Shown: positions 1-64,000 of the stretch, in pieces | Numbering within the stretch: the first letter of the stretch is position 1 | Layout: each line of letters starts with the position of its first letter | Source: Acidimicrobiales bacterium | GTDB lineage: Bacteria > Actinomycetota > Acidimicrobiia > Acidimicrobiales > JACDCH01 | NCBI GenBank assembly: GCA_051000215.1 | Contig: JBPCON010000003.1 | Location: 10,321-74,320, forward strand | Direction: 5' to 3' | DNA: 64,000 nucleotides | The notes under the pieces: model-generated | The model's input: the letters and a program-made list of their open reading frames with translations, nothing else | What the model was told of the DNA's origin: nothing | The model's database searches: none | Made by a program: the position numbers and the translations under genes

Positions 1-829
1 CAGCCGAAAGCGTCATCAGCGGGGAGCGCAGCTCGTGTGAGACGTCGGACGCGAACCGGGCGTCGCGTTCGACTCGATCCTGCAGCGCCTGGGCCATGTC
101 GTTGAATGAGGTGGCGAGCACCCCGAGATCGGGATCCTCTGCGGCCTCGAGACGCGTGTCGAGTCGGCCGCCCGCAATGGCCTCCGCGGCCTGACTGACG
201 TCGGCGAGGGGGCGCAGCGCGCGGCGCGACGCCCACCAGCCCAGCGCCGCGCCGGCGAGCGTCGTGAGGATCGAAGCTCCCAGGAGCGAGAAGCCGAGCG
301 ACTCGAGCGTCGACTGGAGATCGTCGAGGTCGACGATCTCGAAGTACTCGGCCTGGACCGAGGGCAGGGGCACACCCACGGCGAGCGCGGTCTTGTCCTT
401 CAGCGCGAACGTCATCCTCGCCGGTTGCTCCTCGGTGACGACCGTGGTGCGCAGCGCGGCGGGTATGGCCTCCTGGCCGACCTCGGCGGTGAGGCTGAAC
501 CACCGGTTGCCGTAGTGCAGCAGCGGGCGCGATCCCGCTTGCACCTGCAGCGATGGCAGCAGCTGGGTCTGGATCTGCTCGACGCTCAGCTCGGGGAGGC
601 GGTTGCGCACGATGCTGGCGTTCACGTACACCTCCGTGAGCACGGCCGACTCGCGCTGGTTGCGCAGGTTCGCGCGGGTGAGGGCGAACGTCGTCAGTGC
701 CAGCGTCGCCGACAGAACCATGGCCCCGAGCGCGAACGCGATCGTGATGCGCGCTCGCAGCCCGAGCCGTGCCGGGCGCAGCCGGGCCAGCCGGGCGAGG
801 AACCGCCTCGTCTCCTTCGGCTCGGCCAC
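1..829 (-). CDS. sensor histidine kinase, N-terminal ~276 codons (gene continues beyond window start)
   Basis: Absent from the ORF track because it runs off the edge. My reverse-strand translation from GTG at 829 gives two hydrophobic segments, a HAMP-like linker (DLGVLATSFNDMAQAL) and the H-box SHELRSPL at the window edge. The start directly follows the response-regulator stop (TGA-GTG). Confidence 0.8.
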   Translation of the reverse strand, partial: MAEPKETRRFLARLARLRPARLGLRARITIAFALGAMVLSATLALTTFALTRANLRNQRESAVLTEVYVNASIVRNRLPELSVEQIQTQLLPSLQVQAGSRPLLHYGNRWFSLTAEVGQEAIPAALRTTVVTEEQPARMTFALKDKTALAVGVPLPSVQAEYFEIVDLDDLQSTLESLGFSLLGASILTTLAGAALGWWASRRALRPLADVSQAAEAIAGGRLDTRLEAAEDPDLGVLATSFNDMAQALQDRVERDARFASDVSHELRSPLMTLSA

Positions 830-1510
830 TCAGCTGAGGAGCTTGTAGCCCAGGCCCCGCACGGTGGCCACGTGCCGGGGGTTGGCCGGATCGGCCTCGA
901 TCTTGGTGCGGAGACGCCGGACGTGGACGTCGACGAGGCGGCCGTCGCCGAAGTAGCCGTAGCCCCAGACCCGCTCGAGCAGCACCTCGCGGGAGAAGAC
1001 CCGCCCAGGGCTCGAGGCCAGCTCGCACAGCAGCCGGAACTCGGTCTTGGTGAGGTGCATCTCCACCCCAGCACGCCGAACGACGCCAGCGTCGGGGATG
1101 ATCTCGAGGTCGCCGAAGCGCATCGTCGTCGTCTGGGCGTCGGGCTTGCGCGCCCGACGCATCAAGGCGCGGATGCGCGCCGAGAGCTCCTTGGGCTGGA
1201 ACGGCTTCGTCATGTAGTCGTCGGCCCCGGCCTCGAGCCCGGCGACGACGTCGTAGGTGTCGGCGCGGGCCGTGACCATCACGATCGGCACGTCGCTGTT
1301 GCGCCGGATCGAGCGGCATACCTCGAAGCCGTCCATGCCGGGCAGCATGATGTCGACCAGCACGACGTCGCTCGGGTGCCGGGCGAACGTCTCGAGCGCC
1401 TCCTCGCCGGTCTCAGCCTCTTCGACCGCCCACCCCTCGTCTTCGAGCGCCATCTTGAGCGTCGTGCGGATGCGCTCATCGTCCTCGACGGTCAGGATGC
1501 GGGGGGCCAC
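830..1510 (-). CDS. OmpR/PhoB-family response regulator (MtrA-like)
   Basis: 226-aa ORF. Receiver domain (VLVDIMLPGMDG, KPF) plus winged-helix output (VWGY, RLVDVHVRRLRTKIE, VRGLGYKL). Confidence 0.93.
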   Translation of the reverse strand: MAPRILTVEDDERIRTTLKMALEDEGWAVEEAETGEEALETFARHPSDVVLVDIMLPGMDGFEVCRSIRRNSDVPIVMVTARADTYDVVAGLEAGADDYMTKPFQPKELSARIRALMRRARKPDAQTTTMRFGDLEIIPDAGVVRRAGVEMHLTKTEFRLLCELASSPGRVFSREVLLERVWGYGYFGDGRLVDVHVRRLRTKIEADPANPRHVATVRGLGYKLLS

Positions 1511-1519
1511 TCCTGCAGG

Positions 1520-1873
1520 CTAGTGCTGGTGGTGCTCGCCCTCGTCGGGCCCGTCGGGCTCGCCTTGGAGCGCGAATGCTGCGAGGAGGGCATCCTGGCC
1601 GGCCCCCCCTTCGGTCCGGTAGTGCAACCCACCCGTGAGCCCCGTGCCCAGCGTGCGGCACGACGCGAGCGCGTCGAGCCCTTCTTCGGTGTAGTCGTGG
1701 AGGCCTCCGAGGTCGATGTCGACCCGGCACGGGGCCCGGTCGAGCTCGGCGCGGAGGGTGTCGACGAGCGCGGGACCAGCCACGGAATCGAGGAGACTCG
1801 CGACCCGGATGGTCACCGTCTCGCCGATGCTGTCGGCTTCGGCGGTGCGATCGACGGAGGTCGGCAGGGACAT
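1520..1873 (-). CDS. small STAS-like (anti-sigma-antagonist-like) protein with His-rich C-terminus
   Basis: 117-aa ORF directly upstream of the response regulator on the same strand. The pattern VTIRVASLLDSVAGPALVDTLRAEL...VDIDLGGLHDYTEEGLDAL resembles the STAS fold. Judged by eye only. Confidence 0.4.
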   Translation of the reverse strand: MSLPTSVDRTAEADSIGETVTIRVASLLDSVAGPALVDTLRAELDRAPCRVDIDLGGLHDYTEEGLDALASCRTLGTGLTGGLHYRTEGGAGQDALLAAFALQGEPDGPDEGEHHQH

Positions 1874-1936
1874 CCGTCGAGCCTGCCAACGGCCGTGCCT
1901 CCGCGCCAGTCAGGACGGTGACGATCTGGTTACGGG

Positions 1937-2743
1937 TTAGGCCTCCCGGGCGCCAGCTTCCCGCAGCAGCGATGCGAGGGGGTCGAAAAGCTCGGGTGGG
2001 GCGGCCAGCACCGTGTCAGCGAGCTCGGTGGCGCCGTCGAGGTCACCGACGCGAGCGCCGGCTTCGGCGGCGATGAGCGCCCCGGCCGCGAGGTCCCACG
2101 GACCGAGACCTCGCTCGTAGTACGCGTCGACCCGACCGCAGGCGACCGAGCACAGGTCGACGGATGCCGCACCCATGCGGCGGATGTCGCGCACCCGAGC
2201 GACGATCCGCTCGAGCACACGAGCTTGCGCTCGGCGACGAGCGGGGTCGTATGAGAAGCCGGTGGCGACGAGGGCGGTCGACAGCTCCGCTTTGTCCGAG
2301 CAGTGGATCGCGCCGCCGTTGCGCGTGGCGCCGCGCCCTGAAACCGCGGCGAACACCTCATCGTGGAGTGGGTCGTGCACGACGCCGACGGCGCGGACCC
2401 CATGGACCTCAGCTGCGATCGACACCGAGAAGCCCGGGTGACCATAGAGGTAGTTGGTCGTGCCATCGACGGGGTCGACGAGCCACCGCACGCCTGTCGT
2501 GCCTGTCTCGGCCGTTCCCTCCTCGCCGATGATCGCGTCGTCGGGGCGAGCGGCTCGCAGCTCCTCGACGATGAGGGCCTCGGAGGCGCGATCGATCTCG
2601 GTGACCATGTCGGTCAACGACGACTTCGTCGCGACGTCGGCTCGGGCGCGGCCGAGCCCTTCGACCAGCAGGGATGCTGCGTCGTCGGCGACCCGCAGCG
2701 CCAGCACCAGCAGCTCATCGAGGAGGGCGGCATCGGGCGGCAC
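1937..2743 (-). CDS. inositol monophosphatase family protein (SuhB/ImpA/HisN-type)
   Basis: 268-aa ORF with IMPase motifs EEG, WLVDPVDGTTNY and WDLAAG. GTG start at 2743. Confidence 0.88.
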   Translation of the reverse strand: MPPDAALLDELLVLALRVADDAASLLVEGLGRARADVATKSSLTDMVTEIDRASEALIVEELRAARPDDAIIGEEGTAETGTTGVRWLVDPVDGTTNYLYGHPGFSVSIAAEVHGVRAVGVVHDPLHDEVFAAVSGRGATRNGGAIHCSDKAELSTALVATGFSYDPARRRAQARVLERIVARVRDIRRMGAASVDLCSVACGRVDAYYERGLGPWDLAAGALIAAEAGARVGDLDGATELADTVLAAPPELFDPLASLLREAGAREA

Positions 2744-2765
2744 GAGCCCAACCTATTCTCGGCCC

Positions 2766-3776
2766 GTGCCTGCCTCGCTCATCGATCTGCGGTCCGACAC
2801 CGTGACTCGACCGACGGAGCAGATGCGCCGCGCGATGGCGCACGCCGAGGTGGGCGACGACGGCTACGGCGAGGACCCAACGGTTCGCGCGCTCGAGGAG
2901 GCGTTCGCCCAGCGCGTCGGCAAGCCGGCCGCGCTCTTCGTCCCATCCGGCACCATGGGCAACCAGATCGCGTTGCGGCTCCTCGGCCGGCCGGCCACGG
3001 CCGTCGTGCTCGGTCGCCGCCAACACCCCCTGGCCTACGAGCATGGCGCTTCGGGGGTGAACGGCTCCTACCAGCTGCACGCCGTCGACGACGACGACGG
3101 CACGCTCGACCCCGACGAGCTGGCCGAATTGGTCGCCGGCGTCGAGCACCACTGGCTGCCCGTGTCGGCGGTGTGCGTCGAGAACGCGCACATGCCCGCC
3201 GGGGGTGTGCCTTGGCCGATCGAGCGGCTCGCGGCCGTCGCTGCTGTCGGGGTGCCTGTGCATCTCGATGGCGCCAGGCTCTTCAACGCATCGGTGGCCA
3301 CCGGGATCACCCCTGCTGCCTACGCCGCGCACGCCGCGACCGTGATGTGCTGCCTGTCGAAAGGTCTCGGAGCGCCAGTCGGGTCGCTGCTGGCGGGCCC
3401 TCGCGATCTCCTCGACGAAGCTCGCCACGAGCGCAAGCGGCTCGGCGGCGAGATGCGCCAGGCCGGCATCGTCGCCGCCGCGGGGCTCGTCGCTCTCGAA
3501 CACCACGTCGAGCGGTTGGCCGACGACCACGCCCGCGCCAGGCGCCTGGCCGAAGCCGTCGCCGAGCGGTGGACCGGGTGCATCGATCTCGAGCGCGTGG
3601 TCACCAACTGCGTCGTGTTCCGCCACGAACATCCCCCCGGCCTGATCGCACACTTGCTTGCCGAGGATGTCCTGGCCGGCACCATCGCCGCGCGGACCGT
3701 GCGGTTCATGACCCATATCGACGTCGACGACACGGCCATCGATCGCGCGGTCGACGCGGTGCGGTCCGCGCCGTGA
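2766..3776 (+). CDS. ltaE: low-specificity L-threonine aldolase
   Basis: C-terminal 336 aa of ORF 2454..3776. LIDLRSDTVTRPT, GDDGYGEDPTV, PSGTMGNQIAL and CLSKGLGAPVGS (PLP lysine) are typical. In-frame GTG at 2766 chosen as start; the upstream part of the ORF is antisense to the IMPase gene. Confidence 0.85.
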   Translation: MPASLIDLRSDTVTRPTEQMRRAMAHAEVGDDGYGEDPTVRALEEAFAQRVGKPAALFVPSGTMGNQIALRLLGRPATAVVLGRRQHPLAYEHGASGVNGSYQLHAVDDDDGTLDPDELAELVAGVEHHWLPVSAVCVENAHMPAGGVPWPIERLAAVAAVGVPVHLDGARLFNASVATGITPAAYAAHAATVMCCLSKGLGAPVGSLLAGPRDLLDEARHERKRLGGEMRQAGIVAAAGLVALEHHVERLADDHARARRLAEAVAERWTGCIDLERVVTNCVVFRHEHPPGLIAHLLAEDVLAGTIAARTVRFMTHIDVDDTAIDRAVDAVRSAP

Positions 3777-4477
3777 TCCTCGACGTTGTGCCGACGGTCG
3801 CGCTCGCTCTGTTCGCGCACCCCGACGACCCCGAAGTCGCCTGCGCTGGCTCCTTGGCGCGCTGGGCGGCCGCCGGCTGCGAGGCGCATCTCGTCATCGC
3901 CAACCTCGGCGACAAGGGCTCGATGGACCCGGCAGCGGACGGGAGCGCTCTCGCCGAGCAGCGCGCGGCCGAGGCGGAGGCGGCGGCGACGATCATGGGC
4001 CTTGCCACCCACGAGCTCTGGGGGGTGCCCGACGGGCTGCTCGAGAACACCGACGAGCTCCGTGAGCGCCTCGTCGCGACGATCCGGCGGCTTCGTCCCG
4101 ATGTCGTGATCGCGCCCGACCCCACAGCGGTGTTCTTCGGCGACGGCTACGTCAACCACCACGACCATCGGGCGCTCGGATGGGCGGTGCTCGACGCTGT
4201 TGCACCGATGGCCGCCTCGCCGCTGTACTTCCCGGCCGCGGGCCCCGCGCACCAGGTCGGCATGCTGCTGCTGGCCGGCACGCTCGAGCCCGATACCTGG
4301 GTCGACGTCGAGGAGCAGCTCGACGTCAAGCTCGACGCGATCCGCTGCCATGCAAGCCAGCTCGGCGAGGGCGTCGAGCTCGTGCCTGAGGTCGTCATCG
4401 CTCGCGCGGGCGAGGCTGGCCGAGCCGGCGGTGCCCGCTACGCTGAGGGCTTCCGCCGCATCTCGTTCTCGGTCTGA
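3773..4477 (+). CDS. PIG-L family deacetylase (LmbE/MshB-like)
   Basis: Last 234 aa of ORF 2363..4477. AHPDDPE, HHDH and CHASQL motifs. GTG at 3773 overlaps the ltaE stop (GTGA). Confidence 0.8.
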   Translation: MILDVVPTVALALFAHPDDPEVACAGSLARWAAAGCEAHLVIANLGDKGSMDPAADGSALAEQRAAEAEAAATIMGLATHELWGVPDGLLENTDELRERLVATIRRLRPDVVIAPDPTAVFFGDGYVNHHDHRALGWAVLDAVAPMAASPLYFPAAGPAHQVGMLLLAGTLEPDTWVDVEEQLDVKLDAIRCHASQLGEGVELVPEVVIARAGEAGRAGGARYAEGFRRISFSV

Positions 4478-4743
4478 CCCTCACGAGACTCGATCGTCTT
4501 CCACTCGCCCATCGCTCGGAGGGCGAGCACCGCCACCACAGCGACACCGAACGCGCTGAGGACGCCACCAGCGAGCGCCCCGAGGGCCTTCGTCGTGCTG
4601 CTCGCGCCGTCGCCCTGGATGTCGACCAGCGCGTAGCCGATGAGCGCGCCGCACGCACCGCTGATGAGGATGGCGACGAACGCGATCACCCGAGCGCCGA
4701 CTGACGGGAGTGCGGTGTCGAGGTCGGGCTTCGCTGGCACCAT
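4438..4743 (-). CDS. small membrane protein (two predicted TM helices)
   Basis: Last 101 aa of ORF 4438..5427, from ATG at 4743. Hydrophobic segments VIAFVAILISGACGALIGYALV and LGALAGGVLSAFGVAVVAVLAL. The rest of the ORF is antisense to neighbouring genes. Confidence 0.5.
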   Translation of the reverse strand: MVPAKPDLDTALPSVGARVIAFVAILISGACGALIGYALVDIQGDGASSTTKALGALAGGVLSAFGVAVVAVLALRAMGEWKTIESREGQTENEMRRKPSA

Positions 4744-4764
4744 GGCGCCGTCGATCGTAGGGGT

Positions 4765-5160
4765 ATGGTCGACGCGGTGGACAAACCCGCCGAGCCCAAC
4801 GTCGAATTGGCCCGACGGTTCTTCGATGCCGTCAGCGCGCTCGACTCGACAGCCGCGTTGGCTTGCTGCGCCGAGGGTTGCACCTTCATGCGCCCCGATG
4901 TCGGTCACGTGCAGGACATGAGCGCCCAGTTGGGTCAGCTGCTCGGCGGCTTGAAGTCGGCCGACGGAACGATCACCTACACGAACCTCAAGACCGTTGC
5001 GACCACGGACGGCTTCGTCGAGGAGCACCAGGTCGAGGTCCAAGTGCTGGGCAAGACCATCTCGATGCCGGTGTGCGCGGTCGCGGAAGTCGCTGGAGGC
5101 AGGATCACTGCGCTCCGGGAGTGGCTCGACCCGAAGCCGCTCGCTGCGCTGGGCGGGTAG
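4765..5160 (+). CDS. NTF2/SnoaL-like fold protein
   Basis: 131-aa ORF. N-terminal NVELARRFFDAV and C-terminal GGRITALREWLD resemble the SnoaL/limonene-epoxide-hydrolase-like family. Confidence 0.55.
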   Translation: MVDAVDKPAEPNVELARRFFDAVSALDSTAALACCAEGCTFMRPDVGHVQDMSAQLGQLLGGLKSADGTITYTNLKTVATTDGFVEEHQVEVQVLGKTISMPVCAVAEVAGGRITALREWLDPKPLAALGG

Positions 5161-5163
5161 CGG

Positions 5164-5664
5164 TTGCGCGACTGGACCGTCGCGGGTGGCATCCTGCTCG
5201 ACGGCGACGCTGTGCTGCTCGTGCACAACCGCCGGCGCGCTGGGGGTTCGGACTGGAGCCCGCCGGGTGGGGTCATCGAGGTGGCCGAAGGGGAGAGCGT
5301 GGTCGACGGTCTCACCCGTGAGGTCGAGGAGGAGACTGGCCTGCGAGTGACCCGATGGCTCGGCCCGATCTACGAGGTGCTCGCCGAGGCGCCGGGGCTG
5401 GGGTGGCGGCTGCGGGCCGAGGTGCACGTCGCAGCGGCCTACGAAGGCGAGCTACGAGTGGCTGACCCGGACGGGATCGTCGTCGACGCGCGGTTCGTGC
5501 CCATCGCCGAGTGCACCCCGCACCTCGATGCTTGTCATCCCTGGGTGCGCGAGCCCCTCGCCGACTGGCTCGGCGAGCGTTGGGCCCACGACGCGGCCAC
5601 CCGCGCGTACCGCTACCACCTCGAGGGAGCAAACCTCGCGACCTTCGCCGTCACCCGCCTGTGA
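5164..5664 (+). CDS. NUDIX hydrolase
   Basis: 166-aa ORF with Nudix box GGVIEVAEGESVVDGLTREVEEETGL. TTG start. Confidence 0.85.
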   Translation: MRDWTVAGGILLDGDAVLLVHNRRRAGGSDWSPPGGVIEVAEGESVVDGLTREVEEETGLRVTRWLGPIYEVLAEAPGLGWRLRAEVHVAAAYEGELRVADPDGIVVDARFVPIAECTPHLDACHPWVREPLADWLGERWAHDAATRAYRYHLEGANLATFAVTRL

Positions 5665-5686
5665 AGCGCCAGAATCGTCTCCGCTC

Positions 5687-6955
5687 ATGAACAGGTCTCC
5701 TGTGGCTGACCACCGCACCATCCTGCACGTCGACATGGACGCGTTCTTCGTGTCGGTCGAGCTGCTGCGGCGCCCCGAGCTACGAGGGAAGCCGGTGATC
5801 GTCGGCGGCAGCGGCGACCGTGGCGTGGTCGCCGCTGCCAGCTACGAGGCGCGCCACTACGGCATCCACTCGGCGATGCCATCCACCCGCGCTCGGCGCC
5901 TGTGCCCACATGCCGTCTTCCTGCCAGGCGACCACTCGCACTACGGCGAGGCGTCGCAGCGCGTGATGGCGATCTTCCGGGCGACCACCCCGCTCGTCGA
6001 GCCGATCAGCCTCGACGAGGCCTTCCTCGACGTCACGGGTTCGCAGCGCCTGCTGGGGTCCGGACCGGAGATCGCTGCTCTGATTCGGCGGCGGGTGCTC
6101 GACGAGGAAGGCCTGACGTGCTCGGTCGGTGTGGCGGCCAACAAGTTCATCGCGAAGCTCGCCTCCGAGGCAGCGAAGCCCAGGTCGTCACGCGATGGCC
6201 CCGTGGCCGGGCTCGGGGTGAAGGTGGTCGCGCCGGGCGCTGAGTTGCGCTTCCTGCACCCGCTCCCCGTGCAGGCGCTATGGGGTGTGGGGCCGAAGAC
6301 CCTCGAGAAGCTGCACGCGCGTGGCATCCGCGTCGTAGCCGATCTGGCTGCGCTCGACGAGGACGACGCCGTGCGCTTCCTCGGCGTCGCCAACGGCCGT
6401 CACCTCTGGCGCCTCGCCCACGCCATCGACGACCGCGGGGTGACACCCGAGCAGGCCCCGAAGTCGATCGGTCACGAGGAGACGTTCGCCCGCGACCACC
6501 GCAGTCACGAGACCCTGCGTCGAGAGTTGGTGCGCATGGCCGACGCTGTCGGTGCCCGTCTGCGCCACAACCAGCTGACCGGACGCACGGTGACGATCAA
6601 GGTCCGGTTCCACGACTTCCGCACGATCACCAGGTCGGTCACCCTTCCCACGCCGATCGACACGGGCACGGGAATCGCCCGCGTCGCGAAGTCTCTTCTC
6701 AGCGACATCGACCCGAGCAGCGGCGTCCGCCTGCTCGGCGTGAGCGTGAGCGCGCTGGGCCGAGGTGCCGCGCGCCAGCTGACGCTCGACGACGCCGGCG
6801 TCGACGCCGGCAGTTGGGATGATGCCAGCAAGGCAGTCGATCTGATCAGGAACCGCTTCGGCGACGACGCCATAGTCCCCGCGACGTTGGCCGGTCCCGA
6901 CGGCGTGCGGGTCAAAAGGCGCGGTGACCAGCAGTGGGGACCGGGGGGGCGATGA
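5687..6955 (+). CDS. dinB: DNA polymerase IV
   Basis: In-frame ATG at 5687 inside ORF 5528..6955. ILHVDMDAFFVSVE, SLDEAFLDVTG and ANKFIAKLAS are Y-family polymerase motifs. Confidence 0.93.
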   Translation: MNRSPVADHRTILHVDMDAFFVSVELLRRPELRGKPVIVGGSGDRGVVAAASYEARHYGIHSAMPSTRARRLCPHAVFLPGDHSHYGEASQRVMAIFRATTPLVEPISLDEAFLDVTGSQRLLGSGPEIAALIRRRVLDEEGLTCSVGVAANKFIAKLASEAAKPRSSRDGPVAGLGVKVVAPGAELRFLHPLPVQALWGVGPKTLEKLHARGIRVVADLAALDEDDAVRFLGVANGRHLWRLAHAIDDRGVTPEQAPKSIGHEETFARDHRSHETLRRELVRMADAVGARLRHNQLTGRTVTIKVRFHDFRTITRSVTLPTPIDTGTGIARVAKSLLSDIDPSSGVRLLGVSVSALGRGAARQLTLDDAGVDAGSWDDASKAVDLIRNRFGDDAIVPATLAGPDGVRVKRRGDQQWGPGGR

Positions 6956-7046
6956 GGGCAGGATTGGGGCCGGGTCCGCGTTGTGGACCTCAAAGTGCTG
7001 TGCGAGACTTTCGCCAACACCAACACGGGTGACAGGGGTTGCGAGC

Positions 7047-7424
7047 GTGCCGCTCTCCGAAGACGAACAGCGGATCCTCTCCGAGATCGAGCATCAGTTC
7101 TACGAGACCGATCCTGGTCTCGCGCACGCTGTCGGGTCGACGACCCTGTACCGCCACGCCTTCCGCAACATCAAGTGGGCGAGCCTGCTGTTCCTCGCCG
7201 GTGTCGTCATCCTCGTCTGGGCTCTGGTCAGCATCGGCTACGTCGCGGCCTTCGCGGGCTTCCTCGTCATGCTCGGCGCCGCCCTCTGGATCGAACAGAA
7301 CGCTCGCAAGTTGGGTCGAGCAGGGTTGCAACAGGTGACCGCGTCCATGCGTGCTGCGGGGTTGCGCGACTACTTCGGCACGACCCGCAGCCGCGTTCGC
7401 GATCGCTTCAAGCGCGACGAGTAG
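7047..7424 (+). CDS. DUF3040-family membrane protein
   Basis: In-frame GTG at 7047 of ORF 6924..7424. PLSEDEQRILSEIEHQFYETDP followed by two TM helices is the typical DUF3040 layout. Confidence 0.7.
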   Translation: MPLSEDEQRILSEIEHQFYETDPGLAHAVGSTTLYRHAFRNIKWASLLFLAGVVILVWALVSIGYVAAFAGFLVMLGAALWIEQNARKLGRAGLQQVTASMRAAGLRDYFGTTRSRVRDRFKRDE

Positions 7425-7451
7425 CGCTGGCTGAGCCAGCGGTGTTGGCGC

Positions 7452-9797
7452 CTAACGGGGGAGCTCGATGACCTCGATGGCAGGTGCATCGCGGCGTGCG
7501 CGCGGCCGTCGCCCGGCCCCGCGGCGGCGTCCGGCGGCCATGCGTCGGTCACGCGGGCGGGGATCGAGGTCGGCGAGCCAGCGCTGCTTGGGCGAGACCG
7601 TCGCCCGCACGTCGGCCTCGATGCCGTCAGCGATCGTCAAGGCCTCGCGGGCGTCGTCGGGTCCGACGCTGACATCGGCGTACTCCGCAGCCCCGAGGAG
7701 CTCGGCCAGCCGCTCCCATCGACCGTGCTCGGCAACTTGGTCGACGCGCCCGGCGAACTCGACCGGCGTCTCTGAGCGAGCAGGCACCAACCCGAGGAGC
7801 GCGATGGCATCGACTCCCTCCTCCCATGCAACGCCGACCTGCTGATCGGGGAGCGTCGCTGCCGCCCGACGAGCGCGCCGGCGGTGCCGGTTCAGCGCCG
7901 GCACGCCGAGGGCGTAGCCGCCGCCCAGCAGGAGCAAGGCGAGCACCGCGAGACCGAGTCGCCCATACCACCGCGACCACAGCGGAGCCTCCGGCTCGAT
8001 GCGCCCGCTGATCGGCGGGAAGATCGAGCGCGGCGACGGCGCGGTCGCCGCATCGGAGGGAACGGTCGTCGCCGGTACCTGGGTCGTCGCCGGTACCAAC
8101 GTGGTCGAGCTCGACCCGTCGCCGCTCGACTGCTCCTCGGGGACGTGGGTGTACTGCTCTGCGTTCGGGATGCCGCGGCCCGGTGTGGGTTCGAACGGCA
8201 CCCAGCCCTGCCCGTCGATGTACACCTCGGGCCAGGCGTGGGCGTGGGTGCCCTTGACGTGGAGGAGCCCTGCGTCGCTGGCATCGGGCTCGCCCGGCGT
8301 GAAGCCGACGGCGACGCGTGCAGGTGTGCCGATCGAGCGCGCCATCGCAGCGAAGGTGCCGGCGAACTGCTGGCAATACCCCTTGCGGCTGTTGAGGAAC
8401 TCGTCGATGGCCGAGACGCTGTTGTCGAGAGTGACCGTCTGGTCGTAGCTGAACGTGGTGCGCAACCAGGTCTGCAGCGCGAGAGCCTTGTCGTACGACG
8501 TGCTGAGCCCGTTGGTGAGCGCCGCCGCCTGCGCTGCGGCCTGCGGGCTGAAGTCCGCGGGGAGCGCGAGGTCGTCACGACGAACAGCTTCGGGTAGGTC
8601 GGTGCCGGCCGCCTCGAGCGCAGCGGGGTCGAAGATGGGGTACACCGACTCCACCGTGTAGTTCGTGCCGCGCGCAGAGAGCGACGCGCCGCCGATGATC
8701 AGCGTGCTCAGCTGCGACGACCACGTGACCTTCGCGTCGGACTTCACCTTCTTGGGCTCGAACGCCGCAGGCAGCCATGGCGTGTCGAGCGCGGTGATGG
8801 TGATGTTCTGGGTGATCCCGAGGGTCGATCCGGCGCGATCGATGTCAGACGGCAGGGTCCCGCCCGCACCGCTGTAACTGCCGTTCGACTGCCACGAGTT
8901 GCCGTCGAACTGATCGAGCGCCGTCAGTCGCCAATAGGCCCGCTGATCGGCGCGCACGGTGAAGAGCTCCTCGTTGGACTGTTCGAGGAGATGCTTGCGG
9001 ATCTCGATGAGCGGGCTGACCACCGACCGCGACGGCCCGTCACCGAACGCATCGCCTCTGCGCACGTTCCAGATCGCCTTGCTGTTGCTGCCGGGCAGGA
9101 GCGGGCCGGCGATGGTGGCAGCGAAGGCGGCGATCACGACCACCAGCGCGCCGCTGCGCAACAAGGTGCCCGGGCCGTCGCTGCCTGCCCGTCCGATCCA
9201 GCCGACGCTCGCCTGCTGATGGGCGACGCGATGCGCGAGAAGGAACGCGAGTGCGACGAGGACGAAGAGGCCGGTCAGGGGCACTTGGGCCCGGGGTTCC
9301 CCGAGCAACGACCCGAAGATGAAGACCGACCCGACCGGGACGAGCGCCTCGAAGCCGAAGCGCAGCCGGAACGCTGCCCAGTCGGCGACGAGCGCCGCCC
9401 ACCACACGAACAATCCTGCTGCCAAGAGCAGCGGTCTGGTCACCGGGGCAGGCGGGCGCACGGCGTTGAAATCGTCGAATGCGCGGCTCAGATCCATGCG
9501 CATCGAGTCGAACGTGCTGAACGATGGGATGCCGAACGTCGTCGTCGACCAGTACAGGGCGACCGCGCTGACGATGGTGAGCGCAACAAGCGACACGGCG
9601 ACGACGACGGCCATCGACCAACCCCTGCGACGGCCGAGGATGCCGATCGCGTGGGAGGCGACAGCGAAGGCGGTGAGGCGCCAGAAGAACCCCCATCCGG
9701 CGAACAGCCGCCAGAAGCCTGCGACGGCGAGCACCGACAAGGCGACGAGCAGCGCGTCGGCGATCTGGTCGATGGACTTCGCTTCGCGTGCCGTCAT
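7452..9797 (-). CDS. transglutaminase-like membrane protein (TgpA-type, DUF4129-like C-terminal region)
   Basis: ATG at 9797 (residue 195 of ORF 7452..10379). N-terminal multi-TM region and transglutaminase core (GYCQQFAGTFAAMARS ... HAHAWPEVYIDGQGWVPFEPTP). ATGA overlap with the upstream DUF58 stop. Confidence 0.85.
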   Translation of the reverse strand: MTAREAKSIDQIADALLVALSVLAVAGFWRLFAGWGFFWRLTAFAVASHAIGILGRRRGWSMAVVVAVSLVALTIVSAVALYWSTTTFGIPSFSTFDSMRMDLSRAFDDFNAVRPPAPVTRPLLLAAGLFVWWAALVADWAAFRLRFGFEALVPVGSVFIFGSLLGEPRAQVPLTGLFVLVALAFLLAHRVAHQQASVGWIGRAGSDGPGTLLRSGALVVVIAAFAATIAGPLLPGSNSKAIWNVRRGDAFGDGPSRSVVSPLIEIRKHLLEQSNEELFTVRADQRAYWRLTALDQFDGNSWQSNGSYSGAGGTLPSDIDRAGSTLGITQNITITALDTPWLPAAFEPKKVKSDAKVTWSSQLSTLIIGGASLSARGTNYTVESVYPIFDPAALEAAGTDLPEAVRRDDLALPADFSPQAAAQAAALTNGLSTSYDKALALQTWLRTTFSYDQTVTLDNSVSAIDEFLNSRKGYCQQFAGTFAAMARSIGTPARVAVGFTPGEPDASDAGLLHVKGTHAHAWPEVYIDGQGWVPFEPTPGRGIPNAEQYTHVPEEQSSGDGSSSTTLVPATTQVPATTVPSDAATAPSPRSIFPPISGRIEPEAPLWSRWYGRLGLAVLALLLLGGGYALGVPALNRHRRRARRAAATLPDQQVGVAWEEGVDAIALLGLVPARSETPVEFAGRVDQVAEHGRWERLAELLGAAEYADVSVGPDDAREALTIADGIEADVRATVSPKQRWLADLDPRPRDRRMAAGRRRGAGRRPRARRDAPAIEVIELPR

Positions 9798-10999
9798 GAC
9801 CGACTGCCCGCCCCTGCTCGGATCGAGGCGAGCGGATGCATCGCCCCGTTCCACGCGTCGGGGAACGGCACTTGTGCAGTCGCTCGCACGAAGGTCGCGG
9901 TCGATGTGGCAGCAGGCCCCGTCGCACCGGGCTCCCACGCGCTGCGATCGAAGAGCACGACGGTGGCCTGCCCGAACCGCGATCGAAGACCGCCGAGCAC
10001 GGCGAGGTCGGGGTCGCTCACCGCGGCGGCGACGATGATCAGCGCACCGGTCTGGCCGCCGGCTGCGATCGAGTCGAGCGAACCGCGCAACGACCCCTCG
10101 GCGCACGCCTGGACCACGGCGAGGTGCTCCATGATCGCCTCTACATGACCCATGCCGGCCGCGAAGCCGAAGTCGGTCCCCTCGGTCGTGAGGAACCGGA
10201 CGAGGTCGCGGCGCTTCCAGCTGGCCGTCACGATCGACGCAGCTGCCGACACGGCCAGCTCGAGCGACTCGGGCGTGTGCGCGCTGCGGCGCACGTCGAG
10301 CAGCACGGTCACGCGCCCCTGCCACGGGGCTTCGTCCTGGCGAACCATCAGCTCGTCGCGTCGCGCGGTCGATGGCCAATGCACCTTGCGCAGGTCGTCG
10401 CCGACCACGTACTGGCGCAGCGCATAGAAGTCGTCTCCGCTACGACCCAACGCCGAGGGGTGCTCGGCGCCTGCGTGCGGGTCGTCGCCGCGGGTGTGAC
10501 GAGCCGGGACGATGTCGTCGACGTGAGGGAACACGGTGAGCTCGGCGCGAGGGGCAGCGCCGGTGGCCGACTCGGCGAGACCGAAGGGATCGCCGATCAC
10601 GACCTCGAGCGGGCCGACCGCGACGATCCCGCGCCTGTCGGTTGGGAGCCGGTACGCGGCGCGGGCAACACCCTCTGGCGGCAGTGGGGCGACGAGCAGG
10701 TCGGCTCCGCGCGTGCCCGACACTGGGTCGTAGACCCGCAGCACTGGGGTTCGACGGGCGGCGTCGTTGCGGATCGTGAGCTCGACGCGGCTGATCGTGC
10801 CGGCGTAGACCCGCCGGGGTGTGAGATCGCGACCAACGGCGAGACGCAGGCGCGCGCCGCGGACGAGCACCGCTGCAACAACGACGATCGCCCACGCGCC
10901 AGCGCCCATGACGAAGAGCTCGAGGCGCCCGAAGAGTCGACCCATCCCCACGAGCACGGCCCCGGCGGCGAGGAACATCCAGCCTTGGCGGGTCAACAC
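9794..10999 (-). CDS. DUF58 domain protein
   Basis: ORF 9794..11095. Two N-terminal TM helices, then GDDFYALRQYVVGDDLRKVHWPSTARRDELMVRQ, the DUF58 signature. Start set to in-frame GTG at 10999, just after the MoxR stop; exact start is uncertain. Confidence 0.82.
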   Translation of the reverse strand: MLTRQGWMFLAAGAVLVGMGRLFGRLELFVMGAGAWAIVVVAAVLVRGARLRLAVGRDLTPRRVYAGTISRVELTIRNDAARRTPVLRVYDPVSGTRGADLLVAPLPPEGVARAAYRLPTDRRGIVAVGPLEVVIGDPFGLAESATGAAPRAELTVFPHVDDIVPARHTRGDDPHAGAEHPSALGRSGDDFYALRQYVVGDDLRKVHWPSTARRDELMVRQDEAPWQGRVTVLLDVRRSAHTPESLELAVSAAASIVTASWKRRDLVRFLTTEGTDFGFAAGMGHVEAIMEHLAVVQACAEGSLRGSLDSIAAGGQTGALIIVAAAVSDPDLAVLGGLRSRFGQATVVLFDRSAWEPGATGPAATSTATFVRATAQVPFPDAWNGAMHPLASIRAGAGSRS

Positions 11000-11018
11000 C
11001 AGAGATGCCCGCGCATGG

Positions 11019-11990
11019 TTACTTCGATCGCCCGGCCGGGACCGGCACGCTCTGGAGCACCTCGCGGAGCACGTCGGCCGAGCGCGCGCCGGCAAGTTGG
11101 GCCTCGGGCGTGACGACGAGGCGATGGGCGAGGACCGCCTCGGCGAGCGCTTTGATGTCGTCTGGTACGACGTAGTTGCGCCCAGCGGCCGCAGCGCGCG
11201 ACTTCGACGCCCTCTGCAAGTTCAGCACCGCTCGCGGCGACATGCCCAGCGCCATGCGCTGGTGGCGGCGGGTGGCGTCGGCCACCTCGACCAGGTAGCC
11301 CTTGAGGCTCGGCGCCATGTGCACCGCCCGCGTGGCCGCGACCATCGAGCGAACATCGCTCAAGCGGGCGACGGCACCGATCTCCTCGAGGGCGTCGACG
11401 TCGCCGTGAGCGTCGAGCATCCGCACCTCGGCTTCGGCAGCGGGGTAGCCGACCGAGACCCGCATGAAGAACCGGTCGAGTTGGCTCTCGGGCAACGGGT
11501 AAGTGCCCTCGTGCTCGATCGGGTTCTGCGTGGCGATCACCATGAACGGCGCCTCGAGCGGGTATGTGGTCCCGTCGACGGTGACCTGGCGCTCAGCCAT
11601 CGACTCGAGCAGGGCCGACTGTGTCTTCGGCGAGGCGCGGTTGATCTCGTCGCCGAGAAGCATGTGGTTGAACACCGGGCCGGGGCGGAAGTCGAAACCG
11701 CTGTTGGAACGGTTGTAGACGCTCACGCCGACAACGTCCGACGGCAGCAGATCCGGCGTGAACTGCACGCGGCCGAAGCTGCATTGGATGGAGGCCGCCA
11801 GCGCCTTGGCGAGGCTGGTCTTGCCCACCCCGGGCACGTCCTCGACGAGGAGGTGGCCTTCGGACAGCAGGCAAAGCAGGGCCAGTTGGATGACCTCGGT
11901 CTTGCCCTGGATGACGCGTTCGACGTTGGCGACGATGCTCGCGAAGCCCTGGGCGAAGGCTGCGGTGGGTTCGAGCGTCTGCCTGGACAT
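11019..11990 (-). CDS. MoxR-family AAA+ ATPase
   Basis: ATG at 11990 (residue 187 of ORF 11019..12548). Walker A GVPGVGKT, Walker B LLGDEINRASPKTQSALLE, and ATQNPIEHEGTYPLPESQLDRF. Confidence 0.93.
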   Translation of the reverse strand: MSRQTLEPTAAFAQGFASIVANVERVIQGKTEVIQLALLCLLSEGHLLVEDVPGVGKTSLAKALAASIQCSFGRVQFTPDLLPSDVVGVSVYNRSNSGFDFRPGPVFNHMLLGDEINRASPKTQSALLESMAERQVTVDGTTYPLEAPFMVIATQNPIEHEGTYPLPESQLDRFFMRVSVGYPAAEAEVRMLDAHGDVDALEEIGAVARLSDVRSMVAATRAVHMAPSLKGYLVEVADATRRHQRMALGMSPRAVLNLQRASKSRAAAAGRNYVVPDDIKALAEAVLAHRLVVTPEAQLAGARSADVLREVLQSVPVPAGRSK

Positions 11991-12048
11991 CCGCCGTACT
12001 CTACGGAGTCGCCTTGTGCGTAAGGGCGCACGCCGCGACAGTGCTCGG

Positions 12049-12963
12049 GTGCCGAGCCCATCTCCACGCGCCGGTGCGCTGGCGCTGGCCGTCGACATCG
12101 GCGGCACGAAGCTCGCAGCGGCGCTCGTCAATGGTGCCGGTGTCGTGCGAGCGACTACTCGACATTCGGTTCCCACGCCAGGGAGCGGCCACCCCGAGGT
12201 GCTCTGGTCGGCGCTCGCCGCGCTCGTCGAGCAGGTCGTCGAGCCCAGCGCGTCGGAGATCGAGGTGTGCGGCGTCGGCTGCGGCGGCCCGATGGAGTGC
12301 GGCGGCGAGCGGGTGTCCCCGCTCAACATCCCGGCGTGGCGAGGCTTCCCGCTCCGAGCGCGACTCGCTGATCTACTCGGCGACGGTCTCGCGGTGGCCG
12401 TCGACAACGATGCGAAGGCGCTCGCGCTCGGCGAGGGCTGGGTCGGGGCCGCCGCGGGCGGGCGCGCCTTTCTCGCCATGGTTGTCTCGACCGGCGTCGG
12501 TGGTGGCATCGTGCTCGACGGGCGCCTCCTCGAGGGGTCTGACGGCAATGCCGGTCACATCGGTCACGTCATCGTCGAGCCAGCGGGACGCCTTTGCGTG
12601 TGCGGGGCGAGGGGGTGCCTGGAGGCCGAGGCATCCGGCTCGGCCATCCGGCGCCAGATCGGGGCGGACCCGGCACGCGCTCCGATCGAGGTGCGGCAGC
12701 GCGCGGGCCGGCTCGTCGGGCGTGCGGTGGCCAGCGTGGCCAACTTGCTCGACCTGCGCCTCGCCGTCGTCGCCGGCTCCGTTGCGTTGGGCTATGGCGC
12801 GCCCTTCTTCGAGGCGGCGCAAGGAGAGCTCGACGCGTCGGCGCGCCTCGAGTTCTCGCGGGGCGCTCGCATCGTTCCCGCGGGACTGGGTGCCGACGGT
12901 CCACTCGTCGGCGCTGCCGCCGTTGGCCTTCGCGCCGCTGGCCGCGACCTCGGGATCAAGTAG
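12049..12963 (+). CDS. ROK family sugar kinase/regulator (glucokinase-like)
   Basis: C-terminal part of ORF 11758..12963. AVDIGGTK, NDAKALALGE, GNAGHIGH and CVCGARGCLEA (ROK zinc motif). Start at GTG 12049, or alternatively GTG 12016. Confidence 0.8.
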   Translation: MPSPSPRAGALALAVDIGGTKLAAALVNGAGVVRATTRHSVPTPGSGHPEVLWSALAALVEQVVEPSASEIEVCGVGCGGPMECGGERVSPLNIPAWRGFPLRARLADLLGDGLAVAVDNDAKALALGEGWVGAAAGGRAFLAMVVSTGVGGGIVLDGRLLEGSDGNAGHIGHVIVEPAGRLCVCGARGCLEAEASGSAIRRQIGADPARAPIEVRQRAGRLVGRAVASVANLLDLRLAVVAGSVALGYGAPFFEAAQGELDASARLEFSRGARIVPAGLGADGPLVGAAAVGLRAAGRDLGIK

Positions 12964-12979
12964 GCGGGAGCGAGCTCGC

Positions 12980-14254
12980 TCAGCTCGTTCGCTCGAGGCG
13001 GCGCTCGATCGCGTCGGAGGCGACGGTCACGCCGGCCTCGCCGCTGAGCTCCTTCGCGAACGCCGCAGCGCGACGCGAGTAGCGGTCGTCGGTGCAGACA
13101 TCGCTCAGCGCGTCCCAGAGCCGTTCGGCGCGGCGGCGGGTCGGCACATGGCGACCCAGCCCGAGCGCCTCGGTGCGCTTCGCGTTCCAGACCTGGTCGA
13201 ACAGGAACGGCACGGTCACCACCGGCACACCGGCGACGAGTGCTGCAGCGTTGGTCCCGTGGCTTCCGGACTGCACCAGGGCCCGACACCTGGGAAGGAC
13301 CGCGGTGAGCGGCGCGAACGCGAACACGCCCGGGCGATCGCGCATCGATGGCGCGACGTTGTCGAGGCGACCCGTCAGGAACAGCCCGCGCTGGCCGAGA
13401 TCGTCGAGGCGAACCGCGACCGCCTCGAACACCTTCGAGGCCACCGAAGCCGCAGACGTCCCGAGCGCGACGAGGACGGGCGGTTCCCCTTCGGCGAGGA
13501 AGGCCTCGACGTCGGGGTGCAGTGGAGCGTCAGCCGGGCCGTCCCAGAGCGTGAAGCCTGTCGTGGTCCACGACGGCTCCCAGTCGGCCGGAGGCGGGGT
13601 GTAGTGGGGGGAGGCCAGCACCAGCATCCCGTCGTGCAGAGCTGAGCACAGGGCCGCAGCGCGGATCGGCTCGAGGCCGAGCTCGGCGCGATAGCCGTTG
13701 ACCGCGCTGTCGAACATCATGGTCCGCACGCCGATCATGGCGAGCGACCAGAGCCGGCGGTTGAGCCGGGCATTGCGGAAGGGGGGGAAGCCCGGTGGCG
13801 GTCGCTCGGCTGTCGGCAACATGATCGGGAAGAGGTGCCCCGTCACCATCGGGATGCCGAGGCGGTCCGACGCGATCCTCGTCGCGACACCTGCGGTCGG
13901 GTGGGTCACGAAGAGATCCGCGCCATCGCCTGCATCGCTCAAGGCCTCCACCCCGCTGCGCAGGTACGGCACAACGAACTCCTTGACGAAGTAGCGCCCG
14001 GTCAGCGCCCCGGCGAGCGTCATGCCCCGCTTGCCCACCATGTGATCGTGCTCCGCGTCGCCAGCCACATGGTCGGGGGTGAACGGGTTGCCACTGTCAG
14101 CGAGGGCGAAGCGCTCACCACCGAGCAAGGCCTGGAAGCCGACAGGAAGGGCGTAGGTGACGTCGTGACCCCGCCGGACGAGCTCGTTCGCGATCGGCAC
14201 GTACGGCGCGACGTCACCGAGGTAGCCCGCGCTGTGGAACACGATCCTCGACAA
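12980..14254 (-). CDS. GT1-family glycosyltransferase (MGT/UDP-glycosyltransferase-like)
   Basis: ORF 12980..14290. N-terminal RIVFHSAGYLGDVAPYVPIA and C-terminal SGSHGTNAAALVAGVPVVTVPFLFDQ are typical GT-B/GT1 motifs. TTG 14254 preferred as start. Confidence 0.8.
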   Translation of the reverse strand: MSRIVFHSAGYLGDVAPYVPIANELVRRGHDVTYALPVGFQALLGGERFALADSGNPFTPDHVAGDAEHDHMVGKRGMTLAGALTGRYFVKEFVVPYLRSGVEALSDAGDGADLFVTHPTAGVATRIASDRLGIPMVTGHLFPIMLPTAERPPPGFPPFRNARLNRRLWSLAMIGVRTMMFDSAVNGYRAELGLEPIRAAALCSALHDGMLVLASPHYTPPPADWEPSWTTTGFTLWDGPADAPLHPDVEAFLAEGEPPVLVALGTSAASVASKVFEAVAVRLDDLGQRGLFLTGRLDNVAPSMRDRPGVFAFAPLTAVLPRCRALVQSGSHGTNAAALVAGVPVVTVPFLFDQVWNAKRTEALGLGRHVPTRRRAERLWDALSDVCTDDRYSRRAAAFAKELSGEAGVTVASDAIERRLERTS

Positions 14255-14280
14255 GGGGGCGAGAGTAGGTTGCCCGGTCC

Positions 14281-14550
14281 ATGCGACCAAAGGTGATCGT
14301 GGCTGTCGCTCGGCACCCCTCGCTGTGGGTGACCGCGGTTGTCCAAGGGTTGCGGCTCGTGCCTCGTCGATGGTGGGCGCGCTCGCCTTTCCTGCCGGTG
14401 CCAGATCGCGCGTATCTGCGCTTCCGCCTCGAGACGCAGTACGGGGGTGCCGGCGAGCTCGGGCCTGACCCGGCCGACGTGATCACGTGGCTGATGTGGT
14501 GCAAGCAGGCCGATGAAACGCGGCGCCCCCGGTTCGGAGCGCGGAAGTAG
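14281..14550 (+). CDS. hypothetical protein (89 aa)
   Basis: ATG ORF with GC-rich third codon positions, immediately upstream of the HNH gene on the same strand. No recognisable motif. Confidence 0.45.
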   Translation: MRPKVIVAVARHPSLWVTAVVQGLRLVPRRWWARSPFLPVPDRAYLRFRLETQYGGAGELGPDPADVITWLMWCKQADETRRPRFGARK

Positions 14551-14563
14551 CCTGCCTCCCACT

Positions 14564-15067
14564 ATGAGCACTCGGGCGCTCGTGCTGAACGCGTCGTACG
14601 AGCCGCTCACCGTTGTGTCCGCCCGACGGGCCGTCGTGCTCGTCATCGGCCAGAAGGCCGAGCTCGTCTCGGGCAGCGGCGTCGTCCTGCACAGCGAGCG
14701 GCTGGCTGTGCAGGTGCCGTCGGTCGTCCGCCTGCGCCAGTTCGTCTCGATCCCGTTCCGGCGCCGGGTCGCGGTCAGCCGCCGAGCGGTCATGGCTCGC
14801 GATTCCCACACCTGCCAGTACTGCGGCGAGCGCGCTGACTCGATCGACCACGTCGTACCCCGCTCGAAGGGCGGTGCGCACAGCTGGGACAACGTGGTGG
14901 CCGCGTGCCGGCCGTGCAACGTGCGCAAGCGAGACAGGCTGTTGCACGAGACTTCGATGCGCCTGCACAACCGACCCCGGGCCCCCCTGGGCGCGTCGTG
15001 GTCCATCCTCGCCACCGGTGTCGTCCCCGACGAGTGGGGCCCGTACCTGCTCGACGCTGCTGTCTGA
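14564..15067 (+). CDS. HNH endonuclease family protein
   Basis: ATG 14564 inside ORF 14513..15067. CQYCG...DHVVPRSKGGAHSWDNVVAACRPCNVRK is an HNH/McrA-type motif. Confidence 0.85.
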   Translation: MSTRALVLNASYEPLTVVSARRAVVLVIGQKAELVSGSGVVLHSERLAVQVPSVVRLRQFVSIPFRRRVAVSRRAVMARDSHTCQYCGERADSIDHVVPRSKGGAHSWDNVVAACRPCNVRKRDRLLHETSMRLHNRPRAPLGASWSILATGVVPDEWGPYLLDAAV

Positions 15068-15071
15068 CCAG

Positions 15072-15719
15072 GTGGCAAGCTGGGCGATCGAGGAGCTCGC
15101 CGGCGCCGCTGGCGAGCTGCACGCGCTCGATGTGGCTCAGCAGATCTCGCGCACGGCGGTGCTGCTGCGCTTCGATCGCCCGTCGATCGTGCTCGGCTCG
15201 ACCCAACCACAGGTGCACGGCTCGGTCCCTGCTGGCGTCGACGTCGTGCGTCGTCGCAGCGGTGGGGGAGCGGTCTGGTTGCCGCTCGGCGGGGCGCTCT
15301 GGGTGGACGTCTTGCTGCCGCGCCATGACCCGTTGTGGACCGACGACATCAGCTCCAGCGGCATCTGGCTCGGCGAAGCCTGGGCGGCGGCGCTCGCCAG
15401 CATCGGCGAGAGCGACGCCACCGTGCATCGCGGCGCGATGGTGCGCCATGAGCTCGCAGCGTCGTTCTGCTTCGCCGGTCTCGCGCCCGGCGAGGTGACG
15501 CGAGGCGTCGAGGGCCCGAAGCTGGTCGGTGTCAGCCAGCGCCGCACCCGCGCCAGCGCGCGCTTCCAGTGCATCGCGTATGCCACCTGGGATGCGGCCT
15601 TGCTGGCGCGTGCCGTCGACGTGGCGCTCGACGCTGTGGCCGGCGTCGGCGCCGGCGTCGGCGACGGGCGGCTCCCCGCGCTCGAGGCAGCGTTCCTCGC
15701 AGCGCTCGGGGCGGTGTGA
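15072..15719 (+). CDS. biotin/lipoate A/B protein ligase family protein (catalytic domain only)
   Basis: GTG 15072, in frame with ORF 14613..15719. VVRRRSGGGAVWLPLGGALWVDVLLP and KLVGVSQRRTR resemble the LplA/LipB catalytic-domain core. Confidence 0.65.
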   Translation: MASWAIEELAGAAGELHALDVAQQISRTAVLLRFDRPSIVLGSTQPQVHGSVPAGVDVVRRRSGGGAVWLPLGGALWVDVLLPRHDPLWTDDISSSGIWLGEAWAAALASIGESDATVHRGAMVRHELAASFCFAGLAPGEVTRGVEGPKLVGVSQRRTRASARFQCIAYATWDAALLARAVDVALDAVAGVGAGVGDGRLPALEAAFLAALGAV

Positions 15720-15774
15720 GTCGAACACGTGTACCCGGAGTGCGTCGTCGCGCCTTGAAAGTTGCTGGAATGCC

Positions 15775-15803
15775 TTGACCGGTGGGTGACAGTGGCTTAC
15801 GGT
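15775..15803 (+). promoter_or_regulatory. candidate dcw/mraZ promoter (-35 TTGACC, 17-bp spacer, -10 TACGGT)
   Basis: TTGACC at 15775-15780 and TACGGT (TANNNT class) at 15798-15803, about 60 bp upstream of the mraZ GTG. No experimental support. Confidence 0.45.
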
Positions 15804-15820
15804 GGAGCGCAGTGGAGAGC
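15781..15820 (+). promoter_or_regulatory. four direct RGTGG repeats with exact 10-bp phasing (candidate MraZ operator)
   Basis: Sequence reads ggtgggtgac agtggcttac ggtggagcgc agtggagagc. The array overlaps the putative spacer and -10. MraZ proteins are known to bind phased G-rich direct repeats at their own promoter. Confidence 0.55.
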
Positions 15821-15861
15821 AGAGGGACGGTCCGTGCACTCCGGGGAAGGACAGTCAGCCC

Positions 15862-16299
15862 GTGTTCACCGGCAAGCACGATCGGTCGCTCGACGACAAG
15901 TGGCGCCTCGTGCTGCCGGCGTCGTTCCGGCGTCCGTTCGAGGACGGTGGTGGCCGGCTGGCCCCGGGCGACCGTTGCCTGGCGCTGTTCACCGAGGACG
16001 AGTTCGCGGGGGTCATGAATCGCATGGTGGAGAAGTCCCGTAGTGACGAGGCCGACGATGCAGTCGTCGATGCTGTGCGCCTGTTCAACGGCCTCACCGT
16101 ACCGGTGCAGCTCGACAGCCAGGGCCGGTTCGTGCTCGGCGAGGAGCACAGGGCGTACGCCGGGCTTGCACGGGACGTGATGGTCGTTGGTCAGAACGAC
16201 CGCATCGAGATCTGGGATGCCGGTGCATACCGCGTGCTCGAGGAGGCGCAGCCGGCGGCCGACGTCTCGGCGACCCTGCGACGCATGAGGGTCTTCTGA
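15862..16299 (+). CDS. mraZ: transcriptional regulator MraZ
   Basis: GTG 15862 inside ORF 15802..16299, with a GGGGAAGGA SD upstream. VFTGKHDRSLDDKWRLVLPASFR and QLDSQGRFVLGEEHRAYAGL are the two MraZ/SpoVT-AbrB repeats. Confidence 0.9.
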   Translation: MFTGKHDRSLDDKWRLVLPASFRRPFEDGGGRLAPGDRCLALFTEDEFAGVMNRMVEKSRSDEADDAVVDAVRLFNGLTVPVQLDSQGRFVLGEEHRAYAGLARDVMVVGQNDRIEIWDAGAYRVLEEAQPAADVSATLRRMRVF

Positions 16300-16384
16300 C
16301 CGCAACGCCCGACGACCACGCCACGAGCACGACACGACGACCACGAAGGAGGACCAGAGCGAAAAACGGACACACGAGAGCGAC

Positions 16385-16511
16385 GGATCGCTGATCCGCA
16401 GCCTCCCGGTGAGCAGATGGAAGGCCCCTACTCCGCCCGCTTCCCATCAGTTCAGTCGGGGAGAAATCCCGGCGAGCGCCCGCCCACCGGGGGGCTGCCG
16501 ATCAGCGATCC
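16385..16511 (+). promoter_or_regulatory. structured mRNA leader between mraZ and rsmH (25-bp long-range helix; possible Rfam mraW motif)
   Basis: 16385-16409 pairs with 16511-16487 at 23/25 Watson-Crick positions plus one G-U. The arms enclose 77 nt with a GGGA-GAAA-UCCC hairpin at 16459-16470. Non-coding by frame inspection. Confidence 0.5.
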
Positions 16512-16579
16512 CCGAGCAAGCACAGCAGCGCGGTCGGCGGCGACGCCGTCGATCCGAGCCGACGATGGAAGGCTCGCCC

Positions 16580-17518
16580 ATGAGCTCTGGCTTCTCCCAC
16601 CGACCGGTGATGCTCGACGAGGTCGTCGAGACGCTGCGGCCGGTGCCCCCGGGTTGGGTGGTTGACGCCACCGTCGGGGGAGGGGGTCATGCCACGGCGA
16701 TCTTGCGCGCGCTTCCGCACCTGTCGCTGCTCGGCTTCGACCGTGATGGCGATGCCCTGGCGGCAGCAGCCGATGCGCTCGAGCCGTTCGCTTCGAGGGT
16801 GCGACTGCACCGGGTCCGTTTCGACGCACTGGAAGACGTGATGGAGGAGTTGCACATGGAGGAGATCAGCGCAGCCGTGTTCGACCTGGGGGTGTCATCC
16901 CCTCAGCTCGACCGCCCCGAGCGCGGGTTCTCCTATCGCAGCGACGCCCCATTGGACATGCGCATGGACCGGCGACAGCAACACAGCGCGGCCGACGTCG
17001 TCAACGACGCCGACGAGGCCGAGCTCCGCCGCATCCTGCGCACCTTCGGCGACGAGCGCCACGCGCACCGCATCGCGCGAGCGATCGTTGCTGCGCGGCC
17101 CGTCACGACGACCGGTCGGCTGGCTGAGATCGTGCGCGGCGCGATACCGGCTGCGGCGCGGCGCCGCGGCGGTCACCCCGCGAAGCGCACCTTCCAGGCC
17201 ATCCGCATCGAGGTGAACGGCGAGCTCGAGGCGCTACCGGCAGCACTGGATGCGGCCATCGATCGGCTCACTCCCGGCGGGCGCTGCGCGGTCCTCAGCT
17301 ACCACTCCGGTGAGGACCGCATCGTCAAGGATCGCTTCCGCAGAGCCGCGACGGGCGGGTGCACCTGCCCACCAGGGATGCCTTGCGCGTGCGGCGCGCT
17401 CCGTGCCGTGCGCGAGTTGCGGCCGTTGAAGAGGCGGCCGTCGGCAGCAGAGATCGCGGCGAACCGGCGTGCAGAGAGCGCAGTGCTGCGCGCGGTCGAG
17501 AAGTTGGCCGTCGGCTGA
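16580..17518 (+). CDS. rsmH: 16S rRNA (cytosine1402-N4)-methyltransferase RsmH (MraW)
   Basis: ATG 16580 (GGAAGG SD 8 nt upstream; alternative ATG 16565) inside ORF 16409..17518. HRPVMLDEV, DATVGGGGH, DLGVSSPQLD and FQAIRIEVN motifs. Confidence 0.93.
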   Translation: MSSGFSHRPVMLDEVVETLRPVPPGWVVDATVGGGGHATAILRALPHLSLLGFDRDGDALAAAADALEPFASRVRLHRVRFDALEDVMEELHMEEISAAVFDLGVSSPQLDRPERGFSYRSDAPLDMRMDRRQQHSAADVVNDADEAELRRILRTFGDERHAHRIARAIVAARPVTTTGRLAEIVRGAIPAAARRRGGHPAKRTFQAIRIEVNGELEALPAALDAAIDRLTPGGRCAVLSYHSGEDRIVKDRFRRAATGGCTCPPGMPCACGALRAVRELRPLKRRPSAAEIAANRRAESAVLRAVEKLAVG

Positions 17519-17997
17519 TGGTGGCCACGACCCAGCGCGCCGCGCTCCCCATCAGGTCCCGTCCGGCACCTCGCGTGCGCCCCCAGGCCGCGCCCCGACG
17601 ACCAGAGCTTCGCGTCGTCGGCGCGCAGCGGCGACACCTCAAGGTGATCGGTGTCACGGGTGCGCTCCTGGTCTTCGTCATGCTCTTCGGCCTCGTCGTC
17701 TTCCACACCGTGCTCGTGCAGAACCAGCAACGGATCGATCGCGTGCAGCAGGACATCCGCGACGCGCAGGCCGAGTACCAGGCCACGCGGCTTCTCGTCG
17801 CGCAGCTGGAGTCGCCGGCGCGCATCGTGGAGGAGGCCTCGCGCCTCGGCATGGTCACGCCGCCCGGGACCACCTACCTCACACCCTCGCCCGCGGCGGC
17901 AGGCGAGGTCGGCACGGTCGAAGCGAAGCCGGCTGCGGCCGCGCGAGCTGGTGACGACTGGCCCGACGTGAAGCCCTATTTGAGCGAGCAGGGTTGA
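17518..17997 (+). CDS. ftsL: FtsL-like cell division protein (single TM plus coiled coil)
   Basis: ATG 17518 overlaps the rsmH stop (TGATG). 159 aa with basic N-terminus, TM GALLVFVMLFGLVVFHTVLV, then a coiled-coil-like segment. Position in the dcw cluster supports the call. Confidence 0.7.
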   Translation: MVATTQRAALPIRSRPAPRVRPQAAPRRPELRVVGAQRRHLKVIGVTGALLVFVMLFGLVVFHTVLVQNQQRIDRVQQDIRDAQAEYQATRLLVAQLESPARIVEEASRLGMVTPPGTTYLTPSPAAAGEVGTVEAKPAAAARAGDDWPDVKPYLSEQG

Positions 17998-20045
17998 CGA
18001 CAACCCGGCGTCCGCCTTCTCGACGACCGAGCGCAGCGCCTTCCGGCGCTCGGCGAAACACCGCGAGACCCTCCTCGGCGGCTCCCGGCCGATCCGCCCC
18101 GGCTGGGAGCCGCCAGGGGCCAGCGCGCAGGCCGTCACAACGGCCCGCTGCGGCGCCTCAGCGAAGCAGAGCAGTGCCGAAGCATCGCCGGCCTGGCAAC
18201 CCGCGCCGACGCCTCATCGGGTTGCTCCTCGTCGTCGTGCTCCTCTTCGTGGTCATCATCGGACGCACCGCACAGCTGCAGCTCTTCGAGGGCGGTCGCT
18301 ACGCGCAGATCGGCGAGTCGCAGCGGGTGCACCCTGTGACGCTCCCAGCAGAGCGCGGGTCCGTGTTCGATCGCGACGGCAACGACCTCGCGCTCTCGGT
18401 GCCGCAGAAGACCGTCTGGGCCGATCCGCGTCTCGTCACCGACCCGCAAGGCACCGCGCAGGTGCTTGCCCCCGTGCTGGGCGTCGATGTGGCCACCCTC
18501 ACGGCGAAGCTGGTCACACCCGGAGCGTTCGTCTACCTCGCCCGTCAAGTCACCGACGATGTCGCGACCAAGGTCGCTGCGCTTCGCCGCGAGGGTGTCG
18601 AGCTGCTCGACGAGTCGAAGCGCTTCCTGCCGTCGGGCACCCTCGCACGATCACTGCTCGGCACCGTCGACACCGACAACAAGGGAATCGCAGGCCTCGA
18701 GTCGCAGTACGACACAACGCTCACCGGCACACCTGGTCAGCTCGTGTACGAACGAGATCCGACCGGCCGCACCATCGCGGCCGGCGAGCACCGCATCGAT
18801 CCGGCGCGGCCGGGCGACGACTTGATTCTCACCATCGACCAGGCGTTGCAGTTCGAGACCGAACAGGCCTTGGCGGACAAGATCTCGGAGATGGGAGCCA
18901 AGGGCGGCACAGCGATCGTGGCCGATCCCCGCACCGGCGAGATCCTCGCCATGGCCAACATGGAGGCGCAATCGGGCGGGTCTCCCATCGCGAGCACGAA
19001 CAACAAGGCGCTCACGACCGTGTACGAGCCCGGTTCGGCGTCGAAGGTCATCACCCTCGCCGCAGCGCTCGAGGAGCAGGTCGCGTCACCGTCGACCGAG
19101 CTGACGGTCCCCGATCACTTGCAGGTGTCCGACGGGCTCTTCACCGATCACGATCCGCATCCGACCGAGCAGATGAACCTCACCGACATCATGGCGACCT
19201 CCTCGAACATCGGCACGATCATGCTCGGCCGCGGCCTCGGCGCCGAGCGCCTCGACGCGTACCAGCGCAAGTTCGGGTATGGCAGCCCCACCTCGCTCGG
19301 GTTCCCCAACGAGTCCCCTGGCCTGATGCTCCCGCTCAGGGACTGGTCGGGCACGTCGATCGGAACCATCCCGATCGGCCAAGGCGTGGCCGTCACTGCA
19401 CTGCAGATGCTCCAGGCGTTCAACGTCATCGCGGACGGCGGCCGCTACGTCGACCCGAAGCTCGTCCTCGACACCGTCGACAGCAACGGGACGCGACATC
19501 CCACCGCAACATCTGCGGCGCGCGAGGTCGTGTCGGAGAAGACCGCAGGCGAGGTGCGCGACATGATGACGGCGGTCGTCAACGCCGGCACCGGCAAGCA
19601 GGCAGCGATCGCCGGCTACTCCGTGGCGGGCAAGACGGGAACGGCCCGCAAGCCCCAGCGAAACGGCGGCTACGTCGATGCGGCGGGCAACCCGCACTAC
19701 GTCACCACGTTCGCCGGGTTCGTGCCCGCCGAGGATCCGCGCATCTCGGCGATCGTCGTGCTCGACGAGCCGACGAAGGACATCTACGCCAGCGACACAG
19801 CGGCACCGGTGTTCAGCCGCATCGCCTCGTACGCCCTTCGACGCTTCCAGATCGCGCCGCCGCAGGCGCTGCGCTCCACCGTCCCTGCACCCCGGCTCAC
19901 CGAACCTGATCGGTCTTCCTCCGCGACGGACCCAGATGTCAAAGTCCGCTCGGCGGCCGCTGAGGTCGTGACCACGACGCCTGCGCCGACGACCACCTCA
20001 CCGAGGTCGGGCAGTCCGCCGACCACGGCGAAGACGGGGCCATAG
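17994..20045 (+). CDS. ftsI: penicillin-binding protein (FtsI/PbpB class B transpeptidase)
   Basis: 683-aa ORF. TTG start overlaps the ftsL stop (TTGA). TM anchor plus SxxK (SASK), SSN and KTGT motifs. Confidence 0.9.
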   Translation: MTTTRRPPSRRPSAAPSGARRNTARPSSAAPGRSAPAGSRQGPARRPSQRPAAAPQRSRAVPKHRRPGNPRRRLIGLLLVVVLLFVVIIGRTAQLQLFEGGRYAQIGESQRVHPVTLPAERGSVFDRDGNDLALSVPQKTVWADPRLVTDPQGTAQVLAPVLGVDVATLTAKLVTPGAFVYLARQVTDDVATKVAALRREGVELLDESKRFLPSGTLARSLLGTVDTDNKGIAGLESQYDTTLTGTPGQLVYERDPTGRTIAAGEHRIDPARPGDDLILTIDQALQFETEQALADKISEMGAKGGTAIVADPRTGEILAMANMEAQSGGSPIASTNNKALTTVYEPGSASKVITLAAALEEQVASPSTELTVPDHLQVSDGLFTDHDPHPTEQMNLTDIMATSSNIGTIMLGRGLGAERLDAYQRKFGYGSPTSLGFPNESPGLMLPLRDWSGTSIGTIPIGQGVAVTALQMLQAFNVIADGGRYVDPKLVLDTVDSNGTRHPTATSAAREVVSEKTAGEVRDMMTAVVNAGTGKQAAIAGYSVAGKTGTARKPQRNGGYVDAAGNPHYVTTFAGFVPAEDPRISAIVVLDEPTKDIYASDTAAPVFSRIASYALRRFQIAPPQALRSTVPAPRLTEPDRSSSATDPDVKVRSAAAEVVTTTPAPTTTSPRSGSPPTTAKTGP

Positions 20046-20052
20046 TCGCGCC

Positions 20053-21471
20053 ATGCGGTTGGACGGACTGCGACGGGCGACGGTCATCGAGCGAATCGTT
20101 GGCGACCCCTCGGTCGAGGTGACCGGGATCGCCCACGACACGCGTGCCGTGCGGGCTGGCGCGCTCTTCTGCTGCGTGCGCGGGGGGCGCGTCGACGGAC
20201 ACGACCTCGCCGGCGACGCTGTGTCAGCTGGGGCCGTCGCACTGCTGTGCGAACGCGAGGTCGGCGTACCCGTTCCCCAGGCTGTCGTGGCCGACACCCG
20301 CGTCGCGATGGGGCCGGCCGCAGCTGCCGTTTTCGCTGATCCGTCCCGTGCGATCGACGTCGTAGGCGTGACGGGCACCAACGGCAAGACGACCACCGCC
20401 TACCTCCTGCAATCCATCCTGGAGGCCGCGGGTCGACCGACGGAGGTGATCGGCACCCTCAGCGGCGCGCGCACAACCCCGGAGGCCCCTGAGCTGCAAG
20501 CGCTGCTCGCGGGAGCGCGCGATCGCGGGATGAGCGCCGTCGCGATGGAGGCTTCGTCGCACGCCTTGTCGATGCACCGGGTCGACGGCACCTGGTTCGC
20601 CGTCGGCATCTTCACCAACCTGTCCCGCGACCACCTCGACTTCCACGCTTCGATGGAGGCGTACTACGCGGCGAAGGCCTCGCTGTTCGAGCCGCATCGC
20701 TGCGGCTTCGCAGTCGTCAACGTCGAGGACGCATGGGGTCGCCGGCTCGTCGACGAGGTCACGGTGCCATGGGAGCCTTACGGCATCGACCTCGTCCAGG
20801 ACGTCGTGATCGAAGCGACCTCGTCGCGATGCCGATGGGAGGGCGCTGAGCTTCTGGTGCCCCTGGGCGGTCGCTTCAACTTGTCGAACGCGCTCGCTGC
20901 AGCCGTGGCGGCGCGGCATCTCGGCGTCGCTGTCGACGCGGTCGCGGCGGGACTTGCTGCAGCCGGGCCCGTGGCTGGACGCTTCGAGCCGATCGAGGCG
21001 GGTCAGCCCTTTCGGGTCATCGTCGACTTCGCCCACACGCCTGACGGGCTCGAGCAGGCGCTGCGCGCAGCGCGCTGGGCGACGAAGGGCGGTGGCGTGC
21101 ACGTCGTGTTCGGATGCGGCGGTGAGCGCGACCCGAGCAAGAGGGCGCCGATGGGCATGGTGGCCGTCTCGCTCGCAGATCGGGTGATCATCACCTCGGA
21201 CAACCCGAGGTCCGAGGACCCGGATGCCATCATCAACGCGATCATCTCCGGAATCCCCGACGCCGACTCCCGACTTGCCGCCCGCGCCCTCGTCATCGAG
21301 CCCGACCGGCGCGCCGCAATCGCCACTGCGCTTTCCGGCGCGACACCGGGCGACGTCGTGATCGTCACCGGCAAGGGTCACGAGACGACGCAGACGACCG
21401 GCGCCATCGTCGTGCCGTTCGACGATCGCGTCGTGGCTCGTGAGCTGCTGGAGGGAGACGCCCGATGGTAG
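20053..21471 (+). CDS. murE: UDP-N-acetylmuramoyl-L-alanyl-D-glutamate--2,6-diaminopimelate ligase
   Basis: 472-aa ORF. GVTGTNGKTTT P-loop and the DNPR motif (ITSDNPRSEDP), which is typical of meso-DAP-adding MurE. Confidence 0.93.
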   Translation: MRLDGLRRATVIERIVGDPSVEVTGIAHDTRAVRAGALFCCVRGGRVDGHDLAGDAVSAGAVALLCEREVGVPVPQAVVADTRVAMGPAAAAVFADPSRAIDVVGVTGTNGKTTTAYLLQSILEAAGRPTEVIGTLSGARTTPEAPELQALLAGARDRGMSAVAMEASSHALSMHRVDGTWFAVGIFTNLSRDHLDFHASMEAYYAAKASLFEPHRCGFAVVNVEDAWGRRLVDEVTVPWEPYGIDLVQDVVIEATSSRCRWEGAELLVPLGGRFNLSNALAAAVAARHLGVAVDAVAAGLAAAGPVAGRFEPIEAGQPFRVIVDFAHTPDGLEQALRAARWATKGGGVHVVFGCGGERDPSKRAPMGMVAVSLADRVIITSDNPRSEDPDAIINAIISGIPDADSRLAARALVIEPDRRAAIATALSGATPGDVVIVTGKGHETTQTTGAIVVPFDDRVVARELLEGDARW

Positions 21472-22499
21472 GGCTTCTCATCGCGGCCGCCGTCAGCATG
21501 ATCGCTTCACTGGTCGGCACGCGGTTCCTAATCGGTTGGCTTCGCAGCCGCGACGTCGGCCAGCCCATCCACGAGGACGTCGCGGGCCACCTCACGAAGG
21601 CGGGTACGCCGACGATGGGTGGCCTCGCCATCGTCGCAGCGGCGTTGTTGGGCTACGTCGTCGCCCACCTTCGCAGCGGTGTGATCTTCACGTACTCCGG
21701 GCTGCTCCTCATGGCCGCGATCACCGGGGCTGGCGCCGTCGGTCTGATGGACGACTGGATCAAGGTCAAGCACGAACGCAACCTCGGTCTGACGAAGCGG
21801 GCGAAGACCTTCGGCCTCGTCGCGGTCGCCGTGACCTTCGCCGTGCTTGCTGTCACGAAGACCGACGTGCACACCACGCTGTCGTTCACCCGCTTCACCT
21901 CGACGAAGCTCGATCTCGGCTCGACCGGCTGGGTCGTGCTCGCTGTTCTCATGATCTACGGGAGCTCGAACGCAGTGAACCTGACGGACGGCCTCGACGG
22001 GTTGGCGGCCGGCGCATCGCTCTACGCGTTCGTGTGCTACCTCGTGATCGGGTTCTGGGGCTTTCGCCACGAGGACCTCTACGGCATCACCCACTCCTAC
22101 GACCTGGCGATCTGCGCAGCAGCGATGCTCGGCGCGTGCGTCGGGTTCCTGTGGTGGAACGCCAACCCAGCGCGCATCTTCATGGGCGACACGGGATCGC
22201 TCGCGATAGGTACTGCCCTCGCCGGCATGGCGCTGCTCACGAGCACGCAGCTGCTGCTCCCCATCGTCGGGGGGCTTTTCGTGCTCGAAACCCTCTCGGT
22301 CATGGTGCAGGTGACGAGCTTCCGGCTCTTCCGCGGTCGTCGGGTCTTTCGGATGGCGCCGATCCACCATCACTATGAGCTCGGCGGCTGGCCGGAGGCG
22401 ACTGTGATCGTGCGGTTCTGGATCCTCGCCATGCTGTGTGCCGCCCTCGCGCTCGGCTTCTACTACGCCGACTTCCTCAGCATCGGCGGCGTGGATTGA
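21465..22499 (+). CDS. mraY: phospho-N-acetylmuramoyl-pentapeptide transferase
   Basis: 344-aa polytopic membrane ORF. KAGTPTMGG, NLTDGLDGLA and MGDTGSLAIG motifs. Overlaps the murE end by 7 nt. Confidence 0.95.
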   Translation: MVGLLIAAAVSMIASLVGTRFLIGWLRSRDVGQPIHEDVAGHLTKAGTPTMGGLAIVAAALLGYVVAHLRSGVIFTYSGLLLMAAITGAGAVGLMDDWIKVKHERNLGLTKRAKTFGLVAVAVTFAVLAVTKTDVHTTLSFTRFTSTKLDLGSTGWVVLAVLMIYGSSNAVNLTDGLDGLAAGASLYAFVCYLVIGFWGFRHEDLYGITHSYDLAICAAAMLGACVGFLWWNANPARIFMGDTGSLAIGTALAGMALLTSTQLLLPIVGGLFVLETLSVMVQVTSFRLFRGRRVFRMAPIHHHYELGGWPEATVIVRFWILAMLCAALALGFYYADFLSIGGVD

Positions 22500-23830
22500 G
22501 CGCGTCGAGGGAACGTCACCTCCTGGTCGGGTTCGGGGTGACGAACCAGGCCGTGGCCGACGCCCTCCTCGCGCGCGCCCATGACGTCGTCGTTGCCGAC
22601 GACGCACCGTCAGGCTCTGCAGTCGCCGCCGCTTCGCGTCTCGGCGTCGAGCTCGTGGTCGCGCCCGATGGCGCATCGCTCGATGCCCTCATCGAACGAG
22701 CCGACGTGGTCATACCAAGCCCCGGGCTCGGCGACGTGCACCCGGCGATCGGCGCCGCGCAGCGCGCCGGCGTGACGATCCGATCCGAGCTCGACCTTGC
22801 CGCCGCGTGGGACGACCGACCCATCGTCGCGATCACCGGTACCGACGGCAAGACGACCGTAGCGACCCTGACCACCGATGTGCTCAACGCGTCAGGTCGC
22901 TCAGCCGTGGCCGTCGGCAACACCGATGTGCCTCTCGTCGCTGCCATCGGCGACCCGAGCATCGACGTGTTCGTCGTCGAGGCGTCCTCCTTTCGGCTCG
23001 GCCACAGCGAGCGGTTCGCTCCGCTCGTTGCCACATGGCTCAACCTCAGCCCCGACCACCTCGACCGCCACGCCACGATGGGCGCGTACGTCGCCGCCAA
23101 AGCCAGCATCTGGCAGCACCAGTCGCCCGAGCAGTGGGCAGTGGGCAACGCGGATGACCCCATCGTCGAGGCGGAGCTCGGCTCGGCCCCTGCGCAGCAC
23201 GTGCGCTTCGGCCTCGGCGACGCCGACTACCACCTGAGCGGCGACGAGCTTCGCACGCCAGCAGGCGACGTCCTCGCTCGTCGCGACGAGCTCTTCCGCC
23301 ACTTCCCCCACGACATCTCCAACGCCCTCGCAGCGTGCGCGACCGCGATGCCGGCCGGCGCCACCGTCGACGGTTGTCGCGAGGCGCTACGCCGCTTCAG
23401 CGGCCTGCCGCACCGCATCACCCTGGTGGCCGATGACGGCTCCGTGCGCTGGTACGACGACTCCAAGGCCACGACTCCTGGCGCGGCGCTGGCGGCCGTG
23501 CGCTCGTTCCGCTCGGTGGTGCTCGTCGCCGGAGGACGCAACAAGGGGCTCGATCTGGGCGCCCTGGCCGATGGAGCAGATCACGTGCGAGCCGTCGTCG
23601 CCATCGGTGAAGCAGCGGGTGCCGTCGAAGCAGCGTTCGCGAACAGCCGCCCTGTGGTGCGCGCAGCGTCGATGGCCGAAGCCGTCGACGCCGCTGGCTC
23701 ACTCGCCCACCCCGGCGACACCGTCCTGCTCTCGCCCGCTTGCGCGTCGTTCGACTGGTACCGGTCGTACAGCGAGCGAGGCGACGACTTCGCAAGAAAG
23801 GTCCGCGCTCGGATCGGAGCCAACACATGA
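22496..23830 (+). CDS. murD: UDP-N-acetylmuramoylalanine--D-glutamate ligase
   Basis: TTG 22496 overlaps the mraY stop (TTGA), in frame with ORF 22436..23830. ITGTDGKTT P-loop and the Mur ligase middle and C-terminal domains. Confidence 0.9.
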   Translation: MSASRERHLLVGFGVTNQAVADALLARAHDVVVADDAPSGSAVAAASRLGVELVVAPDGASLDALIERADVVIPSPGLGDVHPAIGAAQRAGVTIRSELDLAAAWDDRPIVAITGTDGKTTVATLTTDVLNASGRSAVAVGNTDVPLVAAIGDPSIDVFVVEASSFRLGHSERFAPLVATWLNLSPDHLDRHATMGAYVAAKASIWQHQSPEQWAVGNADDPIVEAELGSAPAQHVRFGLGDADYHLSGDELRTPAGDVLARRDELFRHFPHDISNALAACATAMPAGATVDGCREALRRFSGLPHRITLVADDGSVRWYDDSKATTPGAALAAVRSFRSVVLVAGGRNKGLDLGALADGADHVRAVVAIGEAAGAVEAAFANSRPVVRAASMAEAVDAAGSLAHPGDTVLLSPACASFDWYRSYSERGDDFARKVRARIGANT

Positions 23831-25011
23831 CCACGACCACTCTCCCGCCACTGCGGGTCGCGACGAGACGACGCGCGTTGCCGAGCACGGCTCCGCACAG
23901 AACACGCTCTCGGGTCGGCAACAGCAGCTTCGTGCTGCTGTTCGCTGTGCTCGTCGTGCTCAACCTGATCGGGCTCGTCATGGTGCTCTCGGCCTCGTCG
24001 GTCGTCGCGCTCGAACACGAAGGGACGCCCTACTACTACTTCCTACGCCAAGTGATGTGGCTCGCCGGCGGGTCGTTCGTTTTCCTGCTCGCACTGCGCA
24101 TCGACTACCGGTGGTGGCGCCGCGTCTCAGTGCCCTGTCTCGCCATCAGCGTGTTGCTCCTGCTGCTCGTGTTCGTGCCCGGTCTCGGGGTGAACACCAA
24201 CGGCTCCTCGCGCTGGCTGGGCTACGGCAACTTCGGGATCCAACCCTCGGAGTTCGCGAAGCTCAGCGTGCTGTTGTTCGCGGCGGACCTCCTCGCGCGA
24301 CGCCGGCACCTGATCAGCGACATCACAGCGACGCTGCGCCCGGTGCTGGTGGTCTTCGGGGGTGTGGCGCTGCTGATCCTCGTGCAACCCAACCTCGGCA
24401 CGACGATCGTGCTCGCGTCGATCGTGTTCGCCGTGCTGCTGACCGCCGGCGTTCCCGTCGGGCCCCTCGCGGGCGCGGGGGCCATCGGCGTGCTCGGCGC
24501 GACGGCGATGGCGTTCGCCAAGAGCTACAGGCGAGCACGGTTGCTCGCTTTCTTGCACCCGTGGAGCGACCCCCAGGGCATCGGCTACCAGAACATCCAG
24601 TCGCAGGTGAGCCTCGCCTCGGGCGGCTGGTTCGGCGTCGGGCTGGGGGCCAGCCGGGCGAAGTGGGGGTTCCTCCCGTATGCCCACACCGACTTCATCT
24701 TCGCCATCATCGGCGAGGAGCTGGGATTGTTCGGCGCGATGCTCGTCGTCGCACTCTTCGTGGGCCTCGGGGTGCTCGGCGTGCGCGCCAGCCTCCTGGC
24801 AGCGGATCCCTTCGGCCGGCTGCTGGCCGTGGGCATCACGACGTGGTTCTGCGTGCAAGCCTTCATCAACATCGGCGCGGTGATCGGTGTCCTGCCAATC
24901 ACCGGAGTGCCCTTGCCGTTCATCTCCTTCGGCGGCTCGTCGCTCCTCGCGACAAGCGCCGCTGCAGGGGTCCTGTGCAACGTGGCGAGGAACGCCCGCG
25001 AGACTCTGTAG
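23827..25011 (+). CDS. ftsW: peptidoglycan glycosyltransferase FtsW (SEDS family)
   Basis: ATG 23827 overlaps the murD stop (ATGA). Polytopic membrane protein with SEDS motifs (HTDFIFAIIGEELG, PITGVPLPFISFGGSS). Confidence 0.92.
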   Translation: MTTTTLPPLRVATRRRALPSTAPHRTRSRVGNSSFVLLFAVLVVLNLIGLVMVLSASSVVALEHEGTPYYYFLRQVMWLAGGSFVFLLALRIDYRWWRRVSVPCLAISVLLLLLVFVPGLGVNTNGSSRWLGYGNFGIQPSEFAKLSVLLFAADLLARRRHLISDITATLRPVLVVFGGVALLILVQPNLGTTIVLASIVFAVLLTAGVPVGPLAGAGAIGVLGATAMAFAKSYRRARLLAFLHPWSDPQGIGYQNIQSQVSLASGGWFGVGLGASRAKWGFLPYAHTDFIFAIIGEELGLFGAMLVVALFVGLGVLGVRASLLAADPFGRLLAVGITTWFCVQAFINIGAVIGVLPITGVPLPFISFGGSSLLATSAAAGVLCNVARNARETL

Positions 25012-26157
25012 GTGCGACAGCGTCCCGAGGAGGAGATGTACGCGCTCATCTGCGGCGGGGGGACGGCTGGACACGTGCTGCCGGCCATCGCGATCGGTGA
25101 GGCCTTGGTGGCCCGGGGTCACGGCCGGCTCGCGTTGCACTTCGTCGGCAGCGAGGGGCGCATCGAGGAGACCCTCGTGCCCGAGGCCGGCTTCTCGGTG
25201 ACGTTGCTTCCTGGGCGCGGCATCCAGCGCCGGCTCGCGATTGCCAACATCGGCGCCGTCATCGGCACAGCGCGTGCGCTCTGGCGCGCTCTGGGGCTCG
25301 TACGTCGCAGCCGGCCGCGCGTCGTTGTCGCCATGGGGGGGTTCGCATCGGTTCCCTGCGCCCTGGCTGCGGTGGCCCTTCGTGTGCCGATCGTCGTAGC
25401 GGAACAGAACGCCGTGCCCGGCGCTGCGAACCGGCTGATCGCCCGCTTTGCCAAGGCTGCGGCGGTGTCATTCCCTGGCACCGAGCTACCCCGCGCCGTG
25501 GTCACCGGTAACCCGGTGCGGTCTGAGATCCTCGCCCGCGCAGCCCGCCTCGACCGTGATTCGGCGAAGCGCGAGCTGGGGGTGCCAACCGATCGCTCGC
25601 TCGTGGTCGTCGTGGGCGGGTCGCTCGGCGCGCGGAAGTTGAACGTCGCTGTTCTCGAGGCGTTGGCCGCCTGGTCGACTCGCGACGACATCGCGGTCCG
25701 TCATGTGGTCGGCGAGCGCGATTGGGCCGAGATGCAGATGGCCACCCCACAGCTCGCGTCGGAAGGGGTCATGTACACCCCGGTGCGCTACGAGCGGGCC
25801 ATGCCCGTCGCCCTCGACGCGGCCGACGTCGCAGTGTGCCGGTCGGGCTCCAGCACCTGCTTCGAGCTCTTTGCGCTGGGCTTGCCCGCCGTGCTGGTGC
25901 CCTCTCCCTTCGTGACCGGCGACCACCAGAGTGCCAACGCCCGCTATGCCGTCGACGCAGGCGCTGCGGTGCTCGTGCCCGACTCTGAGCTCGACGGCGC
26001 CCGCCTGGTCGCGGAGGTCGACGCGCTGCTCGGTGATCCTGTGCGCCGCACCGTGATGGCAGCTGCGGCGCGCAAGCTCGCCCGCCCGGCCGCCGCCTCC
26101 GACATCGCTGAGCTCATCGAGCACCACGCGCGCGGCCAGCAGACGGCGCCAGGATGA
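25012..26157 (+). CDS. murG: undecaprenyldiphospho-muramoylpentapeptide beta-N-acetylglucosaminyltransferase
   Basis: 381-aa ORF. GGGTAGHVLPAIA and the C-terminal GT28 domain. Start at GTG 25012, or ATG 25036 (MYALICGGGTAGH). Confidence 0.92.
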   Translation: MRQRPEEEMYALICGGGTAGHVLPAIAIGEALVARGHGRLALHFVGSEGRIEETLVPEAGFSVTLLPGRGIQRRLAIANIGAVIGTARALWRALGLVRRSRPRVVVAMGGFASVPCALAAVALRVPIVVAEQNAVPGAANRLIARFAKAAAVSFPGTELPRAVVTGNPVRSEILARAARLDRDSAKRELGVPTDRSLVVVVGGSLGARKLNVAVLEALAAWSTRDDIAVRHVVGERDWAEMQMATPQLASEGVMYTPVRYERAMPVALDAADVAVCRSGSSTCFELFALGLPAVLVPSPFVTGDHQSANARYAVDAGAAVLVPDSELDGARLVAEVDALLGDPVRRTVMAAAARKLARPAAASDIAELIEHHARGQQTAPG

Positions 26158-27524
26158 CCGTCGATCTCGCAGCGGCGCGGCGCGTGCACGTCGTCGGTAT
26201 CGGCGGCGCGGGGATGTCGGCGATCGCAACGGTGTTGGCGGCCATGGGCCACCACGTCTCAGGGTCGGACCTGAAGGAGTCAGCTGGGCTCGCTCGGCTC
26301 CGCGCCTCGGGGATCGAGGTCCATGTCGGCCACGCCGCCGCGCACGTCGCCGGGGCCGACCTCGTCGCCGTGTCGACCGCAGTGCCGGACCACAACCCTG
26401 AGGTCGTCGCCGCCAACGATGCTGGCATCACTGTCGCGCGCCGGGCGGACATCCTGGCTGCCATCTGCGCGACGCGCCGCACGCTCGCTGTATCGGGCAC
26501 GCACGGGAAGACGACGACCTCGTCGATGCTCGCGCTGATCCTGGTGCAAGCCGGTGTGCACCCGAGCTTCATCATCGGCGGCGAGCTGAACGAGATCGGC
26601 GGCGGCGCAGCATGGGATGATGGAGATCTGTTCGTCGTCGAGGCCGACGAGAGCGACGGGACGTTCGTCGAGCTGCCTGCAGCGGGGGTGGTCGTCACCA
26701 ACGTGGAGGCCGACCACCTCGACTACTACGGCGATCTCGCCGCGATCGAGTCTGCGTTCGCCCGCTTCCTCGCCGGCTCGCCCGGCCCCAACATCGCGTG
26801 CGCCGACGACCCAGGCGCAGCGCGCCTTGGACGCGAGGCCGGAGCGCTGCTGTACGGCACGGTGCCTGAAGCCGACTACCGCATCATCGACGCCGTGACC
26901 GAGCGGACGGGCTCGTCGTTCACCCTGTGCGGGCCGGGCGGGCAGCTCGGCAAGTTGCGCCTCCCGGTCCCCGGCCTGCACAACATCCGCAATGCCACCG
27001 CTGCGACAGCGATCGCGCTCGAGCATGGGATCGAGTTCGCAGCATGCGAAGCAGCGCTCGCCCGTTACGCGGGCGTCGCCCGACGCTTCCAATATCGCGG
27101 GCGGTCCGGGGGCGTCACGGTGGTCGACGACTACGCGCACAATCCGGGCAAGGTGGCAGCGCTGCTGGCTGCGGCGCGCAGCGGGGAGTGGCCGCGTGTC
27201 ATCACGGTGTTCCAGCCGCACCGCTACAGCCGAACTGCAGCGCTCACCGGTGCGTTCGCGCCAGCGTTCGACGACGCCGACCTCCTCATCATCATGGACG
27301 TGTACGGCGCAGGCGAGGCGCCGGTCCCGGGGGTCACAGGCAAGCTTCTGGTCGACGCGGTCCTCGGTCACCGACCGTGGGGGCGCGTTGCGTGGCTGCC
27401 GCGCCGCGCCGACGTGCTCGCGTTCCTTCGTGCCGAGCTGCGCCCCGGCGATCTCTGCCTCACCGTCGGGGCCGGCGACGTCACGTCGCTCGGCGACGAC
27501 ATCCTCGAGCAGCGAGCCGGATGA
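26154..27524 (+). CDS. murC: UDP-N-acetylmuramate--L-alanine ligase
   Basis: 456-aa ORF. VHVVGIGGAGMSAIA and GTHGKTTT motifs. ATGA overlap with the murG stop. Confidence 0.95.
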   Translation: MTVDLAAARRVHVVGIGGAGMSAIATVLAAMGHHVSGSDLKESAGLARLRASGIEVHVGHAAAHVAGADLVAVSTAVPDHNPEVVAANDAGITVARRADILAAICATRRTLAVSGTHGKTTTSSMLALILVQAGVHPSFIIGGELNEIGGGAAWDDGDLFVVEADESDGTFVELPAAGVVVTNVEADHLDYYGDLAAIESAFARFLAGSPGPNIACADDPGAARLGREAGALLYGTVPEADYRIIDAVTERTGSSFTLCGPGGQLGKLRLPVPGLHNIRNATAATAIALEHGIEFAACEAALARYAGVARRFQYRGRSGGVTVVDDYAHNPGKVAALLAAARSGEWPRVITVFQPHRYSRTAALTGAFAPAFDDADLLIIMDVYGAGEAPVPGVTGKLLVDAVLGHRPWGRVAWLPRRADVLAFLRAELRPGDLCLTVGAGDVTSLGDDILEQRAG

Positions 27525-28492
27525 GCATCGCAGCCCTCGAAGCTGCGCTCCAGCCACACCTCGGCTCGAGGCTGCGGCGCGACGCGCCGCTCGGCGCCCG
27601 CACGACCTACCGGGTCGGGGGGCCCGCAGCGCTCCTCGTCGAGGCTGCTGGGCGCGACGACCTGCTCGCGGTGCGTGATGCACTCGTCGCGCTCGCGGGC
27701 GCGGTCGCGGTGGTGGTCGTCGGCAACGGGTCGAACCTGCTCGTCGCCGACGCCGGCTTTCCCGGGCTCGTGATCGTGCTGGGTGAGGAGTTGGCGCGAG
27801 TCGAGATCGACGGCACGACGGTCGAAGCCGGAGGAGCCGCGCTGCTCCCTGTGATCGCGCGCCGCAGCGCCTCTGTGGGGCTCCACGGCTTCGAGTGGGC
27901 CGTCGGCGTGCCGGGCTCGATGGGCGGGGCGGTGCGCATGAACGCCGGCGGCCATGGTTCGGACGTCGCAGCGTCGTTGCGCGGGGTCCACGTCATCGAC
28001 CTGCTCGGCGGCCACGATGGGTGGGTGCTCGCCGACGCCCTCGACCTCGGGTACCGCAGCTCCGCGATCGCCGCTTCCACCGTGGTGCTCGGCGCTGAGC
28101 TCTCCTTGGCGCACGGCGAGCGCGCTCAGGCAGAGGAGGCGATCGTCGATGTGGTGCGTTGGCGCAGGACCAACCAACCCGGAGGGCAGAACGCCGGGTC
28201 GGTCTTCACGAACCCTGAGGGCGACAGCGCCGGACGCCTCATCGACGCTGCGGGGGCGAGGGGGCTGCGCGTCGGGAGCGCACAAGTGTCGACCAAGCAC
28301 GCCAACTTCATCATCGCCGACGCCAGCGGGCGCGCGGACGACGTCCTGGCTGTCATGACGGCCGTGCACGACCGCGTCGCCGCCAGGTTCGGCGTCGAGC
28401 TCGTGGCCGAGACGCGCCTGTGCGGGTTCACGCCGGCTGCCGTCGCCACCGTCGTCCCTCGATCCGAGACTCGACCCGAGGTCGAGGGTTGA
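27521..28492 (+). CDS. murB: UDP-N-acetylenolpyruvoylglucosamine reductase
   Basis: ATG 27521 (ATGA overlap with the murC stop), in frame with ORF 26927..28492. TYRVGGPA, GNGSNLLV, GSVFTNP and ISTKHANFI-type motifs. Confidence 0.92.
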   Translation: MSIAALEAALQPHLGSRLRRDAPLGARTTYRVGGPAALLVEAAGRDDLLAVRDALVALAGAVAVVVVGNGSNLLVADAGFPGLVIVLGEELARVEIDGTTVEAGGAALLPVIARRSASVGLHGFEWAVGVPGSMGGAVRMNAGGHGSDVAASLRGVHVIDLLGGHDGWVLADALDLGYRSSAIAASTVVLGAELSLAHGERAQAEEAIVDVVRWRRTNQPGGQNAGSVFTNPEGDSAGRLIDAAGARGLRVGSAQVSTKHANFIIADASGRADDVLAVMTAVHDRVAARFGVELVAETRLCGFTPAAVATVVPRSETRPEVEG

Positions 28493-29298
28493 GCTCCCCG
28501 ACGGTGACGGTCCTCGAGCCGGAGGTTGTGGCTCCCGTCGACCCGAGGATGCGCGCCAGACGCATCGCCGTGCGCCGATCCGGTGCGCGTAAGCGCCTCA
28601 GACGCCTCGTCGCGCTCGGCGTCGTCGTGGTCACGCTCGCGGCGGGGGGGTTGGCGTTGCGGAGCCCGCTCCTCGACGTCGATCGCATCGAGGTCCTCGG
28701 CGCGCAGCACAGCGGGGCCGACGTGGTTCGAGGAGCAAGCGGCATCGCATTGCGCGCGGCGATGATCGACGTCGACACAGCCGCAGCACGCTCGAAGCTC
28801 CTCGCGCTGCCCTGGGTCGCCGAGGTCAGCGTGACCCGCCGGTGGCCAGCCACCGTCGAGGTTCGGGTGCGCGAGCGCACGGCGGTCGCGGCCGAACCGG
28901 CAGGTCAAGGCGGTTTCGCGTTGGTGGACGGCACGGGCAGGGTGCTCGCGATCGAGCCAGCGCCTCCGGCAGGGCTCGTGCGGCTCGCCGGGGGCGCGCC
29001 CGCTGGTACCCCGGGAACGGATCTCGCGCCCGAAGCTGGCCCCGCGCTCGCTGTTGCCAAGGCGCTCCCGCCGAGCTTGATCCCGCGTGTCGAGAGCGTG
29101 AGGACGCTCCAAGGCGGCGCCGTCGATCTCCAGGTCGCCGGCACCGGGGTGGTGCACCTCGGCGCGCCTGACGCGCTGCAGGCGAAGTTGCTTGCCGCGC
29201 TGACCGTGCTCGAGCAGGTCGATCTCACCGACGTGTGCGCGATCGACGTGCGCGTTCCGAGCGCGCCGACCTTGACCAGAGGCTCACCGTGTTTGTAA
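28489..29298 (+). CDS. ftsQ: cell division protein FtsQ (POTRA domain)
   Basis: TTG 28489 (TTGA overlap with the murB stop), in frame with ORF 28420..29298. Basic N-terminus, one TM helix, and a POTRA-like VDRIEVLGAQH segment. Position supports the call. Confidence 0.8.
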   Translation: MSSPTVTVLEPEVVAPVDPRMRARRIAVRRSGARKRLRRLVALGVVVVTLAAGGLALRSPLLDVDRIEVLGAQHSGADVVRGASGIALRAAMIDVDTAAARSKLLALPWVAEVSVTRRWPATVEVRVRERTAVAAEPAGQGGFALVDGTGRVLAIEPAPPAGLVRLAGGAPAGTPGTDLAPEAGPALAVAKALPPSLIPRVESVRTLQGGAVDLQVAGTGVVHLGAPDALQAKLLAALTVLEQVDLTDVCAIDVRVPSAPTLTRGSPCL

Positions 29299-29410
29299 CG
29301 TCTCGACCAACACCGAAGGTTGATGAAAGTCTCTACCTTCACTTGAGGTTCCTTCCGGGCTCGCGCTGTGCCCGGTAGGCGCGCACTCGGGACTGGGAGG
29401 ACAGCGAGCC

Positions 29411-30502
29411 ATGTCGATGAGCAACCCGCAGAACTATCTGGCGGTCATCAAGGTCGTCGGGATCGGCGGTGGGGGTGTCAACGCCGTCAACCGCATGATC
29501 GACGCCGGCCTCAAGGGCGTCGAGTTCATCGCCGTGAACACCGACGCGCAGGCGCTGCTCATGAGCGACGCCGACGTCAAGCTCGATATCGGCCGTGAGC
29601 TGACCCGCGGCCTCGGCGCAGGCTCGGACCCCAACGTGGGGCGCGAGGCTGCCGAGGCGCACCGCGACGAGATCGAAGAGGTGCTCAAGGGCGCCGACAT
29701 GGTCTTCATCACTGCCGGCAAGGGTGGCGGCACGGGCACCGGCGGCGCGCCCGTGGTGGCCGAGATCGCCAAGCAGCTCGGCGCCCTCACGATCGGCGTG
29801 GTCACTCGTCCTTTCGCCTTCGAAGGCCGCCGCCGCTCGGTGCAGGCCGAGCAAGGCATCCAGAACCTGAAGGAGAAGGTCGACACTCAGATCGTCATCC
29901 CCAACGACCGGCTTCTGACCGTGTCGAACGAGAAGACCTCGGTGCTCGCAGCGTTCAAGATGGCCGACGAGGTGCTGCTCCAGGGCGTGCAGGGCATCAC
30001 CGACCTCATCACGACGCCGGGGCTCATCAACACCGACTTCGCCGACGTGAAGATGATCATGTCCAACGCGGGCTCGGCGCTCATGGGCATCGGCTATGGC
30101 GCCGGCGAAGGCCGGGCGCTCGCCGCAGCTCGTTCCGCGATCTCGAGCCCGCTGCTCGAGGCCTCCATCGAAGGAGCGCGCGGCATCCTGCTCAACATCT
30201 CGGGCGGCAGCGATCTCGGGTTGTTCGAGGTCAACGAGGCCGCCGAGGTGATCCACGGCGTTGCGCACCCCGACGCCAACATCATCTTCGGTGCGGTCAT
30301 CGACGACGAGATGGGTGACGAGGTGCGAGTGACCGTCATCGCTGCGGGCTTCGACCGATGGGAGGGTGGCCGCGAGGAGACGACGCGAGGTGTCAAAGGC
30401 GCGCACGCTTCCGAGTCGCCCGCCCGCGACGTGTTCGGGCGCGACGATGACGATGATGTCGACGACGACGATGACTTCGACGTCCCCAGCTTCTTGAAGT
30501 AG
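29411..30502 (+). CDS. ftsZ: cell division GTPase FtsZ
   Basis: 363-aa [25 protein letters not shown] and NTDFADV motifs, and the C-terminal peptide [10 protein letters not shown]. Confidence 0.98.
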
Positions 30503-30504
30503 CG

Positions 30505-31146
30505 CTGCGCTCCCTCGGTTACCACTGCACCTCGCGGGCCGACGGCGACTTCGTCGACCCCGCGCGCTTCGAGCCGGGGACGACGTGGCTCGAGCAGGTC
30601 CACGGCGCGACGGTCGTCACCGTCACCTCACCGGGCCAGCACGCCGGGGTCGAAGCAGACGCTGCGGTCACAGCGGTATCAGGCTGCGTGCTCGCGGTGC
30701 GCACGGCCGATTGCGTGCCGCTCGTGTTGCACGGGCTCGACAACGAGGCGGTGGGCGTGGTCCACGCTGGTTGGCGTGGCCTCGCAGCGGGGGTGGTGGA
30801 GGCTGCTGCCCACGCGATGCGCGCGCTCGGCGTCGAGCCGGTCGCGGCTCGGCTGGGGCCCCACATCCGACGGGGGTGCTACGAGTTCGGGCGGTCCGAC
30901 CTCGACGAGGTGACGCGCCGGCTCGGCGCCGAGGTCGAAGCCACGACCCTCTGGGGCGCGCCAGCGCTCGATCTCACCGCGGCGACACGCAGCGCCCTGT
31001 GGCGAGCGGGGGTCGAGCGAATCCTCGACGAAGGCTCGTGCACTGCGTGCACCGACACCTGGTACTCATTTCGCGCCGGGGGCGAGCCGGCGCGCTTCGC
31101 CACAATGGCCGGGCTTGACTCGTCGAGCATGACGGGTGCCCCGTGA
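30505..31146 (+). CDS. pgeF: peptidoglycan editing factor PgeF / YfiH (DUF152, laccase-domain) protein; start codon uncertain
   Basis: The frame is open from 30475. It contains QVHG (about 30595), TADCVPL and HAGWRG. The track ORF (30688..31146) starts after QVHG. The only start-like codon upstream is CTG at 30505. Confidence 0.7.
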   Translation: MRSLGYHCTSRADGDFVDPARFEPGTTWLEQVHGATVVTVTSPGQHAGVEADAAVTAVSGCVLAVRTADCVPLVLHGLDNEAVGVVHAGWRGLAAGVVEAAAHAMRALGVEPVAARLGPHIRRGCYEFGRSDLDEVTRRLGAEVEATTLWGAPALDLTAATRSALWRAGVERILDEGSCTACTDTWYSFRAGGEPARFATMAGLDSSSMTGAP

Positions 31147-31805
31147 CCGTCGCCGAGAACGTCGAACGCACCCGCGGCCGCATCGCGGAGGCCGGCGGCG
31201 ACCCGAATGTCCTCAAGATCGTTGCGGTGACCAAGGGCCAGGGTCTGGGCGCCCAGCGCGCTGCACTCGCCGCTGGGGTGTTCGATCTCGGCGAGTCGTA
31301 CGCGCAGGAGCTCGCGCCCAAGGCTGCGGCGCTCGACGATGAGCCGGTGCGGTGGCACTTCATCGGCCAGCTGCAACGCAACAAGGTCCGTCGCCTCGCG
31401 CACGCCGTCACCCTCTGGCAGTCGGTCGATCGACTGTCGTTGGGCGCAGAGATCGCCCGCCATGCACCCGGCGCGGCAGTGCTCGTCCAGGTCGACCTCT
31501 CGGGCGGCCCCGGACGTGGCGGGGCACCACCGGAGCTCGTGCCCGGCCTCGTCGCAGGGCTCGTCGACCTCGGGCTCGACGTGCGCGGCCTGATGGCCGT
31601 CGGTCCTCCGGGCCGGCCAGTTGATGCTGCTGCGGGTTTCGCCACGGTGGTCGGCATCGCCGATCGATTGGGGCTGGTCGAGCGCTCTATCGGGATGTCG
31701 GCAGACCTCGAGGTCGCGGTCGCCGCAGGTTCCACGATGGTGCGAATCGGGACAGCGCTGTTCGGCGAGCGTTCGCGGTTTTCCGCCGCCGACGTGGAAA
31801 ACTAG
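31143..31805 (+). CDS. yggS: YggS-family pyridoxal-phosphate homeostasis protein (YlmE)
   Basis: 220-aa ORF. VAVTKGQ (PLP lysine), WHFIGQLQRNK and GMSADLEVAV motifs. GTGA overlap with the pgeF stop. Confidence 0.9.
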   Translation: MTVAENVERTRGRIAEAGGDPNVLKIVAVTKGQGLGAQRAALAAGVFDLGESYAQELAPKAAALDDEPVRWHFIGQLQRNKVRRLAHAVTLWQSVDRLSLGAEIARHAPGAAVLVQVDLSGGPGRGGAPPELVPGLVAGLVDLGLDVRGLMAVGPPGRPVDAAAGFATVVGIADRLGLVERSIGMSADLEVAVAAGSTMVRIGTALFGERSRFSAADVEN

Positions 31806-31834
31806 GTTCCAAGGACCGGAAGGGGTTCGCTGCG

Positions 31835-32509
31835 ATGGCAAACGGCTGGCGCAAGGCCATGACCTACCTAGGTCTCGGTCCTGATGACGAGTACGACGAC
31901 TACGACGACGTCGAGCCACAGCTCGAGCGCGCGCCGGTCTCTGGACCCGAACGAACTGCGTCCCAGCGAACGGTGTCGGATCGATCGGTGGCGGGGCGAC
32001 CATCGGCGGGACGCGCTGCGCAGGAGCGTTCGGCTCGCGGCGCGGTAGGGCGCCCGCCGACCCGCTCGCCCGTGCGTCGCCCCATGATCGAGCCTGATGA
32101 TCCCGATGTGGCTGTCGTCGGCACGGTGCGACGCCTCGAGCCCCAACCCATCGAGCCCGCTCCCGGCATCGGTGCCATCACCTCAGCGGGGCCCAAGCGC
32201 AACACCCCGGTCGTGCGGGCGTTCCCGGCCAACGCCACGGCCAAGCCGCATGTGATCGCTCCGACATCGTTCAACGAGGCGCAAGAGATCGCCGATCGCT
32301 ACAAGAGCAACGCGCCGGTGATCATCAACATGCAAGCTGTCGACCGCGACCTCGCGCGGCGCCTCATCGACTTCGCCAGCGGGCTCTGCTACGGGCTCAG
32401 CGGCACGATGGACAAGGTGGCGAACCAGGTGTACCTGCTCACCCCGGCCAACGTCGAGGTCTCACCAGAGGAGCGCAGACGCCTGCAAGATCGCGGTCTG
32501 TACGACTGA
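31835..32509 (+). CDS. sepF: cell division protein SepF
   Basis: 224-aa ORF. N-terminal amphipathic MANGWRKAMTYLGL and the C-terminal SepF domain (SFNEAQEIADRYKSNAPVIINM ... YLLTPANVEV). Confidence 0.92.
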   Translation: MANGWRKAMTYLGLGPDDEYDDYDDVEPQLERAPVSGPERTASQRTVSDRSVAGRPSAGRAAQERSARGAVGRPPTRSPVRRPMIEPDDPDVAVVGTVRRLEPQPIEPAPGIGAITSAGPKRNTPVVRAFPANATAKPHVIAPTSFNEAQEIADRYKSNAPVIINMQAVDRDLARRLIDFASGLCYGLSGTMDKVANQVYLLTPANVEVSPEERRRLQDRGLYD

Positions 32510-32525
32510 CCCGGGCGTCTGAGTC

Positions 32526-32774
32526 ATGCAATCCTTCGTCCTGCAGGTCATCAACCTGTACGTCCTCGTCGTCTTCGCCCGCATCGTGCTGTCGTGGTTC
32601 CCGACCGCGCCCGGCACGGCCCTCGCGGGCGTGAACGACTTCCTGCGCTCGCTCACCGAGCCCCTGCTCGCTCCGTTGCGCCGGGCCCTGCCGCCGATGG
32701 GCATGTTCGATCTCTCACCGATGGTGCTCATCTTCGGCCTCGTGATCTTGACGCAGCTCGTCGCGAGCGCCTGA
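32526..32774 (+). CDS. yggT: YggT family membrane protein
   Basis: 82-aa ORF with two TM helices and ARIVLSWFP. Canonical position after sepF. Confidence 0.85.
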   Translation: MQSFVLQVINLYVLVVFARIVLSWFPTAPGTALAGVNDFLRSLTEPLLAPLRRALPPMGMFDLSPMVLIFGLVILTQLVASA

Positions 32775-32830
32775 CCCGCGACGAGCTGGCATCCGCGACC
32801 CCCTCGGACAGCGCACTACGCTCGTCGCTC

Positions 32831-33883
32831 ATGGATGTCACCCCCCAGGTGATCAACGAGGTCGAGTTCCACCAGAAGATGCGGGGCTACGACCCCGACG
32901 AGGTCGACGACTTCCTCGAGCGGGTCGCCGTCGCCGTCGGCCAGATGCAGGAGCGCCTCGCCGAGGCCGCCGGGCGTGTCAGCACCGCCGAATCGCGCGC
33001 GCTCGATCTGCAGGCGCGCCTCGAGGACGCGGCGCACCGGGCGCCCGGGAGCGCTGCTTCCCCTGCGGGCGCAGCGCCCCTCGCGCCGAGCGTGGAGGAA
33101 GAGGCGGAGACGATCCGCCGCACGTTGATCCTCGCCCAGCGCACCGCCGACGCTGCCATCAAGGAGGCGGAGGAGACAGCGCAGCGCACCGTGCAGTCGG
33201 CGCAGGAGCAGGCGAGCCAGCTCTACCGAGAGGCGCAGCAGCGCGCAGCTCAGGTCGTTGCGGACGCCGAGGCCGAGGCGAGACGCTCGGGTGAGGAGAC
33301 CCGCCAGCGCCTCGTCACGGAGATCATCGGGCTCGAGGAGTCGCGCGACGCGTTGCGAGCCGACAGCGGCACGCTCGAGCGACACCTCGACGAGCAGCGC
33401 TTGCGCCTACGAGGTTCGCTCGCCGAGCTCCAGCGGCTGATCGACGACCCGTCGGGCCTGCGAGTGGCCCCGCTCCCTCCGATGTCCGAAGGACCCCGCA
33501 CACCCACCCCAACCGAACCCGCACCCTCGCCCCCAGTGCCCGACGCTCCGCTCAGCGGTGGTGTGACGTTCACGACGCCCGACGAGTCAGAGCCCGAACC
33601 GGCGCCGCGTCCCGACGCCCAACCCGAGCAGGCAGCGCTCGCCCCCCAGACGTCGTCCGAGGAGCAAGCGTGGGCTCGCTTCGTCGGCGACGAGGAACAT
33701 TCGAGCGCTGGACATTCGAGCGACGGTCCTCCCACGCAAGCTGTCGACCAGGTGGAGATCGACGACGATGCCTACCTCACCGAGCTCCGAAAGGCGATGG
33801 TCGACGACGATCCCGGCCGCTATGAACCCGGCGAGCTTTCGGGCGACGACCGACAGCGCATGCGCTTCGGCCGTCGCCGCTGA
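32831..33883 (+). CDS. divIVA: DivIVA/Wag31 polar growth and division protein
   Basis: ATG 32831 inside ORF 32594..33883. N-terminal VINEVEFHQKMRGYDPDEVDDFLERV is the DivIVA lipid-binding domain, followed by coiled coil and a Pro-rich tail. Confidence 0.9.
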   Translation: MDVTPQVINEVEFHQKMRGYDPDEVDDFLERVAVAVGQMQERLAEAAGRVSTAESRALDLQARLEDAAHRAPGSAASPAGAAPLAPSVEEEAETIRRTLILAQRTADAAIKEAEETAQRTVQSAQEQASQLYREAQQRAAQVVADAEAEARRSGEETRQRLVTEIIGLEESRDALRADSGTLERHLDEQRLRLRGSLAELQRLIDDPSGLRVAPLPPMSEGPRTPTPTEPAPSPPVPDAPLSGGVTFTTPDESEPEPAPRPDAQPEQAALAPQTSSEEQAWARFVGDEEHSSAGHSSDGPPTQAVDQVEIDDDAYLTELRKAMVDDDPGRYEPGELSGDDRQRMRFGRRR

Positions 33884-33972
33884 GCTCGTCGCTCGGCGCA
33901 CACGCGGCTTTCATGGCCGCGCCGCGCCATGCCTAGGATGCCCGCCTACGTCTCATCAAAGGGGATGAACTC

Positions 33973-34929
33973 TTGCTGGTGCTCTTGAGCTTCGGCCTCG
34001 TGCTTGTGGCGACCGTGCTGCTCGTGCTCGGCCTCCTGGTCGACTCCGGCCTGACGCTGATCTACGGCTCGATCGGCCTGAGCGTCGTGGCCGCGATCGT
34101 GCTGTTCATCGCGGTGCGTGTGAACAAGCCCAAGCAGGCGCAAACCTCCGCGCCTGCTCCTCTCGTGCCCGAGCAAGCCCCGGCGACATCGATCGCCCCA
34201 ACCGTTCCCGCCGAGGTATCAGATGCCTCGGCCCCGCTCCCGGTGGCTGAGCCCGCAACCGCGGACGCTGGTGACACGGATTGGCTCGCGGCCGACCAAA
34301 CCTGGGGCGAGACGGATGCAGCGTGGGACGGCGACGAGAGCGAGTTCCCGATCGCTGACTACGACGAGCTGAGCGCCGAGGAGATCCTCCCGCTGCTCCC
34401 GCAGCTCTACAGCGACGAGATCCCGGTCGTCGCGGCCCGTGAGCGCGCCGGCCAGGCGCGCGGCGAGATACTCGAGGAGCTGGCTCGCTTGCGCCAAGGC
34501 GCGGCAGCCGGCCCCGGCGCGGCAGGCGACGAGGCGTGGTCCCGCAGCGCAGGCGACCTGCCGATCGAGGACTACGACGAGCTGCCCGTCAGCGAGATCG
34601 TCGCGGTGCTGGGCGAGCTCGACGCTGCCGAGCTCGAAGACGTGAGGGCCTACGAAGCCTCCAACGCCGCTCGCAGCACGGTCCTCACCAACATCGACCG
34701 TCGGATCGCGTCAGCCGCGCCATCTCCGCGCGGGCGGCCCGGGAAGCAGGCCGCTCCCAAGAAGGCCGCAAGCAGGAAGGCTGCACCCGCGAAGAAGGCC
34801 GCAAGCAAGAAGGCTGCCGCGTCGAAGAAGGCTGCTCCTGCGAAGAAGGCGGCTCCTGCGAAGAAGGCTGCACCTGCCAAGAAGGCGGCACCTGCCAAGA
34901 AGGCAGCTCCTGCCAAGAAGGCACGCTAG
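33973..34929 (+). CDS. membrane-anchored protein with duplicated DYDEL module and Lys/Ala/Pro histone-H1-like C-terminal tail
   Basis: 318-aa ORF. TTG start with an AAAGGGGA SD upstream. Two N-terminal TM helices, two copies of (F/L)PIxDYDEL...EI (from 34345 and 34558), and a C-terminal AKKAAP repeat tail. Confidence 0.7.
   Translation: MLVLLSFGLVLVATVLLVLGLLVDSGLTLIYGSIGLSVVAAIVLFIAVRVNKPKQAQTSAPAPLVPEQAPATSIAPTVPAEVSDASAPLPVAEPATADAGDTDWLAADQTWGETDAAWDGDESEFPIADYDELSAEEILPLLPQLYSDEIPVVAARERAGQARGEILEELARLRQGAAAGPGAAGDEAWSRSAGDLPIEDYDELPVSEIVAVLGELDAAELEDVRAYEASNAARSTVLTNIDRRIASAAPSPRGRPGKQAAPKKAASRKAAPAKKAASKKAAASKKAAPAKKAAPAKKAAPAKKAAPAKKAAPAKKAR
34744..34926 (+). repeat. about 10 tandem 18-bp coding repeats (AAG AAG GCN GCN CCT GCN) encoding (A/S)KKAAP
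   Basis: Read directly from rows 34741-34921. The last five units are near-identical (gcc aag aag gcg gca cct). Confidence 0.85.
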
Positions 34930-34942
34930 GGCGATCAGCCCA

Positions 34943-35809
34943 ATGCTCGAGCGCGCCGAGTGGGTTTCGTCGGGCGAACGCATTCCCGTCGCCGTCGGCG
35001 GCGGCGCCGTCGAAGTCTTCGTTCGCGTCGCGGGCGACGGACCGTGGTGCACGCTGGTGCACGGCTACCCGACGTCGTCGTGGGATTGGGCCCATGTCGC
35101 ACCCCGGCTGGAGGCGCACCGTCGCACGCTTGCACTCGACCTGCTCGGCTTCGGCGCATCGGACAAGCCCCACGACCACATCTATTCGATCCACGAGCAA
35201 GCCGACATCGTTGAAGCTGCCTGGGATTGGGCCGAGGTCGAGGAGACCGAGCTCGTCAGCCACGACTACGGCGACAGCGTCGCTCAAGAGCTCGTCGCCC
35301 GAGCCATTGCCGGCACGCTCGACGTCGAGCTCACCGCCTGGTCGCTGCTCAACGGTGGCATCTACCCCGACCTCCACCGGCCCACGCTCGGTCAGACGTT
35401 GCTGCTCGACCCCGACAGCGGCCAGGCCATTGCTGACGCGGTGACCCCGGAGACGTTCTCGGCAGCGCTCCTCGCAGTCCTCGGCCCGGCCGGGGCCCCA
35501 GGTCCTGAGCTGTCGCAGCATTGGGACGCGCTGGCCGACCGCGGCGGCTCGGACATGCTGGCTCGCCTCATCCACTACATCGGTGATCGCTCGATCCACG
35601 CCGAGCGATGGATCCACGCGCTCGAGCACAGCCCGGTGCCTCCTCGCTTCGTCTGGGGTCCCGAGGACCCGGTCTCGGGCGCGCACGTCATCGTGCGGCT
35701 CCGCGAGCGCTTCGTGTCGGAGGCGATCTTCGAGCTCCCCGGCATCGGCCATTACCCGCAGTGGGAGGCACCCGACGCCGTCGCCGACGCGGTCCTCAGC
35801 CCACGCTGA
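34943..35809 (+). CDS. alpha/beta hydrolase fold protein (Asp-nucleophile type, epoxide hydrolase/dehalogenase-like)
   Basis: 288-aa ORF. HGYPTSSWDW, the nucleophile elbow VSHDYGDSV, and the C-terminal GHYPQWE. Confidence 0.85.
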   Translation: MLERAEWVSSGERIPVAVGGGAVEVFVRVAGDGPWCTLVHGYPTSSWDWAHVAPRLEAHRRTLALDLLGFGASDKPHDHIYSIHEQADIVEAAWDWAEVEETELVSHDYGDSVAQELVARAIAGTLDVELTAWSLLNGGIYPDLHRPTLGQTLLLDPDSGQAIADAVTPETFSAALLAVLGPAGAPGPELSQHWDALADRGGSDMLARLIHYIGDRSIHAERWIHALEHSPVPPRFVWGPEDPVSGAHVIVRLRERFVSEAIFELPGIGHYPQWEAPDAVADAVLSPR

Positions 35810-35813
35810 GGCG

Positions 35814-38800
35814 TCAGACGGCGTGGAGCGTTGCGTGGATGGCTCGGGCGTCAGGGAGCTCGACGCGGTGGGCGTCGTTGAGGCCGTGCTCGGCGAAGCT
35901 GAGCTCAGTCGCGAGGACCTCGCGCCCGAACCAGTCCCAGTGCCCCTCGAGAGCGGCGCGCACGTCGGCATGGTCGCCGACGTCGATGCTGAGGTGGATG
36001 CGATCCGATACGTGGAGCCCCGCGCCCTTGCGCATCTCGTTGAACTGACGCACCAGGTAGCGCACCAAACCCTCCGTTGCGAGCTCCGGAGTGATATCGA
36101 GATCGAGCGCAACGAGCCCGTCGTCGCGCAATGGGGCGGCGGCACCGCCATCACGAGCGACGAGGCGCAACGTGTACTCGTCTGGCGCGAGCGTCCGGCC
36201 GGCGACCACGACCTCGTCTCCATCGCGCGCCCACTCTCCGGCGCGCACTGCAGCGATGAGCTTCTGCACATCGGAGCCGACGCGGGGCCCGAGCACCTTG
36301 GGCACGAGGGCGAGCTCGAAACTGCCGGCGGTGGCGACATCGCTGGTGAGCGCGACAGCCTTCACGTTCGCCTCCTCTGCGATCAGCGCGACGAAGGGCC
36401 CCAGCGTCGCGGCGTCGGGCGCGGCGACCGACAACAAGGCGAGCGGCTGGCGGTTGGGGACTCCCGCTACCTTGCGGATCGAGGCTGCAACGGAGCAGAC
36501 CTCGCGGACCGCGTCCATGGCCACCACGAGATCGGGGTCGCCCGCAGCCTCGTCGGGTGCTGGCCAATCGGTCAGATGTACGGAGCCGGCACCACTGAGG
36601 CCGCGATAGATCGCTTCGGTCGTGAGCGGCAGGAGCGGCGCAGCGACGCGGCACAGCAAGCCGAGCACGGTGTGCAGCGTGCGTATCGCGTCCTCGTCGC
36701 CTGCCCAGAACCTGTCGCGCGAGCGGCGCACGTACCAGTTGTTGAGGGAGTCGATGAAAGCGAAGATCGACGCGCACGCGCCTGAGATGTCGTATGCGTC
36801 CATCTGCGAGGTGACGTCGTCGCGCAGGGCGCCCACCTTCGCAACGACGTAGCGATCAAGGATGTGCTCCGGAGCCGACGTGAGCACCGAGCCGCGAACT
36901 CCAGCGGCGTTGGCATAGAGGGAGAGGAAGTACCAGGCGTTCCAGATCGGCATCAGGATCTGGCGAACCGCTTCTTCCATCGGGCGCTTGTCGGCGACCA
37001 TGTCGCCGCCGCGCACCGCGGCTGAAGACAGCAGCGCCCAGCGCATTGCGTCGGAGCCGATGGTGTCGAAGACGTCGATCGGATCGGGGTAGTTGCGCAG
37101 GCGTTTCGAGAGCTTCTGCTTGTCGTCGCCGAGCAGCACTCCGTGCACGACACACGATTGGAAGGAAGGCTTGTCGAACAAGGCGGTGGCGAGCACGTGC
37201 AATGTGTAGAACCAGCCGCGCGTCTGGCCGATGTACTCACAGATGAAGTCGCCAGGAAAGTGCGACTCGAACCACTCGACGTTCTCGAACGGGTAATGCA
37301 CCTGCGCGAACGGCATCGCTCCCGACTCGAACCAGCAGTCGAGGACGTCCTCGATCCTTCGCATCTTGGAGCGGCCAGTGGGATCGTCGGGGTTTGCACG
37401 CGTGAGCTCGTCGATCGCGGGACGGTGCAGGTCGGTGGGCCGCACACCGAAGTCGCGCTCGAGCTCATCGAGGGAGCCGTAGACGTCGACGCGCGGGTAG
37501 GTGGGGTCATCTGATCGCCACACCGGGATCGGCGAGCCCCAGAAGCGGTTCCGGCTGATCGACCAGTCTCGGGCGCCCTCGAGCCAGCGGCCGAACGAGC
37601 CGTCGCGCACATGTTCCGGCACCCAGGTGATCTGCTGGTTCAGCTCGAGCATGCGATCACGCAGCGCCGAGACCTGCACGAACCAGCTTGAGACAGCCTT
37701 GTAGATGAGCGGTGTGTCGGTGCGCCAGCAGTGCGGGTAGCTGTGCACGTAGCTGTCGTGGCGAACGAGCTGACCCCTCGTCTTGAGATCTCGGATGACC
37801 GCAGCGTTCGCGTCGAAGACCTGCTGACCCGCGTAGTCGGGCACCTCCGCGGTGAAGCGGGCGTGCTCGTCGACCGGACAGACGGTCGCGATGCCCGCTT
37901 CATCGCACGCCGCCTTGTCGTCCTCGCCGAAGCCGGGCGCGAGGTGCACGATGCCTGTGCCCTCATCGGTCGCGACCCACTCTGCGCCGAGCACGACGAA
38001 CGCGCCGGGTGTGCTCGCGAAGAAGGGGAACAACGGTGCGTACGCTCGCCCGACAAGGGCGCTGCCCTGCAAGGTGTCGACGAGGGTCGCCTCGGCCAGC
38101 TCCTTCTCGTACTTCGCAACGGTCGCCTCACCGAGGACGAAGCGTTGCCCGTCACGCTGGTAGACCGCGTACGTGACGTCGGGGCCGACGGCGAGCGCCA
38201 AGTTCGACGGCAACGTCCATGGCGTCGTGGTCCAAACGAGCAGCAGTTCGCCCGTCTCGAGGGCGAACTGCACCGTGACCGCCGGGTCCTGGCGATCTCG
38301 GTACGCGTCGTCCATCCGCGTCTCGAAGTTCGACAGCGGCGTCTCGCACTCCCAGCAGTAGGGGAGCACGCGCAGACCCTCGTACAACAGCCCTTTGTCG
38401 TAGAGCTGCTTCTGGGCCCACATGACCGATTCCATGTAGTCGAGGTCCATGGTCTTGTAGTCGTTGGCCATGTCGACCCAACGGGCTTGCCGCGACACGT
38501 AGCGCGACCAGTCGTCGGCCGTGCCATCCGCGATCGAGCGGCACTCGTCGTTGAAGGGCGCTACGCCGTAGTCCTCGATCGCGAACCGTCCCGAGACGCC
38601 GAGGCGCCGCTCGGCTTCCATCTCCGCCGGCAGCCCGTGGCAGTCCCAGCCGAAACGACGCTCGACACGGTGGCCGCGCATGGTCTGGTAGCGGGGGATG
38701 GCGTCTTTCACGAAGCCGGTGAGGAGATGCCCGTAGTGCGGTAGCCCGTTGGCGAACGGCGGGCCGTCGTAGAACACGAACTCACCCTCGCCTCGCGGGT

Positions 38801-38912
38801 GGCGCTCGACGCTGCTCTTGAAGGTGCGCTCAGCCCGCCAGAGCTCGATGATCGAGCGCTCGATGTCGGGAAACCGTGGCTGCTTCTCGACGTCGGGATA
38901 GGGCTCGGACAT
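35814..38912 (-). CDS. ileS: isoleucine--tRNA ligase (type 2, actinobacterial/eukaryote-like)
   Basis: 1032-aa ORF. HIGH-type PHYGHLL and KMSKS-type KLSKRL motifs, plus an editing domain. Confidence 0.97.
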
Positions 38913-39008
38913 CGCGCGAAGCCTACGGGTCGGTCCCGTGCGTCCTGAACAAAGGTGCTGCGCTGCTACTGTGCGGGACCCCTTTCAGGGGAGCAGGGAA
39001 GGAAACCG

Positions 39009-39791
39009 ATGCCCCGATCGACCAGATCACGCCCCGCCGCCGCGCCTACCAAAGCGTCGGCAAAGGCCGCGAAGCGCGCCAAGCCGGTTGCCCGCGGCTC
39101 GAAAGCACCTGCGAAGAAGCTCGCAGGCGAGGTGCGTCGAAGCGGCGCCGCGAAAGCGCCAGCGAAGCGAGCGGCAGCAAGGAAGGTTCCGGCGAAGAAG
39201 GCACCGGCGAAGAAGGCACCGGTCAAGAAGGCACCGGTCAAGAAGGCTCCGGCCAGGAAGGCACCGGCCAGGAAGGCACCGGCCAGGAAGGCTCCGGCCA
39301 GGAAGGCTCCGGCCAGGAAGGCTGCCGGTCCGCCCCGCAAGGTCGCGGCGCCGAAGAAGATCGTGCCCACGAACGCGGCGCCAGCGAAGCCTGCAGCCGG
39401 CGGACGCAGCTCTGCGGGTTTCGGCGCCAAGTTCCTCGAGACCCAGCGCAAGCTGCTCATCGAGGAGCGAGCCTCTTACGTGTACCAGGCCACCGCCCTC
39501 ACGAACGAGGCGAACCTCCTCACCGCCGACCGCGAGCAGGGCGACGTGCAGTTCGACGAGGAATCGGGCGAGGGCGACACCCTTGCGGTCGAGCGCGAGC
39601 GCGACCTCGTGCTCAGCGCCCAGGCCCGGGTGCAGATCGACGAGATCGACCACGCGCTCGAGAAGCTCGAGCTCGGAACGTACGGGCTCTGTGAGATCTC
39701 GGGTCAGCCGATTCCCAAGGAGCGCCTCGAGGCCATCCCTTGGGCCCGCGAGCGTGTCGAGTTCAAGGTCGGCGGCCTCGGGCGTTGGTAG
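39009..39791 (+). CDS. ddbA: DdbA-like nucleoid-associated protein: N-terminal histone-H1-like A/K/P repeats plus C-terminal DksA/TraR-like domain
   Basis: ATG 39009 (GGGAAGGAAA SD) inside ORF 38955..39791. AKKAP-type repeats, then a coiled coil and [20 protein letters not shown] (DksA/TraR finger region). The ileS-ddbA-lspA-rluD synteny matches Streptomyces. Confidence 0.78.
39192..39326 (+). repeat. nine tandem 15-bp coding repeats (AKKAP x2, VKKAP x2, ARKAP x4, ARKAA)
   Basis: Read directly from rows 39181-39301. Codon-phased from 39192. The first four units carry AAG-AAG and the last five carry AGG-AAG. Confidence 0.85.
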
Positions 39792-40291
39792 AAGGGTCGG
39801 CGCCGGTCGCGTCTGTTGCAACGCAACGCGCCGGAGCCCGGCGCACCACCCCGGTCGTCGCAGTCGCAGCCGTCGTCGTCGTCGTCGATCAGCTCACCAA
39901 GTTTTGGGCAGTCGCCACCCTGTCGGATCGAGACATCGACATCTTCGGTTCGCTGCGGCTGCACCTCGAACGCAACAGTGGAGCTGCGTTCAGCGTCGGC
40001 GGTGGGCGCGGCTCGTTCATCGCCGTCGTTGGCATCGCCATCGTCATCGCGCTTGTCTGGTTCGCTCGCACGACGACTACCACCGCCACCGGGGCGCTCG
40101 CCCTCGGCTTCGTGCTCGGCGGGGCCATCGGCAACCTCGTCGATCGCTTCGTCCGCGACTCGAGCGCCGTCGTCGACTTCATCGACTTGCAGTGGTGGCC
40201 GGTGTTCAACCTCGCAGACGTCGGTGTGACGATGGGCGCCATCTTCTTGTTGGCTGGCTCGTTGCGTCCTCGGTCCGCGAGCAGGTCGTGA
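39785..40291 (+). CDS. lspA: lipoprotein signal peptidase II
   Basis: ORF 39740..40291. DQLTKFW, NSGAAFS, GGAIGNLVDR and FNLADV motifs. Start at TTG 39785 (overlaps the ddbA stop) or ATG 39740. Confidence 0.88.
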   Translation: MVEGSAPVASVATQRAGARRTTPVVAVAAVVVVVDQLTKFWAVATLSDRDIDIFGSLRLHLERNSGAAFSVGGGRGSFIAVVGIAIVIALVWFARTTTTTATGALALGFVLGGAIGNLVDRFVRDSSAVVDFIDLQWWPVFNLADVGVTMGAIFLLAGSLRPRSASRS

Positions 40292-41205
40292 TCAGCGACG
40301 CGATGCCCGAGGCTCTCGACGGCGAGCGCATCGACCGCGTCGTCGCCTTGTTGACGGGTGCGAGCCGAAGCGCAGCTGCAACCCTCCTGGCTTCGGGTGT
40401 CGTGCGAGTCGACGGGCTGGCAACGACGAAGCCCTCGTCACGCGTCTCGCTCGGGCAGCTCGTCGAGATCGACGCCGATCTCGGGACGGCGCCGGTCGAG
40501 CTCGAACCCGATTCGACTGTGGAGCTCGAGATCGTGCACGTCGACGAGTCCGTGATCGTGGTCGACAAGCAGGCAGGTCTCGTGGTGCATCCCGGGTCGG
40601 GCCAGGAGCACGGCACCCTCGTCAACGGCTTGCTCGCCCGATTCCCCGACATCGCGGGTATTGGCGACGCTGATCGACCAGGAGTCGTGCACCGCCTCGA
40701 CAAAGGGACGTCCGGCCTTCTCGTCATCGCTCGCACCGAGCGCGCCCGGGAGGCCCTCGTCGCGCAGCTGGCGAGCCGAACCGCGGAGCGCCGCTCCCTG
40801 ACCCTCGTCTGGGGGCGCCTCGAGTCGCCCCTCGGGCTCCTCGACGCCCCGATCGGGCGCTCACAACGTGAGCCGACCCGCATGGCCGTGTCCGCGAGAG
40901 GCAAGGAGGCCAAGACGCGCTACGAGCTGGTACGCGCCAACGATCAGCCGGCGCCCACGTCGCTGTTGCGCTGCCGGCTCGAGACGGGTCGCACGCATCA
41001 GATCCGCGTGCACCTCGCGGCGATCGGGCACCCCGTCGTCGGCGACGATCGCTACGGCGGGCTCCGCAAGCCGATGCTCGACGTGCCACGTCCCTTCCTG
41101 CACGCCGAGCACCTGTCGTTCGTGCACCCGGCAACAGGGGTCGAGGTGAGCTTCGACAGCCCCCTGCCCGACGACCTCGACGAGATCCGTGCCCGACTCA
41201 GCTGA
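40288..41205 (+). CDS. rluD: RluA-family 23S rRNA pseudouridine synthase (RluD-like)
   Basis: GTG 40288 (GTGA overlap with the lspA stop), in frame with ORF 38938..41205. S4-like N-terminus, and HRLDKGTSGLLV with the catalytic Asp. Confidence 0.9.
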   Translation: MISDAMPEALDGERIDRVVALLTGASRSAAATLLASGVVRVDGLATTKPSSRVSLGQLVEIDADLGTAPVELEPDSTVELEIVHVDESVIVVDKQAGLVVHPGSGQEHGTLVNGLLARFPDIAGIGDADRPGVVHRLDKGTSGLLVIARTERAREALVAQLASRTAERRSLTLVWGRLESPLGLLDAPIGRSQREPTRMAVSARGKEAKTRYELVRANDQPAPTSLLRCRLETGRTHQIRVHLAAIGHPVVGDDRYGGLRKPMLDVPRPFLHAEHLSFVHPATGVEVSFDSPLPDDLDEIRARLS

Positions 41206-41983
41206 GGGCGACCACGATCCCGTCGACGTCGAGCTCGTGGCAGCTCGCCGGGTGGCCCTCGTCGTCGTCGGCGCGGTCGCAGCGCTGCTCATCGCTGGCG
41301 TGGTCGCCGTCGTCGTGCGCCCAGGCCGGAGCGAGGACCCTTCAGCGGTCATCGAGGCATCGAGCGGCGTCGAGCTCCCGGGCGCTTCGGTCAGGAGCAT
41401 CGGTCCATCCGCAGGGGAGAACATCGAGGGATACGTGTCGGCCCGACGCCAAGTCCTGGCGGGCATCGGCGATCGCGACGAGCGCGTCGCGGTCGTCAGC
41501 TTCGTGAGGTACCGCACCTCGAGCGACGCGTCAGCTGTCCTGTCGGAGGCTCGGGTCGACACAGCGATCAGCGTGCTCGGCCAGTTGGTCGCAGCGCCCG
41601 GCGGCGATCCGACGCTGGTCACGGGCTCGCTCGACGACTGGGCAGCGGCCTTGCGAGCCAACGCCGAAGCGGATCGCTCGCAGGACGAGCAGATCCTGCC
41701 AACGGTCGAAGCCGGCTCGGAGTTCATCGCGTTCTACCAGCGCGAGCTGCTGCGCCTCGCCGCGGTGCGCGACGGCGCGCGGGCCGACGGCCCCGTGGTG
41801 TTCGGGCTCGTCGTTCGAGCGAAAGGCTCTGCACTTCGGACGCTCGCTGCTCGGGCAGAAGTCCGGCTGGTCGATGTCGGCACAGGAAGCGACGAGGCCA
41901 GCGACGCCGCGTACGCTGGCCTCCTCCCCGACGACACCATGACTACCGGGTCACCGCCGCAACGCCCCATCCCGGCCAAGTAG
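41189..41983 (+). CDS. hypothetical membrane-anchored protein
   Basis: 264-aa ORF. One TM helix (VALVVVGAVAALLIAGVVAVVV). No recognisable motif. Overlaps the rluD end by 17 nt. Confidence 0.5.
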   Translation: MPDSAEGDHDPVDVELVAARRVALVVVGAVAALLIAGVVAVVVRPGRSEDPSAVIEASSGVELPGASVRSIGPSAGENIEGYVSARRQVLAGIGDRDERVAVVSFVRYRTSSDASAVLSEARVDTAISVLGQLVAAPGGDPTLVTGSLDDWAAALRANAEADRSQDEQILPTVEAGSEFIAFYQRELLRLAAVRDGARADGPVVFGLVVRAKGSALRTLAARAEVRLVDVGTGSDEASDAAYAGLLPDDTMTTGSPPQRPIPAK

Positions 41984-41997
41984 AGGCCGACTCAGGC

Positions 41998-42441
41998 TCA
42001 GTCCGGCGCTGGCCAGTCGCGCTCGCCGCGAGCCATGCTGGCGACCTCGGCGAGGGTGAGAGCGTCGAGCATGCGGCGCATCTGGTTGCTGACGTTCGAC
42101 CACACCGCGAGGAGCACGCACTGGCCCTCGTGGTCGCACGCCCCGTTCTGGTGCGGCTCGCCGAAGTCGCCGATCACGATCGGCCCGTCGACGGCCGAGA
42201 CGATGTCTCCGAGCGTGATCTGCGACGGATCGCGAGCGAGCACGTAGCCGCCGCCGACCCCGCGCTTCGAGCGCACGATCCCCGCGCCCTTGAGCGCGAG
42301 GAGGATTTGCTCGAGGTAGGGCTGGGGGAGCGCGGTGCGCTCGGCGATGTCTCTGACCGAGGTCGGGCTTCCGCCTTCGCCGTGCAGCGCGAGCGAGAGC
42401 AGCGCCCTACTCGCGTAGTCACCCCGGGTCGAGACCTTCAC
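41998..42441 (-). CDS. Rrf2 family transcriptional regulator
   Basis: 147-aa ORF. MKVSTRGDYASRALLSLA ... PYLEQILLALKGAGIVRSKRGVGGGYVLAR is the canonical Rrf2 winged helix. GTG start. Confidence 0.88.
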   Translation of the reverse strand: MKVSTRGDYASRALLSLALHGEGGSPTSVRDIAERTALPQPYLEQILLALKGAGIVRSKRGVGGGYVLARDPSQITLGDIVSAVDGPIVIGDFGEPHQNGACDHEGQCVLLAVWSNVSNQMRRMLDALTLAEVASMARGERDWPAPD

Positions 42442-42522
42442 GGCGGGTCATCGTAGGGCGATGATCGGCTCCGGCTGCCCCTCGTGCACTCGTTACGCTG
42501 GCGCTGAGCACGGAGGCAGAGC

Positions 42523-43653
42523 TTGGGCGGCGAACGGGCAGCGCGCAGCGCGCAGGACGATGGTGGTCCTGCGCTACCGGACTATGCGGGGGGTTGCACC
42601 AGCAACATCGTGCCTGCGCTCCTCGAGCCGTCGGGCGACAAGCCGTCTTGGCTCCCGGAGCCTGCGTGGGATGCCGAACGGGTCGTGCTGCTCCTGCTCG
42701 ACGGGCTCGGATGGGAGCAGCTCGAGGATCGGCGCCACCTGGCGCCGACGCTCTCGGCGATGACCGGCGGGCGCATCACCACGGTGCTTCCGACGACCAC
42801 AGCGACAGCGCTGACATCCTTGACAACTGGACTCCCGCCTGGTGAGCACGGGGTCGTCGGCTACCGCATCCATGTCAACGGCGAGGTGCTCAACGTCCTG
42901 CGCTGGGTGACGGCTTCAGGCGACGCCCGCCAGACGATCCCGCCGGCGAAGATCCAAGAGCACCTCCCCTTCGCTGGCCACCGCCCTCCTGTGGTCACCC
43001 GCTCCGAGTTCGCGACCACGGGTTTCACAGCGGCACACCTCGACGGCACCCGCCTGAGCGGGTGGCGGATGCCCTCGACCCTCGTCACCGAGGTGGCGCG
43101 CCTGGCTCGGGCCGAGCCGTTCACCTACGCGTACTACGACGGCGTCGACAAGGTGTCTCACGAGTTCGGCTTCGGTGAGCACTTCGACGCTGAGGTCGCC
43201 GCAGCCGACCGCTTGGTCGCTGATGTGCTGAGCGCGGTGCCCAAGGGCACGGCGGTGATCGTCACCTCCGATCACGGGCAGGTGCACGTCGGCGACGACG
43301 TCGTCGGCCTCGCCCCTGACGTGCTCGCGCGCGTCGCGCTGCAGTCAGGCGAAGGCCGCTTCCGGTGGCTCCACGCTCGGCCCGGTCACGCCGCCTTGCT
43401 GCGAGCTGACGCCGAGGAGCACCACGGCCATCACGCCTGGGTCCGCTCTCGCGACGAGATCGTGGAAGAAGGCTGGTTCGGCCCGACGGTGACCGCTGAC
43501 GCGCTGAGCCGCCTCGGTGATGTCGCGCTCGTCGCCAAGGGCAGCATCGCGTTCTCCGAGCCGGCCGACACCGGTCCGTACCACCTCATCGGGCGCCATG
43601 GATCGGCAACGACGGCCGAGCTCTTCGTGCCCCTGCTGGCTTCGCTGCGCTGA
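42523..43653 (+). CDS. alkaline phosphatase superfamily protein (type I phosphodiesterase/nucleotide pyrophosphatase-like)
   Basis: 376-aa ORF. LLLLDGLGW, TTVLPTTTATALTSLTTG, YYDGVDKVSHEFG and VTSDHG motifs. Confidence 0.75.
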   Translation: MGGERAARSAQDDGGPALPDYAGGCTSNIVPALLEPSGDKPSWLPEPAWDAERVVLLLLDGLGWEQLEDRRHLAPTLSAMTGGRITTVLPTTTATALTSLTTGLPPGEHGVVGYRIHVNGEVLNVLRWVTASGDARQTIPPAKIQEHLPFAGHRPPVVTRSEFATTGFTAAHLDGTRLSGWRMPSTLVTEVARLARAEPFTYAYYDGVDKVSHEFGFGEHFDAEVAAADRLVADVLSAVPKGTAVIVTSDHGQVHVGDDVVGLAPDVLARVALQSGEGRFRWLHARPGHAALLRADAEEHHGHHAWVRSRDEIVEEGWFGPTVTADALSRLGDVALVAKGSIAFSEPADTGPYHLIGRHGSATTAELFVPLLASLR

Positions 43654-44174
43654 TGTCGGGTAGCAACGGGCCCATGTCCCAGCCCCCTGAGCCCTCGGAC
43701 CCGATCGAGCATCCCGAGATCGTGGCCACCGCTCCGGCGCCGTCCGAGGAGGACTCCGAGCGCGAAGGTGTGGCCGAGCCGGCCAAGGTGATGCGCATCG
43801 GGTCGATGATCAAGCAGTTGCTCGACGAGGTCCGTGCAGCGCCGCTCGACGAGAAGAGCCGCGGGAGGCTGCGCACCATCTTCGACACCTCGGTGCACGA
43901 GCTCACCCAGGCGCTGTCCCCGGATCTGCGCGACGAGCTCGAGCGCCTCGCGCCGCCCTTCAGCGACGAGGGCACGCCGAGCGAAGCCGAGCTGCGCATC
44001 GCGCAGGCGCAGCTGGTCGGCTGGCTCGAGGGGCTCTTCCATGGCATCCAGGCCACCCTGTTCGCGCAGCAGATGCAGGCGCGCCAACAGCTCGAGGAGA
44101 TGCGCCGGCAGCTCCCGCCGGGCGCAGCCCCCGACGGGACAGGCGAGCCGTCGCGTCCGGGGACCTACTTGTAG
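43653..44174 (+). CDS. bpa: bacterial proteasome activator Bpa/PafE
   Basis: 173-aa ORF. PAKVMRIGSMIKQLLDEVRAAPLDE and AELRIAQAQLVGWLEGLFHGIQATLFAQQM closely recall M. tuberculosis Rv3780. The C-terminus is GTYL, versus the canonical GQYL. Confidence 0.88.
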   Translation: MSGSNGPMSQPPEPSDPIEHPEIVATAPAPSEEDSEREGVAEPAKVMRIGSMIKQLLDEVRAAPLDEKSRGRLRTIFDTSVHELTQALSPDLRDELERLAPPFSDEGTPSEAELRIAQAQLVGWLEGLFHGIQATLFAQQMQARQQLEEMRRQLPPGAAPDGTGEPSRPGTYL

Positions 44175-44273
44175 GCACCTGCTATGGTCCAAACCACAAC
44201 CGTGTAACTCCTCCACAGACAGTGGAAAACCGCTGTGGATGGGGTGTGGATCGGGCGTAGGGGAGACCGCAAG

Positions 44274-47200
44274 GTGGCGTCGAGCTTCACCCACCTCCAT
44301 GTCCATACCGAGTTCTCGATGCTCGACGGCGCATCGCGCGTCGAGGAGCTGGTGGCTGCGGCTGTGGCCGATGGCCAACCCGCCGTCGGCATCACCGACC
44401 ACGGGAACATGTACGGCATCCTCCCCTTCTACGCGGCGTGCAAGGCGCAAGGCGTCAAGTCGGTGCTCGGTTCGGAGCTGTACATGGCACACGACCACCG
44501 CAGCGAGCGGCTCAGCGTGCGTGGCAAGGTCGACGACACGGGCGGCGAGGGTGAGGGTGGGAAGAAGGCCTGGTACCACCTGACGGTGCTGGCCGAGAAC
44601 GCCACCGGCTACAAGAACCTGATCCAGCTGTCGAGCCGTGCCTTCCTCGAGGGCTACTACCGCGAGCCCAAGGTCGACTGGGAGCTGCTCGCCGAGCACA
44701 GCGAGGGGGTCATCGCCACCACCGGCTGCCTAGGCGGGCACGTCCTGCAGAGCCTGCTCGCCGGCGATTTCGATGCCGCGCTGACCAAGGCTGGTCGCCT
44801 GCAGGACATCTTTGGTCGCGACAACCTCTTCATCGAGTTGCAAGACCACGGCATCCCCGAGCAGCACAAGACCAACCCGCAGCTCATCGACATCGCCAGG
44901 CGCTTGCAGGCTCCGCTGCTCGCGACCAACGACAGCCACTACACCCACGAGCACGATGCCGAGGCCCACGACGCCCTCCTCTGCGTGCAGACCGGCGCGC
45001 TGATCTCGGCAACGGGCGACGAGCGCTTCAAGTTCAGCGGCGAGGGTCATTACCTCAAGTCGGCCGAGCAGATGCGATGGCTGTTCCGCGACCACGAGGT
45101 CGCATGCGACAACACGCTGTGGGTCGCCGAACGCGCCAACGTCGAGATCGAGTTCGGCAAGCCGCAGCTGCCGAGCTTCGAGCTCCCTGTCGGTTTCGAG
45201 AGCGACACCGACTACCTGCACCACCTCTGCTTCGACGGAGCCCGCCAGCGGTGGGGCGACGCCATACCCGATGCGGTCACCGAGCGGCTCGCGTACGAGC
45301 TGCGCGTCATCGACGACATGGGCTTCTCGTCGTACTTCCTCATCGTCTGGGACCTGATCAAGCACGCCCGCGACAACGGCATTCGCGTCGGTCCTGGGCG
45401 AGGCTCCGCCGCAGGATGTGCCGTTGCGTACACCCTGCAGATCACCGACCTCGACCCGATCAAGTACGACCTGCTGTTCGAGCGGTTCTTGAACCCGAGT
45501 CGCATCTCGATGCCCGACATCGACATGGACTTCGACTCTCGCTACCGCGACGAGATGATCCGCTACGCGGCCGAGCGCTACGGGCGCGACCGGGTTGCGC
45601 AGATCGTGACCTTCTCGACGATAAAGGCGCGCGCCGCGGTGCGCGACGCTGCTCGCGTCCTCGGCTACCCCTATGCCATCGGCGACCGGGTGGCAAAAGC
45701 GATGCCGCCCCTCGTGATGGGCCGCGACACGCCCCTCTACGCCTGCCTCGAGAAGCACCCGAAGTTCGAGGACGGCTACAAGATGGCCACCGAGCTGCGA
45801 GCGATGTACGAGACAGACGCCGATCTGAAGCGGGTCATCGACATCGCCAAAGGGCTCGAGGGTCTGCGCCGTCAAGACAGCATCCACGCTGCCGCGGTGG
45901 TGATCACGAAGGACCCGCTCACCGACTACCTCCCGATCCAGCGCAAGCCCGACCCGGGCGCCGACCCGGAGCTGTCACCGGTGGTGACCCAGTACGAGAT
46001 GCATGGGGTGGAGGATCTCGGGCTGCTGAAGATGGACTTCCTCGGCCTGCGCAACCTCGACGTCATCACCGACACGCTCGAGCTGATCAAGCAGACGAGA
46101 GGCGTCGACGTCGACATCGACCACGTCGACCTCGAGGACACCGCCACCTACGAGCTGCTCAAGAGGGGCGACTCGATCGGCGTGTTCCAACTCGAAGGCG
46201 CGCCGATGCGCTCCCTCATGCGCTCGCTGGCGCCCAGCACGTTCGGCGACGTCGCTGCGCTCGTGGCCCTGTACCGCCCCGGCCCCATGGCCGCCAACAT
46301 GCACAACGACTACGCCGACCGCAAGAACGGCCGCAAGCCGATCGTGTACCTGCACCCCGACGCAGAGGAGCTGCTCGCCGACACCTACGGGCTGTGCATC
46401 TACCAAGAGCTGATCATGCGCGTCGCGCAGAAGTTCGCCGGCTACTCGCTGGCCGAGGCCGACAACCTGCGAAAGTCGATGGGCAAGAAGATCCGCGAGC
46501 TGGTCAAGCAGGAGCGCAGCAAGTTCGTCGACGGCTGCGAGCGCATGGGCTACGGGCGCGAGCTCGGCGTCGCGTGGATGGACATCATCGAGCCGTTCGC
46601 CGACTACGCGTTCAACAAGTCCCATGCTTTCGGCTATGGGCTCATCGCGTACCAGACCGCATACCTGAAAGCGAACTACCCGGCCGAGTACCTCAGCGCT
46701 CTGCTCACATCGGTGAAGTCCTCGCTCGAGAAGGCCGCGGTCTACCTCGCCGATTGCCGGGCCATGGGCATCGAGGTGCTCGTGCCCGACGTCAACCGCT
46801 CCATGTCCGACTTCCGCCCCGTGCTCGTGCCGCGGCCAGAAGGTGACACGCAAGCGATCGTGTTCGGGCTGTCGGCGGTGCGCAACGTCGGCGGGGGACT
46901 CGTCGCACTCGTCGTCGCCGAGCGCGAGCGCGGCGGCCCGTACCTCGACTTCTACGACTTCTGCGAGCGGGTCGAGCTCTCCGTGCTGAACAAGCGCACC
47001 ATCGAGTCGCTTATCAAGGCGGGGGGCTTCGATTCCTTGGGACACCCCCGCAAGGGCTTGCTGCTCGCGTTCGAGGCCATCATCGACCAAGTGGTCGCTC
47101 GGCGTCGCGAGCGCGACATGGGCGTGATGAGCCTCTTCGGCGAAGTGCTCGACGACGGTGACCCCTCGTTCGACGAGCGACCAAGGATCTTCGATCGAGA

Positions 47201-47822
47201 GTTCGACAAGAAGGAACGCTTGGCCAACGAGAAGGAGATGCTCGGGCTCTACGTCTCCGATCACCCGCTCATGGGCGCCGAGCACGCGCTGCGACGCAGG
47301 ACCGACGTCTCGCTCGTCGAGCTGAACGAGATCGACGACGGAGCAATCAGGGTCTGCGGCGGGGTCATCACCGGGCTGCAGCGCAAGTGGACGAAGAAGG
47401 GCGACCTGATGGCTGTGCTGACGCTCGAGGATCTGCAGTCGAGCGTAGAGGTCATGGTGTTCCCGAAGACGATGCACGAGATCGGCCACAAGCTCGCCGA
47501 CGACGTCGTCGTCATCGTGAAAGGGCGCGTCGACAAGCGCGAAGACCAGCCGAAGCTGATCGCCATGGAGGTCGAGGTCTTCGAGGGCGTCACTGACGGC
47601 GCACCACCGCTGCGGCTGCAGCTCGCTGCGCACCGCGTCGACGAAGGCATCATCGAACGCCTCAAGGCCCTCCTCAGCGACCATCCCGGCGAGTCGCAGG
47701 TGTTCCTGCACCTCGGCGAACGCCAAATCCTGCGGCTCCCTGATCAATTCTGCGTCGACACCTCGAGAGGCGTCCTCGGCGAGCTACGCGTGCTGCTCGG
47801 CGCCGACGCCGTCATCTCCTGA
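44274..47822 (+). CDS. dnaE: DNA polymerase III alpha subunit
   Basis: GTG 44274 inside ORF 44235..47822. PHP domain FTHLHVHTEFSMLDG, plus the polymerase core and OB domain. Confidence 0.97.
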   Translation: MASSFTHLHVHTEFSMLDGASRVEELVAAAVADGQPAVGITDHGNMYGILPFYAACKAQGVKSVLGSELYMAHDHRSERLSVRGKVDDTGGEGEGGKKAWYHLTVLAENATGYKNLIQLSSRAFLEGYYREPKVDWELLAEHSEGVIATTGCLGGHVLQSLLAGDFDAALTKAGRLQDIFGRDNLFIELQDHGIPEQHKTNPQLIDIARRLQAPLLATNDSHYTHEHDAEAHDALLCVQTGALISATGDERFKFSGEGHYLKSAEQMRWLFRDHEVACDNTLWVAERANVEIEFGKPQLPSFELPVGFESDTDYLHHLCFDGARQRWGDAIPDAVTERLAYELRVIDDMGFSSYFLIVWDLIKHARDNGIRVGPGRGSAAGCAVAYTLQITDLDPIKYDLLFERFLNPSRISMPDIDMDFDSRYRDEMIRYAAERYGRDRVAQIVTFSTIKARAAVRDAARVLGYPYAIGDRVAKAMPPLVMGRDTPLYACLEKHPKFEDGYKMATELRAMYETDADLKRVIDIAKGLEGLRRQDSIHAAAVVITKDPLTDYLPIQRKPDPGADPELSPVVTQYEMHGVEDLGLLKMDFLGLRNLDVITDTLELIKQTRGVDVDIDHVDLEDTATYELLKRGDSIGVFQLEGAPMRSLMRSLAPSTFGDVAALVALYRPGPMAANMHNDYADRKNGRKPIVYLHPDAEELLADTYGLCIYQELIMRVAQKFAGYSLAEADNLRKSMGKKIRELVKQERSKFVDGCERMGYGRELGVAWMDIIEPFADYAFNKSHAFGYGLIAYQTAYLKANYPAEYLSALLTSVKSSLEKAAVYLADCRAMGIEVLVPDVNRSMSDFRPVLVPRPEGDTQAIVFGLSAVRNVGGGLVALVVAERERGGPYLDFYDFCERVELSVLNKRTIESLIKAGGFDSLGHPRKGLLLAFEAIIDQVVARRRERDMGVMSLFGEVLDDGDPSFDERPRIFDREFDKKERLANEKEMLGLYVSDHPLMGAEHALRRRTDVSLVELNEIDDGAIRVCGGVITGLQRKWTKKGDLMAVLTLEDLQSSVEVMVFPKTMHEIGHKLADDVVVIVKGRVDKREDQPKLIAMEVEVFEGVTDGAPPLRLQLAAHRVDEGIIERLKALLSDHPGESQVFLHLGERQILRLPDQFCVDTSRGVLGELRVLLGADAVIS

Positions 47823-47944
47823 CTGCCCGGTCAAGAGCCTGAACAGCAGAAACGTGACGTTCACGCGATCGCGAGTTGCGAGACCGGCGCGTCTCCGCTG
47901 GACTAAGGGCACCGATTCACGAGCTTCCGGGGGCATCGCAGCGC

Positions 47945-48613
47945 ATGGCGATCGACGTCGAGACGAAGGACTGCACGCAGCTCAGCGACGCCGAGCTGGC
48001 CGAGATGGCTGATCTGTGTGCCGAGGGGCCGAGCCTGTTCGAGGCCGGCTTCTTGTCCAAGCAGGCCGAGCTGTGGGTGCTCGTGACCCAAGCACGCGAG
48101 GCCGGGAGGCTGAAGGGCTTCTCGTTCTGCACGCTCGAGCGCATCGGTGGCACTCCCTGCGTCCTCATCGGTCTCGCGTCCGTGAAGCGTTGCGCCAAGC
48201 GCGACACGGTGCTGCGCCAGATGATGGCGGACCAGTACCGCAGGGCCGTGCTGGCCTTCCCGGACGAGGACGTGCTCGTTGGCGCGCGCTTCATCGATGC
48301 ATCCGGCTTCGAGGCCTACAAGGTGCTCGACGACATCGTGCCGCGACCCGAGCACAAGGCATCAGGCGAGGAGCGGGCCTGGGGCCGGCGCCTCGCGAAG
48401 CGGTTCGGCATCGAAAACGGTGCCTACGACGACCGCAGCTTCACTGCGACGGGTGATGCCACCTTCCCGTGCGTGCTCGACCACGAGAGCCTGAAGCCCG
48501 AGGCGATCCCCGGTGCCGTCAGCGCGCAGTTCGCTGATGTCGACGTGAAGCGCGGTGACTCGCTCGTCGCGTTCGGCTGGGCGATGGCCGAGTACCTCGC
48601 CAAGCTGTCGTAG
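47945..48613 (+). CDS. hypothetical protein (222 aa)
   Basis: ATG 47945 inside ORF 47876..48613. Coding-like third-position GC. No motif I can name. Confidence 0.55.
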   Translation: MAIDVETKDCTQLSDAELAEMADLCAEGPSLFEAGFLSKQAELWVLVTQAREAGRLKGFSFCTLERIGGTPCVLIGLASVKRCAKRDTVLRQMMADQYRRAVLAFPDEDVLVGARFIDASGFEAYKVLDDIVPRPEHKASGEERAWGRRLAKRFGIENGAYDDRSFTATGDATFPCVLDHESLKPEAIPGAVSAQFADVDVKRGDSLVAFGWAMAEYLAKLS

Positions 48614-48634
48614 CGACCCGTCGAGGTCGCGCAG

Positions 48635-49243
48635 GTGGACTTCGCGGCCATCGTTCGCACGCGCCGGATGGTGCGCGCGTTTCGCGGCGAACCTGTCGCC
48701 CCCGAGGTGCTCGACCGCGTGCTCGACGCGGGGCGCAGGGCTCCGGCTGCCGGCAACACCGACGGTCGTGCGTTCGTTGCACTCATCGGCCAACAGGACA
48801 CGGCGCGCTACTGGGACGTGACGCTGCCAGCAGGTGCGGCGCGCGACGGATTTCGTTGGCAGGGCCTGTTGCGCGCCCCGGTGCTGGTGATCGTGTGTGC
48901 CTCGCCAGACGCGTACGTGGCCCGCTACGCCGAGCCCGACAAGGCAAGCACCGGGCTCGGTGCTCGCCTCGAGGGTTGGGCGACCCCCTACTGGACCGTC
49001 GACGCAGCATTCGCGACGATGCGCGTCCTCGACGCGTGCGTCGCCGAAGGGCTCGGCGCGTGCTTCTTTGGGCTCTTCGACCACGAGGCGGCCGTGAAGG
49101 CCGCGTTCGGCATCCCCGAACCGTGGCAGGCCATCGGCACCGTCGCGATCGGGCACCCCGAGGGCGCGGCTGACGAGCTCGGTCGCTCCGCGACGCGAGC
49201 GCGCCCGACGCTGGCCGACGTCGTGCACCGCGGCGCCTGGTAG
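48635..49243 (+). CDS. nitroreductase family protein
   Basis: 202-aa ORF. IVRTRRMVRAFRGEPV and RRAPAAGNTDG are typical of the nitroreductase N-terminus. Confidence 0.85.
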   Translation: MDFAAIVRTRRMVRAFRGEPVAPEVLDRVLDAGRRAPAAGNTDGRAFVALIGQQDTARYWDVTLPAGAARDGFRWQGLLRAPVLVIVCASPDAYVARYAEPDKASTGLGARLEGWATPYWTVDAAFATMRVLDACVAEGLGACFFGLFDHEAAVKAAFGIPEPWQAIGTVAIGHPEGAADELGRSATRARPTLADVVHRGAW

Positions 49244-49280
49244 CGGCGGGGGCTGACGGGGTGTCAAGTACTGTCGGGCC

Positions 49281-50282
49281 ATGGGGGAGACGAACCGCCA
49301 GATCGTGCTGCGGCAACGGCCCGAAGGGTTGGTCCGCCCCAGCGACTTCAGCATCGTCGAGGCGCCGATCCCCGAGATCGCGGACGGCGAGGCCCTGCTC
49401 CGGGTCGAGTACCTGGGCATCGACGCGACGGTGCGGACCTGGCTCAACCGCGGTGAGGGGTACCTGCCGCCGGTCGAGATCGGCGAGGTCGTGCGGTGCA
49501 GCACGATCGGAATGGTCGTCGCCTCCAAATGCGACAAGTTCCCCGTCGGCTCACCCGCGTACGGGCTGACGGGGTGGCAGCAGTACGGCATCATCAGCGA
49601 CGACGGCATGGCCTCGCCGCTCGAGCCGGGCGCGGACCTGCCTGCTCTGCTCTCTGTCTATGGCGCGACGGGGCTCACCGCCTACGTCGGCATTCTCGAC
49701 ATCGGTGAGGCGAAGCCCGGGGAGACCGTCGTCGTCTCAGCCGCAGCCGGTGCCACCGGCAGCCTCGCGGTGCAGATCGCCAAGATCCACGGCTGCCGCG
49801 TCATCGGCATCTGCGGGAGCGATGAAAAGGCAACGTGGCTCACCAACGAGCTCGGCATCGACGGCGCCATCAACTACAAGACCGAGCACGTCGCGACGCG
49901 GCTCAAGGAGCTGTGCCCTGCTCGCATCGACGTCTACTTCGACAACGTCGGCGGCGACATACTCGACGCCTGCCTCGGCGGTCTCGCCATGGGCGGGCGA
50001 GTGGTGCTGTGCGGCGCCATCTCCGTCTACAACGACCACGGACGCCCCCCGGGCCCGCGGAACTACATCAACCTCATCGCGCGTCGCGGCGCGATGCGCG
50101 GGTTCCTCAGCCTCGACTGCTGGGACCGGTTCCCCGAGGTCGCCGCGAAGCTGCGGGCGTGGGTGGCATCCGGTGAGCTCACCTGGAAGGCGCACTTCTT
50201 CGAAGGTCTCGACTCCGCGCCCGAGGCGCTCAACGCGATGTTCACCGGCGCCAACACCGGCAAGATCATCGTGCGGCTCTGA
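49281..50282 (+). CDS. NADP-dependent oxidoreductase (MDR superfamily, YncB/CurA/PTGR-like)
   Basis: 333-aa ORF. AAAGATGSLAVQIAK Rossmann motif and the C-terminal GANTGKIIVRL. Confidence 0.9.
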   Translation: MGETNRQIVLRQRPEGLVRPSDFSIVEAPIPEIADGEALLRVEYLGIDATVRTWLNRGEGYLPPVEIGEVVRCSTIGMVVASKCDKFPVGSPAYGLTGWQQYGIISDDGMASPLEPGADLPALLSVYGATGLTAYVGILDIGEAKPGETVVVSAAAGATGSLAVQIAKIHGCRVIGICGSDEKATWLTNELGIDGAINYKTEHVATRLKELCPARIDVYFDNVGGDILDACLGGLAMGGRVVLCGAISVYNDHGRPPGPRNYINLIARRGAMRGFLSLDCWDRFPEVAAKLRAWVASGELTWKAHFFEGLDSAPEALNAMFTGANTGKIIVRL

Positions 50283-50285
50283 ACC

Positions 50286-51134
50286 TCAATGGCTGTGGTC
50301 GCCAGCGAGGATGTGGAGGGCGCCGTCGCTGGGCTGGCCCGCCGCGAGCCAGGCGACGGTCGAGCTCCGCGCGCGCTCGATGAGCTCGGCGCTGTGGGAG
50401 AAGTCGACGGGAAGCACGTCGAGCGGGCACAGCGGCGGCACCACCCGCAAGTCGATCATCGATCGGTAGCGCTCGATGTCGACCACCAATTGGCGTCCGA
50501 TCATGACGGTGATCGCTTGGAGCACCATGCTCAGCGCGCCCCGCGGTGCGCGTTCGAGCGAGCAGGGGTGCCCACTGGGCAGCACGTAGATCACGTCGGG
50601 GGCGAGGGTGGCCGCGTGGGAGATGGGCGTGTTGTCGGTGACCCCACCGTCCATGTACGGCCGGCCGTCGATCACGACGGGTGGGAACACGCCGGGGATG
50701 GCGGCGCTCGCAAGGATGGCCTCGAGCGCCGGCCCGGAGCTCAGCACGCGGTCGTGCCCGCTGATGACATCGGTCGCGACGACGTGCAACGGCACGGCAG
50801 CGTCCTCGATGCGCTCGAAGGTCAGGTTGGATCGGATCAGGCGCGTGAGCGGGCCCGGATCGACGAGGTGGTCGGAACGCCCGAGGAATCCCGCAAGCCC
50901 CTGCAGAGGGTTGAGCGGGAAGACGTGGCCGCGCGTGATCGACCGCCAGAGCTCGGCGAGCCCTTCCGCCCCAGCGACGCCAGGGTGCCCCGCTAGGTAG
51001 GCGGCGTTGACCGCGCCGACCGACGTGCCGCACAGCACATCGGCGACGATGCCCTCGGCCGCGAGGGCCTGGACCATTCCCACTTCCACGGCGCCGAGGG
51101 AGGCGCCGCCTGAGAGGACGAAGGCGACCTTCAC
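50286..51134 (-). CDS. patatin-like phospholipase
   Basis: GTG 51134 (GTGA overlap with the upstream stop), in frame with ORF 50286..51200. [10 protein letters not shown], the GTSVG nucleophile elbow, and DGG. Confidence 0.85.
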
Positions 51135-53116
51135 GCGCTGAGCTGCCTGACGAGCTCGTCGGGCTCGGTGGCCGGACGCTGACAGGCGTAGTGGCGACAC
51201 ACGTAGGCCATGCCGTCAGCGCGGCCATGCCAGAGCGGCGACTCGTAGCGCTCCCCCCAGGCCAGCACGGTGGTCGGTCGCCAGCTCGCCCGCACTGCAG
51301 CGACGAGGTCGGGTCGATCGCCCACGACCGCCACCTCGCTCGAACCCGCGGCGAGCTCGATCGCGTAGAGAAGGTGGCCGAATGCCGAGGGGTGCTCGGC
51401 GGCGACAGGCCCGAACAGAGCGAGGATCGCCTCAGCCCTCACGACGTAGCGGTCGACGCCGGTGAGCGCGCCGAGACGCAGGAGTGCGACTGCCGCGAGC
51501 GAGGTCGCGGAGGGTGTTGCGTTGTCGAGCACGTCCTTGGCCCGCGCGATCAGCTGCTCGCCGTCGTGGCCAGTCGTGAACACGCCGCCGCCATCGTCGT
51601 CCCAGAACAGCCCGAGGAGCGCTTCGGCGGTGTCGACGGCTGCCCCGATCCACCGGGCCTCCCCTGTGGCCTCTGCGAGACGCGTGAAGGCGTCGACGAG
51701 GGCGCCATGGTCTGCGGCGAAGGCCAGCGTCTTCGCGCCGGCATCGGATTGCCACGAGCGCAGCCACCGCCCATCCGCGCGCCGCAGGGCGCCCAAGAGG
51801 AAGTCGCCCGTGCGCCGAGCCTCGGTGAGCCAGTCGTCGCGGCCGAGCGCAGCACCGGCCTCGGCCAGCGTCGCCAGCATGAGCCCGTTCCACTCGGCGA
51901 GCACCTTGTCGTCGAGCCCGGGACGCACACGGCTCGAGCGTGCGGCGAAGAGGCCCCGGCGCGCCTCTTCGACATCGGGTGGCCGCAGGAGGTCGCCGCG
52001 GGCCTTGATGCGATTGAGGATCGTGCTCCCCTCGAAGTTGCCTTCTTCGGTGATGTCGTACCACTCGATCGCGGCGGCCGCGAGCGCTTCGTCGCCGAGC
52101 ACGCCGCGCACCTGAGCAGGCGTCCAGACGTAGAAGCGGCCCTCCTCGCCCTCGCTGTCGGCGTCCTCGGCCGAGAAGAAGCCGCCGCTCGGGTGGCGCA
52201 GCTCTGCAAGGACGTATCCGATCGTCTCCTCGACCACCTGGCGGTACGCGGGTTCGCTCGTGAGCTGCCAAGCGTGCAGGTATGCCCTTGCGAGCAGCGC
52301 CTGGTCGTAGAGCATCTTCTCGAAGTGCGGCACGAGCCAGACGGCGTCGACGGAGTAGCGGCTGAAGCCGCCCCCGAGATGGTCGTAGATGCCACCGGCG
52401 GCCATTGCATCGAGCGAGGTGCGGGCAGCGGCGAGGGGTTCGGGTGCTCCGGTGCGCAGGTGCGCGCGCAGCAGGGTGTCGATGCTCATCGACTGCGGGA
52501 ACTTCGGCGCGCGGCCGAAGCCGCCCCAGGCGTCGTCGTGGCCGCGAACGAGCGACGTGACCGCGCGTTCGACGACATCGAGCCCCGGAACGTCCTCGCC
52601 GCCACTCCGCAGCAGCGCCGTACGCCCGAGCGCGTCGGTGACCTGGCTGGCTTGGGCGAGCAACTCGTCGCGGCGGTTGCGCCACGCGTCGTCGATCGCA
52701 CGGCAGATGTCGAGGAACGAGGGCATCCCATGCCGCGGCTCGGGCGGGAAGTACGTGCCGCAGTAGAAGGGTCGGCCGTCGGGTGCGCAGAAGACGGTCA
52801 TCGGCCACCCGCCCTGGCCGGTCATCGCCTGGGTTGCCTCCATGTAGATGGCGTCGACGTCGGGGCGCTCCTCGCGGTCGACCTTGACGTTGACGAACAG
52901 ATCGTTCATGACCTGGGCCGTCGCGTCGTCCTCGAAGGACTCGTGCGCCATGACGTGGCACCAGTGACACGCGGAGTAGCCGATCGAGACCAAGACGGGC
53001 CTGTCACCGGCGGCGGCGAGGGCGAACGCCTCGTCGCCCCACGGGTGCCAGTCGACGGGGTTGTCACGATGCTGGCGCAGATAGGGCGAGCTCTCCTCTG
53101 CGAGGCGGTTCGACAC
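51131..53116 (-). CDS. thioredoxin domain-containing protein (DUF255/YyaL family)
   Basis: 661-aa [21 protein letters not shown] and [13 protein letters not shown] motifs, followed by a six-hairpin-glycosidase-like C-terminal region. Confidence 0.9.
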
Positions 53117-53145
53117 CAGGGAAAGCTACCCAGGGCCAGCGACTC

Positions 53146-53679
53146 TCAGTTGTAGACGCCCCCGGCCGAGGACGACGATGAGGACGACGATGATGTCGAC
53201 CCGGTGGGGGAGCCGGCACCCGACGCCGCGCTGGCGGCGTCGAACAAGGCGCCCTGCATGCCGCTGCTCTGATGGAACCGGCAGTGGAACTCGACGGGCG
53301 CGGTGGCCGGGACCGTGATGTTCAGCTCGACCTCCTTGCCGGGCTCGACCACCTGGTCGACGCCGAGGTCAGCGCTCGTGAACGTGTGCTGCGCCTTGCC
53401 GTCGTTCTTGAAGGTCACCTTCACGGTCGCGCCTGGCGTGACCTTGATGAAGGTCGGGTTGAAGTAGAAGTCGTCCGCTTCGAGCTCGATGGTGCCCGAA
53501 GTGGCATCGCCCGTACCCTTGTCGTTGGTCTTGCCGGGCAGCGACACGGGCGGCGCGGCCGCCGAATCCGATGACGAGCTCGCTGTCGAACCCGATGACG
53601 ACGTCGACGTCTTCGTGTCGCTACTGCAGCCCGCGGCGAGAACGACGGCGACAAGGACGAAAGGGAGAAACTTGCGCAT
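53146..53679 (-). CDS. cupredoxin (type-1 blue copper) lipoprotein with Ser/Thr-rich linker and poly-Ser tail
   Basis: ATG 53679 inside ORF 53146..53862. Lipobox LAAGC and copper ligands H (AQHTF) and C-x2-H-x4-M (FHCRFHQSSGM). Confidence 0.75.
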   Translation of the reverse strand: MRKFLPFVLVAVVLAAGCSSDTKTSTSSSGSTASSSSDSAAAPPVSLPGKTNDKGTGDATSGTIELEADDFYFNPTFIKVTPGATVKVTFKNDGKAQHTFTSADLGVDQVVEPGKEVELNITVPATAPVEFHCRFHQSSGMQGALFDAASAASGAGSPTGSTSSSSSSSSSAGGVYN

Positions 53680-53755
53680 GTCCGACCATACGCATCGGGT
53701 CCCCGAAGGGATTGCGCTCGGCAATCCATCCAGGGCTCGGGTGCGTACCTCAGGC

Positions 53756-54310
53756 ATGGGCGACGCCTCAGACGAGGCTCTCATCGCTGGGCTCGCGGCC
53801 GGCGACAGCGACGCTGCGCTCGTCTTCGTGCGCCGTTGGCAACGGCGAGTCTTCGGCGTCACGTTTGCGGTCCTCGGCGACCGGGGGCGCGCCGAGGACG
53901 CGGCGCAGGAGGCCTTTGTCCGGGCATGGCGCCACGCCGCGGCCTACGACCCGCGCCGTGCTTCGGTGGCGACATGGTTGCTGACGATGGCGCGCACCGC
54001 AGCGATCGACGTCGTGCGTGTCGAACGCGCCCGACCCTTCGACCCGACGCTCGTCGTCGAGGTGGGCGTCGACGACTCGATCGGGCCCGAGGCGCTCGCC
54101 GGGCGCAACGACGACCTGGCCCGAGTGGCCCTCGCCCTCGGATCGCTCCCCGAGGAGCAACGGCGCGCCCTGTTGCTCGCGACGCTGCACGGACGCACCG
54201 CCAACGAGGTTGGCGCGATCGAGGGCATCCCTCTCGGCACGGCGAAGACCCGCATCCGCACAGGGCTGAACCGCGTCCGCCTCGCCCTCGACGTCGAAGT
54301 GGCACCGTGA
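53756..54310 (+). CDS. ECF-type RNA polymerase sigma-70 factor
   Basis: ATG 53756 inside ORF 53489..54310. Region 2 (AEDAAQEAFVRAWRHAAAYDP, TWLLTMARTAAIDVVR) and region 4 (LPEEQRRALLLATLHGRTANEVGAIEGIPLGTAKTRI). Confidence 0.88.
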   Translation: MGDASDEALIAGLAAGDSDAALVFVRRWQRRVFGVTFAVLGDRGRAEDAAQEAFVRAWRHAAAYDPRRASVATWLLTMARTAAIDVVRVERARPFDPTLVVEVGVDDSIGPEALAGRNDDLARVALALGSLPEEQRRALLLATLHGRTANEVGAIEGIPLGTAKTRIRTGLNRVRLALDVEVAP

Positions 54311-54963
54311 TGGCACCCTTCAGCTGCGCGCAGCTCGATGACGTCGTGGCCGAGCTCGCCCTCGACTTGCTGGCGGGCGATGAGCGCGCCGAGGCCATCG
54401 CGCACGTCGAAGGGTGCTGGCGATGCCGGCGCACGCTCTTCGAGCACAGCGCGGCGGCCGATCGGCTCATCCAGCTCGCCCCCGCAGGTGACCCGTCTGT
54501 CGGTTTCGAGGAGCGAGTCCTCGCCATCGTGGCGCCAGCGGCCCAACAGGCGAACCGGCTGCCGCGGCGACGGTTCGTGCTCATCGCGGCCGTGGCTGCT
54601 GTGGTGGCCCTCCTCGCCTCGCTCGGCGCCCTGGTTGCCGTCGGTCGCTCCGAGAAGGCGGAGATCGAGGCTGCGATGCTCGCACCCGACGGCGCCAACG
54701 TCGGTGACGTCTACGTGCACGAGGGATCGCCGGCGTGGATCGTGGTCGCGGTGCCGGCGTGGGCGCAGAAGTGGGGTGGTGTGCCTTACACGGTGCGTGT
54801 CACCGGACGCGACGGCAGCGTGCACGACTCGCCCGGCGGCGATCTCGCAGCCGGCGAAGGGACCTGGGGCACAGCGTTGGTCATCGCCGCCGATCAAGTG
54901 CGGTCGGTGTCGTTGCTCGGCCCGGAGGGCACGACGTGGTGCACCGGCACGTTCAGCGCGTGA
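54310..54963 (+). CDS. anti-sigma factor (ZAS-type HxxxCxxC, single TM)
   Basis: ATG 54310 (TGATG overlap with the sigma stop), in frame with ORF 53836..54963. HVEGCWRC motif and TM FVLIAAVAAVVALLASLGALVAV. Confidence 0.72.
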   Translation: MAPFSCAQLDDVVAELALDLLAGDERAEAIAHVEGCWRCRRTLFEHSAAADRLIQLAPAGDPSVGFEERVLAIVAPAAQQANRLPRRRFVLIAAVAAVVALLASLGALVAVGRSEKAEIEAAMLAPDGANVGDVYVHEGSPAWIVVAVPAWAQKWGGVPYTVRVTGRDGSVHDSPGGDLAAGEGTWGTALVIAADQVRSVSLLGPEGTTWCTGTFSA

Positions 54964-55024
54964 GCTGGCAGACCCACCGATAGGTCCCGCACTACGTTGC
55001 CTTGCCGTGGACGCTCCGCTCGCG

Positions 55025-55774
55025 ATGAGGATCTCACTCGAGGGAAAGGTGGCTCTGGTCACCGGTGCCTCTCGTGGCATCGGCCGCGCGATCGCGGCCA
55101 CCTACGCTGCGGCCGGCGCCAAGGTCATGTTGTCGTCGCGCAAGCAGGAGGCCCTCGACGAGGCTGCGGGCACGATGCAAGGCGAGGTCGACACGTTCGT
55201 TGCCAACGCGGGTGAGCCCGACCAGGCCAAAGCGTGCGTCGCCGCCACCGTCGAGCGCTTCGGCGCGCTCGACGTCCTCGTCAACAACGCAGCGACCAAC
55301 CCGTACATGGGTCCTTCGATCGACATCGACCTCGGTCGTTACGACAAGACGTGGCAGGTGAACTTGCGGGGGCCATTGGTCTGGACCCAAGCGGCATGGC
55401 GAGCCTCGATGCGCCAGCGCGGCGGGGCGGTCATCAACATCGCGTCGGTCGGCGGGCTCTCGGTCGAGACCTCGATCGGCATCTACAACACGACGAAGGC
55501 CGCGCTCATCCACCTCACCAAGGTGTTGGCCGCAGACCTGGCCCCGGGTGTGCGGGTCAACGCCATCGCCCCCGGCCTCGTGAAGACCGACATGGCTCGG
55601 GCGCTGTGGGAGCCGTCAGAGGCGCAGATCGCCAAGCGCATGCCGCTCGGACGCCTAGGTGAGCCCGACGACATCGCGAACGCTGCGCTCTTCCTTGCTT
55701 GCCCGCTGTCGTCTTGGATGACGGGACAGCTGGTCGTCGTCGACGGCGGCGCCCTCATCCGCCCCGTCGGCTAG
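55025..55774 (+). CDS. SDR family oxidoreductase
   Basis: ATG 55025 inside ORF 54338..55774. TGASRGIG, NNAA and YNTTK (YxxxK) motifs. Confidence 0.9.
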   Translation: MRISLEGKVALVTGASRGIGRAIAATYAAAGAKVMLSSRKQEALDEAAGTMQGEVDTFVANAGEPDQAKACVAATVERFGALDVLVNNAATNPYMGPSIDIDLGRYDKTWQVNLRGPLVWTQAAWRASMRQRGGAVINIASVGGLSVETSIGIYNTTKAALIHLTKVLAADLAPGVRVNAIAPGLVKTDMARALWEPSEAQIAKRMPLGRLGEPDDIANAALFLACPLSSWMTGQLVVVDGGALIRPVG

Positions 55775-55780
55775 CCCGAG

Positions 55781-56839
55781 TCAGAGCTCACGACGCTTGA
55801 GCTTGCCGAGCGCGGTCCGGGGCAGGCTCGTGACGAGCTCGAGCTCCTTCGGGGCTGCCCATGGGCCGAGCTGCTCCTTCACCGCGTCGCGCAGCGCTTC
55901 GAGCGCCGGCGGCGACGCCGGGTCGACGGGGACGACCAGCGCGACGACACGCTGACCCCACTCGGCATCGCGGCGACCGGTGATCGCGACCTCGGCGACA
56001 CCATCCACGCGTTCGATGACACCCTCGACGGCACTCGGCCAGACGTTCTCGCCGCCGCTGATGATGAGCTCGTCGGCGCGACCCGCGACCGTGAGGCGAC
56101 GGCCGTCCCACGTGCCCACGTCGCCCGTTGTGAGCCACGCCTCAGCGTCCTTCGGGTCGGTGCCGTCGCGGTAGCAACGCAGCAGCATCGGGCCCCGCAG
56201 CGCGATGGCGCCCATTGAGCCGACGCTGACGTCGACGCCTTCGAGGGGGATGCCGTCATACACGACCCCGCTGCCCGTCTCCGTCATGCCGTACGTCACC
56301 ACGACGTTCGCTGCCAGCTCCTCGGGTTGCGCCGCCCCGCCGAGGACGATGGCTCGAAAGATCGATGCGTCGGACAGTCGCCGCAGAGCCGTCGCTACGA
56401 GCGAGACGAGCGTGGCCCCCGCGCTGACGGCTCTTGCGGGGTCGAAGGACGGTTGCACGACGAGGGCGGTGTCCGTCAGCAGGGCGCGCACCACCACGGA
56501 GAGACCGCCGACGTGTGCGAGCGGCAGGCACGCCAGCCACGTGTCAGCGCGCGGGTCGACGGCGAGGCGCGTGCTGGTTGCGATCGCCGAAGCACGTAAG
56601 GCAACGTGGCTCAAGACGACGCCTTTTGGTTCCCCGGTCGTGCCGCTCGTCGCGACGACGAGCGCGTCGCCCGCTTCGACCGGATCGTCCGGACGCATCG
56701 CGGCAACGAGGCGCGCGGCGGCCGCTCGCGACAAGCGCGGGTCGACGGGGAGCACAGCGTCACCGACGGCCCATGCGCGCCGCATGGCGTTGATGAAGGA
56801 CACATCGCCCGTTGCGTCGAGAGGGACCAGACGGTGCAC
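55781..56839 (-). CDS. menE: o-succinylbenzoate--CoA ligase (short actinobacterial type)
   Basis: GTG 56839 inside ORF 55781..57151. ATSGTTGEPKGV, YGMTET and TGDVG motifs and the C-terminal GKLKRREL. Lies in the men cluster. Confidence 0.8.
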   Translation of the reverse strand: MHRLVPLDATGDVSFINAMRRAWAVGDAVLPVDPRLSRAAAARLVAAMRPDDPVEAGDALVVATSGTTGEPKGVVLSHVALRASAIATSTRLAVDPRADTWLACLPLAHVGGLSVVVRALLTDTALVVQPSFDPARAVSAGATLVSLVATALRRLSDASIFRAIVLGGAAQPEELAANVVVTYGMTETGSGVVYDGIPLEGVDVSVGSMGAIALRGPMLLRCYRDGTDPKDAEAWLTTGDVGTWDGRRLTVAGRADELIISGGENVWPSAVEGVIERVDGVAEVAITGRRDAEWGQRVVALVVPVDPASPPALEALRDAVKEQLGPWAAPKELELVTSLPRTALGKLKRREL

Positions 56840-56886
56840 CGGCGAGAGTCTGCTAGACGGGGCGCCATCATTCGCATCGAGGGCCG

Positions 56887-57771
56887 ATGAGGAACAAGTG
56901 GTTTGCTGGCGCCCGGCCACGAACCCTGCCTGCTGCTGTCGTGCCCGTGCTCGTCGGCACGGCGTGCGCTGTAGGGGAGCGACCAGGTGGACTCGTGTGG
57001 TGGCGCGCCGCCGCAGCGCTCGTCGTCGCCCTCGCGCTGCAGGTGGCGACGAACTACGCGAACGACTACAGCGACGGCAAGCGCGGCACGGACGACCCCG
57101 GCCAGCGCGTCGGTCCGCCCCGGCTCGTGGGCTGGGGGCTCGCATCGCCAACCGCCGTGAAGCGTGCTGCGATGCTCTCGTTCGCGATCGCAGGACTGGC
57201 CGGATTGACCCTCGCCGCCGCTGTCGGTCCTCAGCTCATCGTCGTCGGCGCGGCGTCCATGGCTGCCGGATGGTTCTACACAGGCGGCCCGAGGCCCTAC
57301 GGCTACGCCGGCTTCGGCGAGGTGTTCGTCTTCGCGTTCTTCGGCGTCGTCGCCACCGCGGGGTCGTCCTACGTGCAGCTGGAGTCGCTGACAGGGCTCT
57401 CGCTCGGCGCGTCGATTCCCGTCGGCCTGCTCGCCACCGCGCTGCTCGTGGTCAACAACCTCCGCGACATACCCGGCGACGCACAGGTTGGCAAGAGGAC
57501 CTTGGCCGTTCGACTCGGCGACCGTCGCACCCGGGTGCTCTACGTCGCGTTGATCGTGCTCGCCATGCTCGCGGTTCCGCTCGTGAGCGGGCTCGGGGGG
57601 CGCCCGGCCGGCGCGATCGCCCTCGGCGCGCTGATCCTCGCGCAGCGCCCTGTCGTGCACGTGCTCGGCGGCGCCAAGGGACCGGCGCTCATCCCCGTGC
57701 TCGGCGCCACCGGCCGCGTGCAACTCGTCTTCGGCATCCTGTTCACTGCCGGCCTCTCACTCCACCCCTGA
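56887..57771 (+). CDS. menA: 1,4-dihydroxy-2-naphthoate polyprenyltransferase
   Basis: 294-aa polytopic ORF. UbiA-family motifs NDYSDG and NNLRDIPGD. Confidence 0.9.
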   Translation: MRNKWFAGARPRTLPAAVVPVLVGTACAVGERPGGLVWWRAAAALVVALALQVATNYANDYSDGKRGTDDPGQRVGPPRLVGWGLASPTAVKRAAMLSFAIAGLAGLTLAAAVGPQLIVVGAASMAAGWFYTGGPRPYGYAGFGEVFVFAFFGVVATAGSSYVQLESLTGLSLGASIPVGLLATALLVVNNLRDIPGDAQVGKRTLAVRLGDRRTRVLYVALIVLAMLAVPLVSGLGGRPAGAIALGALILAQRPVVHVLGGAKGPALIPVLGATGRVQLVFGILFTAGLSLHP

Positions 57772-57778
57772 CGGGTCA

Positions 57779-58531
57779 CTAGATCCCGTTCGTCACGAGC
57801 CACGGGCGCAGGATGCCGAGGAAGCGCTGGGGCTGCTCGAGGTGCGCTGCGTGACCGGCATCGGGCACGAGCGCGAGCTGGGCGTTCGAGCCGATGGACG
57901 CGGCAAGGCGAGCGCCTTCCGCCGCGAACTTGGCATCGCCGGCGCCGGCGAGGACCAGCACCGGCATCTCCAGACGCCCCAGCCTCGACCAGAGCGGGTC
58001 CTGCACGCCTGTGCCCGTCTGGCGCAGGCTCTCGGCGAGACCGTCGATGGTGTTCTCGCGCCGGGCAGCGCGGAACTGCATCGGTTCCGACAAGCCGGAG
58101 AAGAGCGGCTGGGCGAGCCACGCGTCGACAAAGGCCTCGAGGCCGTCACGTTCGAGCCTGCGCGCCATCGCCTCGTCGAGCTCGGCTCGCGCAGCGCGCT
58201 CTCCAGGATCCTCGATGCCCGCCGTGGCGCCGATGAGGACGAGTCCTGCCACCAGCTCAGGGTTGCTCAGCGCGAGGTGCAGCACGAGGCGCCCACCCAT
58301 CGAGTAGCCGAGGTAAGTGGCCCTGGCACCCTGATCTGCGATGAGTCGGGCGCCGGTGCGCAGCCCCGCGTAGAACTTCGACGAGCGCCCGTGCCCAGGC
58401 GCGTCAACACGCACGACCTCGTGGTCGACGACCAGGTCGTCGAAGACGGGGCCCCAACACGCGCTGGTCTGGGCAAAGCCATGCACCAGCACCAGTCGCG
58501 GCCCGCGGCCATCGACCTCGGCGTGCAACAT
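57779..58531 (-). CDS. menH: alpha/beta hydrolase, probable SHCHC synthase
   Basis: ATG 58531 (alternative GTG 58561) inside ORF 57779..58957. HGFAQT and GYSMGG nucleophile elbow. Divergent from menD. Confidence 0.72.
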   Translation of the reverse strand: MLHAEVDGRGPRLVLVHGFAQTSACWGPVFDDLVVDHEVVRVDAPGHGRSSKFYAGLRTGARLIADQGARATYLGYSMGGRLVLHLALSNPELVAGLVLIGATAGIEDPGERAARAELDEAMARRLERDGLEAFVDAWLAQPLFSGLSEPMQFRAARRENTIDGLAESLRQTGTGVQDPLWSRLGRLEMPVLVLAGAGDAKFAAEGARLAASIGSNAQLALVPDAGHAAHLEQPQRFLGILRPWLVTNGI

Positions 58532-58592
58532 CGAGAGCTGCTCGTCGTCTCCGATCGCCACCGACCTCACACTTGCACGAAGATGACGCTCG

Positions 58593-60230
58593 ATGGACGC
58601 GCAACCCTCGACCGTGCAGGCCACCTTCTGCGCCACGCTCGTCGACGAGTGGGTCCGCGCCGGCGTGACGCACGCGGTCGTCGCTCCGGGCTCGCGTTCG
58701 ACGCCCCTTGCCGTAGCCCTCACCAACGAGCCTCGCCTGCGCGTCGAGGTCTTCCACGACGAGCGCGCTGCTGGCTTCGCCGCTCTCGGTCTCGCGTTGG
58801 CAACCGGGCGACCGGCTGTCGTCGTGTGCACGAGCGGCACGGCAACGACACACCTGCATGCGGCGGTGGTCGAGGCGGATCTCTCCTGTGTGCCGTTGAT
58901 CGTCTGCACAGCCGATCGGCCTCCAGAGTTGCGCGGCGTCGGCGCGCCGCAGACCATCGACCAGACGCATCTCTATGGGCGTTCGCCGCGCTGGTTCTTC
59001 GACCCCGGCGTGGCCGATATCGCAGCCATGGCGTCGTGGCGCGCCCTCGCAGCGCGCGCCGTCGCTGTAGCCAGCGGAGCGCCCCGCGGTCCGGTGCACC
59101 TGAACCTGCCGTTCCGTGAGCCGCTCCTCGGCGAAGTCGGGGCGCTTCCTCCGGGACGGGTCGACGGCTCGCCCTGGGTCGAGCTGACACGAGCGAAACC
59201 GGAATCGGTGGTGCTGGCGAATACGGCGAGGCTCGTCGTGATCGCCGGACCTGCCGCGCCGCCGGGGTTGGCGGAGGCGGGCTGGCCGGTCATCGCGGAC
59301 CCCGGCAGCGGCATCCATGGACGCAACGTCGTTGCGCACGCCGACGCGATCCTGCGCGTCGCATACACCGCGGACCGCCTCGTTCCCGATGTGATCCTGC
59401 GCGTCGGGCGCCAACCCGCTTCGCGCGTCGTCAACGACTGGTTGGCCCGATCGGGTGCCGAGGAATGGGTCGTGAGTGACACCTGGTCGGACCCCGCTGG
59501 CACAGCCACCCACATCCGGCCAGCGGACACCATGGTCGAGCTACCGACAGCCGACACCTCGTACCGAGACGAATGGAGGTTGGCCGACGATGCTGCGGAG
59601 GATGCCATTGCGGCAGTCCTCTCCGGCTACGAGCTCCCGACGGAGCCGGCAACTGCGCGCGCTGTGGTCGCCGCGTTGCCAACGGGAGCGCACCTGGTCG
59701 TTGCATCGTCGATGCCGGTGCGCGACGTCGAGTGGTTCGCGCCGCGCCGAGCCGATCTGCGCATCCACGCGAATCGGGGAGCAAACGGGATCGACGGCAC
59801 GATCGCCACCGCTCTCGGCGTCGCCATCGCCAACCCAGTGCCGGTTGCCGTCCTTCTCGGTGATGTCGCGTTCCTCCACGACAGCACCGCGCTGATCGGG
59901 GTGAAAGCGCGGCGCGTCGATCTGACGATCGTCGTGATCGACAACGACGGCGGCGGCATCTTCTCCTTCCTCCCTCAAGCAGCAGGGCTCGCGTCGGAGC
60001 AGTTCGAGAGGCTCTTCGGGACGCCTCACGGCGTGAGGCCTGAGGACATCGCCGCAGCGCACGGCATCGCATCGCTGACCGTCGAGGACGCATCGGCTCT
60101 CGAGCCGGCCATTCGATCCACGTTCGAAGCCGGTGGTGTCTGGTTTGTCGTGGTGCGCACCGAGCGCGAAGCCAACGTCGCCCTGCACGACGAGCTCAAC
60201 GCCGCGGTGGCGAAGCGCCTCGCCTGTTAA
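58593..60230 (+). CDS. menD: 2-succinyl-5-enolpyruvyl-6-hydroxy-3-cyclohexene-1-carboxylate synthase
   Basis: 545-aa ORF. PGSRSTPL and TSGTATTHLHAAVVEADLSCVPLIVCTADRP (ThDP enzyme), plus the GANGIDG ThDP-binding region. Confidence 0.93.
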   Translation: MDAQPSTVQATFCATLVDEWVRAGVTHAVVAPGSRSTPLAVALTNEPRLRVEVFHDERAAGFAALGLALATGRPAVVVCTSGTATTHLHAAVVEADLSCVPLIVCTADRPPELRGVGAPQTIDQTHLYGRSPRWFFDPGVADIAAMASWRALAARAVAVASGAPRGPVHLNLPFREPLLGEVGALPPGRVDGSPWVELTRAKPESVVLANTARLVVIAGPAAPPGLAEAGWPVIADPGSGIHGRNVVAHADAILRVAYTADRLVPDVILRVGRQPASRVVNDWLARSGAEEWVVSDTWSDPAGTATHIRPADTMVELPTADTSYRDEWRLADDAAEDAIAAVLSGYELPTEPATARAVVAALPTGAHLVVASSMPVRDVEWFAPRRADLRIHANRGANGIDGTIATALGVAIANPVPVAVLLGDVAFLHDSTALIGVKARRVDLTIVVIDNDGGGIFSFLPQAAGLASEQFERLFGTPHGVRPEDIAAAHGIASLTVEDASALEPAIRSTFEAGGVWFVVVRTEREANVALHDELNAAVAKRLAC

Positions 60231-60502
60231 CTGCGCCGCGTCGCCACGACGAACTCGGGCGCGAGCGGACCGTAGAGGTGTGGGAAGTCGACACCGGGTT
60301 CGCCCTCCTCCCACACCAGCGCGGCGCCGAGCCGTTCCGCGTCGACCTCGAGCACCGTGAGCGGTCCAGCCTCCGCGAAGTAGTGCTCGAGAACGCCTTC
60401 GAGCTGCTCTTCGGTGCACAGATGCAGGAATGCTTCGCCGGTCTCGTCCGCCGTGATCGGCGAACCGTCCCACGATCCAGAGAGCACGTGGAGGACGATC
60501 AC
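60227..60502 (-). CDS. DUF952 family protein
   Basis: GTG 60502 (GTGA overlap with the menF stop), in frame with ORF 60227..60679. FLHLCTEEQLEGVLEHYF and FPHLYGPL match the DUF952 pattern as I recall it. Confidence 0.68.
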   Translation of the reverse strand: MIVLHVLSGSWDGSPITADETGEAFLHLCTEEQLEGVLEHYFAEAGPLTVLEVDAERLGAALVWEEGEPGVDFPHLYGPLAPEFVVATRRS

Positions 60503-61680
60503 GGTCGGATCAGCGCAGAGAGCAGCGCTTGCAGCTTGACCCTGGTCTCCGCCAGCTCGACCGCTGGCTCGGAGTCGGGGACGATGCCGCAGCCGGCGTA
60601 GAGGCGCGCGGTGCGACCATCGAGCTCGGCGACCCGCACGCTCACTGCCCACGTCCCGTTGCCTCGCGCGTCGACCCATCCGACGGTGCCGGCATAGCGA
60701 CCGCGATCGAAGCCTTCCTCGGCGCGGATGAAGGCGAGGGCTTCATCGCGGGGTTGGCCGCACACCGCCGGTGTGGGATGCAGGGCGCGAGCGAGCTCGA
60801 GCACCGAAGCGGGTGGGTGCGAGAGGCGTCCCTCGACGAGCGTCGCCAAGTGCTGCACGTTGGCGACGGGAACGATCGAGGGCTCGGCTTCGTAGTCGAC
60901 ATAGGAGCTGAAGGCGAGGAGCGTGTCGTGGACCATGTCGATCGTGATCTGATGCTCCTCGCGCTCCTTCGCCGATGAGAGCAGCGACGCCGCAAGGCGG
61001 GCGTCGGTAGTGGGGTCGCCGCCACGGGCCGCTGTGCCAGCCATCGGGTGCGAGCGCACCACGTCGCCGGCCCGTGCTACGAGCAGCTCGGGGCTCGCGC
61101 CGATGAAGCCGTCGACGTGAAAGACGAAGCAACCCGGGAACGTGGAGCGCAGTCGCCCGAGCACGTCGGTGACATCGATGGGGGCATCGGCGCTCACCAC
61201 CACCTCACGGGCCAGCACGACCTTGCGCATGGACCCGTCGGCCATGGCCTTCGTCGCCCGCTCGACCAAGTCGGTGTAATGCGAGCTCGCCAGCGCGGAC
61301 TCCACCGCGAACCGCGTCGGCGCCCGGCGCGCAACGTCCGGCGCAGCGCTGCTCGCTTGAGCTCCCTCCACCACGGTGTGCCAGCGAGTGCCGTCTTCGG
61401 CGCGACCCCAGATCTCGGCGGGGATGATGGCTTCGGCTTTCGCATCGGGGTCGAAGGGGATGGCGGCGAACGCGACAGGGCCGCAGCCAGGCACCCCGAC
61501 CTCATCGTCGATGTCGAACGCGGACAAGGCTCGGGCGACGCTGGCCGCGTCGGCGGGTACCCGCATCGCCTCGCGTCGTCCGGCGAGGCCGATGCGCCCC
61601 CGCTCGAACACGACGCCAGCGTCGCCGGCCTGTTCGACGAGATCGACTTCGCCATCGAGGCGACGGGTGACGGCCCTCAC
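60499..61680 (-). CDS. menF: isochorismate synthase
   Basis: 393-aa ORF. Chorismate-binding domain (GASPELL, HPTPAVCG, RGRYAGTVGW, VRVAEL). GTG start. Confidence 0.88.
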   Translation of the reverse strand: MRAVTRRLDGEVDLVEQAGDAGVVFERGRIGLAGRREAMRVPADAASVARALSAFDIDDEVGVPGCGPVAFAAIPFDPDAKAEAIIPAEIWGRAEDGTRWHTVVEGAQASSAAPDVARRAPTRFAVESALASSHYTDLVERATKAMADGSMRKVVLAREVVVSADAPIDVTDVLGRLRSTFPGCFVFHVDGFIGASPELLVARAGDVVRSHPMAGTAARGGDPTTDARLAASLLSSAKEREEHQITIDMVHDTLLAFSSYVDYEAEPSIVPVANVQHLATLVEGRLSHPPASVLELARALHPTPAVCGQPRDEALAFIRAEEGFDRGRYAGTVGWVDARGNGTWAVSVRVAELDGRTARLYAGCGIVPDSEPAVELAETRVKLQALLSALIRP

Positions 61681-61684
61681 CTGC

Positions 61685-62383
61685 TCACGCCCTCGTTCCG
61701 GTCAACAGCTGGGCGATCCCGGTCGAGAGCAGCGCGCGCTCGGCGTTGACGAAACCGGCCCGCTCAACCTGGGCGAGCAAGGCAGCGGGCTCGGGCAGGT
61801 AGGCGACCGACTTCGGCAGGTAGCGGTACGCGGCGGCGTCGGAGAGCAACGCACCGATGCGCGGCACGACCTTGCCGAAGTAGATGCCGTGGCCCCAGCG
61901 CAGGATCGGGTTCGGTGGCTCTGCGACCTCGAGCAGCGCGATCCGTCCGCCCGGGCGCAGGACGCGCGCCAATTCAGCCAGGAACGCCTCGAGGTCGACG
62001 AAGTTGCGAAGGGCGAACCCACACGTCACGCCGTCGACCGACCGATCGGCGACGGGCAGGCGCAGCGCGTCGGCATGCACGAGCGGGGAGTCCGTATGGG
62101 CAGCGACGAGCATGCCGTAGGACAGATCCATCCCGATCGGGCGGTAGCCGGCGTTGGTGAGCTCGCGGCAGAGGTCGCCCGTGCCGCACGCCAGGTCGAG
62201 CACCGTCGCGCCGGCCGGCACCCGCAACGTGCGCACGGTGCGTCGCCGCCAGCCGACGTCCATGCGGAACGTCATGATGCGGTTGACCAGGTCGTAACGG
62301 GGGGCGATGGCGTCGAACATCGCCCGCACGGCCGTGGCCTTCGCTGCGCCCTGAGGAAGGTGCTCGGCGTCGATCGCGGCCAC
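61685..62383 (-). CDS. menG: demethylmenaquinone methyltransferase
   Basis: GTG 62383 inside ORF 61685..62962. MFDAIAPRYDLVNRIMTF, VLDLACGTGD and FALRNF motifs. Only 4 nt upstream of menF. Confidence 0.88.
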   Translation of the reverse strand: MAAIDAEHLPQGAAKATAVRAMFDAIAPRYDLVNRIMTFRMDVGWRRRTVRTLRVPAGATVLDLACGTGDLCRELTNAGYRPIGMDLSYGMLVAAHTDSPLVHADALRLPVADRSVDGVTCGFALRNFVDLEAFLAELARVLRPGGRIALLEVAEPPNPILRWGHGIYFGKVVPRIGALLSDAAAYRYLPKSVAYLPEPAALLAQVERAGFVNAERALLSTGIAQLLTGTRA

Positions 62384-62453
62384 GTTATGCAGGCTAGCGG
62401 CGCGCCCCAGCGGGTCGAGCAGCGCAGGATCGGTGCTGTGGCAAACTCGCCCG

Positions 62454-63722
62454 ATGATCGACTTCTCCTTCCCGCCCGAGCTCGACGAGCTGCGGCTGCA
62501 GGTCAGGGATTTCATGGAGACGGTGGTCCGCCCCATCGAGGAGAAGGCTGATGCCAGCGACTGGGGTCGCGACGATTGGGTGAAGGCGATCCTCGAGATG
62601 CGCAGTGCAGCCCACGATGCAGGGTTGTGGTTGCCCCACATGCCGGCGGAGTGGGGTGGCATGGGTCTCGGGCACGTCGCGATGGCAGCGGTGTCTGCCG
62701 AGGCGGCTCGCACCCGAATGGGCCCCTTCGCGCTCAACGCGCAGGCTCCGGACGAGGGCAACATGCACACCTTGTTGCACTGGGGAACCGACAAGCAGAA
62801 GCAGGAGTACCTCAAGCCGCTCTGCGACGGCTTCGCGCTGCGCGACGGGAAGCCGCGCGCGTTTCGCTCCTGCTTCGCGATGACCGAGCCGGAGGTAGCG
62901 GGCTCCGACCCGACGCTCATCCAGACGAAGGCGTACGCGGATGGTGACGAGTGGGTGATCAACGGTCACAAGTGGTTCATCTCCGGCGCGCGAGGCGCGC
63001 AATTCGCCATCCTGATCGCTCGCACCGAGGACGACCCCGAACTGCCCCAGGCCGCCAACACGGCGTTCATCGTCGACATCCCGTCCGAGGGCTGGGACAT
63101 CGTTCGCGACGTCGAGACCATGTCGGGCAGCCACAACCACTGCGAGATCCGGATCACCGACCTGCGAGTCCACAACGACAAGATGCTCGGAGGGCGCGGC
63201 CAGGGGCACCTGCTCGGTCAGTACCGGCTCGGGCCGGCCCGCCTCGCGCACTGCATGCGCTGGATCGGCCAGGCCGAGACCGCGCTGGAAATGATGGTCG
63301 ACCGGTCGCTCAACCGCTACAGCCACGGGTCGATCCTCGCGGAGAAGCAAGGGATCCAGTGGCTCATCGCTGAGTCGACCATCGAGCTGTACCAGGCGAA
63401 GCTCATGGTGCTGCACGCCGCGTACCTGATCGACGCTGGCGGCAACGACCCGACGATCGTCGACTTCCGCGGGGAGGTCTCGATGACGAAGCACTTCGTG
63501 GCCAACGCGCTCAACCGCATCATCGATCGAGCGGTCCAGGTCCACGGCGCTCTCGGCTACTCGACCGATACCCCGCTCGCCGGCATGCTCACCCAAGCGC
63601 GTTGGGCTCGTTTCGCCGACGGCGCCGATGAGATCCACTTGATGCGCACAGCGCAGCGCACCATCGCGACCTACAAGGACACCGGTTCGACCCGAGAGGC
63701 GACCGGCAACCTCCCGCTCTGA
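62454..63722 (+). CDS. acyl-CoA dehydrogenase
   Basis: ATG 62454 inside ORF 62433..63722. FAMTEPEVAGSD, INGHKWFISGA and QVHGALGY motifs. Confidence 0.92.
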   Translation: MIDFSFPPELDELRLQVRDFMETVVRPIEEKADASDWGRDDWVKAILEMRSAAHDAGLWLPHMPAEWGGMGLGHVAMAAVSAEAARTRMGPFALNAQAPDEGNMHTLLHWGTDKQKQEYLKPLCDGFALRDGKPRAFRSCFAMTEPEVAGSDPTLIQTKAYADGDEWVINGHKWFISGARGAQFAILIARTEDDPELPQAANTAFIVDIPSEGWDIVRDVETMSGSHNHCEIRITDLRVHNDKMLGGRGQGHLLGQYRLGPARLAHCMRWIGQAETALEMMVDRSLNRYSHGSILAEKQGIQWLIAESTIELYQAKLMVLHAAYLIDAGGNDPTIVDFRGEVSMTKHFVANALNRIIDRAVQVHGALGYSTDTPLAGMLTQARWARFADGADEIHLMRTAQRTIATYKDTGSTREATGNLPL

Positions 63723-63728
63723 GCAGTT

Positions 63729-63771
63729 CTCGAGGCAATAGGTGGCGCCACGCGCCACCCATTGCCTCGAG
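63729..63771. terminator. 19-bp interrupted stem-loop between convergent genes (possible bidirectional terminator)
   Basis: ctcgaggcaat-a-ggtggcgc-cac-gcgccacc-c-attgcctcgag. An 11 + 8 bp stem with one A/C mismatch and a 3-nt loop, starting 7 nt after the acyl-CoA dehydrogenase stop. No clear U-tract. Confidence 0.5.
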
Positions 63772-63773
63772 TT

Positions 63774-64000
63774 CGCCTCGGCGGCCGCTGTCGCGATCTC
63801 CCTGGCCCACCGGTAGTCGGCCTTGCCGGCCGGCGAGCGCACCACCTTGTCGACGAACACGTACGCCTTCGGGAGCTTGAAGCGCGCGATGTGCTCGCCT
63901 GCTGTGGCAGAGAGCGACCCCTCATCGGGGGCAGCGCCTTCGGCGAGCTGCACGATCGCGATCACCTCGTTGCCCCACTTGTCGCTCGGGCGCCCGCACA
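63774..64000 (-). CDS. acyl-CoA synthetase (AMP-binding enzyme) C-terminal fragment; gene starts beyond window end; no nearby in-frame stop
   Basis: The minus frame of ORF 62394..63965 extends upstream to the window edge (RPSDKWGNEV-IAIVQL...). IARFKLPKAYVFVDKVVRSPAGKADY is the AMP-binding C-terminal signature. Only the homology-like part is annotated here. Confidence 0.55.

Follow-up and report, generated by a model that had tools for sequence, protein, structure and literature searches.

The window, by which we mean the whole stretch of 64,000 nucleotides of Acidimicrobiales DNA analyzed here, contains a dcw gene cluster that starts with mraZ (15862–16299, plus strand; Pfam MraZ PF02381, E = 3e-21) and rsmH (16580–17518, plus strand; Pfam Methyltransf_5/MraW, E = 7e-103). 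According to the Pfam matches, the order of the encoded proteins is MraZ, RsmH, FtsI, a Mur ligase of the MurE/F type, MraY, MurD, FtsW, MurG and MurC. The start codon of mraZ is presumably the GTG at 15862. For rsmH, a start prediction was run and the ATG at 16580 was preferred, because the resulting N-terminus MSSGFSHRPVM is homologous in close relatives. The best relatives of RsmH were found in metagenome-assembled genomes (MAGs) of Acidimicrobiia with 57–67% identity, and there was no close species-level representative among the matches.

Just upstream of mraZ, four GTGG boxes follow each other at an exact spacing of 10 bp (15782–15815, plus strand). The array is unique in the 64-kb window and was matched in none of 100 shuffles, and 60 of the 200 loci that were fetched show the triple GTGG repeat ahead of mraZ. 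Repeats of such type have been described for B. subtilis as the canonical MraZ-binding repeats (bioRxiv 10.1101/2022.02.09.479790), and the boxes are, as judged from their sequence, the presumptive MraZ-binding repeats of the operon promoter region. Given these repeats upstream of mraZ, an element in the mraZ-rsmH spacer would be transcribed within the mraZ-rsmH-dcw mRNA, between cistrons 1 and 2. Scanning positions 15600–16700 for promoters and terminators yielded none. The spacer further contains an orphan purine block, GAAGGAGGA (16345–16353, plus strand), which is located between the mraZ stop codon and the inverted repeat described below and is not followed by a start codon; GAAAGGAG(N3)CGAGGA-like blocks are present in most of the homologous spacers.

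The sequence-only reading had drawn attention to an inverted repeat in this spacer, and a recount on the sequence agrees with its description. The arm at 16385–16409, GGATCGCTGATCCGCAGCCTCCCGG, is complementary to 16487–16511 at 23 of 25 positions; at the other two, C faces C (16397/16499) and U pairs with G (16404/16492). The arms of 25 nt enclose 77 nt, which include a hairpin at 16459–16470 with the sequence GGGAGAAATCCC, and the distance from the end of the helix to the ATG codons downstream is 54 nt (ATG at 16565) and 69 nt (ATG at 16580). The complementarity runs beyond the 25 nt noted earlier and extends to arms of 30 nt (16385–16414 and 16482–16511) at 90%. We refer to the resulting helix as P1, which consists of 12 + 14 + 2 bp with single mismatches between them and a predicted stability of about −58 kcal/mol for the arms by themselves. 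The P1 repeat ranks at the top of all inverted repeats in the 64-kb window, and the shuffle control for its arm gave no match in any shuffle. An RNA spanning 16375–16521 (147 nt) folds with −84 kcal/mol, compared to −57 ± 3.6 kcal/mol for dinucleotide shuffles (z = −7.4), and none of 200 dinucleotide shuffles folded as well. This confirms that the inverted repeat is real and beyond chance.

A conserved three-stem RNA encoded on the plus strand of the mraZ-rsmH spacer has the 25-bp helix as its closing stem. In the predicted fold, this RNA comprises about 127 nt and forms a three-way junction of the helices P1, P2 and P3, as outlined by folding, covariation and sequence conservation. The 5′ arm of P1 (16385–16414) contains a pyrimidine tract, CCUCCC, at 16402–16407, and is followed by the P2 hairpin (16416–16448), whose arms GAUGG.AAGG and CUUC.CCAUC enclose a loop of 13 nt (16426–16438). 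This loop is C-rich and nearly invariant, reading CCCC(U/A)ACUCCGCCCG followed by CUUCC, with CCCC(U/A)ACUCCGCCC as the 13-nt loop sequence in the homologues, and it overlaps a near-invariant block, ACUCCGCCCGCUUCC, at 16430–16444. The P3 hairpin (16450–16477) carries the apex GGGAGAAAUCCC at 16459–16470, which corresponds to GGGAGA(A/C)AUCCC in the family and is invariant except for the A/C alternation at one position of the loop GAGA(A/C)AU. The 3′ arm of P1 (16482–16511) contains an SD-like run of G residues, GGGGGG, at 16489–16494, followed 6 nt later by an AUC (16501–16503). All these features lie on the plus strand. The same three-way junction was predicted independently in 17 of 17 genome-derived sequences, and the elements of the homologous loci measure about 125–135 nt. 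P1 is near-perfect in every member and 24–29 bp long, since 24–29 of the 29 pairs of the model are formed. The junction strands are poorly conserved across the family alignment. A mutual-information scan for tertiary or pseudoknot pairs gave none beyond the three helices; a candidate loop-loop contact between GGAG in the P3 apex and CUCC in the P2 loop is invariant and can therefore produce no covariation signal.

Homologous elements were found upstream of rsmH in 15 of about 25 genome loci of Acidimicrobiia, always on the rsmH strand. The element-bearing genome records are assigned to Acidimicrobiia, Acidimicrobiales, Ilumatobacteraceae, Ferrithrix or unclassified Actinomycetota MAGs. From a MAFFT alignment of the genome-locus sequences we built a covariance model, which detected exactly one copy per element-bearing locus, and none elsewhere in the 64-kb window, in Firmicutes or in the loci lacking the element. 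For a census of metagenomes, we used a DNA pattern of the two conserved blocks that is blind to gene context and obtained at least 120 matches. Among the 120 matches listed, about 110 are full covariance-model hits with scores of 67–133 bits, and every model-positive locus among them with enough flanking sequence is preceded by mraZ and followed by rsmH and then ftsI; the 10 listed pattern matches without mraZ-rsmH context are not hits of the model. Scanning viral contigs with the core pattern gave no hits. The contigs with matches stem from marine (Tara), lake and soil metagenomes, and the element seems to be widespread in nature.

The sequence-only reading had also considered a MITE-like repeat, which dispersed copies of the arms would have favored. 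The arm sequence has no second copy anywhere in the 64-kb window, and the metagenome copies among the matches listed are all located between mraZ and rsmH. A single copy per locus in the same slot and on the same strand, G-U pairs in the helix and loops as the most conserved parts of the element refute this suggestion.

Covariation was assessed on an unbiased set of genome loci that had been found through RsmH, using a structure-agnostic MAFFT alignment of 14 sequences. For the 47-pair structure, 88% of the cells are paired in this alignment, compared to 35–44% if the partners are slid against each other. Changes on both sides occur at 30 of the 47 pairs, a level reached by none of 500 shuffles, and RNAalifold recorded compensatory changes at 24 of 35 pairs for the same alignment. 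With the 89 distinct sequences among the metagenome matches listed, 91.8% of the cells are paired (about 40% with slid partners) and compensatory changes affect 41 of the 47 pairs, namely 28 of 29 in P1, 6 of 8 in P2 and 7 of 10 in P3. The check on homologous spacers proposed in the sequence-only reading thus revealed strong covariation. In the metagenome set, the search pattern itself accounts for part of the invariance of the loops, whereas the genome loci found through RsmH are free of this bias, and both loop blocks are still nearly invariant in them; the exceptions are single C-to-U changes in loci L017 and L020/L024 and an altered P3 apex in locus L058.

The strand of the RNA follows from the base pairs themselves: P1 contains many U-G pairs that turn into C-A mismatches if the opposite strand is read, which argues for a plus-strand RNA, and the covariance model scores the window with 124.5 bits on the plus strand versus 52.5 bits on the minus strand. 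In relatives with 70–74% identical RsmH proteins, the element is nearly identical and its few differences in P1 are compensated, while the flanking spacer is unalignable. As far as sequence comparison can tell, this pattern shows that the element is under purifying selection. A small ORF within the element was tried as a further candidate and rejected, because among the 89 members from the matches listed 33 lack an in-frame start, the ORF lengths range from 4 to 398 codons across the family, and the distances between the conserved blocks favor none of the three phases (33/29/27). Neither Rfam 15 nor the searchable literature contains the element. It is lineage-specific for Acidimicrobiia and represents a new, well-supported structured RNA family of these bacteria in the mraZ-rsmH spacer.

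The inner part of P1, GCAGCCYCCCGG paired with CCGGGGGGCUGC, differs from the outer part in being conserved in sequence and in remaining strand-asymmetric, with pairs limited to C-G, U-G and U-A; in outer P1, G-C is freely exchanged for C-G. The 3′ hexamer of inner P1 consists of purines only and is SD-like, reading GGGGGG in 49 of the 89 members among the matches listed and otherwise taking forms such as GAGGGG or GGGAGG. An AUG or GUG is present 6 nt past the G-run in 38 of these 89 members. This in-helix codon is the start of rsmH itself in 9–13 members, where it is in frame and marks the onset of homology, which means that rsmH starts inside the 3′ arm of P1 in about 10–15% of the family (9–13 of about 85). 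In about 10 further cases (some 10% of the members), the in-helix codon opens a short uORF whose stop is located at the rsmH start or no more than 20 nt from it, and the uORF-rsmH junctions include ATGA overlaps. Across the family, the rsmH start is located at a median distance of 34 nt beyond P1, and most members have it outside of the helix with its own Shine-Dalgarno (SD) sequence. This also applies to the window, where the in-helix codon is the out-of-frame AUC at 16501–16503, and rsmH has its own SD sequence, GGAAGG (16567–16572, plus strand), in addition to its ATG 69 nt downstream of the helix. Because most rsmH starts lie outside of the helix and have their own SD, the element cannot in general work by masking the ribosome-binding site directly. 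The SD of rsmH in the window is part of a 10-nt copy (16564–16573) of the P2 5′ arm sequence GAUGGAAGGC. This repeat was considered as an anti-SD switch and rejected because it is not conserved in the homologues; it probably reflects just the SD-likeness of GAUGGAAGGC. A TTGACA box found 13–17 nt upstream of P1 in a sub-clade was likewise rejected as a promoter, as no TANNNT −10 box follows.

Inner P1 invites comparison with SD-sequestering operators and uORF-coupled systems, with which it shares a purine tract at ideal distance to an AUG and paired to a pyrimidine tract, as well as uORFs that end at the downstream start, ATGA overlaps included. It differs from them in that only a minority of the members fit this scheme, the window itself having an AUC, and in that the stability of the helix in the Acidimicrobiia RNA by far exceeds that of known switchable operators. 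At about −58 kcal/mol, P1 is not expected to open spontaneously, so the lineages with in-helix starts would need processing or a helper for rsmH translation. Inner P1 could also be conserved not for an SD function but as a tertiary receptor for the loops.

With moderate confidence, we propose that the RNA is a cis-acting leader or processing element that sets the expression of rsmH and the dcw genes relative to mraZ. It would be part of a polycistronic mraZ-rsmH-ftsL-ftsI-mur mRNA originating from an MraZ-controlled promoter, and would act in cis by uncoupling or adjusting rsmH and the downstream division and cell-wall genes with respect to mraZ. In the proposed mechanism, P1 would lock the conserved SD-like purine tract against the pyrimidine tract, and in some lineages also the start codon of rsmH or that of a uORF ending at rsmH. 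Two routes for opening P1 may be envisaged, either processing, most obviously by RNase III, or binding of a factor that recognizes the invariant P2 and P3 loops together with the sequence-conserved inner duplex of P1. A rigid scaffold presenting two invariant loops beside a conserved duplex points to a site recognized by a partner, to a defined processing site, or to both. In the window, the in-helix start would have decayed to AUC and rsmH would be translated from its own SD and ATG, and the role of the element there is most likely in processing, stability or factor binding rather than in direct masking of the ribosome-binding site.

Involvement of RNase III, which the sequence-only reading had already brought up, appears plausible from the duplex geometry. 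Long near-perfect duplexes are the geometry of RNase III substrates, and P1 offers at least two turns of near-continuous double-stranded RNA. RNase III-cleaved stems in intercistronic or leader positions are known from phages lambda and T7 and from E. coli operons. The Acidimicrobiia RNA resembles them in placing a long, almost perfectly paired intramolecular duplex between the cistrons of an operon, with the potential to uncouple mRNA fates or to unmask a ribosome-binding site, and differs from typical ones by its invariant apical loops and its three-way junction, cleavage being putative in the present case. The RNase III site in Corynebacterium reportedly lies in the mraZ coding region, not in the spacer. 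A role in processing and stability alone, in which cleavage of P1 would part mraZ from the rsmH-dcw mRNA and leave stabilizing stems at the new ends, with neither sensing nor a translational function, is possible, though we regard it as rather unlikely. It would fit the 24–29 near-perfect base pairs of P1 in every member, the position of most rsmH starts outside of the helix, and a preprint according to which RNase III acts on and degrades the mraZ mRNA of Corynebacterium glutamicum, with consequences for division (bioRxiv 10.1101/2022.02.09.479790). Such a purely processing function leaves unexplained, however, why the 13-nt P2 loop and the P3 apex are nearly invariant, why inner P1 is conserved in sequence and strand asymmetry, and why an SD plus AUG recurs in the 3′ arm. 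That dcw clusters can carry control at the RNA level is exemplified by UpsM, which is reported to be a structured, RNase-processed RNA on the dcw operon transcript of Rhodobacter sphaeroides, although this alphaproteobacterial RNA is located upstream of mraZ and is unrelated in sequence and structure (PMC5089854).

The closest published counterpart of the element is the mraW motif (RF01746) of Actinomycetales, to which the sequence-only reading had tentatively assigned it. This motif has been described as a single hairpin of three stems with internal loops and a highly conserved CUUCCCC terminal loop, which always precedes mraW, a membrane protein gene, ftsI and mur genes and for which a cis-regulatory role was presumed in 2010 (Weinberg 2010 supplement; PMC2864571); a mechanism published after 2010 was not found in the literature searched. 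The assignment stands as far as a conserved, covarying RNA in the same spacer is concerned, and fails with regard to membership in RF01746. Rfam 15 at the gathering threshold gave no family match for the window, and only chance miRNA-type hits were returned at the gathering threshold and at E ≤ 10 for the window, the isolated element and the 14 homologous loci. RF01746 itself had no hit at E ≤ 10 on a 1001-nt query from the window, on the 141-nt element or on the 14 homologous loci. Comparing the new family with the published mraW seeds by nhmmer in both directions yielded nothing below E = 1, although the mraW profile recovered its own seeds in the control. The two tests by which the sequence-only reading had proposed to judge the mraW idea thus diverged, as the mraW model found nothing but the covariation is overwhelming.

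Both RNAs are located directly upstream of mraW/rsmH, ftsL, ftsI and mur genes in Actinomycetota, and the locus in the window agrees with this gene context, with RsmH, FtsI, Mur ligases, MraY, FtsW and MurG identified by Pfam in order. They also share a long closing helix whose 5′ strand is rich in pyrimidines and whose 3′ strand is rich in G (GGCCUCUGCCCGA and UCGGACAGGGACC in mraW, GCAGCCUCCCGG and CCGGGGGGCUGC in the Acidimicrobiia RNA), a conserved C-rich apex (CUUCCCC compared to ...CCGCCCGCUUCC, which contains CUUCC), and annotated start codons that are sometimes located in or just behind the 3′ strand. In contrast to the single hairpin of mraW, every member of the new family forms a three-way junction with an extra invariant hairpin, GGGAGAnAUCCC, and its own invariant loop, ACUCCGCCCG; of the CUUCCCC terminal loop, only a partial CUUCC is present, which follows the P2 loop and belongs to the stem. 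The element-bearing records are from Acidimicrobiia or unclassified Actinomycetota MAGs, in contrast to the Actinomycetales of the published motif. Therefore, the Acidimicrobiia RNA is probably a positional and functional counterpart of the mraW motif and not a member of it, and possibly a very distant relative. That it is a divergent true homologue which the Rfam model fails to reach would agree with the common slot and phylum and with the shared strand bias, C-rich apex and start codon position, but is unlikely in view of the silent RF01746 and nhmmer searches, the different architecture with the additional P3, and the unlike invariant loops.

The near-invariant P2 loop has a further resemblance to be considered. 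Its sequence ACUCCGCCCG matches, at 9 of 10 positions, what we take to be positions 1396–1405 of 16S rRNA (ACACCGCCCG), a segment which presumably includes C1402, the residue methylated by RsmH; 16S positions 1392–1406 are a universally conserved primer site. The RNA may serve specifically to sense or control the first step of the division operon: its loop would mimic the decoding-centre strand around C1402, so that RsmH or another factor that binds the decoding centre would bind the leader and, together with processing of P1, would set the ratio of MraZ to RsmH, which we consider quite unlikely. If it were true, an rRNA-mimic operator would be the first mechanistic handle on the orphan mraW-type leaders. 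The stricter version, an operator mimicking the substrate to which RsmH binds on its own leader to autoregulate its synthesis, is very unlikely. It would account for the P2 block being the most conserved part of the RNA and for an element that only adjoins rsmH among the matches listed, and other rRNA methyltransferases (ErmC, KsgA) have been reported to be autoregulated. However, RsmH has been reported to work on assembled 30S subunits rather than on naked RNA, the Rfam SSU models have no local hit on the element, an identity of 7 nt in a GC-rich sequence is weak, and the loop of the mraW motif, which holds the analogous position in Actinomycetales, reads CUUCCCC instead.

The exposed C-rich loop also recalls the 6C RNAs of Actinobacteria, which use C-rich loops, and an excised fragment would gain protection from its very stable closing stem. 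It is nevertheless improbable that a stable sRNA is released from the operon transcript to act in trans by this loop in a 6C-like manner, since the element has no hit to the 6C family, a search of the window for targets complementary to the P2 loop gave matches below the chance expectation, and the strict association in cis favors a cis role. A metabolite riboswitch that would control the dcw operon in response to a cell-wall precursor or SAM/SAH is highly improbable. The three-way junction with two possibly kissing hairpins (GGAG/CUCC) resembles a purine-type aptamer, and the strong conservation and fixed gene association would be in line with it; yet the junction strands, which usually form the ligand pocket, are variable, a P1 of about 30 bp and −58 kcal/mol is far too stable for ligand-dependent switching, and neither a terminator nor an obvious alternative pairing is present, leaving the RNA with neither a conserved pocket nor an expression platform. 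Finally, although the DNA does contain an inverted repeat and the ATG at 16417 opens an ORF of 82 codons, a MITE, a chance palindrome or a small protein-coding gene has practically no probability, because the approximately 125 copies from the genome loci and the matches listed all occupy one syntenic slot in one orientation, the helix contains G-U pairs and compensatory changes, and the interior loops are most conserved, while the arms covary and are strand-specific.

The dcw operon is essential and almost universal, and MraZ and RsmH are reportedly an antagonistic pair in E. coli. In a sister class of bacteria, the element adds a second, architecturally different RNA in the slot known from the mraW motif, with more than 100 examples and strong covariation. 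Together with the family as a whole, the rsmH and uORF starts within the helix provide testable hypotheses on translational gating and/or uncoupling by RNase III, and the element constitutes a clean family for experiments and for Rfam.

The mraZ gene (15862-16299, plus strand), which stands at the head of the dcw cluster, is immediately preceded by four GTGG boxes at an exact spacing of 10 bp (GTGGGTGACAGTGGCTTACGGTGGAGCGCAGTGG, 15782-15815), with the hexamer TTGACC in front of them at 15775-15780. This array occurs only once in the window and was absent from all shuffles, and a triple GTGG repeat was found 5' of mraZ in 60 of the 200 fetched loci, Firmicutes among them. The array represents a textbook case of an MraZ operator. 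A reading frame at 14513-15067, which precedes the dcw cluster, encodes an HNH endonuclease domain (Pfam HNH/HNH_5, E about 1e-13).

Between the mraZ stop codon and the long closing stem P1 of the spacer RNA element (arms 16385-16414 and 16482-16511), there is a purine block resembling a Shine-Dalgarno (SD) sequence (GAAGGAGGA, 16345-16353), which is not followed by a start codon. Most homologous spacers carry GAAAGGAG(N3)CGAGGA-like blocks at the matching relative position, and the block of the window could pair with either the pyrimidine strand of P1 or the CUCC in the loop of hairpin P2 (16416-16448). One sub-clade of the RNA family (loci L121, L130, L163, L133, L150, L128, L124, L129, L192 and L182) shows a conserved TTGACA 13-17 nt 5' of P1, and no TANNNT -10 box was found at the right spacing downstream of it in these ten loci. 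The hexamer may belong either to an internal promoter or to the RNA itself.

The 5' arm of P2 further shares an exact 10-nt direct repeat, GATGGAAGGC, with the region spanning the SD sequence of rsmH (16416-16425 and 16564-16573). Since the homologues do not conserve this repeat, it probably represents a coincidence of SD-like sequence. Among the local inverted repeats of the window, a near-perfect hairpin at 63729-63771, with 20-nt arms of 95% complementarity and a 3-nt loop, ranks second for strikingness.

In several homologous loci (L003, L191, L104, L120 and others), short uORFs open at an AUG within the 3' arm of P1 and end either in an ATGA overlap with the rsmH start codon or at most 20 nt away from it. 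This arrangement suggests translational coupling.

The best genome match to the RsmH of the window (65% identity) is encoded at locus L001, on a contig labelled as an uncultured Bifidobacterium MAG, which is likely a mis-binned contig. In Ilumatobacter-type and some other Acidimicrobiia loci (L004, L005, L009, L011 and L015; also L010, L013, L014 and L018), the mraZ stop codon abuts or overlaps the rsmH start, or the spacer is short. The element was not found within the fetched flanks of any of these loci, which implies that in part of the Acidimicrobiia the RNA is dispensable or replaced.
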